This document shows positions 1 to 64,000 of a DNA stretch of 64,000 nt, piece by piece. Positions within the stretch are counted from its first letter, which is position 1. Each line of letters begins with the position of its first letter. Source of the stretch: Octopus vulgaris. Taxonomy: Eukaryota. The DNA lies in assembly GCA_951406725.2 (NCBI GenBank), contig OX597826.1, positions 83,948,001-84,012,000 of the forward strand, written 5' to 3'. A program made the position numbers and the translations under genes. Under the pieces are notes generated by a model. The model saw only the letters and a list, made by a program, of their open reading frames with translations. It was not told the DNA's origin and searched no databases.

Positions 1-859
1 TTTTTTTTTTTTTTTTCTAATTATTATTCTATGACAGTACAGAAAGGTTTGAGAGACACTTGGCTACTGTTTATAGCAGACTGAATTAATGTCGCATTCA
101 GATAATCAATAGAGTGTTGGACATAATAATTCTTGGTGTTGATTGTATGCTATTACATTCTGAGTTCAAATCCTGCCAAAATCAACCGTACCTAACATTA
201 TTTTATAAAATAAATACCTATCATATACTGGGGTTGGTTGATATAATTAAATACAACTCTTCCTTAAAATTTGGGGCCTTTGTTAGGAATCAATGCAGAA
301 GATGTTTAACATAGTTTTGAGTTCAAACTTTACTTCTTTCAGCCAAATTTGTTGTAAAGTAATGGATATAACACCATTTTCTTCAGTCTACTTGGCTGGT
401 AAACAGTTCCCTCTCCTACTTTACAGTTAGGCGCTATAAAATTTAACACCTTTGTGATCATATTTCTAATGAAATATTTGAAAAAATACTGTTCATGCTT
501 TCATTCTTTTTCTTAAATAATCAGGAATTTGGAGAGATTTAATGGAATAAATTTTCCACTCTAAAGTCGGTATTTAACATAAGACTGATGGATGATTCTA
601 AATTAATACAATTTAAAATAGCTTGTCTGTCACAGAATGAGAATCAGTCCCAAGTGGTTTGGTTTCAAAAGATTTAGATCTTTCCAGAGGTCATCTTACT
701 CCTGCCATTGTGTTATGCTTTTTTGTAAAGCATTGAACTCTCTTTCACCACAACACAAAAACAGCACCCTCCCCACTCCCAACCATAAAAAAACTATTAG
801 TTGACTTTGTCTATCCAAACAAACATAAAATAAATTATATAGCAACACATCTTCTAGTC

Positions 860-1758
860 CAGAGATTCTCAAACTTTTGGGGGCCCATGCCCTCCCCCTC
901 ATGGCCACATAATATCCTCAGTGCCCCCACCCCTATTTTTATGTATAAATAAATATTTTATATTTTACTAATTTGTATATACTATGAATCATTTGATATT
1001 TAATATATTATTATATAATTTGTATGGAGATAAGCTGTGCTTGAGAAGGCCTGACAAGCCAAGTGAGACCATAGCGCATGACCTGTGCCAGTGGGTGTAA
1101 CCAGCCCACTTATGAGTACCCTTCATTCATTGGACAATAAACTTTGCTTGCAAAGACCTATTGAGGCAAGTGAAATCAAAATCAAAATCGCTGATGTGAC
1201 CGATGACAGTACCGCCTGATTAGCACTTGTGTCAGTGGAACATTAAAAGCACATCCGAGCGTGATCGTTGCAAGGGCCATGGATTGGCTCCCATACTGGT
1301 GGCACATAAAAAGTACCATTTGAGCCTGATCGTTGCCAGCATCGCCTTACCGGCACATGTGCCAGTGGCATGTGAAAAACAACATTCAAGCGTGGTCATT
1401 ACCAGTGCTGCCAGACTGGCACTTGTGCCAGTGGCATGTAAAAGCACTCTTGGAGTGGTTGGCATTAGGAAGGGCATCTAGCTGTAGAAACTTTGCCAGA
1501 TCAGATTGGAGTCTGGTGCAGCCTTCTGGCTCACCAGTCCTCAGTCAAACCGTCAAACCCATACCAGTATGGAAAGAGGACGTTAATCAATGATGATGAT
1601 GACTATAATATTATTATAATAATTTCATAGTGGTCCCCCAATCCACTGCCTTCCTCCCAATGCCTCCTTTTTCTCTACTACCCCTTTAGGCACCAGCACG
1701 CACCTGGACCATCTCAACACCCACCGGTGGGTGGTAGCACCCACTTTGAGAATCCATG
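860..1758. mobile_element. hAT (Charlie-like) non-autonomous DNA transposon with a nested RTE 3'-UTR insertion
   Basis: Imperfect TIRs CAGAGATTCTCAAA (860) and TTTGAGAATCCATG (ends 1758); flanking 8-mers TTCTAGTC / TTCTAAAC match 6/8 and fit the NTCTAGAN target typical of Charlie elements. Confidence 0.65.
1029..1602 (+). mobile_element. RTE LINE 3'-UTR fragment ending in (GAT)n
   Basis: Shares GAGTGGTTGGC.TTAGGAAGGGCATC.AGCTGTAGAAAC...ACCGTC.AACCCAT...GGACGTTAA-(GAT)n with the 3' end of the RTE at 12378-12533. Confidence 0.85.
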
Positions 1759-2504
1759 TTCTAAACAGAAATTTCTTTCATGACTTTAGAAGTGTAAATA
1801 TATTCCAATGAATATTCCTATTATTTTCAAGGGTAACAGACATTCCAACCCAGTACCTGCTGTATAATGGGGCTTATTGTACTTGTCAGGATTTGAACTC
1901 AGGAAGTAATAGAATGCCTGAAGAACACAAGATATTATACTCAAATGTTCTACCAATTTTGCTATTCACACTTCATATATTCAACTATTCTGTAGGAAAA
2001 GACAAAAAAAATAAATAATAAATAAAATGATTTGCATCCAAAATACTTCTGATCAACAAAAGACATTAAATGATGTAGTCGTGAATAGATTATGTCATAA
2101 AAAATAATAAAAAAAGAGGGGATTGGTCAAACGTTGAAGTCTGGACAAAGGCTGAAAATTCAACAAAATTTGTGAGTTTCACATTGTCATTGGACTGCAG
2201 ACATGATTATGGGTCTGTTCAATGTGGTCTGAGTTGGGTGTTAATTGTTAACCACAACAACAAACAACTACAATAATATGACTAAGTGCAAAGAGTAAGA
2301 TAGACAAAGCAGCAACATTCTACAACATTAGTGAAATACCATTCTAAAATCACTTTTCTTCTTATCAGATTCAGACAAACACAGCATCTTCACACTCATA
2401 CAATATCACAACACACACACACACACACACACACACACCACAGCCAATATCTCAACACACATCAGATACATACAGAAGAAATATACCAAAATAGCAACAG
2501 AATC

Positions 2505-2940
2505 ATTTGTCCCATTAGATTTCAATCTAGTTGTGCTGATCAAGTCTATCTTTTATTTTTGCCAATATCTCTGTTGAGGAGGTCATAACTAGATCTCTTC
2601 AGTGAACAGATGGACAAATTAGACAGAATGCATTAGACCAGAGTGTAGAAGAGATTGCAGTAGATGTGGTAGTAGCCATTGTTATAGTTCAGTGGTGGTA
2701 AATGTAGTGGCGTTGTAGTAAGCATAGGAGATGCAGCGGTGTTTAGAGACATAGCAGGAGCTGTGGCCACCAATTGTTGGCACCTCCCGTGGGTTTTGTG
2801 GTAGTCACAATGGTGTTGGTAAATGTCAGTCCAGGATAAGCAAATCAAATTATCAAAAGTATTTCAGCTGCGTTCATCCTGTCTATGTGTATCTTGAAGT
2901 ACACTGATTTATAAGCCCTTTGTTGAAATGATGGAAAGTG
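2505..2940 (-). pseudogene. Decayed 3' end of a Penelope-like element with a degenerate hammerhead
   Basis: Minus strand 2619-2505 has CTGAAGA, a 12-bp stem with one mismatch, then GAAA; upstream sequence is only faintly like a GIY-YIG C-terminus. Confidence 0.3.
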
Positions 2941-2946
2941 ATTTCA

Positions 2947-3159
2947 GCCTTTAGCATTAAAACTGGACATATCCAGCCTAAACAATCTCCCAGTTTTATG
3001 TTAAAACTGGCCAGGTCTAACCTCTCACACCTAACCGGAAATGGCTTTCTAAAACTAAGCAATCACATTATGAAAATGTCTTAGCTAATCCATGATTAAT
3101 TGAAAACAATGTGAATAAATATGGATTACAGTTGACAGAACAATCTGAATGAGAAAGGG
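2947..3159. mobile_element. piggyBac-type MITE
   Basis: Ends (G)CCTTTAGCATT ... AATGAGAAAGGG followed by TTAA; reverse-oriented relative of 6590-6807. Confidence 0.65.
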
Positions 3160-3259
3160 TTAAGAGATTTTAGATTTCCGTACATTCCAAACAGATTGAG
3201 TAACTTTGTAGAGGTTTCTTCAGTAGCTCATAACAATGGCAATGGTGACAGCAGAAGCA

Positions 3260-3322
3260 GTGGCGGTGGTGGTGGTGGCGGTGGCGGTGGCGGTGGTGGT
3301 GGTGGTGGTGGTGGTGGTGGTA
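3260..3322. repeat. (GGT/GGC)n microsatellite
   Basis: Direct reading; source of the poly-G and poly-H ORFs. Confidence 0.95.
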
Positions 3323-3607
3323 ATGGTATAGGTTTGAACAAAAGAGAAAATTTCTCCCTTGACTTGATTCACCTAAAATCAAGCCAAATCATTCACCGAC
3401 CGTTGCCAAAATAACAATAAGGTGACATGTCTGGGGGTGTCCAATGCCAAAACAAACCTTCCTGCAGGGTACAAAAGTACAAAAAGGAGGGAGAAAAATT
3501 CTGAGATTTTTTTTTTTCTTTTTATATAATTCAAACAAGTCTTTCCAATTTATCTTTACATAACTTAGCAGAGAAGGAAGGGTAGCACCCACCCATACTG
3601 AATTAAA

Positions 3608-3902
3608 CCCTTTTGATACCAATCCACCCAAGACCACCACTGATGTTCCAAACACCAGCTTCATAATGACAAAGTTCTTTTAATGAATTCTTCCATTTTT
3701 AAAAAATTTATCAAAACGATGTCAGTGAACATTATTTACATTATTTACATTTGACGGATATTTGTCCTCATCTTGTTTGTTGTTAACTCAGCGTTTCGGC
3801 TGATATACCCTCCAGCCTTGTAAATAATGTACATAATTCCTCATCTCTTGAATATAGAACTGAATGTCAGTGAATTTCAACAAAAATTTGGAAGCAAAAG
3901 GA
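3608..3902. mobile_element. piggyBac-type MITE interrupted at 3730-3863
   Basis: TTAAA-CCCTTTTGATACC ... GGAAGCAAAAGGA-TTAA degenerate TIRs. Confidence 0.55.
3730..3863. mobile_element. Truncated, partly inverted copy of the tRNA-hammerhead element
   Basis: 3730-3819 is nearly identical to 30485-30575; 3820-3863 is the family tail in the opposite orientation (matches 43165-43198); flanked by 11-bp direct repeat ATGTCAGTGAA (3719-3729, 3864-3874). Confidence 0.8.
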
Positions 3903-4296
3903 TTAAGAATATCAAGGAGTGTCAGGTGGAAATTATTCCCAGACAGGTGACCTGGTCCAAACGAAAGCAGAATGGATTCTACTAAACATATTAATTAACC
4001 ATGTTAACGATATTAAACCACTGGCAAGTTAAAATGCAAAGTTAACCTGGGTATGATTTGAACTTAGAACATAAACTGCTGCAAAGAATTGCTATCAAGC
4101 ACCTTACCAATTCTGTCAAGCGACTGTCCTCAAATAGAATGTTTTAAACAAATGAGGGAATGTCTATGTGTTCACTTGACTTGCTGAAAACAGCAGCCAA
4201 ATCTCTCCCTCAAATCACAAATGGTCATGGTGTTATATACATTTGATCAGAGGCTCAGCTGGATGTGAGCCAGCCTAGGGCTAAACAGCAACAACA

Positions 4297-4339
<43 letters not shown>

Positions 4340-4638
4340 TCACCATAGTAGTGTTTCTTGGTATAGAACCCCCACCCCACCACACACACATCAACGATTA
4401 GAGAGAAATCTAGGATTTCTTTAGATTTCTCTAGAAATAGAAAGACCAGAGTAAAAGAAGAGGAAGAAGAATCGAAGAGCAGAGGAAGACGGGGAATAAG
4501 AAAATATAACTGAAAAAAGAAAAGAAATAACATCTAGAAAACCAGAATTAATTTTGATTCAATAAAGAGATTGCAGAAAACTGACACAAAGAATTTCAGT
4601 AACAGAATTAAAAAAATATACATACACACAGATATATA

Positions 4639-4682
<44 letters not shown>

Positions 4683-5361
4683 GAGGTTGTGACAGGTGTT
4701 AGCGTTTTCATGGTAGCAGAAGAATTTGTTGTCTAAAAGCCAGTAAAATTGAGGAGTGGATTGCTTAACAACAAAATATTTCAGTTTAAGAATTAAAAGT
4801 TTCCTTTACTAATAATTCCCATTTTCTCCTATATTTTTAAATCTGTTTTCGTTTAGCACATAAAATACATTTCTTTCTAATTTTAGCACAAGGCCAGCAA
4901 TTTTTTTTGGGGGGAAGGGGTAAGCTAATCACATTAACCCTCGGTGCTCAACTGATATTTATTTTACATCACTCAAAAGTTTCTAAATTCTTATAACATC
5001 AACATACACACATATATATACATGTGTGTATATATATATATCATCATCATTATTGTCGTTTAATGTCCACTTTCCATGCTGGCATGGGTTGGACAGTTTG
5101 ACTGAGGACTGGCAATAATAGAAATAATAATGTGGTAACATTGTTCTGTATGGAACAACTATGGTGAAGTGGTGACAACCATTACTTTCCAAGCAGAGTT
5201 ACTACTTACATCTCTTGTAGAGATTTTAGAACTAGCAACTTTGCTTTAATAATAGTGTGATAAAAACTGACCATTCCTTCTGCTTGTCAACTATTCATTT
5301 GAAGGGATCTGAAGGAACCCCTCCCTGTTACACCAGAATCGGTCACTATACATGACTCTCT

Positions 5362-5780
5362 CTCTTTACTCTTTTACTCTTTTACATGTTTCAGTCATTT
5401 GACTGCGGCCATGCTGGAGCACCGCCTTTAGTCGAGCAAATCAACCCCGGGACTTATTCTTTGTAAGCCCAGTACTTATTCTATCGGTCTCTTTTGCCGA
5501 ACCGCTAAGTGACGGGGACGTAAACACACCAGCATCGGTTGTCAAGCAATGCTAGGGGTACAAACACAGACACACAAACACATACACATACATATACATA
5601 TATATATACATATATACGACAGGCTTCTTTCAGTTTCCGTCTACCAAATCCACTCACAAGGCATTGGTCGGCCCGGGGCTATAGCAGAAGACACTTTCCC
5701 AAGATGCCACGCAGTGGGACTGAACCCGGAACCATGTGGTTGGTTAGCAAGCTACTTACCACACAGCCACTCCTGCGCCT
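5362..5780 (-). mobile_element. Full-length tRNA-derived SINE (family A)
   Basis: Minus strand AGGCGCAGGAGTGGCTGTGTGG (A box) ... GGTTCAGTCCC (B box), internal (TG/TA)n, (AAAGAGTA)n tail; 3' end resembles the CR1-like LINE 3' UTR at 24248-24286. Confidence 0.9.
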
Positions 5781-6001
5781 GTCTAGTTTTTATATACTTT
5801 TTTAAGCCCTTTAGAAAAATAAATTAGTAGGTAAACTCTTCCTAACATGCATACATATTCTGCCATATACTCACATACAAGGTAGTGTATATAAATTTAT
5901 ATATATATATACACACATATATCTATTTATATGCACACGTATATACTGCTTACATTCTTATCATTGTTGCTACTTATATTAATATACATTTTAAAATATT
6001 T

Positions 6002-6205
6002 GCACAAGGCCAGCAATTTCAGGGGCTGTTGGGGCTAAGTCAATTAAACTAACCCCAATGCTCAACCGGTATTTATTTTATTGACCCAGAAATAATGAAA
6101 GGCAAAGTCAACCTCGGTGGCATTTGAACTCAGCACGTAAAGATAGACGAAATACTGCTAAGCCATTTGCCCAGCATGCTAACGATTCTGCCAAGTTGCC
6201 GCCTT
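6002..6205 (-). mobile_element. tRNA-derived SINE (family B)
   Basis: Minus strand AAGGCGGC..TGGCAGAATCGTTAG ... GAGTTCAAAT B box, then GTTGACTTTGCCTTTCAT central domain; many copies in the window. Confidence 0.85.
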
Positions 6206-6280
6206 ACCATTTATGCTAATATTAATATATGCTGAGTTTTGGAATACATTTCACAAGCTCCTTTTGTACCTCAATAATAA

Positions 6281-6870
6281 ATGTCAGGGACTTCATTACT
6301 GCAGCTGGTGACTTCAATGAATTTCATGGTGCGCAGCAGGGAGGTTCCAGCTTGGGCTCAAGAAATGAGGAGGCAATGAGGCTGCTGGACTTCTCTGATG
6401 CAAATGACCAGATGACTGACCTGCAACACTAATTCCAGAAAATCAAACATCTGCCTGATCAACAGTTAGCGTGGGGTGGAGAACACAAGCCAGATCGACC
6501 AAATCTTTACCAGAAAAAGAGATAACAATAGCTATTAGTAAATGCAAAGTCTCTCAACATCGGTTACTGGTTAGTGGCTTCAGCATTAACCCGCTTCGTC
6601 TTCAGATTACTCGATCAAATGTAAGACTCATTTATTCACATTGTTTTTTATCAATCATCCATTATCTTGTAACTTTGAGATTTTGAAGATGTGACCATAT
6701 TTTCAGACTGACATGTAGGCTAGGTGTGAGAGGCTGGATCTAGTTGGTATGAATATAAAACTGGTACAGTATTTTGGCCTGATATGGCCAGTTTAAATGC
6801 TAAAGGGTTAAAGCTAGAAGGACTCAGGGGAAAAAAACCATGGAAAAGAAGGATGTGGAAGCTGAAAGAG
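6281..6870 (+). pseudogene. RTE LINE AP-endonuclease relic split by a MITE
   Basis: Fragments translate as AAGDFN, GSRNEEAMRLLDF, QHRLLVS, RRMWKLK with stops and frameshifts. Confidence 0.7.
6590..6807. mobile_element. piggyBac-type MITE
   Basis: TTAA at 6586-6589 and 6808-6811; termini CCC... and ...AATGCTAAAGGG. Confidence 0.75.
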
Positions 6871-7238
6871 ACAGCAATCGGCCATTTAGAGTGCCAATGC
6901 CCAATGCCAAACTCAACTTGGTTTCTACAGCTGATGTCTTTCCCAATGCCAACCACATCACAGTGTGTGCCTTTTCATGCCACTGGCACTAGTGAGGTTG
7001 CTGAGTAGCCTCACACATAACTCTGTGTGTGTGTGTGTGTGTGTGTGTACATATATATATATATCATTATCATTGCCTTTATTTAACATCTGTTTTCCAT
7101 GCTGGCATGGGTTGGACGGTTTGACTAGACGTGGCAAATTCGAGAGCTGCACCAGGTTCCAGTCTGATGCATTTACATGAACATTATATATAGATGGAGG
7201 CGTGTGTGTGAATTTATATAAACATATAAATGTGTATG

Positions 7239-7272
<34 letters not shown>

Positions 7273-7302
7273 CATATACATACATATACATATACATACA
7301 TA

Positions 7303-7680
7303 TCATCATCATCATCATCATCGTTTAGCGTCCGTTTTCCATGCTAGCATGGGTTGGACGGTTCTACTGGGGTCTGTGAAGCCAGAAGACTTCATCAGGC
7401 CCAGTCAAATCTGGCAGTGTTTCTACGGCTGGATGCCCTTCCTAACGCCAACCACTCCGAGAGTGAAGTGGGTGCTTTTTACGTGCCACCCGCACAAGTG
7501 CCAGACGAAGCTGGCAAACGGCCACGAACGGATGGTGCTTTTTATGTGCCACCGGCACGAGGGCCAGGCGAGGCTGGCAATGGAAACGAAACGGGGCGGT
7601 GCTGGCAACGGTCGCGAAATGGAAGGTTCTCTTACATGCCACCAGCACTGGTAACACATCTGCAATTTCCATTGATCGAT
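7303..7680 (-). mobile_element. RTE LINE 3'-UTR fragment
   Basis: (ATC)n then GTTTAGCGTCCGTTTTCCATGCTAGCATGGGTTGGACGG, the reverse complement of the RTE 3' end. Confidence 0.85.
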
Positions 7681-7846
7681 TTCAATATACATACATATAT
7701 ATATACATACATATATATATACATACATATATACATACATATATATATACATACATATATACATACATATATACATACATATATATATACATACATATAT
7801 ACATACATATATATATACATACATACATATATACATACATACATAC

Positions 7847-7883
<37 letters not shown>

Positions 7884-7940
7884 CATATACATACAGACAT
7901 ATACATCATCATCATCATCATCATCATCGTTTAGCGTCCG

Positions 7941-7979
<39 letters not shown>

Positions 7980-8013
7980 CATACATATACATACATATAT
8001 ATATATATATACA

Positions 8014-8338
8014 TCGCCAGCCTCGTCTGGCACCTGTGTCAGTGGCACATAAAAAACACCAACCGAGCGTGGCCGTCTGCCAGCCTCGTCTGGCACTTGT
8101 GTCGGTGGCACATAAAAAACACCATCCGAGCGTGGCCGTTCTCCAGCCTCGTCTGGCACCTGTGTCGGTGGCACATAAAATCACCCACTACACTCTCGGA
8201 GTGGTTGGCGTTAGGAAGGGCATCCGGCTGTAGAAACACTGCCAGATCTGACTGGCCTAGTGCAGCCTTCGGGCTCCCCGTCCAACCCATGCAGCATGGA
8301 AAGCGGACGTTAAACGATGATGATGATGATGATGATGA
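8014..8338 (+). mobile_element. RTE LINE 3'-UTR fragment inserted in (TA/TACA)n
   Basis: Near-identical to 12195-12533, including the 61-62 bp repeats. Confidence 0.9.
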
Positions 8339-8418
8339 TACATATATATATACATATATATACATACATATATACATATATATGTGTGTGTGTGTGTGTA
8401 TATATATATATGTGTGTG

Positions 8419-8456
<38 letters not shown>

Positions 8457-8679
8457 GGCGCATATCCGTCTGTGCGTCTATGTAGCTCTTAGTGATAATC
8501 CCTCACTACATGACAGTGACACTTGCTAGTTTGCGTTTGTGCCTCTGTAACTCAGTTGTTTGTCAAATATTACCCAACAGAAAATGTATTAGACTTAAAA
8601 TATGGAGCAGGTTCCATTTGATAAACAAAACCCTTCAACCTAGTGCCTAACCATGGCTAAAGTTCAATGACTGGAACAG

Positions 8680-8716
<37 letters not shown>

Positions 8717-8745
8717 GGAATAATTACTATGAAGCATTGTGTAGG

Positions 8746-9071
8746 ATATCTTGTATAAAGGATCGTGGGTAGGGCCAGAACAATGCGAAGTAAATGCAAG
8801 GCAAATCCCAAGAAAACAAATATATGAATTAATGTAGACTTTCCTTGCATTCAATATTTTGGGGTTATGACCCCATTTTCAGGAAACTGACAAATGTTGC
8901 CGATGTGCACATATCAGCAATATTCGTCAATTTCTTGAAAATGGGGTCATAACCCCAAAATATTGAATGCAAGGAAAGTCTACATTAATTCATATATTTG
9001 TTTTGTTGGGATTTGCCTTGCATTTACTTTGTATTGTTCTGGCCCTACCCACGATCCTTTATACAAGATAT
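8746..9071. repeat. 326-bp near-perfect palindrome without spacer
   Basis: Arms ATATCTTGTATAAAGGATCGTGGG... and ...CCCACGATCCTTTATACAAGATAT pair through to a centre at 8908/8909. Confidence 0.95.
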
Positions 9072-9360
9072 ATATATATATTACACACACACACACATTT
9101 TATATTAATTCATAATTATATAATATAATGATATTGAAGAGTGCAGATAAACCACATCAACACGCTAGAAGCAGATACCAAATGGCTCTAAAAACCACAT
9201 CTACACTCCATTAGCACAGGTTGTAAGTGGGCAGAAGAAAAATAAATAAGAATTTTTTTTTATAAAATTTGATCACCTGTATGGTTTTTAATTTGACGCT
9301 GGCCACTTGATGAAATCATTAAAGTGGCTTTTATCCATAATTTTGTATAAAAAAATAATA

Positions 9361-9927
<567 letters not shown>

Positions 9928-9945
9928 TAGCCAAAACCTAGCCAA

Positions 9946-10802
9946 AACCTAGCCAAAACCAAAGTTCTAATAAGTAGGAAGGTAGATCAATCACAAACGC
10001 CTTCAGGTAGATGGCCCTGCTCGATCTGTAAAAAAGGTGTAGGTAGAAACTCTATAAGATGCACCAAGTGTAAGCTATGGACACATAAGAGGTGCAGCAA
10101 TGTCAAAGGAAGGCTAACTAGGAAAATAGTTTTTGTCTGTGGCAAATGCTCAGGAGCAATAAACACTGGAAATATGCAGAGACCAACTTCTGCCACGTTC
10201 CAGGGAGACAAACTAGAAGTAGTTGATAGCTTCCGCTACCTAGGAGACCAAGTCAGTAGCGGGGGTGGGTGTGCTGAAAGTGTAACTGCTAGAGTAAGAA
10301 TAGCCTGGGCAAAGTTTAGAGAGCTCTTACCCCTGCTGGTGACAAGAGGCCTCTCGCTCAGAGTAAAAGGCAGACTGTATGATGCATGTGTACGTACAGC
10401 CATGCTACATGGTAGTGAAACATGGGCCGTGACTGCTGAGGATATGCGTAAGCTCGCAAGAAATGAAGCCAGTATGCTCCGATGGATGTGTAATGTCAGT
10501 GTTCATAATCGTCAGAGTGTAAGTTCCTTGAGAGAAAAGCTGAACCTAAGAAGCGTCAGTTGTGGCGTGCAAGAGAGACGGCTGCGCTGGTATGGTCATG
10601 TGACAAGAAAGGCTGAAGATAGTTGTGTGCAAAAGTGCTACACCCTAGCAGTGGAGGGAACCTGTGGAAGAGGTAGACCCAGGAAAACCTGGGACGAGGT
10701 GGTGAAGCACGACCTTCGAACTTTAGGTCTCACTAAGGAAATGTCTAGAGACCGAGACCTATGGAGAAGTATGCTGTGCATGAGAAGACCCGGCAAGACT
10801 AG
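9946..10802 (+). pseudogene. RTE ORF C-terminal part: end of RT, PHD finger, thumb and C-terminal domain
   Basis: [51 protein letters not shown]; probable true stop TAG 10800-10802 after a 2-nt insertion near 10768. Confidence 0.9.
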
Positions 10803-10829
10803 TCAGGCCATAACCCGTGGCCCCGACCT

Positions 10830-12360
10830 GGGACGTAGTCAGTCCTGTGCATACCTTCCTTCTTGTGACACTTATGAAGACCTGTTGAGGCAAGTGAAAA
10901 TCAAATCAAATCAAATCAAAACAAATCAAATAGATGAACATCAGTGGAATTGTATTCTTTGTGGTACCAGTGCCGGTGGCACACAAGAAAACCACCCAAA
11001 CGTGGCCGTAACCAGTACCGCATCGACTGGCCTCCGTGCTGTGGGCACAACAAACACCATCCGATCGTGGCCGTTCGCCAGCCTCATCTGGCACCTGTGC
11101 CGGTGGCACATAAAGACACCATCCGAAGACCCGGCGACGTAGTCAGTCCACCTGTGCATACCTTCCCTCTTATGACACTTGTGAAGACCTGTTGAGGCAA
11201 GTGTGTGACACTTGTGAAGACCTATTGAGGCAGAGGCAAGTGTGTGACACTGGTGGAGACCTGTTGAGGCAAGTGTGTGACCCTGTGAAGACCTGTTGAG
11301 GCAAGTGAAAATCAAACCAAATCAAAATAGATGAATATCAATGGAATTTGTATCTTTGTGGTTCCAGTACAGGTGGCACACAAGAAAACCATCCGAACGT
11401 GGCCGTAGCTGGTACCGCATCGACTGGCCTCCGTGCTGTGGGCACAACAAACACCATCTGATCGTGGCCGTTCGCCAGCCTCACCTGGCACCTGTGTCGG
11501 TGGCACATAAAAACACCATCCAAAGACCCGGCGACGTAGTCAGTCCACCTGTGCATACCTTCCCTCTTATGACACTTGTGAAGACCTGTTGAGGCAGAGG
11601 CAAGTGTGTGACACTTTGTGAAGACCTGCTGAGGCAGAGGCAAGTGTGTGACACTTGTGGAGACCTGTTGAGGCAAGTGTGTGACACGCGTGACACTTGT
11701 GAAGACCTGTTGAGGCAAGTGAAAATCAAAATCAAAATCAAACCAAATCAAAATAGATGAACATCAATGGAATTTGTATCTTTGTGGTTCCAGTACCGGT
11801 GGCACACAAGAAAACCATCCGATCGTGGCCGTTCGCCAGCCACATCTGGCACCTGTGTCGGTGGCACATAAAGACACCATCCGAAGACCCGGCGACGTAG
11901 ACAGTCCACCTGTGCATACCTTCCTTCTTGTGACACTTGTGAAGACCTGTTGAGGCAAGTGAAAATCAAATCAAATCAAATCAAAATAGATGAACATAAA
12001 TGGAATTTGTATCTTTGTGGTACCAGTGCCGGTGGCACACAAGAAAATCATCCGAACGTGGCCGTAGCCAGTACCGCATAGACTGGCCTCCGTGCTTTGG
12101 GGACGTAACAAACACCATCCGATCGTGGCCGTCCGCCAGCCTCATCTGGCACCTGTGTCGGTGGCACATAAAAACACCATCCGAGCGTGGCCGTCTGCCA
12201 GCCTCGTCTGGCACCTGTGTCGGTGGCACATAAAAACACCATCCGAGCGTGGCCGTCTGCCAGCCTCGTCTGGCACCTGTGTCGGTGGCACATAAAAACA
12301 CCATCCGAGCGTGGCCGTTCGCCAGCCTGCGTCTGGCACCTGTGTCGGTGGCACATAAAA
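10830..12360 (+). repeat. Hierarchical tandem repeats in the RTE 3' UTR
   Basis: Unit of about 300-400 bp restarting at GACGTAG(T/A)CAGTCC (10832, 11136, 11533, 11894), a 29-35 bp GTGACACTTGTGAAGACCTGTTGAGGCAAGT unit, and 61-bp units at 12113-12360. Confidence 0.9.
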
Positions 12361-12533
12361 TCACCCACTACACTCTCGGAGTGGTTGGCGTTAGGAAGGG
12401 CATCCAGCTGTAGAAACACTGCCAGATCTGACTGGCCTGGTGCAGCCTTCGGGCTCCCCAGACCCCAGTTGAACCGTCCAACCCATGCTAGCATGGAAAA
12501 CGGACGCTAAATGATGATGATGATGATGATGAT

Positions 12534-18614
<6,081 letters not shown>

Positions 18615-19064
18615 AACGGGAAGCTTTATGAAAATAAACAAAAGACGAAGGCAGGTGGAAAACAAACGAACAATTGTATTAGTATGGCGCTCAGGAAATA
18701 TAAATAAAACAAGTCTTTAACGTTTCGAGCCTACGCTCTTCAACAGAAAGATACACAGAGAGAGAAAAACACAGAAAGAAGGAGAGAAAAAATGCGTGCA
18801 GTAGCTAACGAATCAACATGGCGATCTGATTTCGGCCAGAGGTCAAAGATCAAACATGAGACGCGAGAGCGAAATAAGGGGAGATAATAGGGTTGAGGGA
18901 CCAGCTAAAAGTGCGTGGGAGGGGTCTGGATGTGTGTATGTATAGGGTTGGTGTATGTATTAGTATGTATAAGGGTGTGTGTGTGTGTGTGTGTGTGTAT
19001 GAGAGAGTATTAGTGCGTAGGATTGGTCTGGACGTGCGTATGTATGGGGTTGGTGTATGTATTA
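18615..19064 (-). repeat. 3' pseudo-LTR of the Penelope-like element
   Basis: Near-identical to 23111-23577 (offset 4496 at the start). Confidence 0.92.
18714..18751 (-). ncRNA. Minimal type-I hammerhead ribozyme (A6U core variant)
   Basis: UCUUU CUGUUGA A GAGC-GUAG-GCUC GAAA CG UU AAAGA: 5-bp stem I, 4-bp stem II, palindromic AACGUU stem III. Confidence 0.75.
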
Positions 19065-19275
19065 GTATGTATTAGTATGTATTAGTACGTATTGGTATGT
19101 ATAGTGTGTGTGTGTGTGTGTGAGAGAGTATAAGTGCGTATGCGGGGTCTGGACGTGTGTATGTATAGGGTTGGTGTAAGTATTAGTATGTACTAGTATG
19201 TATTAGTACGTATTAGTATGTATTAGTTGGTGTGTGTATTAGTATGGCACATCATATGTGATGTGATGTGTAAAG

Positions 19276-22200
19276 TCATGTGGTGTAGTGAGGAGAAGAG
19301 GGGGAGGGGAGAAGAGGGGGAGAAGGGGAGGGGAAGAAGAGGGGGAGGGGAGGGGGAAGAGGAGAGGATGGGGAGAAGGAAGGGGAGGAGAGGGATGAAG
19401 GAGGAAAGAGGGAGAGGGGGAGAGAGAAGGGGAGAGAGGGAGTGAGGGAGCAGAGGGAAGGGGAAGAGGGAGGGAGAAAGAGGGAAGAAGGGAAGGGGAG
19501 TAGGGGTGAAAGGATGAAGGACTGAAGAAGTAGGGGTCGGGGGGAGAAAGGATAGGTGAGGAGGGGGAGAGGGGGGTTAGATGAGGAGGGGGGAGAGTTG
19601 AGACCAAATGGCGTATAAGAGCGAAGAGAGAAGATTAATTCCTGTTCACGGCGCAAACGGGAATCCGGATGGCCTCTGTGTAAGGACAAACCGAACACAG
19701 ATAGGTGTTGCAAGGAGTGACCGGTGGAGCGGAAATGGCGTGAGACCGGTGTGTCGTTCGCAAGGTGGATGTCACGAAGGTGTTCCGCGAACCGGTCAGC
19801 CAAGCGGCGTCCCGTTTGTCCGATGTACAAGGAATTGCAGAGAGAGCAAGAGATGCAATAGATAATATTGCTGGAGGTGCAGGTGAAGGAGTGGATGATG
19901 GGATAGGGTCGATGGTGGGTGCTAGTGAGGCGGGTGGTGTTGGAGAGGTAAGGGCAAGTGCGGCAACGTGGGCGGGAGCAGGGGAACGAGCCGGGTTGGG
20001 AGGTAGGGTCAGGGAAGGAGCTATGGACCAAAAGGTCTCGAAGGTTGTGGGCTCGTTTGAAAGAGGGGAGGGGTCGGTTAGGGAAGAGGTGTGAAGTGGA
20101 CGGGTCGGACTGGAGATGACGGAAAGCTCGAAGAATGGTGCGTTGGAGACGTAGGGTCGTGGGGTGGTAAGTGAGGGGAAAAGGGAGGCGGGAGACTACA
20201 GGGCGGGTTCGGGGAGAGAGAGCAGATACACGGTCCACGGACCGTGCTCTGGCAAGGGCGGTGTGGATAGTGGTGAGGGGGTATCCACGTAGGGTGAAGT
20301 GGTGAGCCATACGTTGAGACTGAGTCTCAAAGTCATGGTCGTCACTACAGAGCCTACGTAGACGGAGGAATTGGGAATAGGGGATGGAAAGCTTGGTGTG
20401 TTCTGGGTGGGAGGAAGAGAAGTTGAGGTATGAGTGTGAGTCTGTGTGTTTGTAGTGAATGGAGGTGGTAAGAGTGGAGTGAAGAATGCTAACCGAAATG
20501 TCGAGGAAGGAGACAGAGGTGTTGGAGATAGTGGAAGTGAAGTGGAGGGCTGGATGGAAAGATTGGACGAAAGAGAGGAAGGAATCTAGATGTTCGCGGG
20601 AGAGTGAGGTGGCACCGATAATGTCGTCAATATAACGACCATATAGTTCAGGAGTGGGACCAGTGAAATTAGAGAATATTTGGGCCTCAACATAGCCAAC
20701 GAACAGGTTCGCATAGTTGGGGCCCATTCGCGTTCCCATGGCCACTCCCGAGACCTGATGGTAGAACTCGCCCGCGAACGAGAAGCAGTTCAGAGTAAGG
20801 ACAAGTTCGGCCAGACGAATGAGTGTGGAGGTGTCAGGTACAGGGTTAGAGCGGAGGTCAAGAAAGTGTCGAAGGGCCTGCAGTCCTTCGTGGTGAGGGA
20901 TAACAGTATAGAGGCTTTGGATGTCCATAGTAAAAAGGATTTTGGAAGGAGCCGGGAGGAAAGGAGAAAGAGTTGAAAAGCCGGAGAGCATGGTTGGTAT
21001 CGTGGATGTGGGAGGGAAGAGATGCCACTAGGGGGGCAAGGACACGGTCGAGGTATTTAGAGATGAGCTCCGTGGGGCAGTTACAGGCGGAGACGATGGG
21101 GCGGCCAGGGTTGTTGGGTTTGTGGATTTTGGGGAGGAAGTAAATGGTGGGGGTGCACGTGGGGTTCGCACAATTAGGTTGGATGCGGTGCGGGGGAGAC
21201 GGGAGGACGAGATGAGGTCTTGGACAGTAGAGGATACCGTCTGTTGGTAGCTACGTGTGGGGTTAGAGGGCAGAGGGGAATAGAAGGAGGTGTCATTGAG
21301 TTGGCGGAAAGCCTCGGCCCTATAGAGGTCTGCGCGCCACACCACTACAGCTCCACCCTTGTCAGCCGGTTTGATGATAATGTCAGCGCGCCGTTGGAGG
21401 GAACGAAGAGCCAAGAGCTCAGCCGGGGAGATGTTGAGGCGGCGTTGGCGCCTGGAGAAGTTGAACCGCTCCAATGCACGCTGACAAGCGCCCGCGAAAA
21501 GATCCACTGCTAGGATCTGGCCAGGGGCAGGCGTCCACGGGGATGGTCGGCGGCCCAGGCCAGTGAAGCAGTCGTCCTCTTCGTTGGGTGTGGGTGGCGA
21601 GTCGTGGTAATGCGCACCCAACCGGACACGGCGTACAAAGCTGTGGACATCAACTCGCGTCTGGAATTCCTTACAGGATGGAGTGAGGGGGATGAAACGC
21701 AGACCCCTACCAAGGACGGAGCGTTCAGCCGCAGAGAGGGGAAGATCGGGGGGAATGGTAACAACAGACGGAAGTGGAGAAGGGGTGGGTGGAATAGAAG
21801 TAGGAGGGGTGGTAGGTCTCGTGGAGGTCTGAGGGGGAGGGATTGGGGAGGTGTGTGGGGGGTGGTTGGGGCGGGGCAGTAGGGTTAGGTGTAGGTGGAT
21901 GGAGCCTAACGGGAGGGGAGAAGGGGTTGTAAGGAGGGGTAGTGGGGTTAGGTGTGGGTGGATGGAGCCTATCGGGAGGGGAGAAGGGTGGTGGAGGAGT
22001 TGGGGTAGTGGCGTCGGGTAGGGTGGAATGGAAGAGTGATTGGAGTTTACGAAGTTTGGTATCAGAAAGAAATTGATGGAAGAGTTGATTCAAATGGATA
22101 ATGAAGCGTAGCGTGTTTGGAGCATAGAGAGGCGGCAGAGAGGAGAAGAAGGTGGAGAAAGCAGGAGGAAGAAGGCGGTTGATGGCATGTAGTTTGGAGA

Positions 22201-22488
22201 GATTGGAGCGAATGGTGGCCCGCATAAGGCGGTAAGATGTGGTGCGGAGTATGGGTAAGATGGAAGAATCCGAGTGGAGAGCAGGGTGGAAGTGGAGGCG
22301 GAAACCTTTAGGGATGAGTCGGTGATGTAGGCAGCGGCTTAGGAAAGAGACATGGCTAGAGAAGCGGGTTTTTTAAAAAGAAGTAGAGAGAGATTAACGG
22401 ACGGCTGAAGGCAATATACAGGATGTGAACGTAGATGATCCTTCAAACGGTGATGGAGGGTGAGGAGGTAGGACCTAGGATCCGGCAT
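19276..22488 (-). pseudogene. Penelope-like polyprotein (N-terminal domain, RT, GIY-YIG endonuclease) broken by about 4 frameshifts
   Basis: MPDPRS start 22488; [83 protein letters not shown]; true stop may be near 19578. Confidence 0.92.
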
Positions 22489-23110
22489 GATGGGATAGCG
22501 GAAAAAAACGTTCGAAAAAACAAAAAAAACAAAAAACAAAAATTATCGTATGAAAAAAATAGAAAAAAAAGGGGTAGCGAAAAAACGGGGAAAAAACAAA
22601 CGTTCAAAAAAGCAAAAAAATAATAATCGTATGAAAAAACTAGATAAGTAAGCGATAGGGGCAGAAAAGACGGGGCAAACGGAAAAGGGAAAGAAAGAAG
22701 GAAGCAGAGAGAGGGGGAGGCAAAAAAAGGGGGTGCAGGCAGAGGAAACGGAGTATGGACATCCAGAGAGGGAAGAAAGACGGAAAGGAGAACAAAAATT
22801 CAGGAAAATGTGGAAAGCATGAAATGAATGTAAAAAAAGTGGTAATATAAGAGAAAATAAAAATACAACAAACGGGACAGTTTATGCGAACAAGTTCAAG
22901 GTTGAAAGTTCAAGGTGAGAAATGTGTAGACGTCGTGGTATATTTTTTAAGGATTTCACATCAATGCAAAGTCACTTTGATCCGCGAAAGAGAGGTGCAG
23001 CCAATGGTAAGTATCCAAGAGGTAAAGAAAATCCAAGGTAGAGGTAAGTGTTGATAGTGGTATTGGTAGAATATAGGATGAAAGTGAGACCACGTGAGCG
23101 CATAATATAT

Positions 23111-23577
23111 AACGGGAAGCTTTATGAAAATAAACAAAAGACGAAGGCAGTTGGAAAACAAACGAACAATTGTATTAGTATGGCGCTCAGGAAATATAAA
23201 TAAAACAAGTCTTTAACGTTTCGAGCCTACGCTCTTCAACAGAAAGATACACAGAGAGAGAAAAACACAGAAAGAAGGAGAGAAAAAAATGCGTGCAGTA
23301 GCTAACGAATCAACATGGCGATCTGATTTCGGCCAGAGGTCAAAGATCAAACATGAGACGCGAGAGCGAAATAAGGGGAGATAATAGGGTTGATAAAAGG
23401 GTTGAGGGACCAGCTAAAAGTGCGTGGGAGGGGTCTGGATGTGTGTATGTATAGGGTTGGTGTATGTATTAGTATGTATAAGGGTATGTGTGTGTGTGTG
23501 TGTGTGTGTGTATGAGAAAGTATTAGTGCGTAGGATTGGTCTGGACGTGCGTATGTATGGGGTTGGTGTATGTATTA
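23111..23577 (-). repeat. 5' pseudo-LTR of the Penelope-like element
   Basis: Near-identical to 18615-19064 with a 12-bp duplication near 23390. Confidence 0.92.
23210..23247 (-). ncRNA. Minimal type-I hammerhead ribozyme, second copy
   Basis: Identical to 18714-18751. Confidence 0.75.
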
Positions 23578-27780
<4,203 letters not shown>

Positions 27781-29136
27781 TGTGCGTGTGTGCACATACG
27801 TATATGTATATACATATTCTTTTATTCTTTCACTCATTTCAGCCATGTGGCTGCAGTCATGCTGGAGCAATAAGTTTGTAAAAAAATACTCAATCCAGTC
27901 ACAATGTTCAAAGAAAGATTTCTAAAAAGTTATTAAATCTTTACGAAATTTTTCTTATTTAGAAAATAAAATGAGCTGAACCTTTTGGAGAGAAGTTTTC
28001 TATTGTTCGTTACACACACACACACACACATACAGTGTCTGGTATTTGTTCTATGAGTCTGTTTTGCTGGACTGCTAAGCTATGTGAATATAAACAAACC
28101 AACTCCCTGCAAATGATTAGGAAGAACTAACAACCATGATGACATAGACACATACCTAAAGAAACACACACACACGCGCGCGCATATATGTATGCATATA
28201 AATACACATGCAAACATATTTATACATATATATGTACACAGACACACACACACATACACGCACGCACACACTCACACATGAGAGAGACAGAGAGAGTCTA
28301 GTCTTTTTGTGCTCATTACTTATTGTGTGAATATATATATATATATATATACACACACATGCATGCATACATACATACATACATAAACAATGATGAAATG
28401 ATAACAAACCAGTGCATGTGTTATTATTAGCATAATGACTCTCCCAAGACTCAACAATATATATCTATATATTAAGATTTGCACATAAGAAAGGCTTCTA
28501 TCCAGTTTCTCTTGACCTTGTACATAATTTTATAGGCATGTATGTGTTCAATATAAGTAATGTTATTTGAATATAAGTATGTATGTATATACATAGTCAC
28601 AAATTTATAAATATCCATTTGTATGCATGCATGCACATATATACATATAAGATATTGTATATATAAAAGTACAAATAAATTATATATACACGCGCACACA
28701 CACACACACACGCGCGCGCGAGCACACACACACACACATGCGCGTGCAAGCACACACACACACACACACTTATATGCAGATAAATACATGTATATATATT
28801 CATATATATACTAATTCATTATATATATGTGTGTGTGTGTGTGTGTGCTTGCATGCACACATGTGTGCAGGCTTATAAGTCTGTGTATACTATACGTATG
28901 TCAGTGTACGTATATGAATATATATAATATTATGTATACATGGAGTGTATGTGCGAGTGTGTGCATGCATATATATATATATGCATATATAGAGACACAC
29001 ACACACATATACACCTATTGAGACACCCAGGTATAGACACATGAATGACCGTGCATGCATGTGTAACCAAAAAATTTATTAAATCAAAAAAGCAAGGAAA
29101 AGATAGTCAGAAAATCTTACCTTTGATATGTGTTTA

Positions 29137-29193
<57 letters not shown>

Positions 29194-30107
29194 TAACAAT
29201 GATGATTTAACAAATTAAGAACATTAAGCAACTGTAGATAATAACCAAATTCATGATTTTAAAATTTCCTTTTTTCCAAATTAAAATTAATTAATTAAAT
29301 GATATGAGATACTTATTGCAAAGGAGCTTTTTTGTTTGTTTGCTTTTTGTTTTTTGCCTTTTTTTTTTTTTGGTGGAGAGGCTTTTTTGTTTGTTGCTGT
29401 TGGTGGTGGTTGTGTTGGTGATGGAGTTATTCCTTTGGCGTTTCGACTACCAAAACAAAACTAATGGAACATCTCTTAAGAGGGGAACCAGTTGCAGGCA
29501 GGCAACTTTCTCTCCCTAGCTTCCTTCCTTCCTCCTTGTCTCTAGTTCAAGTAAATCATCCGCTGAAAATAACTGGAGATGCTGCTGTTGTTGTTGTTGT
29601 TGTTGCATTGAGCTTCATTGGTAGCAGACCACACTCCCCTTCACTGCAGTAAACAACACTCTTTTTAACATTCTCTTCTTTGTTCTTTAATTCTTTAGTA
29701 TTATGATCAATCATTTCAATCGTACTCAAGCGTAACACATTAAATGTTGTTGTGTGTTTAGCCCTAGGTCAGCTGGTCAAACAGACAGGCCTATCATCAA
29801 AAGCATTCCATGCCTGATCTTTTGTCCCCCATCCAGTTATATAAATAGGATTGTCTACATCACACCCCTACATTTTTCACATAGCAATGTAATTTGAAGG
29901 AGAATTGGCTGCTCTTTCTAGCACATGAAGCAACCAACTCAAGACTTCTTCATTAACTCAATAAATATTTACTCGGTGTTGTTGTTGTTGCTTAGCCCCA
30001 AATCAGCCCAGAATAAATTGGTAATTCCAGTGCAGGGAATACAAAGACGGGTCTCCCATTCCTGCATAACTTACACACAACTGCCATCCATTGTTGTTTT
30101 CAAATTT

Positions 30108-30318
30108 TGACACAAGGCCAGCAATTTGGGGGAGGGGTGTAAGTCTATTACACTGACCCTAGTATGCAACTGGTACTTATTTTATAGACCCCTGAATGAA
30201 CGAAGGGCAAAGTTGACTTCAGCGGAATTTGAACTCAGAAAGTAAAAATGGACAAAATGCTGCAAAGCCTTTTGCCTGGCACAGAAACAATAATTCTGTG
30301 GCCAGCTTGCCACCTTAC
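30108..30318 (-). mobile_element. tRNA-derived SINE (family B)
   Basis: Matches 6002-6205 end to end. Confidence 0.8.
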
Positions 30319-30484
30319 CACTACTGAATATTACAACAGATTTCACACAGGACCCTATACAATCACCACCCACAGAATAAATACAACTCACACAAAAATC
30401 AATAAAGAAACTTCTTAATGTCTTCTAGATATACTAACCAAAATCTTTCTCAAAGAATGTTATACTGCCTTCAAAAGAAACGAA

Positions 30485-30709
30485 ACATTAATTACATTAT
30501 TTACATTGGATGGATATTTGTCTTCATCTTGTTTGTTGTTAACACAACGTTTCGGCTGATATACCCTCCAGCCTTCATCAAGTGTCTTGGGGAAATTTCG
30601 AACCTGGGGTCTTATTCCTAAGGTATTTTTCGATGATATTATTATTATTCAGGTCATTGCCTGGAATTGAACTCAGAATCTTGGGGTTAGTAGCTCATAC
30701 TGTTAACCA
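30485..30709 (-). mobile_element. tRNA-headed short element carrying a hammerhead ribozyme
   Basis: Minus strand TGGTTAA (A-box end), GAGTTCAATTCC (B box), second GGTTCGAAAT, hammerhead, then AATGTAAAT repeats; relatives at 3730-3863 and 42926-43198. Confidence 0.8.
30541..30586 (-). ncRNA. Minimal type-I hammerhead ribozyme (C3U)
   Basis: GACAC UUGAUGA A GGCUG-GAGGGUAUAU-CAGCC GAAA CG UU GUGUU. Confidence 0.8.
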
Positions 30710-32143
30710 TGAGATTGAAGACGCGATGATGGTGATAATAATGACCATTTCTGATTTAAGCACGAAGCTAGAAGTTTTAAGGGGAGGGGACGGTCAGTTA
30801 CATCAACACCCCCACTACTTGACTGGTACTTTTTATTGACCATGGAAGAGTGAAAGGTAAAGTTGGCTGTGGCATGATTTGAACTACAAGACATTGCTTT
30901 GATGCTCTATTCAGTCAGTTTGTTCTTCTTAAATAATTATTTCTAACGAAAGTAAAGGTTGAAAATTTGGGGGAAGAGGTCAGTCAGTTATCCTGACCTC
31001 AGCACTTGATTGGTACTTATTCATCTCCAAAATGATAAAAAAAAAACAAAGTTGACTTGAGCAGGATTTGAACTCAGGAAGTAAAGAGTTGGATCATAAA
31101 CTGTAGGGGATTTAGTTCAACATTTAAACAATTCTGCCAGCAGAAAGCCGTGAAGGGGAGAGTGAAGTTGGTCATATTCACTGCAGAACTTGGCCAGTAT
31201 TTATTTTATTGACCCCAAAAGAATGAAGAACAAAGTCAACCCAGCCAGAATTTGAACACCAAACATCGGTAAGGAAATTGGATTGCAGAATTAGCAGAGC
31301 ATCTGACAGAATATAGTCTTTGGCAACATTACTGTACATTGCTTTTTATTCTGAAGCCAGCACCAGCACCTGTGCCAGTGTCATGTGAAAAGCATCCATG
31401 TTGGTGCCACCACATATAAGGCACTCATGCTGGTGCCATGTAAAAAGCATCCAGTACAGTCTGTAAAATGGTTGGCATTAGAACAGGTGTCCAGCCATAG
31501 AATCTGTACCAAAACAGACAACTGGAGCACGGTGCAGCTCTCCGGCTTGCCAGCTCTTGTCAAACCATCCAACCCATTCCAGTAGGAAAATAGACACCAA
31601 ATGATGATGATGATGATGATGACAATTCTGCCAATAAAATAAGATGGTGTTCAGGAATTTGTTATTGGATTTAAATTCTTTATGGCACTTAAGAAAGGCA
31701 TCCATTTGTAATGGCTGCAGGTATGGCTTATCACTCAGAAGTATGCTTTGCAGTTGTAGGGTTTTGGTGGTTGGTCTTCTGTTGTAGGCTTCCGATAAAC
31801 ACAAGCGATGTAGGTGTAATTTGGTTGACAGAAACTATATGGATGCCTCTCCAAAGGTGGACATTGGGTGATTTAAGTGGTGTGCACTCGGTGAAAAACA
31901 TTCAACTTAAGTTTCCAATCTGACGGCCAAACTTGGAATATATTTAACTGAAATAATGCATAATTAATTCTCTAAACACATTGACAGATTACACATTAAT
32001 GTAGACGTAGGCACATTCTTGAAATATAGCAAAGCTGTGGATATTGTTGGGGAAATTGTGACATAGTAGCCGTTAGCTTTGAATAATTTCCAAGATGTAT
32101 ATAAGAAAGAAAACCATTAGGTACCTCTCAAACCAGGATTAAT

Positions 32144-32196
<53 letters not shown>

Positions 32197-32252
32197 TAAA
32201 ATTAATAATAATGAGGAGGAGGGGGAGGAGGAGGGGGGGAGGGGGATAAGAA

Positions 32253-32283
<31 letters not shown>

Positions 32284-32491
32284 AAGGCAACAACGATGAT
32301 GACCATCCTGTATCAGACCCTAACCAATATTTTTGTAAGGCTTGATGGAGAGCAAGTAAACCAGTGTGAAAGTCAACAATGGCTGAAAAGTTCTCCATTG
32401 GAACAGAAACAGGTGTGATTCTAGCTGCAAAGAGCAATGTCTATCCAGAAAAAGGCTAAAAACCCATGAAAGAAGATGCAATGAGTAGAAA

Positions 32492-32543
<52 letters not shown>

Positions 32544-32734
32544 ACCAAATCGTATCTGACTGCTTAGTTGTTGCCAAGTGTGAGTAGATACAAAAAGTAC
32601 AATAAAGTTGGCAGCCATGTCCAGTGGGTAAATATATTAATATTGCAATGTGGAAATGGACAAGAGATGGATTAAACAAAGGACATGACAAATCAGCCAC
32701 AAAGGGATCAAAGTAAACTGTTTTATCATTAGCA

Positions 32735-33246
32735 TATCATCATTTGACGTCTGTTTTTCATGCTGGTGTGAGTTGGACGGTTTGACAAGAGCTGGCAAGG
32801 CCAGCAACCGCAACAGGCTCCACTGTCAGTTTTGGCATGGTTTCTACAGTTATATGACCCTTCTAATGCCAACCACTTTACAGAAATGTACTCGATGTTT
32901 TTTATGTGGCAACAGCACCAAATTTTCGATATAATAATCAAGGACAACATTCAAGTGTGGTCACTGCTAGTGCCACTGGACTGGCGCCCATGCAGGTAGC
33001 ATGTAAAAAACACCTGAGCGTGGTCTTTGCCAGTACTGCCTGACTGGCCCTCGTGCTGGTGGCACGTAAAAAGCACTCACTACACACTCAGAGTGGTTGG
33101 TGTTAGGAAAAGTATGCAGCTGAAGAAATTTTGCCAGATCAGATTGAGGTTGGTGCAGTTTTCTGGCTCGCCAGTCCTCAGTCAAACCGTCCAACCCACG
33201 CCAGCATGGAAAGCGGACATTAAACAACGATGATGATGATGATGAT
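32735..33246. mobile_element. Two head-to-head RTE 3'-UTR fragments
   Basis: 32735-32915 minus and 32966-33246 plus, both matching the RTE 3' end. Confidence 0.8.
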
Positions 33247-34413
33247 GGACTGGAATGAAGATACTTGCATTCAGGAGATGGACATAATGATCATTTCTGG
33301 CCAAAACATTGACCAAAAAGAAGTGGAGAAACATTAAAAATATAAATATAAAAATAAAACAAGTTCTAATAATTTCATGATGGAAAAGGAAAATCTGAAC
33401 AACAATAAACACACCATACCAGGGATCAAAACATTGTATGCAATCAAATATGGTAAAAGCCGAACAAAAGAAGAAACAAAAACAGAAACTTGCTTAGATT
33501 CAATCTACATCAACCACAAGGCACTCAGTGCAACAACACAATTCAAAGGGTGCAGTTACTGCACTCAGCACAAACCCTACACAATAACCAGCCAATCAAA
33601 TAACAACTCACACAACACAAACTTTCCATGACCAACACCCAATAAAATAACACAATACACAGTCCTCTACAACACCAGTAACCCAAATAATTCATGTTTT
33701 ATCCACAGCCGCAACCCATTAATGCAACACAAACCATTCACTGTACACACTTAGTGTCTGACATGAAAAGCCACGACACCAGTCACACAGCACACACGAA
33801 ACATACCAGCCACCCATCAAAATAATGTGACTCACATTGTACATACTCTACACTTACATACTCTATGTTTGTGTTGTATATATTCTACGCTTACCGAAGA
33901 AACTCTAAAACACCATCAGGAACAAGCTAAATACCCTAACCAAACAAACCTTTCAGGAAATACAGATCTACATTCCAAAACTATAAAGATGCAAAAAGCA
34001 GAGGACTACAGAGTCAGACTTGATGGAGTCACAGAGATTCCATAAAGATTCCACTGGGACTCATATAATTCCTAATATATGCAGAAAGCCATATATTTTG
34101 GCAAGATGACTACAAGTGATTAATATTTGAAATGGATATTTATTCTAATGATCCTGAAAGAATGAAAATTAAAGTCAATCTTGGTAAGATTCAAATTCTG
34201 TACATGAAGGAGTGTAGCAAAATGCCACATGGTGTCTTGTCAGACATTCTATCAATTATACCATCCCACAATACTATGAAAGATTTTGTCTTTCACTTTA
34301 CCAATTATACCTTCCAACACTAGCAGAAGACAATGCTTTACGGATTCTACAACCCACTGCTTCCACAAGACATTCTGTCTCTCAATTTATTGAATCTTAC
34401 AACCTACCTTGCT

Positions 34414-34446
34414 TAATAATAATAATAATAATAAATAATAATAATA

Positions 34447-34521
<75 letters not shown>

Positions 34522-34644
34522 AAGAAGAAGAAGGAGGAGGAGGAGGAGGAGGAGGAGGAGGAGGAGGAGGAGGAGGAGGAGGAGGAGGAGAAGAAGAAGA
34601 AGAAGAAGAAGAAGAAGAAGAAGAAGAAGAAGAAGAAGAAGAAG
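34414..34644. repeat. Compound (TAA)n(GAA)n(GGA)n(GAA)n microsatellite
   Basis: Direct reading. Confidence 0.97.
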
Positions 34645-35576
34645 ACACAACAAAAGCTATAAAGCAAATGAAATCAAAACTAAAACTAGAACAGCAACGG
34701 ACCATGATAAAACGATGGCAAGAAAAGCCCCTTCATGGTAAATACTGGACTAAACTAAATGCAAAAGAAATAGACAAAGAAAAATCCCAGCAATGGTTGA
34801 GAAGCTCAGGACTCAAAGCAGAGACAGAGGGATTTTTAATTGCAGCACAAGTCCAAAGCCTCCCCCATCAGAAATTACCAAAAACATGTAATGAAAAGAA
34901 ATATGACAAGTAACTGCAGAATATGTGGAGATGGACAAGAAACAATAAATCATATTATCTCTGGCTGCCCAGTCCTGACTAAGAAGGAATATATTCACAG
35001 ACACGACAGAGTTGGAACCTACATACACTGGAAGCTATGGCAACATTATGGAATAACAACAGAAAAAAGATGGTATAGGCACACACCTGAAAAGGTCACA
35101 GAAAACGAGAAAGCAACCATACTCTGGGATATGCCGATACACACAGATAGAGAAATTAAGGCTAACAGACCAGATATAGTTGTCAGAGATCATGAAGAAA
35201 AAAATGCTTTCTAATTGATGTATCAATACCAGCAGATGACAACGTGTCTCTAAAAGAAATGGAGAAACTTTCAAAATACAAAGACCTGGAAATAGAGGTA
35301 ACTAGAATGTGGAATCGAAAAACAGAAACAATTCCTATCATAGTAGGTGCATTAGGCATGATAAAAAATATTCAGACAAATACATAACAAAAACACCAGG
35401 ACTTACAAACACATATAACATAGAGAAAATTGCACTACTAGGCACTGCACACATCCTACGCACAACACTTTCAATACAGTAACCATCAGAGCATCACAAC
35501 AACTCACAGCACATACCCAAGGCACACAGAGCTGCGCTCGGTAGTGAAGTGAAAGCACGCTATAAAAATAAAACTA

Positions 35577-35580
<4 letters not shown>
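34645..35580 (+). mobile_element. 5'-truncated Dong/R4-type non-LTR retrotransposon (CCHC knuckle + restriction-like endonuclease)
   Basis: KPLHG, ETEGFLIAAQ, CRICGDGQETINHIISGC, RHDRV, NRPDIV, LIDVSIP, EKLSKYKDL across frameshifts; (AAT)n follows. Confidence 0.9.
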
Positions 35581-35627
<47 letters not shown>

Positions 35628-35628
<1 letters not shown>

Positions 35629-35940
35629 GGTAGGGAGCATCATAGCCATGTGTTGAGAGGAATTCTCTGAGATTTGAATAATTTACCTCTGGAAACATGA
35701 GTGTTTCATTCAACATCCTTAAACAACCCTGGGCCACTTGACCTGAAGAAAATTCTAACTGGACCCCACCTGCAAGGTCATACACTGTTAATCTTATTAT
35801 GAGATCACCATGTCGCGCACATGTGGTTATGATGCATGTGCCTGGTGCACCCTTATCAGACGGGTAGTCATGATGAGTATGCTGGGATTAGTATATTTTA
35901 CCCCAGTATCACTCTGATGGCATGCACTGCTCGCTCACTC
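35628..35940. other. Unclassified 313-bp insert flanked by (AAT)n
   Basis: Complex sequence between (AAT)n arrays; contains hairpin ATGCTGGG...CCCAGTAT. Confidence 0.4.
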
Positions 35941-35982
35941 AATAATAATAAGAAGAATAACAATAATAATCCTTTCTACTAA

Positions 35983-36182
35983 AGGCACAAGGCCTGAAAT
36001 TTTGAGGGGAGGGATAAGTCGATTATGTCAACCCTAGTGCTTAACTGGTACCTATTTTATTGACCCTGAAAGGATGAAAGGCAAAGTCAACATCAGTAGA
36101 ATTTGAACTCAAAACATAAAGATGAACAAAATGTTACTAAGCATTTTGCTTGGTGTACTAATGATTCTGCCAGCTTGCTTAC

Positions 36183-36185
<3 letters not shown>
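35983..36185 (-). mobile_element. tRNA-derived SINE (family B) in (AAT)n
   Basis: Matches 6002-6205. Confidence 0.8.
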
Positions 36186-36272
<87 letters not shown>

Positions 36273-36281
36273 GTTTTGAAT

Positions 36282-36490
36282 TTTGCCATGAGGGTAGCAA
36301 TTGTTGGGGGGAGAGGATGAATCAATTACATCAATCCCCAGGGTTCAAATGGTATTTATTTTATTGACCCCAAAAAGGATGAAAGATAAAGCTGACCTCA
36401 GTAGAATTTGAACTCAGAATGTAGCAACAGGCAAAATACTGCTAAGCATTTCATCTGGCACGTTAACCATTTTGCCAGCTTTCCGCCTTA
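36282..36490 (-). mobile_element. tRNA-derived SINE (family B) in (AAT)n
   Basis: Matches 6002-6205. Confidence 0.8.
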
Positions 36491-37319
36491 ATAATAATAA
36501 TAATAATAATAATGATGATGATGATGACGCCGACGCTGACGATGATAATCCTTTCTTCTATAGATACAAGGCCTGAACATTTTGATGGGACAGGACTAGT
36601 TTTTTACATTTCAAGCATATGCTCTTTAACAGAGAGAATAGATGAGGAAGAGGAAAGAAATGGAGAGAGAAAAGTACAAATGTACCTCAATCAGACAGTC
36701 AGCACATACTGAAATGCCCAGTTGAGGAAGGGGTCTCTAGAGGTGTGAGTGGCAAGGGGGATAACTGTGATCCCGATGTATACGTGTGAGCATGCATGTG
36801 ATGTATGAAGTTAGTGTGTATATGTATTTTATGAGCATGCATGTGTTCGTGTGTATGTGTGTCCATGTTTTGTGTTTTTGTATGTGTATGGTGCTATCAG
36901 ACATCTGCATATGAGTGTGTATGAAGTTATAGTGTGCATGTGTACTGTTTGTGTTTATGCCAGTCTAAATGTGTGTACATGTGTGATGAGGATGTTATGT
37001 GTGACAGAAGTGGTAAGGGTTCAGAAGTGTAGATGGGTTATTATATCCCTGCTGCTATAAGTGTAAAGATGGACAGTGCAGAGACTGTAATGGAAATGTC
37101 CATTCTAGTGTGAATGAACAAGAAGGAGGGAATGTGAAGGTGTATGTATATGCTGTTTGATTCAGTTGTTGTGTGTGGGGTTGGGTAATGAGTTCAACAG
37201 AGTATTACAGGTACGTGTAGAGTAGAAGATGAGGGGACAGTAGGAATTTAAAAGGTGGATGGTGTGTGTGAAAGAGGAGTTTAAATGAAAAGCAAAAGAG
37301 AATTTAGGCCATAAGGGAC

Positions 37320-37587
37320 TCAAGTATGGAGGAAGAAAATTAATTCCTACTCCAGATGGAGACAGGAGTCTGAGTAGCCTCTGTGCAAGGCCAGTCTGAA
37401 CACAGATAGATGTTGCTGAGAATAACCAGTTGAGTGTGATACAAGACTGGGATGTCATTACCAAGTCTGATGTCCCAAAGATGTTCAGCAAAATGATCGA
37501 CCAAATATTGACCAGTTTGTCCAATGTATGGGGAGTGGCAAAGCAAACAGAAGATGCAATAAATCAGATTACTGGAGGTGCAAGAGG
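37320..37587 (-). pseudogene. Decayed Penelope-like GIY-YIG endonuclease
   Basis: CTSSNLIYCIFCLLCHSPYIGQTGQYLVDHFAEHLWDIRLGNDIPV, homologous to 19600-19885. Confidence 0.8.
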
Positions 37588-37946
37588 AGTCATTGGACTG
37601 CAGCCATGTTGAGGCAAGACCATGAAGGGTTTAGTAAACAAAGAAAGAATAAGTACCAGTAAGCTTAGTCCTTGATCATTGATCTCTTGTGCCAACCTGC
37701 TAAGTTGCAGGACATAAACAAACCAATACTGGTGTCAAGTGGTGATGAGGACAAACAGAAAAATACACACACATATGCATAAATATATACATAACGGGAT
37801 TCTTTCAGTTTCCGTCTTCCAGATCAATTCACAAGGCTTTGATCAGCCTGGGGTTATAGTAGAAAACACTTGCCCAAAGTGACATGCAGTGGGAGTGAAC
37901 CTGGGACAACATAGTTGGGAAGCAAACTTCTTACCATACAGCCACT
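37588..37946 (-). mobile_element. tRNA-derived SINE (family A), diverged
   Basis: Collinear with 5393-5771. Confidence 0.8.
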
Positions 37947-39547
37947 CACACACACACACACACATAAGCAGAGTATATGATGTGCGGGTTTGGTTAAACG
38001 ACGATGGGAATGGAAGATATAAAAAATAGCATTTTAGAAGAGACGACGAACAACAAAGGACTTTTAGATTAAAAGATAGAGTGAGAAGGGAAACATAAAA
38101 TGTTTATGGGAGACAAAAATTTCAGTAAACAAACAGTATATTCCTATAAAGCTTTTAATGAGCGAGAAAAATTGGTTGAGAGAGAGAGAGCGAGAGCGAG
38201 AGAGAGAACGGATAAGATGAAACCGCGTAGAAAAGAGTTATCTCCCCTGCACTTGGCACTTTAAAAGACTTGGTTTTGTAAGAGTGTATGTTTGTAAAAA
38301 GACGTGATGCGCGCTTACGTAAAAATAGCTCTACTCGCCACTAACTCTGCAATGTTCAACGTGTAGTAAGCCCTGCTGTAGTAGAAATATTGAAAAAGGC
38401 TTCACAATCACGGCTTTTCTTTTTGAGACATAGTGTATCTAGGACTGCACAATGTAATGTATCATTCTTTCGTTTTTTGTTTTTTTTTACTTGCTTGTTT
38501 GCTTGTTTTTAAGACAGTAGAGTCGAGTGTCTTCTCAGATTAATTACTTATAACAATTAAAAGTAACTCAATAACCGAGAAGTGACTAAACTATTTCTCT
38601 GGTTTAGTAAGAGATTGAGCTAAAATGGTCCAAACACACTCATAATTCCCTACGGTTTCCACTAATACTTCTACACCTCTTTTACTTCACGACCTTCAAC
38701 ATCACTAAAGCCACCACCATCACTTTGTCGAGAGCCACTGGAAGGATGCTTGAGAGCCGCCTGCTGCGCTGTGTGCCATGGTTTGCAACTATTGTTTGTA
38801 GACTAAACACCACAACCAATATGTCATCACTGTAACAGCTATGAACCAAAGGAGAAGATGCTAGATATGCTAGAAATAATAGTCAAATCTCCACATTATC
38901 TACCAGCTATGTTATAAAGAAAAAGGAAGGACTCAGCCTGAAATCTGTAAAAGAAAAGACAATCACAACAGTGCCTCTTTGATGATAGGTTTGTTTACTA
39001 AGATGAGACTAACAACAATAACATCACAACTATTCCACTACAGTTGCACACTTTTACCATGTCGGTGGGAGAGGTGACACAGCCAGTGCTTATTCTAGCA
39101 CACTGGTCAAGCCATTACCGTAGCCTCAGAGTTCCAGGTCACATTCTTCCCCATTTGATGTCAGTTACCCCCAACCCTACTCTTTTTCCTCCCCACTCCA
39201 GCTTCTTTTCATTTGTGTTTTAGAAAATTTTTCCATCATTATTCTTTTACAGAGGCAATTATTGAAACAATTCATGAAACCAGATTAGTTTATTAATTAC
39301 AATTTAATGAAAAAAAGAAATCTTATTTCATTAGATTTAATTTAAAAGCAAATAAATATACTTTTGGGAAGGCTAAATGCTCTTAATTGTCATGAAAACG
39401 AAAAACACAGAAGAAGACATTAGCAAAATGTTTGCAAACCAAAACCTCCACTTGGTTTAATGTCCAGAGTGGCCTGCATGCAAAGAAACTAAACTAAGGA
39501 ATAAATCCAAATCAGTTTTGCTTCAAGGTTACCATGCTCGTGTTTAA

Positions 39548-39768
39548 CCCTTTCGTTACTGAATTCATTTTGAGAATCCCTGTGTTTCTCTCAATTATTT
39601 TAGATATCGCAAAGAATTTAGTAAAATAACTTAGTCATCATTAAGTAAGTGTTAGGAACATTAATTGTGGTAAATGTTTGGTGGAAGATTTTAATTCAAA
39701 CCTTATGAAAACAAGACATTTGTACTACAGAGCCAGGACCGGGTTCAGCCAGGGTGGTAACGAAAGGG
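39548..39768. mobile_element. piggyBac-type MITE
   Basis: Perfect 12-bp TIRs CCCTTTCGTTAC / GTAACGAAAGGG flanked by TTAA / CTAA. Confidence 0.85.
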
Positions 39769-40084
39769 CTAAGAGACATCCTCATGTTTAAGTCAATTTC
39801 TCCACAACACAACTAAAGACACTTTGAACCAAACATGTTGTTAGAGAAGACAAAATCACTTGCTGGGACTACGTATCATAATACTAGATTATTTCTAAAA
39901 GCCCAATAATTGAGCCAAATGGGATTAGGTCTGAAGCAGAACTGAATTAAGTGTTAATTCATGACCCCCTCTATACAGTTGTGTATAAATGGTAATTCAT
40001 TTGATATGTATGTCTCCAACCCGTGCTAGCGCGGAAAACGGACGTTAAACGATGATGATGATGATGTGTGTGTGATGTGGTCAC

Positions 40085-40340
40085 ATGATCAACCAATGTA
40101 TTGGATGTTATATATCCCTGGTCACAATGCACTTTACATTGTTTTTAGCTTCTGAACAATGCCACCCCACTGTCAAGGCAAGTAGACCAGCATTCCCCCT
40201 TGTGGCAGTGTTACCCATTTACAGCTTACTAGACTGGGGCAATGTGAAATGAAGTGTTTTGCTCAAGAACACAACACACATCCCAGTCGGGGAATCGAAA
40301 CCAGGATCACATGACCATTCATACAATAGACCTGACCACT
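40085..40340 (-). mobile_element. tRNA-derived SINE with CORE-like domain (family C)
   Basis: Minus strand GGCATAGTGG, GTTTCGATTCC, then TTGAGCAAAACACTTCATTTCAC. Confidence 0.65.
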
Positions 40341-42925
40341 ATGCCTCGTACCTTTGCATACATACATCATCATCAATATCATCATCGTTTAACCTCCACC
40401 ACTACTAACTTGGTCTCCTTGGTAACAGAAGCTGTCTACTGCTTCTCAGGATCTCCTGAGCATTTGCGGGAGAGCCTGCATGTGAAGATTTGTCTTTGAC
40501 TGAAATTCTTCCCTAATCACACTGACATGGAGTTAGATAACAAAAACAGAAGCCAGTCAGTGACAAACTATAGACAGAACCATTTAATTGATAGCCAAAC
40601 CAATCTCTTTAACACTAAACCAACATTGTCCTACCTTCCTTGAGACCTTAACTGCTGCGAAAGCATTGAGCTTCTGTCATGACACAGTTGTCCAGGTCAT
40701 TTAAATCTAGTGGAGCCAACCATGACCGTCCTGCCTGTTTCCAGGCTTAGAGTACCCCGACCCCCACTTTGGACCGCATTAATCAGTCTCCTTCTATTTA
40801 AGACAGTAGAGTATGATTAAAAGTGATCTGACAGCTATTTCTAGCAGGCTGAGCAACCTTGTAGTGGCCCTAAGTGGGGGAGTGTCAAGAATAAATAAAT
40901 AAAAAACCACCAAAGGTGACAATAGAACATTTTGCCAATTCAGTGGAGATTTCCAGCTCTTAGCCTCCACTTCTCCTTCCACCCTCCCATTCCTCCTCTC
41001 TTGAAAGACAGCAGGAATTGTGATGGGAAGGGAGAGAGTGGACAGCAACAAGGAATTGTTCTGGAAATATTCCAAGAGATATTAACAGCACTCAGGCGTA
41101 ATACAGTGATTGATGTAGAAAGTAAGTGGGGAGGGAGGGAGAGAGAGAGAGAGAGAGAGAGAAGGGGCAGTGAGTGTGAGAGTGTGTGTGTCAAAGGGAG
41201 AGAGCATGATATGGAATGAAGGAGATAAATGATCAAAGTATGGAGATAATTCTAAAGCAAATTGCAACCAAGTTTTAGAGAGAAAAAGTAATAAATAAAT
41301 AATATCTTAGGAGAGAGGCTGAGAGATATAGAGTGAGAGAGAGAGAGAGAAATAGCAAGAGATGGGTGATGTATAATAATGTGTATATGTAAGTGAAAAT
41401 GTTGTAGTATTGAAAACTGTGATTATAACAAAATAAAAGGTTAATGTGATATCATCATCATCATCATCACCATTGTTTAACATCCATTTTTCCATGCTTG
41501 CATGGGTCAGATGGAACCTGTTAATATAGCGTTTTTTTCTTTAACAACCGGATGCTCTTCCTGTCACCAACCCATACCTGTTTTCAAACAAGTTAATATC
41601 CACCCCACCCCTTGACTAGACTTGTTCTTATAAAAAGACAGAAAGTAAATCAGAATCAATTGTATGACAATGATGCCAAGACAAAGGTATGCACAACAAT
41701 GCAATCACACACACAAACATACAAACATATATAACACACCAGTAATTTTATGTTTGAAACAGCTGTCAAGAAAGTGTTGAATATGCAAACTGGTCTCCCA
41801 AGTTCACTTAAACCCATTAACATTAGCAGTTTGAGGGTGGTTAAGGAGGGAGTATTGCAGGTGAGGAACTTCTTAACTTGTATTGGAAAGTGTGGTAGAT
41901 TCATCATAACATACAATGTCAGTTATTAAATCTATGAATTTGGTCTATAATATGTTATAGCAATGAAAGAAAAACATTGTTAACACACCAGTAATTTAAT
42001 GTTCGAAACAGCTGCCAGGAAAGAGTTAAATTTTATTCTCACAATTAGACTTGAAAAGAAAATATTTACAATATCCAAATGAAAATTCTTTATTTTTTAT
42101 GGAATCTTAAAGATGCAGGAAAATTTAAAAAAGAAAAGGTTTCCTGTCTTAAAATATTTCCGTTTCATTTGTAATAATTTTTAATAACTTCTTTTTTTTT
42201 TCTATTTTCACCTCTCCATCATTTACTCTTCTTTTATTCTCATTATCCTCCTTCACCTACCTTTCATTCTTTCATTCATTTACTCTTCCACTCACTTTCT
42301 CTTTCCCACCTCATTTGTCTCTTTCATTTACTTGCTCCCTTCTCCTTGCCCCCACCCCCGATTCACTTTCTCTTTCACTCACTCTCCCTCCACACTACAC
42401 ACATTTTTATCTTACATGTCATACCCCAAACACTGTTTCGTTGTCTCTCCTGGAAATACCTCCATATATGTCTGCCTATTTACATAATAAACAAGAACAA
42501 AAGGAATGGATGCTTCAGGGTGTCACTACCCGTGCCTCCACAGCATGTTCGTTCAAAATACAAGTTCAACTGTGTAACTTAACAAATAGCATTATGTAGG
42601 TCCATAATTTCACAAACTGTCATTTCTTCAAGCAATACTCTGCCAAATATTTCTCAGGTGATACAGCACCAAATATTTTGGTGACATATAACAATTCCAT
42701 GAGGGAAGCAAAAGTTTTGTAGTAAAACACAACAAACAAGAAGAATTTACAGTTTGAAGATTTTATGTTCAAAATCAAACTTCTTGATTTCATGGTCAGC
42801 CAAATTTATACATGCCTTAAAAGGAGATCAGTCAGATATTCTCTCTCTCTCTCTCTCTCTCTCTCCATATATATATATATATATAAACAACTTCCACGGG
42901 CACACAACATAGCAGATAAAGACAT

Positions 42926-43198
42926 TGGTTAATACAGTACAATCACCTAGAGTTTCTGAGTTCAATCCCAGGCAAGGCACTGAAGAAATTCACATTATTC
43001 AAAAGTGTCATGAAGTGCAGAGAATGGAATGAGAAAAGTGTACCCTGTGGATCAAATAAAGGGTTAGGTTTGAAATTCTGGTACAACAGCCGATTTCAGC
43101 ACAGGAGCCTTACAGCAGCCGAAACATAGAAAAAAAACAGTCAAGATGGGGACACCAGTCCAAGTAATGTAAATTCTTCATCACAGAAATATAGAATT
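42926..43198 (+). mobile_element. Diverged copy of the tRNA-hammerhead element
   Basis: Ordered matches TGGTTAA, TTCTGAGTTCAATCCCAGGCAA, AGGTTTGAAATT, CAGCCGAAAC, CAAGATG.GGACA, AATGTAAAT, TCATC...AATATAGAA. Confidence 0.7.
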
Positions 43199-43319
43199 AT
43201 GAATTGCAATAAAAGTGTTGGAAGATTGAGGACTGCCTTTTTGGGTCTCTTTTTATCAATGTGAGCCTGAAACTGAATGGTCACTATAAATTGGAAACTG
43301 TCTTTGGACAGAAATCATT

Positions 43320-43990
43320 TTTGATGCCATAACATCTTTGATACCTGGACAAAACCAGACAGATGATTCTTGCTTTGGGGATATCATCCTACACTTGCTT
43401 GATAATCCGATGAAATTGCACAACTGTGGTTGGTTGGGGGCTGATGGTGATTCAACCATCTTCCTAGTTTATCCCCGAAATATTCCCTAGGGTTTAGATA
43501 TGGATGGAGGAGTGGTAAGAGCATCACATCCACATTTTATTGCTATGGAAAATGTTGGGTGATCCTGGTAACGTGCAGCCTTGGGTTACCCTGAGCTGAG
43601 AAATGGAATCTGGCAAACAAGCTAAAAGAAAAACGTGGGTGGGGAGAGAGTGCGGTCTCCAAACTTGGTCAATGTAATCTTCTTGAAGAAGACTGACCTG
43701 CAAATTTAGACCAATCCCAACCCAAGTCATTATATTGGCACCTCTCCATTAGCCTCTCTATATCACACAGGTATCATTCAACTGCTTTCCAAGTCAATGT
43801 CATATTATAACCCAATTATCAGTTCTGCTGACATTAGTGGCTCTCATCCAAGAGCAGTACACATCCTTGCTGCCACCTATTCTGGTTTATTCTCAATGTC
43901 ATTTAGTCTGCTGATGTCTTCCAATGAGAATTGCAGATGACCAACAGTTCCATGACATTCTGCTGAACTTACTCTTGGCATTGTTGTTTC
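43320..43990 (-). pseudogene. Tc1-like DDE transposase relic
   Basis: Minus strand fragments DVYCS/LDES, GNPRLHVTRITQHF, NVDVM, PYLNPREYFGDKLGR resemble FSDES, DNARPH and SPDLNPIEHIWD motifs. Confidence 0.6.
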
Positions 43991-44689
43991 CTAAAACCAG
44001 CAAGAATATGAAATACTATCAGAGTGCCTATTTATTCATGGTTACCTGTGGAGGTGGGGGTGCTGGTATTAAATTGGGCTATAGATTAAGTCGACAATTC
44101 AAGAATAGGAATGGTCCAGCATACAGCTTCCTCACAGTTTCTGCCACATAAATTTTACTGGTGTGGCATTGATTGTCCCAATACAGGATTAAAAAAAAAA
44201 ACGTTTACCTTAAGTGTTGCACAGTGGAATGAAATCCCAAATTCCCAAAGTTGTAAAGCATTCTTCCTAATGCCACAGTTATGTCTGCAGACATTGTTAT
44301 AATTAGTAGAAGGGCCCCAGAGTCAATCAGCACAGAACTGTGTAAAAGTTAGCACCTCAAATGCAAAAGGAACCTGAGATAAGGAATAAAAAAAACCTCC
44401 AAGTGGTCAACTGTCCAGTTAGCATTAGTAATGAAATCTCTCTCTGAAATCACACCCTGCCATCTTAAAAGTAAGGAAAGGACACCTGAAACAGCATAGT
44501 TCTACATATCTTTAGAAAGAAAGGATGATTCAGGCAGGAATACCTTTCATCAAATCAGTCTACTTGATTAGAACAGGTGTGAGACCAAACAACAACAACA
44601 TTACCGTCATCATCATCAGCAGCAGCAGCAACATCAAAAGACAGATGGCTTCTTAACAAAAACAATTTTAATATACTTTTCTACTGTAG

Positions 44690-44865
44690 GCATTTTGGGG
44701 GAGGGGGAAGTCAATTAGATCAACCCCAGTATGCAACTGGTACTTAATTTATCCATCCCGAAAGGATGAAAGGCAAAGTCAACCTCGGTGGAATTTGAAA
44801 TCAGAATGCAATGACAGACGAAATACCGCTAAGCATTTCGCCCGGCATGCTAACATTTCTGCCAA
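44690..44865 (-). mobile_element. tRNA-derived SINE (family B)
   Basis: Matches 6020-6195. Confidence 0.8.
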
Positions 44866-45431
44866 AACAATTTCAGCATAGCAAATAACAAGCGTAACTG
44901 GCAGTCAGTAGATATAAACTTGAAAGGGTTAACAGGACCCAGAATAAAAACCCCGAAGAAGTCCTACTTTACTTTATCCCATTCAAGGCAGAATTAGAGG
45001 AGGATGCTAAGTAATTTGAGTAACTTGAAGACAATGGTAGTTGTCATAGTGATTGGTAGATATTGACTTGAAAAGGTTAAACAACTGCTGCCATGAGATA
45101 ACATAAGAATGGTAAAATGTTCCAGTCACAGATGCTGTAGCAACTAGAAATTCCTCAATTCAGTTTTGATGCGGTGTTGGGTCTCAAAATAGAGAGAGAG
45201 TTGGTTGTGAAATAATAATCACAAGTTGAAAAATCTGTTGGGGCTATTCTTTCTGTTTTTCTCTCCCAAAAAACACCAACACCACTGAGGTCAACTTTGC
45301 CTTTCATCAGTTTGGGGTCAACATATGTACCAGTCAGATACTGGGGGTCATGTAATCGACTTATCCCTTCCCTCAAAAATTGCTGGCCCTGTGCCAAAAT
45401 TTAAAACCATTATTATTGTTGTTGTTGTTAT

Positions 45432-46357
45432 TCACTAGTCTTATTCTTATCACATGCTTTCACTTCACTACCGAACGCACTTCTGTGTGCCTTGGGTATG
45501 TGCTGTGGTTTGTTGTGATGCTCATATTTTCACTGTATTGAAAGTGTTTTATACGTAGGATGTATGCGGTGCCAAGTAGTGCTATTTTCTGTATGTTATT
45601 ATACTTGTTAGTCCTGGTGTTTTTGTTATGTATTTGTTTGAATATTTTTTTATCATACCTAATGCGCCTACTATGATAGGAATTGTTTCTGTTTTTAGAT
45701 TCCACATTCTAGTTACCTCTATTTCCAGGTCTTTGTATTTTGAAAGTTTTTCCATTTCTTTTAGAGACACGTTGTCATCTGCTGGTATTGATACATCAAT
45801 TAGAAAGCGTTTTTTCCTGGTGACCTCTGACAACTATATTCGGTCTATCGGCCTTAATTTCTCTATCTGTGTGTATTGGCATATCCCAGAGTATGGTTGC
45901 TTTCTCATTTTCTGTGACCTTTTCTGGTGTGTGCCTATACCATCTTTTTTCTGTTGTTATTCCATAATGTTGGCATAGCTTCCAGTGTATATAGGTCCCA
46001 TTTCTATCGTGACTGTGAATATATTCCTTCTTAGCCAGGACTGGGCAGCCAGCAAAAATATGATTTATTGTTTCTTGTCCACCTCCACATATTCTGCAGT
46101 TACTTATATTTCTTTTTATTACATGATTTTGGTGATTTCTGTTGGGAAGGCTTTAGTCTTGTACTGCAATTTAAAACCTTTCACTCTCTGCTTTGAGTCC
46201 TGAGCTTCTCAACCATTGCTGGGATTTTGCTTTGTCTATTTCTTTTGTGTTTAGTTTAACCCAGTATTTGCCATGAAGAGGCTTTTCTTGCCATCGTTTT
46301 ACCATGATCCATTGCTGTTCCAGTTTTAGTTTGGATTTCAGTTGGTTTATAGCTTTT
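45432..46357 (-). mobile_element. Second 5'-truncated Dong/R4-type fragment
   Basis: Reverse-complement homologue of 34652-35580 over its whole length; (TTA)-type repeats on both sides. Confidence 0.9.
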
Positions 46358-49300
46358 ATTATCATTATTATTATTGTTATTATTATTATTATTATGTAAG
46401 TCAAAACCAATACTTTGAAGATACTAAGATGAAACAAAGAATTTAGAAAGCTAAAGTAATCTTGTTAGGGAGAGATTAATTTAGAAAAGAAAATTTATAC
46501 CTTAAAATATTTACTAATCCAATACTTTGGGGTGAAAATACCTAAAAGAGTGATGAGACCAGGAAAATGTGCTGGGGTTGTCGCAGTTTCAAATCTGGAT
46601 GCAAACATGAAACTGTAAAGAACTCCAACACATCTCCTGTTCTCATCAGTCTCTCTTCAAACTGAATTAAAGACTAGCTTGCAGTTTTGGCATGATTTCC
46701 ATGTTCGGATCTCTTGTCATCATCGACCCTTGTATGGTGGGTTTGTTTTATCATGTCATCAATACTAGAGAAGTTGTCTTGTCCCCGAGGACTTAAGTGT
46801 CCACTCTTCTCTATGTAGTTTTTATTCATTTGTTGACCAACACCAAAAAGATTGCACTGGCAAGACTAAACAGAGTCTCTCCCTCTTCTCGACACCATCT
46901 CCATTCAGACTTTCCACACACACACACCCAACTCACCCCCACCGCCACTGTCTACTCACAAAATCAATCCAAATGAACAGATTTCTGTAAGAAATGATTT
47001 CCATGTCAGCAATGTTTCTGAACTTAAAATCATATTAAGAAAAGTTGGTGCAGGAATAACTCTGCATTTCATAGCACCAAGAAGGAAGGGTCTTTAAGTC
47101 TAAACACAGCTGAAGTTGATTCTGGCTTAATAAAATATAAGCCAGAAATAAACTGGAGCTGAGGTAATTAGCTACATTCTCACATGGGGGTGGGGTGGGA
47201 GGCAGAATGAATAAATAAATAAATGAATGAATGAAGGTCTTTACCTTGAGGGGAGAGCAATATCATTAGTGAGACTATATTTCACTATGAAATGTGTAAA
47301 AAAAAAAACAAAAAAAAACAGCAATATACAAGTCAAAGAGGATTCTACCATGTTGTCCTGATTTTCTTAACAAGCCACTCTCTATAACAAATTCTCTACC
47401 ATCTTTGAAATACAGACCATATGTTCCTGGAACCCAAATCTTAAAGTAACATGCCATGCCTCCAGATGCACTAATAAAGATGACCATGGCTAGAATGATG
47501 ACCAAACAAGTTCTACATGGCTGAACTTGCTAGAAGTAGTAGTTAAAGCATTCCTTAATTACACCCTAATGGTAGCAAGATACATTTACAACAAAACAGA
47601 AATGATAAACAGTTATGACTTGACTACAGATTTACTCAATCAGCTGACTTTAGTAGAAATGAGCAGATTTCTTGGCAATTCCCAGAGTGAACTCATCATG
47701 TTCTGTTTTTTGTCTGTTGCACAGTGAAAGTACCAAAAACCAAATGAAGAGGAGGGTTCAGTGAGTAAGTGGCCAAAAGGTCAGCAATTACTAAACTGTC
47801 ACCCTGTCACCATCCTTGGTGCTGCTTCTTTAATCCTCAAATGATGCTGGATCTTATTCTATCAGCTGCTGAGTTAAAATTGGAAGTAAACAAACCAATA
47901 CTTGTAGGCAAGAAGTAAAGAGGATAGACACAGGACACACAGACACACATAAGATGAACATCGGTTGACCCTGGGCTAGTCATGTGCTCAAGGTGCAGCG
48001 CAGTGGGGCTGAACTTGTGACGATGTGATTGCAAGTCAAACTTCTTAACCACAGCCATTCCTGAGCAAAACAAAAAGAAAAAAGTGAAAACTCTAAAACA
48101 GCTCAATTTCTTATTTTTAGTTTTTCTTTAACAGTATAGGATTACTTTAATGGTATCTTCTTAACACCAAAAGGGATGGTGGGTGATGTGTGTGTGTGTG
48201 TGTGTGGGGGGGAAATAAATTTCAGCAGGGGACTAACTAAACCCCTTAACACATTTTTAGAAGATGAGTCAACAGAAAGTACAACAAATAGAAGAAAAAA
48301 CTAAACAGAAACATATACACATGTAGGCACACATACACAAAGGTTACCCCCACCCCACCCCACCCCCCACCCCGCAAGTACTTTCACCTCAGCAGCAGCA
48401 ATAAAGAAGGGAGGAGGAAGATATTAGTAAGGAAATGGGCCTTTTTTAGGTCATACACCTCAAGTTTGAAAAACTGTTAAGGAATTGGAAGCAGTTCTCT
48501 TTCATACCAAACATTTAGGTAACCCTTTTTTTCTTCTTCAGATATCTTTACTAAACTGAAAACATCTTTTTGTCTGTCTACCACATCTCAACTCTACTTT
48601 CACTCCTTCTTTCTTTTCTTTTCTTTTTACCTTTCCTTCCTAATGGGGAAGAGAAAAGATGGAGGGATGAGGGCATTCCCACCCACCCCACATACATAGA
48701 ATCTCCTCCTTTTTCACATTCTTTATAATCTCTTTCATCTTCCAATGGTTCACATCTCTTTCTTCTCCTCCTCCTCCTCTCCCTGCCCCCTCACACCTTT
48801 AAAGTCTTTCCTGTCCACCCTCAACTCCCCCCCCACCACCACCACCAATCATCCTTTAGTATCCACTAATCCCTACACAACTCCCCCCACCCGCTTTCTT
48901 TAACTCCCATCACTTGTAATTCTTCTCTTGACTTTCCCCTTCTATCTTTTGCTATTTTCAGATCTATGTTGAAGGAACCACCACCACCACCACCACCACC
49001 ACCACCTCGTTCTTCACCCCTGCTGCCCCTACATCTCAAATGATTCACTAACCCATCTGTAACACAAGGCAAAGGGGGAAAACTCCATATAGTTGCTCAA
49101 CTGCTAGAAATAGTAACCAAACTTCCCTCAAATCATACCCTTCATACAGTCTACAAAAAGATAGGATTTTCATAGGTAGTACACCATGATCAAAGGTTTG
49201 TTCAATGAAAGCTGACTTACACGTAAACAACAGCAACACTTACAAACACACAGAATATTAATGACTTATTATTATTAATTAGTCACAAAACTACACTTTC

Positions 49301-50354
49301 ATAGAAGAAGGCAATAAGGTTTGCCAGCATGGAAGGCGGCTGTTAAACAACGATGACGATGATGATATTCATGTTGGTGGAAGGGCTAAAATAAATAGTT
49401 TGACTAAAGTGAGTCTGCTTCAACCAGTGTCAATACTTTGTCTCACAACAGGAAAGAGCAGCAAGGCTACAAAAACAACAAATTTTGGAGAAAGTGAAGA
49501 AGCCATGATATATTTGTCCAGAAGTTATTTTGTTGAACCAGGAGGAATCAGAAGTAAAGTTGATCCAGGTAGGATTTCAACTCAGAACACAAAAGAAATA
49601 TTTGATAATGTAAAGAAGTCAAAATCTGTTACTATTTTGGAATACTGGCAGAGTTGTTGAAGCATTGGATAGAATGCTTTGGGGCATTCATTATTCTAGC
49701 CATCTGTTGGAATTCCACTGAAGTCGACTGTGCCTTTTATCCTTTCAGAATCACTAAAATAAACAGTATCATTTCTAGCAGTTGATTCTTCCTTTCTCTT
49801 TCTAAACAAAGAAACGGGTTATGTTGAGGCCTGGAGAAGGGATGGAATCTACACAGGTTTACAATACACTAGGTACCCCATTTATCTGGATGGGATCTTT
49901 ATAATTCCATCAAAAGTTCAGGGCCCAAGGAAAGAATTATTTATCCCATGTTTAGACAAGCCATGACCAGATCAGCCCTGACAAAACAGATCAATGATCA
50001 AAGACATTCCATCTATGACAATCCAGCTGGATTCCTTGTGCAGAGAGCTGAGGACAACATTATTTAACATGTCCATTTACAAAGTGTTAGTGTGTGACTG
50101 GAAGAAGATTTAGTTGCTATTTTTAGCAGATTGAGCAACTGTGTGCAGGTTCTCTCACTCAGCCAAGTGAATGCCAATAGTGACAGAAGGTATTTGAATA
50201 AGTTACCAAATATGTTCAATATTATATGCAATACCAGGGATAAAATACAAACCTCCATCCCCGCCATCATGAAACTAGCTTTTGTTACTCATTTGCATGC
50301 AGCAACTTGAAGTCTAAATGTTTACAACTATAGATATATTATACAGGGTAACAG

Positions 50355-50710
50355 TACTCGACTCCATTGGTCATGAATGACCATGGGTGCACCTAAGAGG
50401 TTCCCCTCTGGGCTACAAGTCTGGGCAGAAAGTTGCCTCACTGACAAACGCACAACCTAAGGTTGTTTTTATGGAAGACCAGCAGTTGCCCCTGCATACC
50501 AGTGCTCCCTTTCCACACCACCGATGTCATCCAAGGGAAAGGAAAGGGCCAATACAGCTTGGCACTAGTGACGTTGCAACTCATTTCTACATATGAGTAA
50601 ACTAGAGCAACGTAAAATAAAGTGTCTTGATGCAGCCCAGTCCGGGAATTGAACTCACTACCTCATGATTGGGAGCCTGACACTCTAGCCACTGAGCCAT
50701 GTGTCTTCAC
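50355..50710 (-). mobile_element. tRNA-derived SINE (CORE-like)
   Basis: Minus strand TGGCTCAGTGG (A box), GAGTTCAATTCC (B box), CAAGACACTTTATTTTACGTTGCTC; terminal hairpin CCATTGGTCATGAATGACCATGG. Confidence 0.75.
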
Positions 50711-52081
50711 ATGGTAACAGTAACTGCTAAAGATAGCAGTCATTAACTCAAGTGCCAAATGGTAGAGTTAACCCAGGTAATAGAATGCTATGGTTAATTC
50801 CAGATTATCTCAGCTGTTTACAATCAGTACCAGATTATCGGTACAAGGCTGCAGATTGGTACAATTGTTAAAAATGAACAAAATGCCTTGTAATATTGGT
50901 TCCAGTTCTTTAATATTCTGAATTTGTTTGTAACAGATCTTGTTCTTTCTCTTTGACAATATTAATGTCACGAAGAGAGAAGACTGTTTGGGAAAACTAC
51001 TGTTTTTATAAAAAATACTTTGGTCTGCACACTGAAGATATTGTTCCCTCGGGATATCTTTCAAAGCTAATAATATTTGCAATCACCATTCCTCACAAAA
51101 ATTCTGAGGCCACCATAATTTATAATTCCATCTACCCTTAGCACAAGCAGCAGCAGCAGCAGCAGCACTAAGAAGGTCCTTTCAAGAATCTCAACATTCT
51201 GATTTCTTCAATTACACTGGGAGACATGACTATCAATCAATTAAATTGATCCCAGTGTGTGACCGGTCCTTTGTGGATCCCAGAAGGATGAAAACAAAGT
51301 TAACTGAAGTGGGATTTGAAGTTAGAATGTAAAAGACCAGAACTAAATATCACAAGGAATATTCTTGGATGCTCTACCAATTTTTTAAATTCATGTCCAA
51401 GATGTCCTCCTTGAATATTCTTATTCCAAAATGAAGATATGTTGTTTAGCCTTAAGTAGCCCCTAACAATGAAAGACATTGCTATCATGACCCTTTCTCT
51501 GTATATTTAGTACTACAATGTACAATGTATCCTTTTTTTTTTAAATAATGTGATTTGAGAGATTTTGCTTCTATTTCTAGCAGATTGAGCAACTATGTAG
51601 ATCCTTCTACAATGGTTCATTACTGAAATATATTCCATGTTAATTTGTTTCATTAGGAACAAATTAATATCAAATATATTTCATTAGAATTACTTTCTTA
51701 TTTTTTAGGGAAAAAAAGTTCTTCCTTAAAAATGTATAAAGAACATTTAAGCAACTTATTATGATTATGCTTTCCAGCCTTGACCATCCCATCTTATTTA
51801 GTTTCCCAAACATTTTGCATTAAAGATGACCTAATCCAATTATTCTTTTTAAAAACAAAAACAGTAGTGTGAATTGCTGGAGATTTGACTGCTATTTCTA
51901 GAATGTTGAATGACCATGTTGAGACTCACCTTGGGTTCACATTTTTCCATCTGTTGGGTATGGTAGCAGTAACCCTGTATAATAGGGCACTGAATGAGGG
52001 TACCCAAGTATTAGATACATAGAGAGGTATTAATAGCACATAGAGCCCAATCTCAGCTCTGATTCAGCAAAAATCACAAAT

Positions 52082-52684
52082 GGGATCTCTTCCTTTTGAA
52101 CGGCAGTTTGTAACATAATTTCTAGGTAACTAAAAAGTTTTAAACTTCGTATACTGGTAGAATGTGTTTATAAAACATCGTTTTCTCTTGGTTTTATTGA
52201 GAAAATTCTATAGTTTGTAAGATATTTCGTCTGAAAATCCGAGCATTTTGGCAATTTTAACCAATCGATTACCGCCATTCAACTAAAATCATTTGCTGCG
52301 TCTAAAACTGAGACAACATCCTGTCACTAACCCTAAACCTACCCTAACCCTACATTTTTTTTTCTTAATTGTTACGCGTGTAAAAAAAATAAAGCGTGTG
52401 TATAAAATTATAGAATTATTTTGTTTGTTAATTGTTTAAATTATTTTCCATTGCTTTATTTTTTTTACCCGCGTAACAATTAAATTAATTTAACAATTAA
52501 GAAAAAAAATGTAGGGTTAGGGTGAGGTTTAGGGTTAGTGACAGGATGTTGTCTCAGTTTTAGACGCAGCAAATGATTTTAGCTCAAAAGAGAGCATAGG
52601 ATTGGTTAAAATTCGACCAGTATACGAAGTTTTAAAGTGTTTAGTTAACTAGAAATTGTCTGTCGTTCAAAAAGAAAAGAACCC
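52082..52684. mobile_element. Foldback-type non-autonomous DNA element with internal telomere-like repeats
   Basis: TIRs GGGATCTCTTCCTTTTGAACGGCAG / CTGTCGTTCAAAAAGAAAAGAACCC; inner inverted arms about 52283-52395 and 52453-52582 with TAACCC / GGGTTA units. Confidence 0.8.
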
Positions 52685-52696
52685 AGAAATGTTCCA

Positions 52697-52784
52697 TCTG
52701 ACGTGCAAATCGATCGTCGAAACCGGGTGTAGGGGCGAAAAACCAATCGAGCCGTCTTGTAGCTGGTTCCCTCCGAAGTTTCCC
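52697..52784 (+). pseudogene. 28S: Dispersed 28S rRNA fragment (88 bp)
   Basis: CTGACGTGCAAATCGATCGTC ... AGGGGCGAAA ... AATCGA ... GTAGCTGGTTCCCTCCGAAGTTTCCC is a conserved eukaryotic LSU segment; flanks are not rDNA. Confidence 0.9.
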
Positions 52785-53142
52785 GTTTTCTTTCTTTTTT
52801 TTCTTTTTCCATTCAGCTTCAGTTTATCTAAGACTATATTATCCTACATGATTCTCCTTAATTAAGGCAGCAAGACGTAGTTTGAGGAGATTTGACAGCT
52901 ATTTCTAGCAAGTCGAGTGACCACACTGAGACTCCTTTGACGAGCATTTTTGGGTGCTTGTAGTCATGAATCCAGCTCCTCCCGAGTGAATAATTTACAG
53001 AAGGAAGGAGTAGTTCCATGACTTATGAACGATAAATTATGACTAAATTTTAAATAAAACCTTAACTGAATCCAGACACGACGAGCTAGAAATAATAGCC
53101 ACATAACATCACACCCAACCCTCTATAATATATATATATATA

Positions 53143-53328
53143 AACCGCTTTTTTTTTTCTTTTAGAAAAACATAAACCCGGAGAAGAAGCACACTCTAAG
53201 AAGTAGAGCAGTCTAAATTAATGGTGAAGGCCGGTTTATAGGGTTACCCTGGGTTTCTCGCCATAAAGTGTGCCTTTATAGCGTATCTTCAGACCCTAAG
53301 ACCCATTGGCCTCTTTAAAATATGAATG
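53143..53328 (-). mobile_element. 186-bp hammerhead-bearing insert between (TA)n runs
   Basis: (TA)n at 53128-53142 and 53329-53348; no coding sequence. Confidence 0.7.
53239..53298 (-). ncRNA. Type-I hammerhead ribozyme with canonical core
   Basis: UAGGGU CUGAAGA UA CGCUAUAAAG-GCACA-CUUUAUGGCG A GAAA CCCAGGG UA ACCCUA: 6-bp stem I, 10-bp stem II, GUA site. Confidence 0.9.
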
Positions 53329-55104
53329 TATATATATATATATATATACAAAAGGAGCCTTAAGACAATGTTGAACTGAATACACTTGTCTGAGATGTTA
53401 CGGTCACAGTTGGAATGTCCGAGATTACAAGCATGTTCGATCCCTTTCTCACATCAGTATCTGCTGAGCCCCTTGTGGGTAGTAAAGAAATAAGTATCTG
53501 AGGCCCAGAAAATGTTCACGAGTCCTACCCTTTCTCCTTTATACCATTAAACAACAATACTCGACGATATAAGAACGAACCAAATACTCTGACGAGGTGA
53601 AAAAAAATCACTGATGGAAAGTGAGGAGGCAAATGTTTGCTATTAATCCCATTAAGTGATAATGAAGAATTGGAACATATTCCACAGTCACAGAGTTACT
53701 GAGGGAATAATAGAATTGCTTTGGTTTGTATAAACTGTGAAACTACACATATTGTGATATACCGCGATTTATTCACGTGTGTGTGTGTGTGTGTGTGATG
53801 GTGAGTTTGTGAAAATCTATTTGTTTGGCCCGTGAGCCAGATGTTTAATCTGTGTTGTTGTTGTCATTAGTTTGTAGGTAATACAATGGAAATCAATAGA
53901 AATTATAAATTCACGAAAAAAGAAAAGAAATACAGGAATTCGTTTTAACAACGAAAACTGCTGCTGTAAGAAATAATGAAGAATGGTAAAGAACATAATC
54001 GACGAAGAAATGAAAGAAGGAAGACTAATTTTAAAAAAAACAGAAAACGAAAGATGAATGAATGAATGAACGAAGAATATAAAAAACAAAGAGGACAGAA
54101 GAAAGAAAAGAAAGCATCAAGAGTTGACGATTAAAATGTAAACAAATATTTCGATAATTATCGAAATCTAATGGAGAATTCATGTTTTTGAGGCTGGGAA
54201 TTAGAATTGAACCCCGGACTCGATCCACCGAAATATCGGATACATACATATGTTGGTATTCAATAGGCATTTGTTATGTTGTTAGTATGCGGTGGGGAAA
54301 GGCACAAACGTTCGAAATATATTTTTTCTATCCATAATAAAACAACTCTGATGATTTGTATCGCAGAAGTATTTAAAAATAACAATAAAGAATTACAAGA
54401 AGTCGAATTTATTTCGGGAATATTGTTGGTATTGGTATTAACGGATGGGATTTAAGGATGTTATGATGTTTATGCCTTCTCCAAGGACACTTGTAACAAT
54501 AAGAGAGGAGAAATACTCTGAGAATCGAAGCCAAATCGTCTGCTACCTCAAGTCTGTGACATACCCTGCTTCTTTTATGAAGTGCCATAAAAGAAATGTT
54601 GTTTAATCTTAGGCATCTCTGATAGAGAAAACCCTAACCGCAAAGCATTCCACCCATGGCTATACATACAGTCATGTGGGTTACCTAGGACTACATTATG
54701 TAATGTGTTCCTTTCTTTTTACATGACAATGGATTTGTGTGTGACGAGAGGGAGATTTGATTAGAAATCCATCAGGCCCAACGGCCAAACAGAAGGATTA
54801 CATTTTTCAAAATCCTTTCATTTCTCCAAACACAACTACTTCTTCAGTTGTGTTGGTAAAACCATTGGGAAAGGCATGAATATCAAAACATCTAATATTC
54901 TGTTTCAATAATTTTTAGGTATCATCGCTATATTGTTAACCACAATTATTAAAGACTTGGACCCGGTCCACTTCGAACACTTTACTTCTCTTCCCTAACA
55001 CGGAATGAATGTCACAACATCACTATTTTCCACTCCTCCTTCTTCCTCATTATGGGTTTCATGTATTTAAAGAATCAAAACAAAAACTATAATTACATAT
55101 TTTC

Positions 55105-55310
55105 TAGCAGAATCGTCAGCGCGTCGAACAAAATGCATAGCGATATATTTGTAATGGCTCTTTGCGTTCTGAGTTGAAATGTCGCCGAGATGAAGTTTAC
55201 CTTTCGCCCTTTCGGGATCAATAAAATAAGACACCAATCGAATGCTAGGGTCGGTTCAATCGACTAGGCCCCGTTCCTCTTCAAATTGCTGGCCTTGTCC
55301 CAAAATTAGA
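55105..55310 (+). mobile_element. tRNA-derived SINE (family B)
   Basis: Sense copy: GCAGAATCGTCAGC ... TTCTGAGTTGAAAT ... CCTTTCGGGATCAATAAAATAAG ... AAATTGCTGGCCTTGT. Confidence 0.75.
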
Positions 55311-55671
55311 AACAGTTATACAAATGGGAGATTCGTTTCTCAGTTGATATCGATTCATTTCTTTTATGCCGCTAAAACCAGCCAAGAAGAAAGGCATGAA
55401 CATCACACAGTCTGATCTTTCCCCTTCTTTGCAAATGCCTGTAAATGGCTCCAATAACGACCGCTTCTCCTAACCCCCAATAAGAAAAGTTATTGTTACA
55501 ACTATTGATGTAATTATATTGATCAAGCAAGATCCAAAGGATGAAGGGGGTGACTGATTTTAAACAATCTGGAAAGTTTTTTTGTTTTCTTAAACAGATT
55601 ATTAAGCTGTATGGATCTCTTCGGGATTATCTTCAAGAGATAGAAGGATAAACAGACAGAGAAAAAAAACA

Positions 55672-55676
55672 GATAG

Positions 55677-55733
<57 letters not shown>

Positions 55734-55806
55734 TAGATAGACAGATAGACAGACAGAGATAGATAGATAGATAGATAGATAGACAGACATAGATAGATAG
55801 ATAGAC

Positions 55807-55859
<53 letters not shown>

Positions 55860-55933
55860 CATAGATAGATAGATAGACAGACATAGATAGATAGATAGAT
55901 GGAGAGATAGACAGACAGACAGATAGATAGATA
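55672..55933. repeat. (GATA/GACA/GA)n microsatellite
   Basis: Direct reading. Confidence 0.97.
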
Positions 55934-58374
55934 TGCTACTCACCAGCCACATTAAGTCGGGAGGTATAATCATGATGAAACAATTATATATATGTGTGTA
56001 TATATGTATGTATGTGTATATATATATACGCCAAACGTATACAAAGGTTGATCGAAGCTAAAGCAAGTTTCCTCCGTTGTGTCTCGAATTCAAATTGTCA
56101 TCTGTCAGTTTAATGAGACCGGAAGCTAATCCTTATATTTTTCTGATACAAGCACTTGCTTACATACGGTGAATGCTGCTAGTAGTCCCCTTCTAATAAT
56201 AACGATTTTTACAGACACATAAACAGGTAAAGCTCCCAGTGTCAAGGCGGCGGTCCGGTTTCGATTCACGGCGTTTCATTTTTTTTTTTTTCGTTGGTTC
56301 CGCTTTTAAAAGTATATGAGAAAATGTAAGAATACTGTGCACTTTTATTGTTTCATATTCTTAAAGAATTCGCACGATCGAATAATAAATATAAGCATGG
56401 GACGGGCACAGTTTTGGAACTTTACCGTGTTTCATTTTTCCGAATGTTACCCTTAAATTTTTACTCGCATTGATTATTTTCCCAGAGGAAAACGAATTAT
56501 AGCCACATATTCCCAGTCTTTCTATTATCAATTTGAAATGTGCTTTTTCTAAGAAATCGATTATAACGATATTCGACTTATTAAGCTCTCAAAGCGGGAA
56601 CGTTAGAAATTGTGTACTGTTAGAAAGACTGTTTTGGATCGTCAAGGACATTATATTACCGAAATTATAGTGTACAGCGATGCTAATGATTCCCTGATGT
56701 GTATATTCGTATAAATTCTGTGTATTTTAGTTACTTCCACAATTATAAATGAACAAAAATGTGTGAAAAGGGATAAGAAATATCGATTTATAAGGAACAA
56801 AGAAATTATATTTTAGGAAAACAGAGAAATGGAAAGTTATGATTTTGATGCCAACCCAGAGGGTCGTTGGTGTTTGTAAAGGTGGAAAGCGGGTGATTGA
56901 GACGGCATGTATTTTTGGTTGAGTGCCATCTCTTGAAATTTTGGCTACTTCGGTATTTGGTTCTTCCTTCCGGAAGCTTAATTCATGCAAATTTAGTTTC
57001 CTACACACACACAGTCTCACACACACACACACATGTACACATACATACTTATATATACACATATATATATTTATACTAGTATACCCGTGTCGTCAAAAAT
57101 GCTGGCAGTTTTATTAATGACAGAAAATGGCACATCAAAACAATGGGGTTAAAAACCATTGATAAATGTCAACAATAGATTAAATATATGTACGCATACA
57201 GTATTGAAACTTGTAAACAAGGGGATGTGGTTGTAATGTCTCAATTGAAAATATTATTTTCCATATATATACTAATTACACAATAAGGTGTTGTGGATGT
57301 TAAACATAGAAGTATAGATCGATGATGAATTTACAATAACATAAGAAACTCCTAATATGAACTTAACAGTTTGACATTAACCAACCAGCTGTGACATGTT
57401 CAGTTTATAATTATGGCTTCCTTCTACTCACATTTACCTTAACTTACAAATTACACCATTTCTGCAGTTTGTGTTTGGACTTAGACTTCATTTTACATTT
57501 AAAAAAAAAACATCCAAAACAACTGATACGATACAACTGTTAACTAGTATCATACCACTAATAGCTGACAGCAGATTACCCCACACCCACACCACACCCC
57601 TTCCCATACCTGACTGACATAACTGATTACCATCAGTAGCCAATTTGTTTGTTGATCAAGAATTTTATATATTTATATAATTTATATCATCATCATCATC
57701 GTTTAATGTCCACTTTCCATGCTAGCATGGGTTGGACGGTTCGACTGGGGTCTAGGAAGCCAGGAGGCTGCGCCAGGCTCCAGTCTGATCTGGCACCATG
57801 CTTTCAGTAGTTGTTTCAGAAATGTAAATAGTCATGAGCACCCATAGACCTTCCCTTGGTCCTTCCAATTGTTGATCCAACAGAATATTGAGGGTGTAAC
57901 ATCAAGGGCAATGGTTTCCTAAATGGATGGTATTGCCCACCTGGGGGCAAAGAAAAAATCTAGGGAAGCATTGAAGAGTAATGAAGGTGGTCAAAAGGGA
58001 GTACTGGCTGGCAAGTGCCCACCAATTTTTGTGACGTTTAGAAAAAAAATCAATCTATGCAAAGTTGTTTGAAGTTGGTTTTCTTTGCAAAACAAGAACA
58101 ACAAAAAAAAGCAGACAAAGTTGGCCATAAAATTGCCAAATGAATTTCCAAGGAAGATATATTACTGCCCAAAAGCTGCATCAACAACAACAATAATGAT
58201 AACAAGAGTACCAACAAGAACGAGATTAAAAGAATACATATATAATACACACACATCATCATCATCATCATCGTTTAACATCCGTTTTCCATGTTGGCAT
58301 GGGTTGGACAGTTCAACTAGGGTCTGGAAAGCCAGGAGGCTGCTCCAGTCTGATTTGGCAATGTTTCTATAGCA

Positions 58375-59767
58375 GTTATATAAATTATCTTAATTTATAG
58401 AGTTTTGAGTATAATTTATTGTAGTTAATTATAAATTTTAGGTTTATAGTGAAAGATATTATAGTGTATAGTGATTCTATTCTCTATTAGTGACTTTGTT
58501 CTCTTTATCTATTAAAGCTAAAATATATTCGTAGTTTTCATTGATAAAATATATTCATAGTTTTCATTGATAAATGAATATTTCCATCTGTTTGTTCTAT
58601 TTCTGTTAATAATGTAATTCCACGAGTTTTCTTATAAACGCTTAAAAAGACGTTTTCCATTTTGAAATTTTAGTTAATGACACGCTTTTCGAGAGTTAAG
58701 TAAACTTTTTTATTTAAGAAATTTTAATGTATTCTATGTAACTATTGATTTTTAAATTTGAATTTATAATTATTTTAGTTGTTAATAATAATTTAGGTAT
58801 GTACATTTATTTAATTATTATTAGTATATAATTATTATAACTGAACGTAAATTTTAAGATGTTAGTTTGTCACTGTGGTATATAGATCGTAAAAATGTTT
58901 TTGATAATAATGATAATAGTGATGATAATAGTAATAAGATTTTTTTAAAGATAGGTTATATGTTTTTAATTTGATTTTTCAATTTTTAAATTGTAATTCA
59001 TAAATATATTCTATAGATATTTATAATATTTATGTAAGTAATAATGGACTGATTTATTTTGGGTTATATGTTTATATATTTATTGATAGAGAAAATTTCA
59101 GATTTTTAATTACTATATTTGTTGATTATAATTTAGATACTTATTTTTATGCATTTATTATTTTATAATTATTAGATGTGAACTTAAATCTAAAAATATT
59201 AATAGTGATTATTTTGTTAAATAATTTGGTAATTAAATATTGGAGTATAACTGAGGTAAAGATATTTGATAGTTTATTATGTTTTTTTAAGCCAAATTAT
59301 ATCTTCAAAGACAAATACATATTTCTATCTATTTTTTTACCTTAAAAATTAAATATTTAACATAATAAATGTGTTGTAGGAAATAATCCTAATGTTTTAA
59401 GTTTCAAATTTTGTTAATGGAGTATTTTTCTATAAGAAAAATTATTATTTTATTTATTTTTTAAATAAACATTGTTTAACTCTATTTGCTTATTTATTTA
59501 ACTATTATCATTAACCTGAAGATTGACTATAATTTTAAATCGAATTTATTTCAATTGAATTTAAACTTAATTGTAATTCAAATTTAATTGTAGCTATGAA
59601 ACGTACGTAGTTTCTTTACTTATTATATATTGATCATTCATTTTTATACTTTTTGAGATCTAGTTATATGTTTTATAAAAATATATATTATTTGTTATTT
59701 ATGTTTTGGTTTATGTCTATCACTGTTTGAGTTGCATAATAGTGGTTTTATCTCTAATTTATATTTT
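58375..59767 (+). mobile_element. Very AT-rich segment ending in a hammerhead and (TA)n; probable Penelope-like 3' region
   Basis: Sharp compositional shift, no ORF, hammerhead at 59513-59612, (TA)n from 59768. Confidence 0.45.
59513..59612 (+). ncRNA. Type-I hammerhead ribozyme with long AT-rich stem II
   Basis: AAC CUGAAGA UUGACUAUAAUU...AAUUGUAGCUAU GAAA CGUACG UA GUU; palindromic ACGUACGU stem III; stem I only 3 bp. Confidence 0.7.
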
Positions 59768-60119
59768 ATATACATATATATATATATATATATGACACTA
59801 TTTTCAAGGACAATGGTTAAAATTCAAATTTGCTTTATTTTCTTCTTTTTTTTTTACACTGATACATATACAATACAAACATATATCTACACATACTCAT
59901 ATGTGCATGCATGTACATACTCATACACTAACATACACAACACATACACACACATACGTTCAAACAATTCAAATTATTTACGCTCATACGGTTATATATA
60001 ACTACATATATGTATTTTAGTATCATGCATTTCAACATGTATGTATGGATTTCCACATGTAAATGAGAGAGAGAGAGGGGTGGTTATAGAATGGTACACT
60101 CGAGTGGAATATGGATGTT

Positions 60120-60775
60120 ACCCCTTCGAATTTACAGTTGAGAGTGGGTTTCTGTTCTTGTATGAAGACAGCTTCATTGACTCGTCTCATTGCATCAGTG
60201 GGATGTGTGGATAAGATGTTTAACTTAAGTCTCCCTAAGGAGCCCTTGTGACAGTCTACAGCATGCTGATAGAAGATGGAGTTTGGTTTTTTTTTCAATG
60301 TAGTTGTCCAGGTGTTCTTTGAACCTATCAATTATACTCCTAGAAGTCTCACCTATATATGACTCTGGGTTAGTCATGCAAGCTCCTTCTTGGCACTTAA
60401 TTTGATATACAGTGCTCTTGGTTTTGCAGTTCACATGTGGGTTTGGAGAACATACTGCACAATTATTTTGACATGTGATTCTTTCAAATGGATATGATCT
60501 ACATAATACAGATTTGATAGTCCTACCTGTCTTTTTTACAACTTTGATCTTAAGGCCAGTTGTGTGCAGGATTTTTTGAATGCCTTACTTAATTTGTTCT
60601 TAGGTGTGGCGTCAACAAACATTACACTGTGAAATTTCTTGTTATCATACCAAGGATTTTTATTTTATTTCTTTTGTTGGTGTCCCTCTCTAACCTATTC
60701 TAGAACTTGTTGCAGTATAGGGGGCATATACTGTTTTCATCATCTCTTAGAATGCGTTCGAATCTTGTTTTCACT

Positions 60776-60778
<3 letters not shown>
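60120..60778 (-). pseudogene. Penelope-like element C-terminal relic of a second lineage (GIY-YIG)
   Basis: SVMFVDATP, KTGRTIKSVLCRSYPF, CQNNCAVC, NCKTKSTVYQIKC, YIGETSRSIIDRFKEH, VNEAVFIQEQKPTLN with stops and frameshifts; starts at (TA)n. Confidence 0.85.
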
Positions 60779-60806
<28 letters not shown>

Positions 60807-60810
<4 letters not shown>

Positions 60811-60940
60811 GGGCATCCAGCTGTAGAAACACTGCCAGATCAGACTGGAGCCTGGTGCAGCTCCTGGCTTCCCAGACCCCGGTCGAACCGTCCAACCCAT
60901 GCTAGCGCGGAAAACGGACGTTAAATGATGATGATGATGA
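60807..60940 (+). mobile_element. RTE LINE extreme 3' end inserted in (TA)n
   Basis: GAAGGGCATCCAGCTGTAGAAAC...GGACGTTAAA(TGA)n with (TA)n on both sides. Confidence 0.88.
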
Positions 60941-60990
<50 letters not shown>

Positions 60991-60991
<1 letters not shown>

Positions 60992-61994
60992 CCAAAAAAT
61001 AAGCAACAAGAATGGATCCGGTAATTTAGTACAATTGTTTCATACTATAACAATTTATTAAACCTGCAAATATTACAGCAAATATAATATGTCAAGTAAT
61101 CTTCAGCTAATTTCATATAGGTTTTCCAATAATGTAAAGTTCTCAAATCAATTAGTAACATCTTAAAGAGTGTAAATATACCGATAAAGTTGTAGATGTG
61201 AGTTTCAGGAACTTGGAGCAAGATGCCAAGCAAACCAAGATTAAGTTCATATATGCTTTCCAACATTGTAAAGTTCTCAAATTAATTAGTGGCATCCCAG
61301 AGAAGGTAAATATACCGATAAAGTTGTGGATATGAATTTCAGGAAACATGAAGAAAGATGCCAGTCAGACCACGATTGAGTTCGCATCTAACTGTTGCAA
61401 GAAAAAATTTCTTTAGTGGTAGGAATGGTAGTAGGGTAGGTTAAGGAAGCTGATTAGCTGGAGAAAAGAACAGAAGGAGAAAAAAATTTTGGGGGTGTAA
61501 AAGGAACTAAGACAGATTGACACTAAAAAGAAGGGTCAGTCTATTTCTATGGTGACAGAAAATCTAGGTCAGTGTGGAAGGAACATTAAATTCTTAAGAG
61601 ACTGTAAGATTGACCACACCTTGCTTTCAAATGAAAGCCATCAGAATTTATAGTAGGAGAAAGGAAGATCTAAGGAAAACTATAAGAGGGTCTTAGGTTA
61701 TCGGCAGAGAAAGATACAGTAAGAAAATCAAGGTTAACACTAGAATAGAAGGCTATTTATTTTTATTTTTATTTTTGTTTTTATTTTAACTTTTATTTTT
61801 ATATGGTAAGGAAAGAATCTAGGTCACTATCTAGAGGTCAATTAAAATCAATAGCAAATGGAAGGGGAACTATACCTATTCAAATTTATAGTGAAAATCA
61901 AATATATTTATAATTTTATGGGTAATACCATAAAAAATTCTGGTGCATCTAAATTAAGTACCATATTCATTTGAATCTAAATTGTTTTGCTGAA

Positions 61995-61996
<2 letters not shown>
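60991..61996 (-). mobile_element. 1-kb (TA)n-flanked insert with terminal hammerhead and 134-bp tandem repeat
   Basis: (TA)n at both ends; hammerhead 32 nt from the minus-strand 3' end; repeat units offset 134 (CCGATAAAGTTG at 61181 and 61315). Confidence 0.6.
61023..61112 (-). ncRNA. Type-I hammerhead ribozyme with long AT-rich stem II
   Basis: AAUUAG CUGAAGA UUACUUGACA...UGUUAUAGUAU GAAA CAAUUG UA CUAAAUU; palindromic ACAAUUGU stem III, GUA site. Confidence 0.8.
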
Positions 61997-62076
<80 letters not shown>

Positions 62077-63227
62077 CATTTGATGTCCATGTTACTCGCT
62101 GGTATGGATTTGACAGGCCTGTCTACTTAGGTACAGTTTCTACAACTTGATGCCCTTCCTAATGTCAACCATTTTACAGTGTGTATTGGGTGTTTGTTTC
62201 ATGGCACCAGCAGAAGTGAGGTTGTCATGAAGCTTGTGAAATTACAAACCCTGAGAGAGGCAGCATTATGCTACAAAATGCAGGTTAGATTATGATGGAA
62301 GGATTGAGAACAAGTTTCTTGCTATAAAGTGGCTACTCACATTTTAAAAGAGGTTTGGAGTGACCAGGGTTGAGCTAGGAAGAGTTGAAATAGTGGTGAT
62401 GAAGTGGTGTCCGTATGAACCTTCAAGATATAAGGTAAATGAAGTAAATAAGAGCAGAAGTAGAAGTATGGTTGGGTGGAGGCTGCAAGAGTTTGTGGAA
62501 GAGTGAGAGATGGGGAGTGGGTGAGAGGGGTGAATATAATGAATGAAGAACAAGAGTTAAGGGGATGATGACTGGCGGCAGTAGGGGAGAGTAGGTGAAA
62601 CCTTTAGAGGCTGGAGGGGATTGAAAGATGGAGGTAGCGAATGGCAAATAAGGGATTGGGGATGACCGACGATGCAGGATGGGGGTGAAGAGTACCAGAA
62701 CAGTTATGAGGATACTTAGGATGGGGTTAAAGGAGGGGATGAGAGAAAGAGATGACAAATGGCTGGGTAGATGGCAAAAATAGGAGGGAAGGGAAGAGAT
62801 GCTGGCAAAGTTCATGGGAAGAGCAAGAAGCATATTGATGGTGAGGAAGGTGAGACAATTTGGTGTGAATGTGGGTGGAGAGAACAGAATTTAGGAAGAG
62901 AGTGATGTACATCAAGTAAAATAGCTTCAGCTTGTGTGAAGACTAATGGTATCAAGGAAAAGCTGCAGTGAGAGAGATGATGGCTATCTTGAGAGGACAT
63001 TGGGCCAAGGACCCAGTTGTGCATATATATTACCATCATCATCACTGAGCATCTGTTTTCCATGCTGGCACAGGTTGGACGGTGTGACAGGAGTTGGCAA
63101 GCCAGAAAGCTACACCAGACTTAGATTGTCTGTTTTGGCTTGGTTTCTGCAGCTGGATGCCATTCCTAATGTCAACTGCTGCCATAGTGTCCTGGGTGCT
63201 TTATACTCTGTTGTGCAAAGACACTGA

Positions 63228-63425
63228 CATTACACTTTCAGCAAAGCATACAAGCTTCATTTCTTACAAGCCTACGCATCTCCTCAGCAGTCACAACCCA
63301 TGTTTTACAGCTATGTAGCAAGGCTGTTTGCACACAAGCATCATACAGTCTGCCTTTCACTCTTTCTAAGGAAACATGTACATAACTTCTTGCATCACAT
63401 GCAGTTCTCTGGATATGACCAGAAA
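63228..63425 (-). pseudogene. RTE ORF relic
   Basis: RVKGRLYDACVQTALLHSCKTWVVTAEEMRRLVRNEACML matches the RTE protein at 10360-10490. Confidence 0.85.
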
Positions 63426-64000
63426 TATATATTGTACATACATATTGTACAATATACAATGTCTCTTCAGATAATAAACATAATAATATGTGTAAATATT
63501 GGGATCAAAACAAATGCCTTTTAAATAACCAATGTCTTAGAAATAATTTTGTATTTAAATGTTCTCTGAAAACACTTGATAATCATATACATACCTTTAA
63601 TAATAAAAGAAAGCTGTTAGCAGTTCACTTGTTAGATTTATCTGAAATCTCAAAGAGAAGAATATTGATTACTCAATTTCATGGCCAATCATATGTACTG
63701 TACTTCCATACAAAGGAGATAGGATCACTGTAATTTATGTTCTGTGGAAGCCCTTGAAATTCTCAGTTGTTAGTCTGGTCTAACTAATAAACAATAAATT
63801 ATCGATCTATTGTTCTTATCAGTTCAGTTGCACTTTCTTAATAACTCAGCTAACTGAATTCTAATAGAGTTAAAGATAGCATTCTTAATCTTTGCATTAT
63901 TTTGTATCATTTAAATTGTCCTCCTTTACATTTTAATTCTTCTTGCTTATTTTTTTTCCTATATAAGTAATCATTTATTTTTTAATTAATGATTTTATAT

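What the first reader, a model, noticed from the sequence alone, without database searches (positions are those of the whole stretch)
53143..53328. Stand-alone 186-bp (TA)n-flanked cassette with a canonical hammerhead
Seen: the best-formed ribozyme in the window (6-bp stem I, CUGAAGA, 10-bp stem II with one G-U pair, GAAA, stem III ACCC-A-GGGU, predicted GUA cleavage after 53245 on the minus strand) inside a tiny non-coding insert bounded by (TA)n. Stem III might close with a 3-nt loop, so it may cleave as a monomer. Inference: a solo pseudo-LTR or retrozyme-like unit. If a host intron is transcribed on the minus strand it could cut the pre-mRNA.
Basis: partly seen in the sequence, partly recalled or inferred. 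Interest (0 to 1): 0.7.

Follow-up and report, generated by a model that had tools for sequence, protein, structure and literature searches.

The report
Truncated Hydra-clade Penelope hammerhead end
This is an ordinary short leftover copy of the ribozyme-bearing terminal repeat of an old, abundant Penelope-like jumping gene (Hydra clade) lying in a TA microsatellite; its hammerhead motif is real but atypical and is predicted to cut poorly on its own, and cutting has not been tested.

Summary
The 186-bp insert, the (TA)n flanks and the hammerhead pairings are present as stated, but the motif is not canonical: U10.1-A11.1 plus a bulged A replaces G10.1-C11.1, and Rfam does not recognise it. It is not a stand-alone element. 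The genome holds many copies (40 of 40 scored of 1,874 candidates, 81-89% identical) that share its 3' end, have staggered 5' ends and often carry inverted arms. Longer copies run upstream into a broken RT-GIY-YIG ORF with the Hydra-clade marks tested here, and the cassette's 3' end runs on into the element's 5' leader, so it is a solo pseudo-LTR piece. Stems I and III covary between subfamilies, so the fold is real, but present copies decay largely neutrally. Stem III is a near-palindrome that favours dimers, and no partner lies in the window. No host gene or expression was shown. Earlier notes of this scan reached the same reading on other octopus-like DNA. Side findings: tandem-hammerhead mini-units (leader-to-pLTR jumps in 14 of 30 loci) and a 190-420-codon N/S/T-rich spacer inside the GIY-YIG motif. 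New family of a known kind; low interest.

The parts
53143..53328 (-). Whole insert: solo piece of the pseudo-LTR of a Hydra-clade Penelope-like element, from -36 to about +150 relative to hammerhead C3
53299..53328 (-). Remnant of the element's 3' UTR / pLTR start; the 5' break point lies here, in a zone where many other copies also stop
53239..53298 (-). Type I hammerhead: stem I 53298-53293/53244-53239; core CUGAAGA 53292-53286; U10.1 53285; bulged A 53284; stem II 53283-53274/53268-53259; A11.1 53258; G12-A14 53257-53255; near-palindromic stem III 53254-53246; predicted cut after 53245
53143..53215 (-). 'Tail' between the two recurrent 3' ends of the family (about +75/+82 and +150/+159); in longer copies it continues directly into the 5' leader of the ORF
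53128..53142 (.). (TA)n flank at the element's 3' end (target microsatellite; no discrete TSD can be told)
53329..53348 (.). (TA)n flank at the element's 5' end

Best explanation
The cassette is a short genomic copy of the hammerhead-containing pseudo-LTR of an old, high-copy Hydra-clade Penelope-like retrotransposon, likely made when the element's GIY-YIG enzyme nicked a (TA)n tract and its reverse transcriptase started internally about 100 nt downstream of the predicted cut site and stopped just upstream of the hammerhead. Shown: homology to both ends of the coding element, a shared 3' end followed by microsatellite, staggered 5' ends, Hydra-clade protein motifs, and covarying stems. Inferred: target-primed internal initiation (by analogy with PMC11167929), and stalling or run-off near the structured hammerhead. 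In the full element the hammerhead would likely work as a dimer or with protein help. This lone copy is likely inert.
For:: 40 of 40 scored candidates (of 1,874) match at 81-89%, dispersed over many contigs; 30 of 30 nearest loci have a microsatellite at the shared 3' end; 5' ends run from -370 to -10; 9 of 30 carry an inverted arm ending at +75/+82; 23 of 30 loci found with the upstream endonuclease piece have the cassette downstream in sense. L063 and L114 join RT, thumb, CxCX5C linker, GIY-YIG and cassette collinearly; L114 also has RWK and DKT. The RT piece of L062 is 50 of 63 identical, by eye, to Hydra-1_Obim in the PMC8557442 supplement; in 15 of 30 leader-bearing loci the cassette's 3' part runs in sense into the 5' leader; 89% of cells paired; 45 cells with changes on both sides against 20.8 in shuffles (0 of 500 reach it); A-U to G-C in 15 rows and G-C to A-U in 6 rows in stem I, C-G to U-A in 8 rows in stem III. 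Published Hydra hammerheads often have U after A9 and a 4+1+4 stem III; 23 of 30 tail-picked copies stop between -49 and +50, so this size is the commonest product, and 29 of 30 cross the cut site uncut.
Against: No intact autonomous copy was seen: the longest open frame among 119 listed RT hits was 362 aa. Pfam did not recognise three parent fragments, and a protein database search gave nothing. The leader-linked copies are mostly a sister subfamily (about 69-87% to the cassette). RNAalifold on 14 hand-picked copies recovered only part of stem II and an alternative hairpin (-2.7 kcal/mol). In one search the number of pairs with a double change (9) did not beat shuffles (178 of 500), and the double-change rows are related copies that reflect a few events. 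The window copy has only 3 mismatches to the column majority (median 6; 6 of 76 as low) and is 1 of 12 of 81 copies with core, stem I and stem III intact, although the set was chosen by likeness to it.
Confidence: 0.9

Rival explanations
1. The cassette is a monomer shed by a non-autonomous retrozyme-like derivative of the same PLE (leader plus pLTR mini-unit) rather than by the coding element.
For: 14 of 30 leader-bearing loci jump from leader/ORF start (element position 100-316) to the pLTR (12 of them at 2739-2790), and L128, L130 and L143 hold two hammerheads in direct orientation 322-389 nt apart. The cassette is too short to show which template it came from. The PLE origin of retrozymes is argued in bioRxiv 10.64898/2026.07.22.740005.
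Against: The jump points differ in every locus except one near-identical pair (L147/L149), so no amplified mini-family was seen. These loci are mostly the sister subfamily. All long copies of the cassette's own subfamily continue into the coding element's 3' UTR and endonuclease. No tandem arrays among the 30 nearest loci.
Confidence: 0.07
2. This copy has been kept as a working host ribozyme that cuts an intron or other transcript on the minus strand.
For: The core and stems I and III are intact. The left junction is present without substitutions in another sample of organism A and in organism B (contigs 17 and 25), so the insertion is not private to this assembly.
Against: Non-canonical 10.1-11.1 pair, unstable monomer stem III, no partner in the window. 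The family decays nearly neutrally: core G/C 9.9% vs non-core non-CpG G/C 10.5%, CpG 29.7% (A/T: core 3.2% vs 6.1%). The copy has its own deletions and a C-to-U change in stem II. No host exon was recognised.
Confidence: 0.03

Closest known systems
Hydra clade of C-terminal-endonuclease Penelope-like elements, nearest Hydra-1_Obim (Craig et al. 2021, PMC8557442; section 11, passages, and supplement part 2 of 59 plus passages read)
   Same: RWK, DKT, divergent RT, CxCX5C linker, CxxC and CxH around E and N, (TA)n targets, type I hammerhead near the 3' end with a 4+1+4 near-palindromic stem III, inverted 5' arms and a tail. RT piece about 79% identical by eye; the start of the Hydra-1_Obim consensus resembles the cassette's tail and the leader (by eye).
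   Different: The hammerhead sequence differs from that listed for Hydra-1_oBim, so this is another family. It has U10.1-R11.1 with a bulged A and a 10-11 bp stem II; listed Hydra motifs with U after A9 have U before GAA. The GIY-to-YIG distance is 564-1,259 nt here against about 29 codons in Hydra-1_Obim and about half that in other Hydra elements. The tail is about 75 nt against 30-40 in the paper.
Metazoan PLE hammerheads (Cervera and De la Pena 2014, PMC4209133; parts 1-2 of 4 read)
   Same: Type I, long helix II, extra base near position 9/10.1, palindromic helix III suited to dimers, mostly found as single dispersed motifs of truncated PLEs.
   Different: That paper reports G10.1-C11.1 as highly conserved; here it is U-A or U-G (U10.1 in 80 of 81 copies; 11.1 is A in 61 and G in 15).
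Metazoan non-LTR retrozymes (PMC7229834, passages read; bioRxiv 10.64898/2026.07.22.740005, part 1 of 5 and passages read, supplements not available)
   Same: Type I hammerhead in a short non-coding stretch; PLE pLTR ancestry.
   Different: Retrozymes are direct tandem repeats of 150-450 nt giving circular RNAs; this copy is single, shorter than a unit and traceable to a coding element.
Poseidon element PAc in vitro system (Frangieh et al. 2024, PMC11167929; passages and second half of main text read)
   Same: Two recurrent ends downstream of the hammerhead (tail), AT-rich targets, and copies made from uncut RNA.
   Different: PAc's ORF starts inside the hammerhead; here a tail and a 120-nt leader separate the hammerhead from the ATG. 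Different clade.

Membership tests
Hydra-clade PLE | Single ORF with RT followed by C-terminal GIY-YIG endonuclease | tested here: met
   Collinear motifs in L063 and L114, all copies broken by stops or frameshifts
Hydra-clade PLE | RWK and DKT motifs in the N-terminal RT region | tested here: met
   L114 has both; RWK also in L115, L119, L121
Hydra-clade PLE | CxCX5C linker; CxxC and CxH flanking conserved E and N; no CCHH | tested here: met
   CxCX5C in L063, L113, L114, L115, L118, L119, L121, L122; CxxC, LNSR and CxH in L116 and L117. Absence of CCHH judged by eye from translations
Hydra-clade PLE | Insertion into (TA)n | tested here: met
   30 of 30 nearest loci have TA/CA/TATG repeats at the shared 3' end (loose pattern)
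Hydra-clade PLE | Hammerhead-containing pLTR at both ends (direct or inverted) | tested here: met
   3' copy after the EN in 23 of 30; direct 5' copy running into the leader in 15 of 30; inverted 5' copy in L114 and others
Hydra-clade PLE | Placement inside the clade on an RT tree | not tested
   Reference proteins were only read in the paper's supplement; identity counted by eye (50 of 63)
Hydra-clade PLE | Short element (<3 kb) with compact endonuclease | tested here: inconclusive
   L114 spans 2,945 nt from leader to 3' end; copies with spacers of 1.0-1.26 kb would exceed 3 kb
Canonical type I hammerhead | Core C3 U4 G5 A6 N7 G8 A9, G12 A13 A14, A15.1-U16.1, H17 | tested here: met
   Window copy intact; 44 of 81 copies intact; N7 varies (A 59, U 11, C 11)
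Canonical type I hammerhead | G10.1-C11.1 (R-Y) pair closing stem II | tested here: not met
   U-A or U-G plus a bulged A; no Rfam match
Canonical type I hammerhead | Self-cleavage | not testable with these tools
   Needs an in vitro assay
Non-LTR retrozyme | Direct tandem non-coding units, each with a hammerhead | tested here: not met
   Single copy in the window; no full direct tandem in the 30 nearest loci
Non-LTR retrozyme | Abundant monomer or circular RNA | not testable with these tools
   No RNA data were examined

The most novel reading that the evidence does not exclude
This PLE family records the birth step of non-LTR retrozymes. Reverse transcription stops just upstream of the hammerhead (giving solos like this cassette) and often jumps to the 5' leader of the template, building ORF-less units with two hammerheads 320-390 nt apart in direct orientation. 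Such units could form the dimeric ribozyme, self-excise and circularise. The same lineage also carried an endonuclease whose GIY and YIG motifs are separated by a 190-420-residue Asn/Ser/Thr-rich loop and still spread to high copy number.
Probability: 0.2. Interest if true: 0.5.

Novelty: new member of a known kind. Interest (0 to 1): 0.2.

Why it matters
As given, little: solo hammerhead-bearing PLE ends are described as the commonest state of these motifs (PMC4209133), and Hydra elements are known from octopus (PMC8557442). The modest value lies in the family. It adds a hammerhead variant (U10.1-R11.1 with a bulged A) that Rfam misses. It gives genomic support for copying from uncut RNA with two fixed 3' ends. 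It also shows leader-to-pLTR junctions that, if shown to cleave and amplify, would be a direct route from PLEs to retrozymes.

Tried and rejected
Rfam scans of the window and of 53000-53500: no hammerhead family among the rows shown. Tandem repeat search: no array at the site. The Penelope-type element at 18.6-23.6 kb of the window was considered as the parent and rejected: its pLTR shows no similarity to the cassette. The flanks were searched for a paralogous empty site: the immediate flanks are unique and only more distant short repeats match. Empty allele: no joint skipping just the cassette was listed in 4 runs, but the right (TA)n was not covered, so this is inconclusive; one unexplained joint row (53145 to 53402) was not resolved. 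Expression: no RNA holder listed and no RNA run was laid, so it stays open. Summed contig depth over the hammerhead is some hundreds of times that of the unique flank, which is not a copy number. Pile-up of 5' ends at the predicted cut site: 6 of 30 started at +46 to +53 with a query that itself began at +52, but only 1 of 30 with a more distal query, so it was rejected as a query-edge effect. Host exons: 61 of 130 listed frames were scanned with Pfam and gave only a PLE GIY-YIG piece and weak chance-level hits; this does not exclude a long intron. Protein search with the thumb-linker piece among longer proteins: none. RNAalifold did not predict the hammerhead. Paper searches found no description of this family's hammerhead or of the long spacer; Repbase and Dfam could not be searched.

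Full report
Observation. On the minus strand C3 is 53292 and nucleotide 17 is 53245. The motif is more than chance: it was the better of 2 descriptor hits in 64 kb, folds at z = -2.7 and its stems covary in the family (below). It is not canonical. A U and an A follow CUGAAGA and an A precedes GAAA, so stem II is closed by U10.1-A11.1 with a bulged A. Rfam finds no hammerhead there at E<=10.

It is a dispersed repeat. The window lies in a 2.8-Gb genome that is likely an octopus (inferred from its size, microsatellite load and the likeness to Hydra-1_Obim). A search with the cassette gave 1,874 first-look candidates; all 40 scored matched, at 81-89% identity apart from the window itself. In the 30 loci fetched, all have a microsatellite at the shared 3' end. 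The 5' ends range from -370 to -10 relative to C3, and 19 of 30 reach beyond the window copy's boundary. Nine of 30 carry an inverted 5' arm ending at +75/+82. None showed a full direct-tandem copy.

The parent. Walking upstream gave the C-terminus of an endonuclease. Of 30 loci found with that piece, 23 have the cassette downstream in sense. Further walking gave thumb and RT. L063 (84% to the cassette) and L114 (76%) join RT, thumb, CxCX5C linker, GIY-YIG and the cassette in order; L114 also has RWK, DKT and an inverted 5' pLTR. These are the marks given for the Hydra clade (PMC8557442 section 11). A 63-residue RT piece is 50 of 63 identical by eye to Hydra-1_Obim. The hammerhead listed for Hydra-1_oBim is different, so this is another family, but many published Hydra hammerheads share the U after A9 and the 4+1+4 stem III. 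With the 5' leader as query, 15 of 30 loci show the cassette's 3' part running directly into the leader, which makes the cassette a pseudo-LTR piece. Against: no intact copy was seen (longest open frame 362 aa among 119 hits); Pfam and the protein database did not recognise the fragments; no tree was built.

Is the ribozyme real and working? Among 76 aligned copies (81 found, 5 with large deletions left out), 89% of cells pair and 45 show changes on both sides against 20.8 in shuffles. Subfamily-level swaps occur in stem I and stem III, and N7 varies freely. The count of pairs with double changes did not beat shuffles, the rows are related, and RNAalifold on 14 copies did not predict the fold. 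I read the covariation as selection while the elements were active. Present copies decay: 44 of 81 keep the core, 12 of 81 keep core plus stems I and III, and G/C core positions change as often as non-core ones. As a monomer its stem III pairs have probability of about 0.06 and the MFE ties up C3 and U4; two copies would form an 8-bp stem III at -11.6 kcal/mol. Single metazoan PLE hammerheads showed no cleavage alone in PMC4209133 and needed the element's protein in PMC11167929. No partner lies in the window.

Mechanism. Shown: shared 3' ends at about +150/+159 and +75/+82, microsatellite targets, and staggered 5' ends, of which 23 of 30 lie between -49 and +50 when copies are picked by the distal tail alone; 29 of these 30 cross the predicted cut site. 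Inferred: the endonuclease nicks (TA)n, RT starts internally at the end of the tail on uncut RNA (as shown for PAc, PMC11167929) and stops in or just upstream of the hammerhead, leaving a solo such as this one. Whether the template was the 5' or the 3' pLTR cannot be told. The insertion is not private: contigs from another sample of organism A and from organism B span the left junction without substitutions. An empty allele was not seen, but that test was incomplete. No host exon was recognised and expression stays untested.

Side findings. In 14 of 30 leader-bearing loci the sequence jumps from the leader or first codons to the pLTR. Three loci thus hold two hammerheads in direct orientation 322-389 nt apart, the size of retrozyme units; the junctions differ in all but one near-identical pair, so amplification is not shown. 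The GIY and YIG motifs are 564-1,259 nt apart; the spacer is in frame and stop-free in 2 of 9 copies measured (54% and 58% Asn/Ser/Thr), against about 29 codons in Hydra-1_Obim. I found neither point in the paper searches run; Repbase, Dfam and the bioRxiv supplement could not be seen and may bear on this.

Verdict. A real but atypical hammerhead in an ordinary truncated PLE end; new family of a known clade. Earlier notes of this scan reported the same kind of object in related genomes; I had formed the reading before looking. Interest 0.2.

Noticed in passing
L123-L152 (e.g. L128:1324-1797, L130:1356-1910, L143:1345-1748, in element sense): 14 of 30 leader-bearing loci jump from the leader or ORF start straight to the pLTR with 0-34 extra bases; three hold two direct hammerheads 322-389 nt apart, retrozyme-sized units derived from the PLE.
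   Followed up: partly
L077:1399-2334, L089, L063, L062, L094: The GIY-YIG motif of this family is split by a 564-1,259-nt Asn/Ser/Thr-rich spacer, in frame without stops in L077 and L089; Hydra-1_Obim has only a short N/S/T-rich extension at that place.
   Followed up: partly
L004, L005, L007, L021, L023, L024, L027, L028, L030: Inverted 5' arms end at +75/+82 while main arms end near +150/+159: two fixed ends about 75 nt apart.
   Followed up: yes
window 18615-23600, minus strand: A different, near-full-length Penelope-type element (Pfam RVT_1 E=1.6e-5, GIY-YIG E=0.0037) with direct pLTRs; each has a hammerhead-like motif with a CUGUUGA core at 23242 and 18746.
   Followed up: partly
window 52117-52657: MITE-like nested inverted repeat (arms 52117-52163/52611-52657 and 52278-52374/52491-52587) containing TAACCC/GGGTTA-like words.
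   Followed up: no
window about 52700-52785, plus strand: Diverged fragment of eukaryotic LSU rRNA (Rfam RF02543, E=2.9e-10) followed by a T-rich run.
   Followed up: partly
window 60228-60584 and 37343-37630, minus strand: Further Penelope-type endonuclease fragments (the first Pfam GIY-YIG E=0.00029; the second by eye).
   Followed up: no
window 53460-53500: A roughly 35-bp piece of a very high-copy repeat.
   Followed up: no
window 9931-11142 (+), 24313-26758 (-), 34494-35384 (+), 45580-46464 (-): Broken non-LTR retrotransposon (LINE-like RT) frames, recognised by eye from translations.
   Followed up: no
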